This document shows positions 1-5,058 of a DNA stretch of 5,058 nt, piece by piece. The translations under genes were made by a program, and so were the position numbers. The DNA is taken from positions 1 to 5,058 of the forward strand of contig JAPWTZ010000026.1 of assembly GCA_028275775.1 (NCBI GenBank), read 5' to 3'. Every line of letters starts with the position of its first letter. The stretch's first letter is position 1. The notes under the pieces are model-generated. The model searched no databases. It saw nothing but the letters and a program-made list of their open reading frames with translations, and was not told where the DNA came from. The stretch is from Candidatus Nanopusillus sp. GTDB taxonomy: Archaea; Nanobdellota; Nanobdellia; Nanobdellales; Nanobdellaceae.

Positions 1-7
1 ATTACAA

Positions 8-25
8 CCGGGGAGGGGTTTTTTT
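8..25 (+). terminator. GC-rich 11-mer CCGGGGAGGGG (8..18) followed by T7 (19..25). Probably the 3' arm plus U-tract of an intrinsic terminator hairpin, or the 3' end of a structured RNA, whose 5' part lies outside the window.
   Basis: This is the only long G/C run in an otherwise very AT-rich window, and seven T residues follow it directly. No complementary C-rich arm exists inside the window, so the hairpin cannot be confirmed. Confidence 0.35.
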
Positions 26-47
26 GTATTATAGAAATGTCTTTATT

Positions 48-53
48 AAAAAA
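48..53 (-). terminator. Oligo-T tract (T6 on the minus strand) 15-20 nt downstream of the stop codon of the last operon gene. Possible archaeal-type oligo-T termination signal.
   Basis: The plus strand reads A6 at 48..53, which is TTATTTTTTAAT on the minus strand just after the TAA at 68..70. Oligo-T runs are common by chance in AT-rich DNA. Confidence 0.25.
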
Positions 54-67
54 TAAGAAAGAATATT

Positions 68-508
68 TTAGATCTTAAAAAAAGGCTCTAATCTAGGTAC
101 TATATAATCAATAAATGCATTTTCTATTTGTTTATCTGTCCAAACAATACCAAAATATTCAAATTTATCATCATCTCCTCCCAATAATTTATTATATATT
201 GCTTCTGTAAAATCTCTATGATTTTCTAATAAATATTTTGCATATCCTGGGTCTATATTATTCATCTTTTTAATAATATAATATGCAATTAAGTGTGCCA
301 TAATATTTATATAAAATTCTTTATTTTCTTTCATATCTTTTTTATGTATTTTTTTATCTACATTTGTTATTAATTCTTTTAGCGATGCTATAATTTTGCC
401 ATTGTATGCAATTCTATAATTTGATAATTCTTTACCATTAAATTCTATTACCTCGGGTATACTATAACCTAAAAATGTTAATTCATCAAATAGGGTTGTT
501 TCATCCAT
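68..508 (-). CDS. Hypothetical protein, 146 aa, last gene of the operon. No recognisable motif.
   Basis: ATG at 508..506 and TAA at 70..68. A 441-nt open frame is notable in DNA where stop triplets are very frequent. It is co-directional with the upstream ATPase gene and 26 nt downstream of it. Its K/E/I/Y-rich composition matches its neighbours. Confidence 0.8.
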   Translation of the reverse strand: MDETTLFDELTFLGYSIPEVIEFNGKELSNYRIAYNGKIIASLKELITNVDKKIHKKDMKENKEFYINIMAHLIAYYIIKKMNNIDPGYAKYLLENHRDFTEAIYNKLLGGDDDKFEYFGIVWTDKQIENAFIDYIVPRLEPFFKI

Positions 509-534
509 TTTTTATATTATTCTTTTTAGTATTT

Positions 535-2070
535 TTATGGCCATTTCCATGTACCATTCACTATATTAACCGCTAATTCCTCAGCATTCTCATTTAGATA
601 TTTATCTAATTCTAAAGCTTTAATTTTGATTGCTAATTTAATAGCATTATCTTCCATTCTAGCATCCTTAAATTGCCCCATTTGCTTTATTTTTTGTTCA
701 TCAATATATTTATTATAGTTATTTGCTATCCTATTTATTTCATTTTGTATAATCCTCACTAATTCATGCATTGCTAAGGGATTTAATAATCTATCGCTTT
801 TAATTCTATTTATATTAAATCTTTCCGTAACTACACTTACTATTGCCATCCTACTAATTAAAGAATCTATTGTGTCCCTATATTTTTTATTGCTTTTTGC
901 TTTTTCCTTTAATAAAAATCTCCCAGCATCGCGTGCATTTTCTATTTTCTTTATTTCTAATGTTTCCGCATATTCATTAAATGTTTGCTCACTTTCACTT
1001 TCATCCCCAATATTTCCTAATAATATTATACCACGTGGCAATCTTTTCCCTCTTAATAATGCTTTAATTTTTTCCGTGTCCCCTCTCTCAGCTGACCATC
1101 TACCAGAATCAATTCCCTCATTTGCTCTCTCGGCAAATTCGATAAAAGCCTGGGTGTCTGACTTATCTATTTCATCTATAACAATATATTCACTATAAAA
1201 TATTTCACCTGGTGTATTCTTTTCCGCATTGTATACTAATCTCGCACGTGATGGAATTCCTGATATATAACCAATTCTTAAATAACCTTGTAATGATGTG
1301 TAAAATTTTGTTTTTCCGGTTGATGGTGGCGTTAATTGCAACATATGTGTATATGGGTTAAATAAGCTGTCTGCAGTTGGTAAATTTACATTAAATAAAC
1401 TTAACACACGTGGTATATATAACTTATCTATTATTTCTTTATCTCTTTCATTTAGATCAAATATATTATATCCCATAGCACTCAATAGGTATTCATACCA
1501 TGTTAACCCATATTGATCTTTATATTTTCTTATTTTATCTCCATATTTGCTAATTTTTGCTAAATCCTCATAGTCTTTAATATATATTTCCTTAGATTCA
1601 TCATTTTGCTTTAATCTGAGCCATAATTTAATAAATTTGGCTTTGCTAAAGAATTCCATTATCTGGGTAATATCTTTATCCTTATCTTTTTCTATTTCAT
1701 CTTTGTCATAAATAACTTCCATTCCGTTTTCTAATTTAACAATAAATTCATTCTTATCTTTTGCTTTAACCCCTAATATTGCACCTATATAAATCCCTTC
1801 TCTATGCGTATATATCTTTTCTAATAAAATTTCTTTTTTGGCTGGCATGCTTAATATTATATCTTTATAGAATTTTTGGTAAATTTCTTTATCATAGAGT
1901 ATAAATTCATCAATTTCTTTCATATTTTCATCATTATTTTCTATATTAATCCCACTTATCTTTCTATTTGCAAATATATCCGTTTCAAATATTTTTTTCT
2001 TATCTTTTTTATTTTCAATATATTCATATATTGCTCCGGGTTTTTCTGATCCTGGGAGTTCTGGGTCCAT
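535..2070 (-). CDS. AAA+ ATPase, 511 aa. It has an N-terminal ~230-aa domain of unknown function and a C-terminal AAA+ core plus helical lid. It is possibly related to the BrxL/Lon-like ATPase module but has no protease domain.
   Basis: ATG at 2070..2068 and TAA at 537..535. Walker A is TPPSTGKT (aa 247-254, nt 1309..1332; checked by hand translation). Walker B is YIVIDEID (aa 295-302, nt 1165..1188). Sensor-1 is LLGN (N353). A box VII-like LISRM (R407) and a sensor-2-like KDAR (R471) precede a lid helix. A 1.5-kb ORF in AT-rich DNA is essentially certain to be coding. Confidence 0.93.
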   Translation of the reverse strand: MDPELPGSEKPGAIYEYIENKKDKKKIFETDIFANRKISGINIENNDENMKEIDEFILYDKEIYQKFYKDIILSMPAKKEILLEKIYTHREGIYIGAILGVKAKDKNEFIVKLENGMEVIYDKDEIEKDKDKDITQIMEFFSKAKFIKLWLRLKQNDESKEIYIKDYEDLAKISKYGDKIRKYKDQYGLTWYEYLLSAMGYNIFDLNERDKEIIDKLYIPRVLSLFNVNLPTADSLFNPYTHMLQLTPPSTGKTKFYTSLQGYLRIGYISGIPSRARLVYNAEKNTPGEIFYSEYIVIDEIDKSDTQAFIEFAERANEGIDSGRWSAERGDTEKIKALLRGKRLPRGIILLGNIGDESESEQTFNEYAETLEIKKIENARDAGRFLLKEKAKSNKKYRDTIDSLISRMAIVSVVTERFNINRIKSDRLLNPLAMHELVRIIQNEINRIANNYNKYIDEQKIKQMGQFKDARMEDNAIKLAIKIKALELDKYLNENAEELAVNIVNGTWKWP

Positions 2071-2075
2071 TTTAT

Positions 2076-2981
2076 TTAATTTTCTCTATTTGATCTTAGC
2101 CTTTCCCATTCTTTTCTTAATTCTTTTATTTTATTTTCAATTTCTTCTAATTGTTTTTTTATTTCTTTTTCCCTTTCTTTTAATTCTTTAACTTCGGGAT
2201 CATTTTCCAATTCTCCAGGTTCGGTTTCCAAAGCTTTTTTTGTTTCTATTTTATCTTCTATAATATCTAAATCGGATTCTAGTTTTCTTTTTTTCTCATA
2301 AAGATCTCTTAATTGTATTGGTATCTTTATTAAGCCTAATATACTTATATCCATCTTTAAATCTACCCTTTCGGGTGATTCTATAATACTTTTTAGTCTA
2401 TAAACTATTTCATTGACTTTTTTAGATTGATCTGGGTTTAATTCCCTTAAGATTTCATACGCTTTTAGTAATACTTTAAATAATATATCTATATCCTCTT
2501 TCCCTTTTATTTTTAATATATCTATAAGATCTTCAAAACCTGCTAAATAAATATGAAGTCTTATAAAAATTATAGGTCTTTCTTTTTGTATTATTTTTCT
2601 TATTTCTTTATTTAGGAATGTATTATTTTCCAATTGTTGTAGTATTATTTTTGTTATAATTAATTCTTTAATTATATTTAGATTTTGTTCGGGTATTTCC
2701 TCAGGTATCTTTGGGTCACTATCTATTATATTAAATATTCTTTCAATGCGCTTTTTCCCATAAAAGTTTAATTTTTGCATGCTAATTATTTCATGTAAGT
2801 ATTCTTTATTTAATTCATAATCCTCGCCTAATATGATTTTTTCAAATAATTCTTTATTTGGAATAAAAACAATTATGTCCTTATTTCTACTTGCACCCTC
2901 TCCTACTACTATTATATAACTCGCTAATAATGCTTTAACCCTTAAATTACTTAAATTTTGTTTTGTTTTTGTTATGCTCAT
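2076..2981 (-). CDS. Hypothetical protein, 301 aa, with a C-terminal ~80-aa E/K-rich coiled-coil tail.
   Basis: ATG at 2981..2979 overlaps the TGA of the upstream gene (ATGA, 2978..2981). TAA is at 2078..2076. The C-terminus RDLYEKKRKLESDLDIIEDKIETKK...KELKEREKEIKKQLEEIENKIKELRKEWERLR has heptad-like spacing of I/L among charged residues. Confidence 0.88.
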   Translation of the reverse strand: MSITKTKQNLSNLRVKALLASYIIVVGEGASRNKDIIVFIPNKELFEKIILGEDYELNKEYLHEIISMQKLNFYGKKRIERIFNIIDSDPKIPEEIPEQNLNIIKELIITKIILQQLENNTFLNKEIRKIIQKERPIIFIRLHIYLAGFEDLIDILKIKGKEDIDILFKVLLKAYEILRELNPDQSKKVNEIVYRLKSIIESPERVDLKMDISILGLIKIPIQLRDLYEKKRKLESDLDIIEDKIETKKALETEPGELENDPEVKELKEREKEIKKQLEEIENKIKELRKEWERLRSNREN

Positions 2982-3601
2982 CTTTTTATTGCTTTAACCT
3001 CTATTTTTTGCCTTATTTTATCTACTATATTAGAAAATAATGAAAGATCCTTTTCTGTGTATGGATCAATAATATTAATATGTGTTATCTCTAAATATTC
3101 ATCTTTTGCTAATTCTCCGTGTACTAATTCTTTATATATTGTATAATAGTAATTTCCTAAACTTTCGGGATCGCTATATACAACGTATCCGTTTTTATAT
3201 AATTCCGTTATTATGTAATTTCCATATACAATTGATTTTATTATCTTATATGTTTCATAATAATATTCGCATTCTTTATCTACTTTTAGATAACCTAATA
3301 TTGGTCCAATTCTACTATTTACAACTCTACCGATTGAATTTATTGTTTCCAATGTTTGATAAACTACTAATCCATCTTTCCTATATTCTCGTATCTGTAC
3401 ATCATTGGGTGTCTTTTTTCCATCTTTTTCCTTAATATATGTTATAAAAACCTTAGCATCCTGGGTTTCTTCACCCTTTTTTGCTCTAATTAATGTTAAT
3501 TCTTTTGTTTCAGGTTCCTTTTGTTTTGTTTCTTTTTTATTATCTTCAATTTCCTCTAAATAAATTTCATCTCCGTGTTGAATTATTTTATAGTCTACCA
3601 T
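2978..3601 (-). CDS. Hypothetical protein, 207 aa. It has a short N-terminal segment, a K/E/T-rich linker and a Tyr-rich, probably beta-rich C-terminal domain.
   Basis: ATG at 3601..3599 lies 4 nt after the TAA of the upstream gene. The TGA at 2980..2978 overlaps the next ATG. There is a weak AGGA about 9-12 nt upstream of the ATG. Confidence 0.85.
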   Translation of the reverse strand: MVDYKIIQHGDEIYLEEIEDNKKETKQKEPETKELTLIRAKKGEETQDAKVFITYIKEKDGKKTPNDVQIREYRKDGLVVYQTLETINSIGRVVNSRIGPILGYLKVDKECEYYYETYKIIKSIVYGNYIITELYKNGYVVYSDPESLGNYYYTIYKELVHGELAKDEYLEITHINIIDPYTEKDLSLFSNIVDKIRQKIEVKAIKR

Positions 3602-3605
3602 GGTT

Positions 3606-4301
3606 TTATCCTTTTATTGTTTCTACTTTTTGGGCCTCTACAAATCTCTTAGCTAAATCTAAAATAAATTTTACCTCTTTTATTATACCATCATTTATTT
3701 TATCGATTTCTTTATCCATCTCGGTTATCTTAAAATAGGTTTCTTGATCAAAGATCCCTTTTAAATCATTTCTATATAGGTAATAGTAAAATTCTTTATA
3801 ATCAAAAGACTTTATTGTTATTGGGCATGTTTGTATATTCTTATATATAATATATCCGAGAGCCAATGATTCTACTATCTTTTTAAATTCTTTATAATCA
3901 AATAGCCATTCTTTGAGGTTTTTTAATGTCTTTTGTATTCTATAAATAGTTAATATTTCTTTTCTTACAATATGTGTTAATGTTATTGGAATTGTTTTAC
4001 AATCTACTAATTCATAAATACCAGGTTCATTTTCTACAATAAATCCGACATATTCACTTTTTCCATAATCATAATAATCTAAATAGAAAGTAATCCCTAT
4101 TAATGCGTTTTTACTTTTCTTTTTACCAATAATAGAGCCCCATGTTGTAATTCCTTCTCCGAATTTTATGAATCCTTTATCTTTAATAACTCCTAATTTA
4201 TCTATATAATAATTTCCATCCCATTCTTTTATTGGTACTAATTTAAATGGTCCAAAATCCGAAATTCCATTCCCTATATATTTTAATATGTATTTTTCCA
4301 T
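3606..4301 (-). CDS. Hypothetical protein, 231 aa from the ATG at 4301 (235 aa if the TTG at 4313 is used). Possible PD-(D/E)xK (RecB/Cas4/Hjc-like) nuclease fold, supported at motif level only.
   Basis: The ORF-track start at 4313 is a TTG that overlaps the upstream gene by 11 nt. The ATG at 4301..4299 sits 1 nt after the upstream TAA (TAAAATG) and is the more likely start. TAA is at 3608..3606. The motif GFIVENEPGIYELVDCKT (nt 3993..4046) is followed by IYRIQ (YRIQ = nt 3933..3944). Confidence 0.85.
   Translation of the reverse strand: MEKYILKYIGNGISDFGPFKLVPIKEWDGNYYIDKLGVIKDKGFIKFGEGITTWGSIIGKKKSKNALIGITFYLDYYDYGKSEYVGFIVENEPGIYELVDCKTIPITLTHIVRKEILTIYRIQKTLKNLKEWLFDYKEFKKIVESLALGYIIYKNIQTCPITIKSFDYKEFYYYLYRNDLKGIFDQETYFKITEMDKEIDKINDGIIKEVKFILDLAKRFVEAQKVETIKG
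3789..3806. repeat. Copy 1 of an 18-bp perfect direct repeat AAATTCTTTATAATCAAA (plus strand). The second copy is at 3885..3902.
   Basis: Exact 18/18 identity read directly from the sequence. The copies are 96 nt apart (32 codons, in frame) inside the 231/235-aa CDS, and both encode FDYKEF. Confidence 0.9.
3885..3902. repeat. Copy 2 of the 18-bp perfect direct repeat AAATTCTTTATAATCAAA.
   Basis: Identical to 3789..3806. Encodes FDYKEF (aa 138-143 in the 235-aa numbering). Confidence 0.9.
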
Positions 4302-4302
4302 T

Positions 4303-4539
4303 TTATTTAACAATCTCTATCATTTCATTTTTTGCCTTTTTATTTAACAAATACTCTATAAATTTCTGTTTTGCTATTTCATTATTTGCTATCCATTCTA
4401 ATGCTTTTCCATACAATTCCACCTTTTTTAGTCCCGTTATTAACTTTAGTTCTGTGAATACCGCCTCTATTTTGGCTAATTCTTCTCTCTCTCCTAAAAA
4501 AGTTATTACTAACCTAGATGGATCCGATATGGATGCCAT
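4303..4539 (-). CDS. Small protein, 78 aa, first gene of the operon. Probable ribbon-helix-helix (CopG/Arc/MetJ-like) DNA-binding regulator.
   Basis: ATG at 4539..4537 and TAA at 4305..4303. The predicted layout is beta-strand RLVITFL, helix EREELAKIEAVFTELK, turn ITGLKK and helix VELYGKALEWIANN. This matches the RHH beta-alpha-turn-alpha pattern and aligns by eye with CopG (KRLTITLSESVLENLEKMAREMGLSKSAMISVALENY). Its position as the promoter-proximal small gene is typical of autoregulators. Confidence 0.7.
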   Translation of the reverse strand: MASISDPSRLVITFLGEREELAKIEAVFTELKLITGLKKVELYGKALEWIANNEIAKQKFIEYLLNKKAKNEMIEIVK

Positions 4540-4559
4540 AGTATTACTATTATTTTTCC

Positions 4560-4577
4560 TATTTAAAAATCTTTCGG
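4560..4577 (-). promoter_or_regulatory. Candidate archaeal-type BRE/TATA element for the operon (minus strand CCGAAAGA-TTTTTAAATA).
   Basis: The TATA-like decamer TTTTTAAATA occupies 4569..4560. Its centre lies about 26 nt upstream of the A of the ATG at 4539, which implies a leaderless transcript. A purine-rich stretch lies immediately upstream. No Shine-Dalgarno sequence lies at a usable distance from the ATG. TATA-like strings are frequent in AT-rich DNA. Confidence 0.4.
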
Positions 4578-4626
4578 TATTACATTTTTATAGAAAATAC
4601 TTTATTAAGGTTGTAAAAGACCCATA

Positions 4627-4642
4627 TATATGGTACCATATA
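4627..4642. promoter_or_regulatory. Perfect 16-bp palindrome TATATGGTACCATATA. Candidate operator, for example for the RHH protein.
   Basis: Perfect dyad symmetry was verified base by base, centred between 4634 and 4635. The G/C-containing core GGTACC makes it less likely to be an AT-repeat artefact. It lies 88-103 nt upstream of the operon ATG. Confidence 0.35.
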
Positions 4643-4980
4643 CCTTTTTGTAAGATATTATATTATACCCGTTATAATTGTGTATATTAAAACCTTTTTT
4701 ATGGTCTTTATAAATAATTTATAAATTTATATGCCATCTAAATTTAAAAGTTTAAACAGGATTTAAATCAAACTAAATATTATTTTTCTAAAAAGTACTA
4801 ATTTGCTTAATTTATTATAAAATTAGATTACTATGAACTATAATACTATATTATGATAAGTATATTAGGCTTTATATAGTATAAATTTATAAATTTTAAA
4901 ATAAATTATTATATAAAGAGAATTAAATAAAGATAGCTCTATGGTGGCCCGTATTCTTTTTGTTTTTGCATGTCTTAAAA

Positions 4981-4998
4981 AGGAATGGTTTTTAAATC
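4981..4998 (+). promoter_or_regulatory. Candidate BRE/TATA element for the divergent plus-strand gene (AGGAATGG-TTTTTAAATC).
   Basis: The same TTTTTAAAT core as the operon promoter, at 4989..4997. Its centre lies about 26 nt upstream of the ATG at 5020, again implying a leaderless mRNA. Confidence 0.3.
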
Positions 4999-5019
4999 CC
5001 AAAAGAAATTAATATATAA

Positions 5020-5058
5020 ATGAAAACTAAATTAAAAAAGGAATTATTCGAAAAAGAT
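5020..5058 (+). CDS. Possible 5' end of a divergently transcribed gene (MKTKLKKELFEKD...), truncated by the window edge.
   Basis: ATG at 5020 followed by 12 open codons to the window end. The K/E-rich composition resembles the other proteins, and a matching TATA-like box sits at the same spacing as for the operon. Far too short to be sure. Confidence 0.3.
   Translation, partial: MKTKLKKELFEKD

Follow-up and report, generated by a model that had tools for sequence, protein, structure and literature searches.

The 5,058-nt stretch of DNA that we analyzed (the window) carries six tightly packed genes on its minus strand between positions 68 and 4539. The ORF listing placed gene 1 at 4303..4539 (78 aa), gene 2 at 3606..4301 (231 aa from an ATG, with an alternative TTG start at 4313), gene 3 at 2978..3601 (207 aa), gene 4 at 2076..2981 (301 aa), gene 5 at 535..2070 (511 aa), and gene 6 at 68..508 (146 aa), so that 4436 of the 4472 bases (99%) are coding. 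Genes 1 and 2 are separated by 1 nt, genes 2 and 3 by 4 nt, genes 4 and 5 by 5 nt, and genes 5 and 6 by 26 nt, while genes 3 and 4 overlap by 4 nt (ATGA). These six one-strand ORFs and their junction sizes are exactly as given by a first-pass annotation of this DNA, and the tight junctions are also kept in the relatives L004, L005, and L006 and in the divergent L046. Judging from the spacing, the six genes would be translationally coupled and expressed in fixed stoichiometry. The composition of the minus strand predicts one stop per ~9.7 codons and ~1e-4 chance ORFs of at least 146 aa in the window, and by length alone the 78-aa ORF is the only one of the six that chance could explain. Yet this ORF is conserved in 12 loci with a dN/dS of 0.22-0.25, and comparison with orthologues showed purifying selection on all six genes (dN/dS 0.07-0.5). 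On the plus strand, the ORFs are of low complexity and arise antisense from AT-rich sequence.

Upstream of gene 1 is an AT-rich divergent intergenic region (4540..5019; GC ~20%) containing blocks conserved across nine loci. On the minus strand, a TATA-like TTTTTAAATA (4569-4560) lies 21-30 nt upstream of the gene 1 ATG. The region also holds a palindrome (CCATATATATGG, 4633-4622) and a TTTATAAATTTATA box (around 4869-4898), both conserved, together with an inverted repeat whose 16-nt arms (4716-4731 / 4880-4895) match perfectly; promoter and operator roles for all of these are inferred from sequence. The window ends within a divergent plus-strand gene of ~191 aa, of which it holds the start (5020..5058) and which has an opposite-strand counterpart in L004, L005, and L006. 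At the other end of the operon, an oligo-T tract (48..53, minus strand) lies just past the gene 6 stop and is a candidate archaeal terminator. An array of GC-rich palindromic repeats begins directly downstream of gene 6, with its first unit, AAACCCCTCCCCGGTT, at 6..21 on the minus strand. This array adjoins gene 6 in all loci examined (L004, L005, L009, L012-L018, L030, L046, and L007) and comprises 5-8 short palindromes across loci, e.g., six 18-nt copies spaced 22-38 nt in L004. Its repeats might serve as origin iterons or as a centromere-like site, and a role as centromere, terminator array, or structured RNA is just as possible.

The six genes were found in unchanged order on ~40 contigs from hot-spring metagenomes and Candidatus Nanopusillus MAGs. 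The order was identical in every sufficiently long relative, and in each of these the ATPase (gene 5) co-occurred with the same five partners. One contig, L004, is circular, with ends that overlap by 159 bp at 95% identity, and L030 and L034 bridge an integrase to the gene for a 393-aa protein (g393), supporting the circle. Results showed a circular element of ~12 kb with a GC content of 25-26% that consists mostly of ORFans in two co-directional operons, the six-gene operon being its invariant portion and ~40% (about half) of its length. The integrase is a tyrosine recombinase (35 bits for Pfam Phage_integrase, above its cut-off of 27.1; E=4.5e-20 for phrog_9208) with 33% identity to the integrases of STSV1/2 (STSV/Bicaudaviridae), and the 393-aa protein is DnaA-like and AAA+ (phrog_5484, E=1.6e-5) and could be the true initiator. 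With both a tyrosine recombinase and a circular replicon present, the element belongs among integrative archaeal mobile elements, and it is known from its circular form. The element showed no similarity to records in phage and plasmid collections. Since no capsid gene was recognized anywhere in it, we term it a plasmid or virus. Two or more Candidatus Nanopusillus MAGs include contigs with homologues, and one element contig originates from Cistern Spring, where N. acidilobi was obtained (PMC4935971). Metagenomic binning and GC content indicate that the host is probably Candidatus Nanopusillus.

Within the operon, only the 511-aa product of gene 5 gave family matches. Residues 182-372 matched Pfam PF13337 (BrxL_ATPase) at 40.8 bits, above the cut-off of 25, with a Walker A motif (TGKT) at 251-254 and a Walker B motif (DE) at 299-300, and the PADLOC BrxL profile matched at E=1.7e-8. 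As in BrxL, a region of ~180 aa precedes the MCM-family ATPase domain, and the best PDB sequence match was BrxL 8emc (E=0.029). BrxL-type ATPases belong to the MCM family, encircle DNA, and have an ATPase activity that DNA stimulates (PMC10164562, PMC12839542). The first-pass call of a BrxL-like AAA+ protein was thus right but incomplete, as the closest relatives are not BrxL but the gp18 proteins of Ligamenvirales. A tblastn search returned 46 Ligamenvirales (rudivirus and lipothrixvirus) records, matching SIRV2 gp18/ORF436. The full-length alignment of gene 5 with SIRV2 gp18 showed 24-26% identity and conservation of the Walker A, Walker B, sensor, and Arg residues, and gene 5 matched PHROG 6542 over residues 90-501 (E=2.9e-20). 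Unlike BREX BrxL, the protein scored only 34.8 bits against TIGR02688, the NCBIfam BrxL equivalog, i.e., tenfold under the curated cut-off of 329.3. Its C-terminus had no Pfam Lon_C or HKD match at E ≤ 1; past the lid region of the ATPase, the chain ends at residue 511. By its sequence, gene 5 encodes a gp18-like, BrxL-type (MCM-family) AAA+ ATPase without the Lon/HKD C-terminal domain, which type-4 BrxL likewise lacks (PMC12839542). NCBI gives the name BrxL to a 94%-identical homologue, a label that is an over-annotation.

The five partner proteins are ORFans confined to the ~12-kb element family, several of them mutually paralogous. Sequence and structure searches detected no homologue of known function for these five of the six proteins, in agreement with their initial description as mostly ORFan. 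Gene 1 has the pattern of a strand (RLVITF) followed by two helices, with a near-invariant Gly36, and this fits its earlier designation as a ribbon-helix-helix (RHH)-like regulator. The profile searches did not back that designation: no Pfam, PHROG, or PDB-profile match to an RHH protein was found, and hhalign against CopG, Arc, Mnt, and SIRV2 RHH proteins gave probabilities <1%. Therefore, it is from the residue pattern that we regard gene 1 as a putative RHH-type regulator of the operon. The product of gene 2 had been proposed as a possible PD-(D/E)xK nuclease, a proposal that found no support: profile searches gave no nuclease family match and the family alignment has no invariant acidic/Lys triad (D...(D/E)xK). 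Instead, it is a fast-evolving paralogue of gene 3, with 29-36% identity to its orthologues compared to 58-89% for neighboring genes, and it occupies a variable slot in which L034, L019, and L046 have other or extra paralogues. It comprises a beta-rich N-terminal part and a helical C-terminal domain in common with gene 3 (hhalign 84.7%; HMM E=3e-4). The gene 3 protein, correctly noted as Tyr-rich (10.1% Tyr), begins with two strands and a disordered, acidic linker, which are followed by a four-stranded sheet with a long helix and by the helical C-terminal domain. It had no Pfam or PDB sequence match, and its 56 homologues are all metagenomic or from Nanopusillus MAGs. Its AF2 model (pLDDT 81.8, pTM 0.75) had no Foldseek match in PDB or BFVD at E ≤ 0.001, the weak, non-significant matches including Pur-alpha and PC4, whose beta4-alpha folds bind ssDNA.

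Gene 4 had been called a coiled-coil protein, consistent with a charged coiled coil at its C-terminus, where residues 222-301 give weak spectrin/SMC-type matches. Over roughly its first 150 aa it is a paralogue of g171 and g193, two further proteins of the element (hhalign of g171 to gene 4, 87.7%), and only seven representatives were found among 1.84 billion proteins. Gene 6 had no Pfam or PDB sequence match, and its AF2 model (pLDDT 75, pTM 0.74), a four-stranded N-terminal sheet plus a helical domain, had no Foldseek match in PDB at E ≤ 0.001. It has a 139-aa paralogue (g139) elsewhere in the element (hhalign 97.8%, E=1e-12). In clade B (L046 and L007), identity drops to 24% for gene 4, 40% for gene 5, and 38% for gene 6, while gene 3 stays at 78% and gene 1 keeps 70%, and the repeats downstream of gene 6 also differ in sequence. 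Since genes 4 and 6 diverge in step with gene 5, they are probably its working partners.

The gp18 ATPase is part of the gp17-gp18-gp19 cassette, conserved in Rudiviridae and Lipothrixviridae and core to rudiviruses, in which it is accompanied by an ssDNA-binding protein and a Cas4 nuclease (PMC5062984; bioRxiv 10.1101/2020.01.16.907410). SIRV2 gp18, the ssDNA-annealing ATPase, is reported to be an annealing protein and not a helicase, which weighs against carrying an unwinding role over to gene 5. Considering that the closest relatives of gene 5 are gp18 proteins, part of the cluster does match a gene of a known viral core module. As with SIRV2 gp18, gene 5 sits with small partners in a tight operon of an AT-rich archaeal element from acidic hot springs. 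However, the neighbors of gene 5 are unrelated ORFans rather than gp17 and gp19. No window or element protein matched the profile of the gp17-type ssDNA-binding protein (phrog_7201; SIRV2 gp17 itself, E=3.8e-66) or those of the gp19/Cas4-like nuclease (phrog_1706 and phrog_1990), phmmer of the five partners against SIRV2/ARV2 ORFs gave nothing significant among the matches listed, and each of the six proteins contains at most three Cys. Conservation of the cassette therefore stops at the ATPase. The genomes differ as well, those of Ligamenvirales being linear, 25-40 kb, and bounded by inverted terminal repeats (ITRs), in contrast to an integrase-bearing circle of ~12 kb whose contigs have no ITRs and in which no SIRV-type capsid protein was found.

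The reading that we favor, with somewhat better than even confidence, is that the six genes form an operon for the replication and recombination of the DNA of a so far undescribed element, an integrase-encoding circle of ~12 kb from acidic Yellowstone springs that is probably borne by Nanopusillus. Transcription would start in the AT-rich divergent promoter region, cross the six genes, and stop at the oligo-T tract, with the gene 1 protein possibly autoregulating the promoter. Gene 5 would be the engine: like BrxL and MCM, it would form a DNA-bound ring, and like SIRV2 gp18, it would promote ssDNA transactions (annealing or unwinding), and the coiled-coil gene 4 protein and gene 6 would probably act alongside it. 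The GC-rich palindromes, which change between clades, are the likely DNA site for genes 4, 5, and 6, i.e., an origin or centromere. Genes 2 and 3 are paralogues that share the helical domain but vary in their beta-rich N-terminal parts; gene 3 may bind ssDNA, and gene 2 would be a rapidly diversifying specificity or host-interaction factor.

The ORFans could instead be capsid or scaffold proteins, with the ATPase as the motor that packages the genome or drives assembly in a new, small archaeal virus. In keeping with such a virion morphogenesis module, the element has no recognized capsid gene, gene 4 has a weak PHROG 'head scaffolding' match (E=0.023), and the ~140-aa, partly helical paralogues g139 and gene 6 are reminiscent of the lipothrixvirus capsid-protein pair. 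However, Adnaviria capsid structures are in PDB, and the Foldseek searches with gene 3 and gene 6 yielded no capsid among the matches listed. None of the six proteins is hydrophobic, unlike spindle-virus capsid proteins, and a collection of viral contigs yielded none of the element contigs. The literature consulted describes gp18 only as a DNA-processing protein (PMC5062984), and we consider a virion module unlikely. The element resembles small circular integrative archaeal plasmids and viruses (e.g., fusellovirus-like ones) in its ~12-kb circle, tyrosine integrase, DnaA-like AAA+ protein, and mostly ORFan genes in two co-directional operons; it differs from fuselloviruses in having no VP1/VP3-like hydrophobic capsid protein and a Ligamenvirales-type ATPase, and from fusellovirus-like elements in its presumed host, a DPANN archaeon rather than a member of the Sulfolobales.

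The first-pass annotation had left two readings side by side, a defense island and a virus or plasmid cassette, of which our results favor the mobile-element side and leave the defense side unsupported. As defense or anti-defense cargo, the BrxL-like ATPase and its novel partners would block rivals or counter host immunity, with gene 2 as the arms-race part. The PADLOC match, the NCBI name of the close homologue, and the fast evolution of gene 2, swapped or duplicated among variants, all fit this possibility, and mobile elements commonly bear defense genes. However, the neighborhood contains a tyrosine recombinase and no other BREX or defense gene: PglX, PglZ, BrxA, BrxB, BrxC, and a methyltransferase are absent from the window and the rest of the 12-kb circle. 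Together with the low equivalog score and the missing Lon/HKD domain, the viral core replication/recombination genes that are nearest to gene 5, and an invariant operon that fills so much of a tiny genome, typical of backbone and not cargo, this makes a defense role very unlikely. A partition cassette, in which RHH-like gene 1 binds the repeats as a centromere while the ATPase and coiled-coil partner separate element copies, would suit the 5-8 palindromes adjoining the operon, the gene 1 residue pattern, and the SMC-related matches of gene 4, but it is just as improbable, because gene 5 is an MCM/BrxL-type AAA+ protein and not a ParA/Walker-type or actin/tubulin-type partition NTPase, the RHH fold has no profile or hhalign support, and gene 1 is retained in clade B despite the repeat change, which genes 4, 5, and 6 instead accompany.

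Nanoarchaeota are obligate ectosymbionts of other archaea, and to our knowledge very few mobile elements of Nanoarchaeota or other DPANN archaea are known, none of them experimentally tractable. Extending the replication/recombination reading, we propose, tentatively and with less than even confidence, that the element represents a new family of integrative viruses or plasmids with circular genomes of ~12 kb, which parasitize Nanoarchaeota and have a new gp18-based module, duplicated partners, and a clade-specific palindromic origin. Such a family would have kept the Adnaviria-type gp18 ring ATPase and replaced its SSB and Cas4 nuclease partners with serial duplicates of an unmatched fold (a four-stranded sheet plus a helical domain), and the co-evolving genes 4, 5, and 6 would recognize the clade-specific origin repeats. 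The element family is abundant in Yellowstone springs, one of its ~40 contigs coming from the home spring of the cultivated Nanopusillus-Acidilobus pair. Correcting the "BREX BrxL" over-annotation matters, since these loci would otherwise count as defense systems. The gp18 ATPase has until now been regarded as a hallmark of crenarchaeal viruses with rod-shaped or filamentous particles. It also serves a small circular integrative replicon, and its occurrence with entirely different partners bears on how the replication modules of archaeal viruses are assembled and exchanged.

The six genes under study, numbered in order of transcription, lie on the minus strand of the window (5058 bp, GC 25%) at 4539-4303, 4301-3606, 3601-2978, 2981-2076, 2070-535 and 508-68 in the ORF listing. 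Their junctions measure +1, +4, -4 (an ATGA overlap), +5 and +26 nt, and 99% of the operon span is coding sequence. Since a stop would be expected at about 1 per 10 codons at the window's base composition, ORFs of 146-511 codons are not chance products. All six genes were found to be under purifying selection (dN/dS 0.07-0.5 by the Nei-Gojobori method, using orthologues in related contigs), and the tight junction spacing is kept in relatives, which suggests that the six genes may be translationally coupled. Coordinates, coding density and selection agree with the single-strand operon and junctions described in the first-pass annotation. The plus strand also has long ORFs, antisense to these genes, at 4247-4690, 872-1198 and 3082-3435; they encode low-complexity Phe/Leu/Ile/Ser-rich peptides and most probably arise spuriously from the AT-rich antisense strand. 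Between gene 1 and a divergent gene starting at 5020-5058 is an intergenic region of 480 bp (GC ~20%), in which a TATA-like box, AATAAATTAAGCAAAT and a palindrome centred on CCATATATATGG are conserved across nine loci. The palindrome (4619-4644), whose GC-rich flanks are variable, and a perfect 16-nt AT-only inverted repeat (4716-4731 / 4880-4895) are possible operator or promoter elements, while TTTTTAAATA, 21-30 nt ahead of the gene 1 ATG, is at a position that would fit a leaderless archaeal transcript.

It had been proposed that homologues of the ATPase encoded by gene 5 be checked for co-occurrence of the same partners. A scan of metagenome contigs retrieved 38 further loci, and a presence/absence matrix showed the same six-gene order in every contig of sufficient length. 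One locus came from Cistern Spring, Yellowstone, from which the cultivated N. acidilobi was obtained (PMC4935971). The single match among species-representative genomes was a 3.5-kb contig from a Candidatus Nanopusillus MAG, and a second Nanopusillus MAG has NCBI proteins 78-94% identical to those of the window; Nanopusillus is probably the host. In three contigs of 10-12 kb (L004-L006) the complete six-gene set occurs in the window's order. Each contig has, in addition, five genes upstream that run in the same direction, one on the opposite strand and others downstream, among them a tyrosine recombinase in L004. The ends of L004 overlap by 159 bp at 95% identity, the integrase is joined to g393 (a DnaA-like AAA+ protein) in L030 and L034, and L005 corresponds to an L004-type circle minus ~240 bp within the integrase gene. 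Therefore, the element is a ~12-kb circular replicon.

The tyrosine recombinase was recognised by Pfam (35 bits) and by phrog_9208 (E=4.5e-20); it is 33% identical to the integrases of STSV1/2 and matches those of Bicaudaviridae more weakly. The DnaA-like protein matched phrog_5484 (E=1.6e-5). Two scans of a viral contig collection found no relatives, a phage collection yielded nothing for the window DNA or for genes 3, 4 and g393, and phage and plasmid records held no match to the window or its proteins beyond those to the ATPase. Scans of the element for tRNAs and Rfam families found nothing. Two independent contigs, L005 and L028, begin at an identical point inside the integrase gene, and the ~240-bp segment absent from L005 corresponds to L004 11115-11354. 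This could be an assembly artefact, or it could hint at an attachment site in that gene, as in SSV-type integrases; the absent ~240 bp showed no tRNA-like segment.

Among the six proteins, only the 511-aa gene 5 product was recognised by Pfam, PADLOC, PHROGs or NCBIfam, and the earlier description of the content as mostly ORFan holds for the other five. Its designation as a BrxL-like AAA+ ATPase was borne out by Pfam BrxL_ATPase, which matched residues 182-372 at 40.8 bits (cut-off 25), and the PADLOC BrxL model matched at E=1.7e-8. PHROG 6542 covered nearly the full protein length (E=2.9e-20). When gene 5 was compared by tblastn with 50,697 phage and archaeal-virus records, all 46 matches were to Rudiviridae or Lipothrixviridae, and the gene matched in these viruses was SIRV2 gp18/ORF436. 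An alignment of six sequences showed full-length homology, with Walker A (TGKT), Walker B (DE), the GN sensor and arginines conserved. A plasmid collection gave a single weak match, from a bacterial plasmid, and close homologues (58-94% identity) were confined to metagenomes. ATPases of the BrxL type belong to the MCM family of AAA+ proteins; they encircle DNA, which stimulates their ATPase activity (PMC10164562). The BrxL N-terminus is a DNA-binding region of ~180 aa, and type-4 BREX forms are without the C-terminal domain (PMC12839542), a short architecture that gene 5 shares.

Despite this likeness, the operon is not a member of BREX. Neither BREX nor other defence components were found in the window or the other element genes, and PADLOC gave the weak BrxL match alone, with no partner genes, so that a named defence system, whose gene order the first reading had not recognised either, was rejected. 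An NCBI protein from the 94% cluster of gene 5 (MFP3132178.1) is annotated as 'BREX system Lon protease-like protein BrxL'. This is an over-annotation, since the NCBIfam BrxL equivalog cut-off is missed tenfold (34.8 bits against 329) and there is no Lon domain and no BREX context. In Ligamenvirales, gp18 is the ssDNA-annealing middle gene of a cassette with an ssDNA-binding protein (gp17) and an ssDNA nuclease (gp19), which is conserved in rudiviruses and for which a role in recombination or in the maturation of genomes has been proposed (PMC5062984; bioRxiv 10.1101/2020.01.16.907410). The ATPase is common to both, but the operon is not a complete cassette of this type; no gp17 or gp19 homologues were found, and the likeness ends at the ATPase.

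Of the partner proteins, that of gene 4 (301 aa) is represented just seven times in a set of 1.84 billion proteins. When all families of the element were compared profile against profile with hhalign, internal paralogy emerged: g139 with gene 6 (probability 97.8%, E=1e-12), g191 with the integrase (90.7%), g171 with g193 (88.8%) and with the gene 4 N-terminus (87.7%), and the C-termini of genes 2 and 3 with each other (84.7%), where g-names give protein length in aa. The element's proteome, as seen in L005, comprises a few paralogous families (hhalign 85-98%), located besides the window genes at 2959-3474, 3471-3890, 3892-4473 and 4470-5045 (minus strand), and g191 resembles the integrase core. 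An HMM of the gene 3 C-terminal domain retrieved all proteins of the gene 2 slot and, marginally, the gene 6 family. Gene 2 is the fastest-evolving (29-36% identity versus 58-89% for its neighbours), and its slot holds one or two different paralogues per variant (window 3606-4301; L019 1619-2176; L034 1478-2654; L046 97-1273). The suggestion that gene 2 encodes a PD-(D/E)xK nuclease was not supported, as it had no family match and the family alignment lacked a conserved nuclease-like triad. For gene 1, the ribbon-helix-helix-like residue pattern was seen again; profile searches gave no RHH match. AlphaFold2 models of gene 3 (pLDDT 81.8, pTM 0.75) and gene 6 (pLDDT 75, pTM 0.74), both of moderate confidence, consist of a four-stranded sheet followed by helices. 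Foldseek found no PDB match at E<=0.001 for either model and no BFVD match at that threshold for gene 3; PDB profile searches with genes 1, 3 and 6 and member-wise Pfam scans of the gene 3 and gene 6 families gave nothing. The gene 3 model aligned with a 186-aa viral protein (BFVD A0A5P9U9B7) over 195 columns (probability 0.93, TM 0.40-0.44, E=0.037). Non-significant Foldseek matches to Pur-alpha/PC4 (probability 0.18-0.35, TM ~0.42) only hint that gene 3 might be an ssDNA binder of this type. A reading of gene 6 and its 139-aa paralogue as paired Adnaviria-like capsid proteins was not supported, the best PDB Foldseek match of the gene 6 model being at E=2.7.

In a second clade, B, comprising L046 (ENA ERZ27247219) and L007 (Candidatus Nanopusillus MAG RSNP5), gene 3 is 78% and gene 1 70% identical to the window, versus 24%, 40% and 38% for genes 4, 5 and 6. 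Genes 4-6 therefore evolve as a unit, and the drop in identity implies modular exchange, with a recombination breakpoint at the gene 3/4 junction, where the two genes overlap. Immediately 3' of gene 6, every locus has a repeat array of ~200 bp with 5-8 short GC-rich palindromes in DNA of otherwise 25% GC (L004 9373-9519; L005 10250-10830; L046 4920-5030; L007 3430-3520; window 1-25, which stops within the first repeat unit at nt 6-21). The L004 array has six 18-nt units spaced by 22-38 nt, and arrays are followed by (TA)n, purine-rich (A-rich) and pyrimidine-rich (T-rich) tracts and GC hairpins. The unit differs by clade, being of the AAACCC..GGGTTT or CCCC..GGGG types versus AAACC-N9-11-GGTTTGAC. 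The array, which matched no Rfam family or tRNA, is a candidate origin (iterons) or centromere and may be the target of the gene 4-5-6 trio.

Taken together, the six genes form the backbone operon, centred on a gp18-like MCM-family ATPase, of a ~12-kb circular integrative element that had not been described before. The first-pass annotation had offered a defence module or a mobile-element cassette; the second alternative stood, as the operon belongs to an integrase-encoding circle, and the first was not supported, no other defence gene being present in that circle. Defence is among the less likely functions, as are virion assembly and partition, the last of which a centromere would suit. On balance, we favour a role for the operon in replicating or recombining the DNA of the element itself. 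The ATPase belongs to a known family, whereas the partner proteins, their folds and the element are new.

Follow-up and report, generated by a model that had tools for sequence, protein, structure and literature searches.

BrxL of type-1 BREX (TIGR02688; 8EMC/8EMH) binds DNA as a ring, and its Lon-like domain is inactive. Its N-terminal domain (NTD) and AAA+ domain alone make the ring and all DNA contacts, and the AAA+ module, which ends at about residue 469, is followed by a linker and a Lon-like C-terminal domain (CTD) that mediates tail-to-tail pairing of the rings; attempts to show helicase or strand-exchange activity were unsuccessful (PMC10164562). A Lon-less BrxL has already been described in type-4 BREX; its N-terminal DNA-binding domains are followed by an MCM-type AAA+ module with which the protein ends (PMC12839542). 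A third described system lies outside BREX: an ATPase of ~435 aa (SIRV2 gp18/ORF436) is a core gene of rudiviruses and of some lipothrixviruses, where it is called an ssDNA-annealing ATPase, the annealing by SIRV2 gp18 being credited to Guo et al. 2015 as cited in PMC5062984.

Here we compare these systems with an ATPase gene in a window of 5,058 nt (the whole stretch of DNA that was analysed). The encoded protein is a divergent representative of a family that is already recognised. The PF13337 'BrxL ATPase' fold is not confined to BREX.

Homology to BrxL and domain layout

The gene and the parts of its product are as follows.

535..2070, reverse strand: BrxL/MCM-like AAA+ ATPase gene, 511 aa, without a Lon domain and without cysteines
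1804..2070, reverse strand: N-terminal region, aa 1-89, partly of low confidence, ending with long helices H61-74 and H76-89 (secondary structure, pLDDT)
1561..1803, reverse strand: OB-like beta-barrel and then a beta-hairpin, aa 90-170, with strands E91-96, 98-105, 108-113, 118-122, 147-155 and 160-169
826..1560, reverse strand: AAA+ alpha/beta core, aa 171-415 (PF13337 alignment, PDB profile alignment, model)
1309..1332, reverse strand: Walker A TPPSTGKT, aa 247-254, aligned to GPRGTGKS of BrxL
1171..1188, reverse strand: Walker B YIVIDE, aa 295-300, with D299 and E300 intact, aligned to VVAFDE of BrxL
1012..1014, reverse strand: sensor-1 asparagine N353, invariant (53/53 members)
850..852, reverse strand: putative arginine finger R407, motif LISRMAIV, R in 52/53 members
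535..825, reverse strand: all-helical AAA+ lid, aa 416-511, and stop codon, with helices H431-450, 458-465, 470-485, 488-492 and 496-505

The initial annotation had placed this protein in the BrxL family from the order of its conserved patches, all of which are present in the translation: TWYEYLLSAMGYNIFDL (aa 190-206), IPRVLSLFNVN (219-229), QLTPPSTGKT (245-254), ISGIPSRARLVYN (269-281), YIVIDE (295-300), GIDSGRWSAERG (319-330) and IILLGNI (348-354). The two profiles that it named as a check gave a divided answer. PF13337 (BrxL_ATPase) aligns its positions 21-185 of 313 with aa 182-372 of the ATPase at E 1.5e-10 and 40.8 bits, above the gathering score of 25, a cut-off that is also passed by 45 of the 53 family members; TIGR02688 likewise matches at E 7e-9, but its score of 34.8 bits falls short of the full-length equivalog cut-off of 329.3. 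The PADLOC model of BrxL matches at E 1.7e-8. Neither a single-sequence search of the PDB nor a search with the close-family profile gave a match. The match to BrxL came only with the diversified profile of 53 members, whose sole significant match was BrxL (8EMC/8EMH, E 8e-13); it aligned to BrxL residues 182-327 and paired the same patches that had first been noticed.

Structure prediction points the same way and covers a longer part of the protein. The AF2 model of the ATPase (pLDDT 87.8, pTM 0.87) retrieved 24 BrxL chains first in Foldseek, with 8EMH/8EMC at the top (E 5.6e-14 to 2e-10, TMq 0.48-0.56), in alignments of ~530 columns that take in the NTD and the AAA+ module together. MCM chains ranked after BrxL (E 4e-10 or weaker, TMq 0.34-0.46), and the matches listed (best 50) were all BrxL and MCM, with no Lon entry among them. 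As modelled, the protein would thus combine an OB-type N-terminal DNA-binding domain with an MCM-like AAA+ module. An AF2 model from a shallow alignment, with a pLDDT of 57 and an unfolded AAA+ core, served solely for a rough look at the N-terminal domain; only aa 90-170 and the lid were well folded in it, and it retrieved BrxL first and then RPA32/14, the N-domains of LysRS/AspRS and Stn1, these OB-fold matches all being weak (E ~1e-3 to 1e-2). The likeness to BrxL is far beyond chance, and the assignment made in the initial annotation stands: the protein shares its ancestry with the BrxL ATPase rather than with a different AAA+ clade.

The layout can be followed from end to end. Close homologues conserve the N-terminus as MDPELxGSExPGAI. 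The strands of aa 90-170 are predicted with pLDDT >90, and the barrel that they form stands where BrxL and MCM have their DNA-contacting OB domain (BrxL domain map in PMC12839542). In BrxL, R104 and S264/R265 line the pore. In the AAA+ core, K253 of Walker A is invariant and G252 is kept in 49 of the 53 diverse members, while Walker B retains D299 in 51/53 and E300 in 43/53; at the position of this glutamate, the E280Q change abolishes BrxL function (PMC10164562). R471 in the lid, found in 50/53 members, is the likely sensor-2 arginine. R407 stands in an [DE/S]R-h-A-I motif just before beta-5 and is a putative arginine finger by its position and by analogy with the DRME motif of Lon and the SRF motif of MCM. 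The conservation of these catalytic residues across 53 diverse members is counted for an active enzyme.

As sensor-1 is N353, 158 residues follow it, close to the ~155 estimated at first sight. They contain R407, then beta-5, and then the AAA+ lid, in which R471 lies and whose helices are predicted at pLDDT 89-98, but no extra domain; Pfam gave no match to Lon_C or to any other C-terminal family at E up to 1. The protein ends where the AAA+ lid ends and is therefore without a Lon domain, as the initial annotation had claimed. The absence is not unusual in itself, because type-4 BREX has a Lon-less BrxL (PMC12839542). With regard to the Ser-Lys dyad of a Lon protease, no protease domain is present by Pfam or in the model; an assignment as Lon protease was rejected on this ground and because the structural matches are BrxL and MCM.

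In comparison with BrxL of type-1 BREX, the ATPase shares the PF13337 domain with its motif order, the best solved-structure match over NTD and AAA+, and the layout of NTD/OB and MCM-like AAA+ modules (PMC12839542, PMC10164562). However, it has neither a Lon-like nor an HKD C-terminal domain, its identity in structural alignments is only ~12-13%, it lies outside a context of PglZ, BrxC, PglX, BrxA and BrxB, and an insert of ~50 residues (three helices, aa 355-406) separates sensor-1 from the arginine finger. BrxL of type-4 BREX is by description alike in its whole layout, but it is defined by PglZ, BrxC and PAPS reductase/DUF4007 neighbours, none of which occurs here. MCM, the replicative helicase of archaea and eukaryotes and the second-best structural class, also has an N-terminal OB domain ahead of its AAA+ module. 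However, the ATPase is shorter than MCM, it has no zinc finger because it has no cysteines (0 in 511 aa), and it gave no Pfam match to an MCM family at E up to 1, so that the resemblance seen in the model is structural only. Many archaeal plasmids and proviruses encode an MCM of their own.

Relatives in archaeal viruses

Among named families, the Lon-less ATPases of rudiviruses and lipothrixviruses, SIRV2 gp18 included, come closest. PHROG 6542 matches aa 90-501 of the ATPase over profile positions 65-422 of 435 (E 2.9e-20), BLASTP aligns SIRV2 gp18 to aa 94-505 (E 6e-18), and tblastn with the ATPase matched 46 records of Sulfolobales viruses. The match to the gp18-like family is thus near full-length, and the predicted folds of its viral members agree with it: the best match in BFVD was A0A5P9U4U1 (E 1e-21), and the matches include a protein of SIRV9 at E 3.2e-21 (TM 0.56/0.63) and ORF425 of AFV2 at E 1.3e-20 (TM 0.62/0.73).

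SIRV2 gp18 and its orthologues (AFV1 ORF426, AFV2 ORF425) resemble the ATPase in having an OB-like NTD, an AAA+ core and a lid without Lon, in the superposition of their predicted folds, in catalytic motifs such as DEIxx, GN and DRIxI, and in their place among the core genes of mobile elements that archaea of hot, low-GC settings carry. They differ in that identity is only ~25% and the ATPase is ~75 aa longer, chiefly at its N-terminus. The carriers also differ, as the element described below is circular, integrative and 12 kb long, whereas a rudivirus has a linear genome of 25-35 kb. Moreover, gp18 is flanked by genes for an SSB (gp17) and a Cas4-like nuclease (gp19), which are missing here. 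A search for gp17 and gp19 among the proteins of the window and the element gave no significant match, the best one pairing gp19 with a 202-aa protein of the complete element L001 at E 0.004 and all other comparisons having E of at least 0.17. Because both partners are absent, the logic of the rudiviral cassette may not carry over.

Relatives of the ATPase are few. Close homologues fall into 27 clusters (58-94% identity, full-length alignments), and two repeat searches started from alignments added nothing to these 27. Only a full HMMER scan covering 1.84 billion representative proteins reached distant relatives; it found no more than 66 relatives of 54-558 aa, none of them (0/66) reaching the length of BrxL (~680 aa). 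Scans of genome contigs and of IMG/VR with the close-family alignment found no relatives, and a plasmid collection gave one weak match only, on an Abditibacteriota plasmid. Because the equivalog model failed, no relative has the length of BrxL and gp18 is the closest named protein, we conclude that the ATPase belongs to a branch native to archaeal viruses and integrative elements, in which it is a conserved core gene.

A six-gene operon on a circular element

The ATPase gene lies in a six-gene operon of a ~12-kb element with ~14 genes from terrestrial hot springs. Gene order is fixed across 38 hot-spring metagenome loci, with the ATPase at the same position in 38/38. The neighbours of the ATPase gene in the window are as follows.

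68..508, reverse strand: 146-aa gene, always immediately downstream of the ATPase (synteny)
2076..2981, reverse strand: 301-aa gene with a C-terminal coiled coil (weak coiled-coil-type family matches), immediately upstream of the ATPase
2978..3601, reverse strand: 207-aa gene of the same operon (synteny)
3606..4313, reverse strand: 235-aa gene, also in the operon, more variable than any other gene of the element
4303..4539, reverse strand: 78-aa gene, first of the operon, syntenic at 54-74% identity
4540..5019, no strand: divergent intergenic region, AT-rich (~21% GC; sequence, composition)
5020..5058, forward strand: start of a divergent gene (MKTKLKKELFEKD...), 177-191 aa in complete elements

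The 301-aa gene is syntenic in every locus that reaches upstream of the ATPase (49-97% identity), and it also stands upstream in the 41%-identity branch L009, where the C-terminal half of the 207-aa protein is 70% identical. The 235-aa protein is only 26-35% identical between elements, in comparison with 50-90% for other genes there; the C-terminal domains of the 235-aa and 207-aa proteins are related, and a fragment in L009 matches both proteins. The 146-aa protein has a 140-aa paralogue elsewhere in the element (34% identity, E 9e-9); it matched no family in Pfam, TIGRFAM, PADLOC or PHROG, and an HMM of its own family found nothing in the more distant loci. The 78-aa protein is possibly a ribbon-helix-helix (RHH) regulator, judging from a strand-helix-helix pattern in its sequence alone, with no supporting family match in the same four collections. 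Promoters presumably lie within 4540..5019, where a box, TTTAAATA, some 20-28 nt ahead of the ATG with which the 78-aa gene starts could be read as a TATA box. The L001 homologue of the divergent gene (3709-4284) is distantly related to the integrase of the element (26% identity, E 4e-4). As the five neighbour proteins have no detectable function, nothing in this context points directly to replication.

The element is circular, because loci L040 and L044 cross the junction at which other contigs end and the integrase gene of L002 is split over its contig ends. L001 has a 158-nt terminal near-repeat. Besides the tyrosine integrase, a second P-loop ATPase (393 aa) is encoded; it may be initiator-like, a label that reflects sub-threshold matches only (PHROG DnaA-like, E 1.6e-5; RuvB_N, E 2e-3), and it matched nothing in the PDB or the phage collection. 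Rfam gave no match, and no tRNA gene was found and hence no tRNA-linked attachment site.

The initial annotation had further noted the lack of BREX partners while allowing that pglX, pglZ or brxC immediately outside the window would make the gene an ordinary BREX fragment. No BREX or defence gene was found in the window or in the complete ~12-kb elements (L001 and two L002 genes scanned). As the homologous elements are complete ~12-kb circles, none of these three genes lies just outside the window either, and the reading as a BREX fragment was rejected on the same evidence.

Role of the ATPase

Since the ATPase belongs to a known branch of archaeal virus and element proteins, it is probably the element's own DNA motor, not a defence protein. 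We put at roughly 0.6 the probability that it is an ATP-hydrolysing AAA+ ring of the BrxL/MCM type, from the Lon-less branch of PF13337, that acts as a DNA motor in replication or recombination of the element. Contacts of the NTD and AAA+ domains would join six or seven subunits into a ring that encircles DNA, in which Walker A/B, sensor-1, the arginine finger and sensor-2 would couple ATP turnover to movement on, or remodelling of, DNA, be it unwinding, annealing or branch migration. Because tail-to-tail pairing in BrxL is done by the Lon-like CTD, single rings or another kind of pairing would be expected here. Its task in the element would be replication or recombination, perhaps in concert with the second, initiator-like P-loop ATPase. 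Relatives of both ATPases, at ~30% identity, occur together on one contig from a Nanopusillus MAG.

It would be tempting to go further and to see in the two ATPases a "loader plus ring motor" replication module, encoded by the element itself, in an undescribed family of ~12-kb circular integrative Nanoarchaeota elements (viruses or plasmids). BrxL and BrxC are the MCM-like and the ORC-like component of BREX, and in this bolder version, which we offer as a tentative and rather doubtful proposal, they would be relatives, and possibly descendants, of such a module. If true, the proposal would supply a concrete evolutionary and mechanistic model of how BrxL acts on phage DNA.

Alternatively, the element could be a small archaeal virus that has gone unrecognised, with an ATPase that serves genome packaging or virion morphogenesis, the ring pumping or condensing the 12-kb DNA into particles. 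The predicted fold is that of a ring-type DNA-binding AAA+ protein, the ATPase gene is the largest of the element, many element proteins without assigned function could be structural, and relatives are encoded by filamentous and rod-shaped viruses. However, packaging of DNA into preformed capsids is not known in rod-shaped archaeal viruses, and gp18 is assigned to a cassette of SSB, annealing and nuclease functions. The packaging ATPases that we know of are of the FtsK/HerA or the terminase type, and to our knowledge none is MCM-like. Furthermore, no capsid protein was recognised in the element, and the IMG/VR scan gave no relative. We regard a packaging role as unlikely.

A little less credence still goes to the idea, put forward in the initial annotation, that a BrxL-type motor was recruited into a different system, taken here as a new non-BREX defence or inter-element competition system carried by the element. 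The observations behind it (BrxL homology, no Lon domain, no BREX) stand, but recruitment is not the best reading of them, as the gp18 branch is closer. The ATPase is homologous to a known defence component, defence cargo is frequent on mobile elements, and the adjacent 235-aa gene evolves fast, like specificity or arms-race genes. The ATPase, however, is not cargo, given its constant position in all loci, and the nearest relatives with a name belong to the core gene set of lytic rudiviruses. Neither the window nor the remainder of the element yielded a nuclease, a methyltransferase, PglZ, BrxC or any other PADLOC family, and ~14 genes leave little room for a six-gene defence operon.

That the protein is a Lon-like unfoldase or chaperone without a protease domain, acting on proteins and not on DNA, is very improbable. 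In its favour stand the historical 'protease' and 'Lon protease' labels of the viral homologues in RefSeq and PHROG and their listing, based on HHpred, under Lon protease ATPases in a 2014 review. Against it, the protease domain is absent, the Foldseek matches listed (best 50) include no Lon, an OB-like N-terminal domain is predicted, and BrxL itself binds DNA as a ring and has an inactive Lon-like domain (PMC10164562).

The Lon-less branch of PF13337 is a core gene of archaeal viruses and small integrative elements, and most likely acts on their own DNA. These minimal forms, with only NTD and AAA+ and without BREX partners, could be simple systems for questions about the action of such rings on DNA, and for SIRV2 gp18 an assay exists in the form of ssDNA annealing.

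This uncharacterised family of ~12-kb circular elements from Yellowstone-type hot springs (Cistern Spring, Obsidian Pool) may belong to Nanoarchaeota, a group with very few known mobile elements. Contigs binned as Candidatus Nanopusillus, reached with another alignment of the family, carry relatives of the ATPase at ~30% identity, and a nanoarchaeon of the Nanopusillus type is the probable host, going by MAG binning of contigs that have no host marker genes. Distant relatives have similar surroundings: one is carried by a small integrated element that has RHH and SSV-type integrase genes and starts with a Pfam RHH_1 gene, and another shares a 35.6-kb contig with genes for Hjc and glycosyltransferase.

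Homology of the ATPase to BrxL

The 511-aa ATPase is a real homologue of BrxL, as the initial annotation had observed from a series of sequence patches, all of which we found in the translation. The resemblance is statistically solid: the protein matches PF13337 (BrxL_ATPase, Pfam) with an E value of 1.5e-10 and 40.8 bits, against a gathering score of 25, TIGR02688 with E 7e-9 and PADLOC BrxL with E 1.7e-8. When a profile built from 53 diverse members of the family was compared with the PDB, only BrxL was found (8EMC/8EMH, E 8e-13), and the alignment paired the same patches, namely TPPxTGKT with GPRGTGKS of BrxL at Walker A, LiyDA..G with LFYNMSSRRIG, DEfDK with FDEVAG, GvWtR with GSFARG and ffGN with FVGN. 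With an AlphaFold2 model based on the 53-member alignment (pLDDT 87.8, pTM 0.87), a Foldseek search of the PDB placed 24 BrxL chains on top (E 5.6e-14 to 2e-10, TMq 0.48-0.56, about 530 aligned columns), followed by MCM subunits as the second class (E 4e-10 or weaker, TMq 0.34-0.46). The best match was thus not Orc/Cdc6, SF3 or DUF815, the outcome that had been named as speaking against BrxL.

Anatomy of the ATPase in the AlphaFold2 model, and residue conservation over 53 relatives (17-65% identical to the window protein)
N-terminus: partly disordered, ending in two long helices (aa 61-89)
aa 90-170: beta-barrel and beta-hairpin, pLDDT above 90
aa about 176-413: AAA+ alpha/beta core
aa about 420-505: helical lid
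G252, K253, T/S254: Walker A (K253 53/53; G252 49/53)
D299, E300: Walker B (E300 43/53)
N353: sensor-1 (53/53)
R380: conserved residue (48/53)
R407: putative arginine finger, in a D/S-R-h-A-I motif before beta-5 (52/53)
R471: likely sensor-2, at the start of a lid helix (50/53)

The catalytic set is thus kept across the relatives. The earlier estimate of about 155 helical residues after sensor-1 was accurate (158 were counted), but they do not form an extra domain: since the putative arginine finger and likely sensor-2 are conserved there, this stretch, about 50 residues of which are an inserted three-helix segment, completes the AAA+ module and does not stand in for another domain. BrxL has its AAA+ module up to about residue 469, then a linker and a Lon-like C-terminal domain (PMC10164562); the corresponding position is where the window protein stops. 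Another model of low quality, in which only the N-terminal barrel and lid were well folded, matched BrxL first and then OB folds in the PDB (RPA32/14, the N-terminal domains of LysRS and AspRS, and Stn1); these matches are weak (E 1e-3 to 1e-2) and agree with the published BrxL layout of an HTH-like region, an OB fold, an MCM-type AAA+ module and an inactive Lon protease domain (PMC12839542). The window protein contains no cysteines, and therefore no MCM-type zinc finger.

The Walker-B glutamate is replaced in 10 of the 53 family members. A sister subclade (P0029, P0031-P0034, P0036 and P0037; L012 and L013, Nanopusillus MAG) has DAFDK or DSFDK instead of DEFDK, while retaining Walker A, sensor-1 and, in nearly all cases, the arginine finger. 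Judging from these motifs, members with the replacement may bind ATP but hydrolyse it poorly.

A branch borne by archaeal viruses and mobile elements

The window protein falls outside BrxL in the strict sense: with the BrxL equivalog model it scores 34.8 bits, against a cut-off of 329.3 bits. When 1.84 billion representative proteins were scanned in full with the family profile (HMMER), only 66 matched (E up to 1e-3); their lengths are 54-558 aa, and none has the roughly 680 aa of BrxL. PF13337 was passed by 45 of the 53 aligned members, and no Lon domain was found in any of the 53. The claimed absence of a Lon domain and of BREX partners is borne out, as the protein ends at the AAA+ lid and none of the other genes in the window or the element matches a PADLOC family. 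Lon-less BrxL is known within type-4 BREX (PMC12839542). Less well supported is the proposal of a BrxL-type motor recruited into a different system; the protein is instead a member of an existing PF13337 branch borne by archaeal viruses and other mobile elements, which accounts for its Lon-less and BREX-less state.

The closest named family is that of rudivirus and lipothrixvirus gp18. PHROG 6542 matches aa 90-501 (E 2.9e-20, profile positions 65-422 of 435), and a tblastn search of the phage collection returned 46 records, all from Sulfolobales viruses (Rudiviridae and delta-lipothrixviruses), whose proteins are annotated as 'protease', 'ATPase' or 'hypothetical'; no close match occurred in the phage and plasmid collections. 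In SIRV2 the family is represented by gp18 (ORF436), encoded between gp17 and gp19, with 25% identity over aa 94-505 (BLASTP, E 6e-18). In BFVD the top match was an unnamed 491-aa viral protein, A0A5P9U4U1 (30% identity, E 1e-38), which could come from a described Nanoarchaeota virus; a SIRV9 protein (E 3e-21) and AFV2 ORF425 (E 1e-20, TM 0.62/0.73) ranked just below. PMC5062984 and bioRxiv 10.1101/2020.01.16.907410 give gp17 as an ssDNA-binding protein, gp18 as an ssDNA-annealing ATPase and gp19 as a Cas4-like ssDNA nuclease, a core module for which a link to recombination or genome maturation has been proposed. An older review filed gp18-type ATPases under 'Lon protease' on HHpred grounds (PMC4124505). 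Since the ten best-matching papers on rudiviruses and archaeal viruses make no mention of BrxL, the connection of gp18 to BrxL/MCM seems little discussed.

The settings of more distant relatives likewise place the family among archaeal mobile elements. Two Candidatus Nanopusillus MAGs include contigs (25-28% GC, no recognisable housekeeping genes) that encode ATPase relatives of 30-31% identity; one such contig carries a homologue of the element's 393-aa ATPase (31% identity) and another an integrase homologue (34%). Another relative comes from a probably archaeal assembly, where it is part of a small integrated element (RHH, small genes, ATPase, SSV-type integrase) adjoining a gene for a tRNA-intron endonuclease. 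As a best guess on circumstantial grounds, the window's element has its host among the Nanoarchaeota. On L008, a contig of 27% GC, a 32%-identical relative is followed immediately downstream by a TATA-box-binding protein gene (1773-2366), which belongs either to the host or to the element. The distant relative P0041 lies on L017, a 35.6-kb contig of 51% GC (JGI sample 3300005095) with Hjc resolvase, glycosyltransferase, DNA methylase and dNK genes and a 1709-aa protein; the contig resembles an archaeal virus not yet characterised, perhaps a filamentous or rod-shaped one.

The circular element and the proposed role of its ATPase

The window (25% GC) holds six closely spaced genes, all on the minus strand, and the start of a divergent gene.

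Features of the window
68-508, -: 146-aa gene
535-2070, -: 511-aa ATPase gene
2076-2981, -: 301-aa gene
2978-3601, -: 207-aa gene
3606-4313, -: 235-aa gene
4303-4539, -: 78-aa gene
4540-5019: AT-rich divergent intergenic region upstream of the 78-aa gene, about 480 nt, 21% GC
4716-4731 and 4880-4895: perfect 16-nt inverted repeat in that region, AATTTATAAATTTATA / TATAAATTTATAAATT, arms 148 nt apart
5020-5058, +: start of a divergent gene of about 190 aa

Close ATPase homologues (58-99% identity) came from hot-spring metagenomes only, including Obsidian Pool, Yellowstone (sample 3300017696, PMC6421429). One contig is labelled CisS, which we take to be Cistern Spring. Gene order is identical in 38 loci: (-)191, 78 - 235 - 207 - 301 - ATPase - 146 - 180, (-)integrase 211, 393 (P-loop) - 326 - 171 - 140 - 202. 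That the element is a circle of about 12 kb is suggested by several findings: none of the contigs is longer than 12.2 kb; L040 and L044 continue from the ATPase past the integrase and into the 393-aa gene, at which L042 begins; L002, the same contig as L042, has its integrase gene split between both ends; and L001 ends in a 158-nt terminal near-repeat (148/158 identical). The window covers about 40% of an element of some 14 genes in fixed order, and the block 207 - 301 - ATPase - 146 is retained in a branch with an ATPase of just 41% identity. No relatives were found in IMG/VR; the ATPase gene is a new, divergent member of an already known PF13337 branch on an undescribed family of small circular elements.

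Beyond the ATPase, the integrase and the 393-aa protein, no gene of the element has a recognisable function. The integrase belongs to the tyrosine recombinases (PF00589, 35 bits; PHROG 9208, E 4.5e-20). The 393-aa protein (L002 760-1941) contains a Walker A motif and resembles fuselloviral DnaA-like proteins and RuvB_N only below threshold. It accompanies the BrxL-like ATPase even at about 30% identity (L013 2376-3722, -, a Nanopusillus MAG contig).

In BrxL, the N-terminal and AAA+ domains alone form a hexameric or heptameric ring and make all DNA contacts; the Lon-like domain does no more than join two rings tail to tail, with a possible regulatory effect on the ATPase, and only a Walker-B mutation abolishes function (PMC10164562). 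Because the window protein retains exactly the ring-forming and DNA-contacting parts with an intact active site, we infer that it acts as an ATP-driven ring around DNA, as single rings or another kind of ring pair. What the analysis shows directly is the fold, the motifs and the gene context; oligomeric state, DNA substrate and biological role are deduced from these. Such a ring would most likely serve replication or recombination of the element, as suggested by its status as a core gene, its kinship with the rudiviral annealing ATPase and its MCM-like fold; the 393-aa ATPase could be its initiator or loader. Unlike the SIRV2 cassette, the element lacks gp17 and gp19. A packaging or morphogenesis ATPase is a less supported reading, as is a defence motor, against which stand the place of the gene in the core rather than the cargo and the lack of effector partners. 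A Lon-like unfoldase is also less supported, given that there is no protease domain and that the structural matches are BrxL and MCM.

Other features of the element

No tRNA genes or Rfam matches were found in the window. The 16-nt inverted repeat could be an operator or origin element, or a chance occurrence in AT-rich DNA. The gene for the 235-aa protein varies far more than any other in the element; its identity between elements is 26-35%, as against 50-90% for neighbouring genes of the same elements, which suggests a fast-evolving specificity or host-interaction protein. The C-terminal domains of the 235-aa protein and its 207-aa neighbour are related. A 140-aa paralogue of the 146-aa protein is encoded in the element's other half (L001 2698-3120; 34% identity, E 9e-9), and neither protein matches any known family. 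Finally, the divergent gene of about 190 aa (L001 3709-4284, -) is a distant paralogue of the integrase (L001 10817-11452, -), with 26% identity over 140 aa (E 4e-4), and thus the element may carry two tyrosine-recombinase-like genes.
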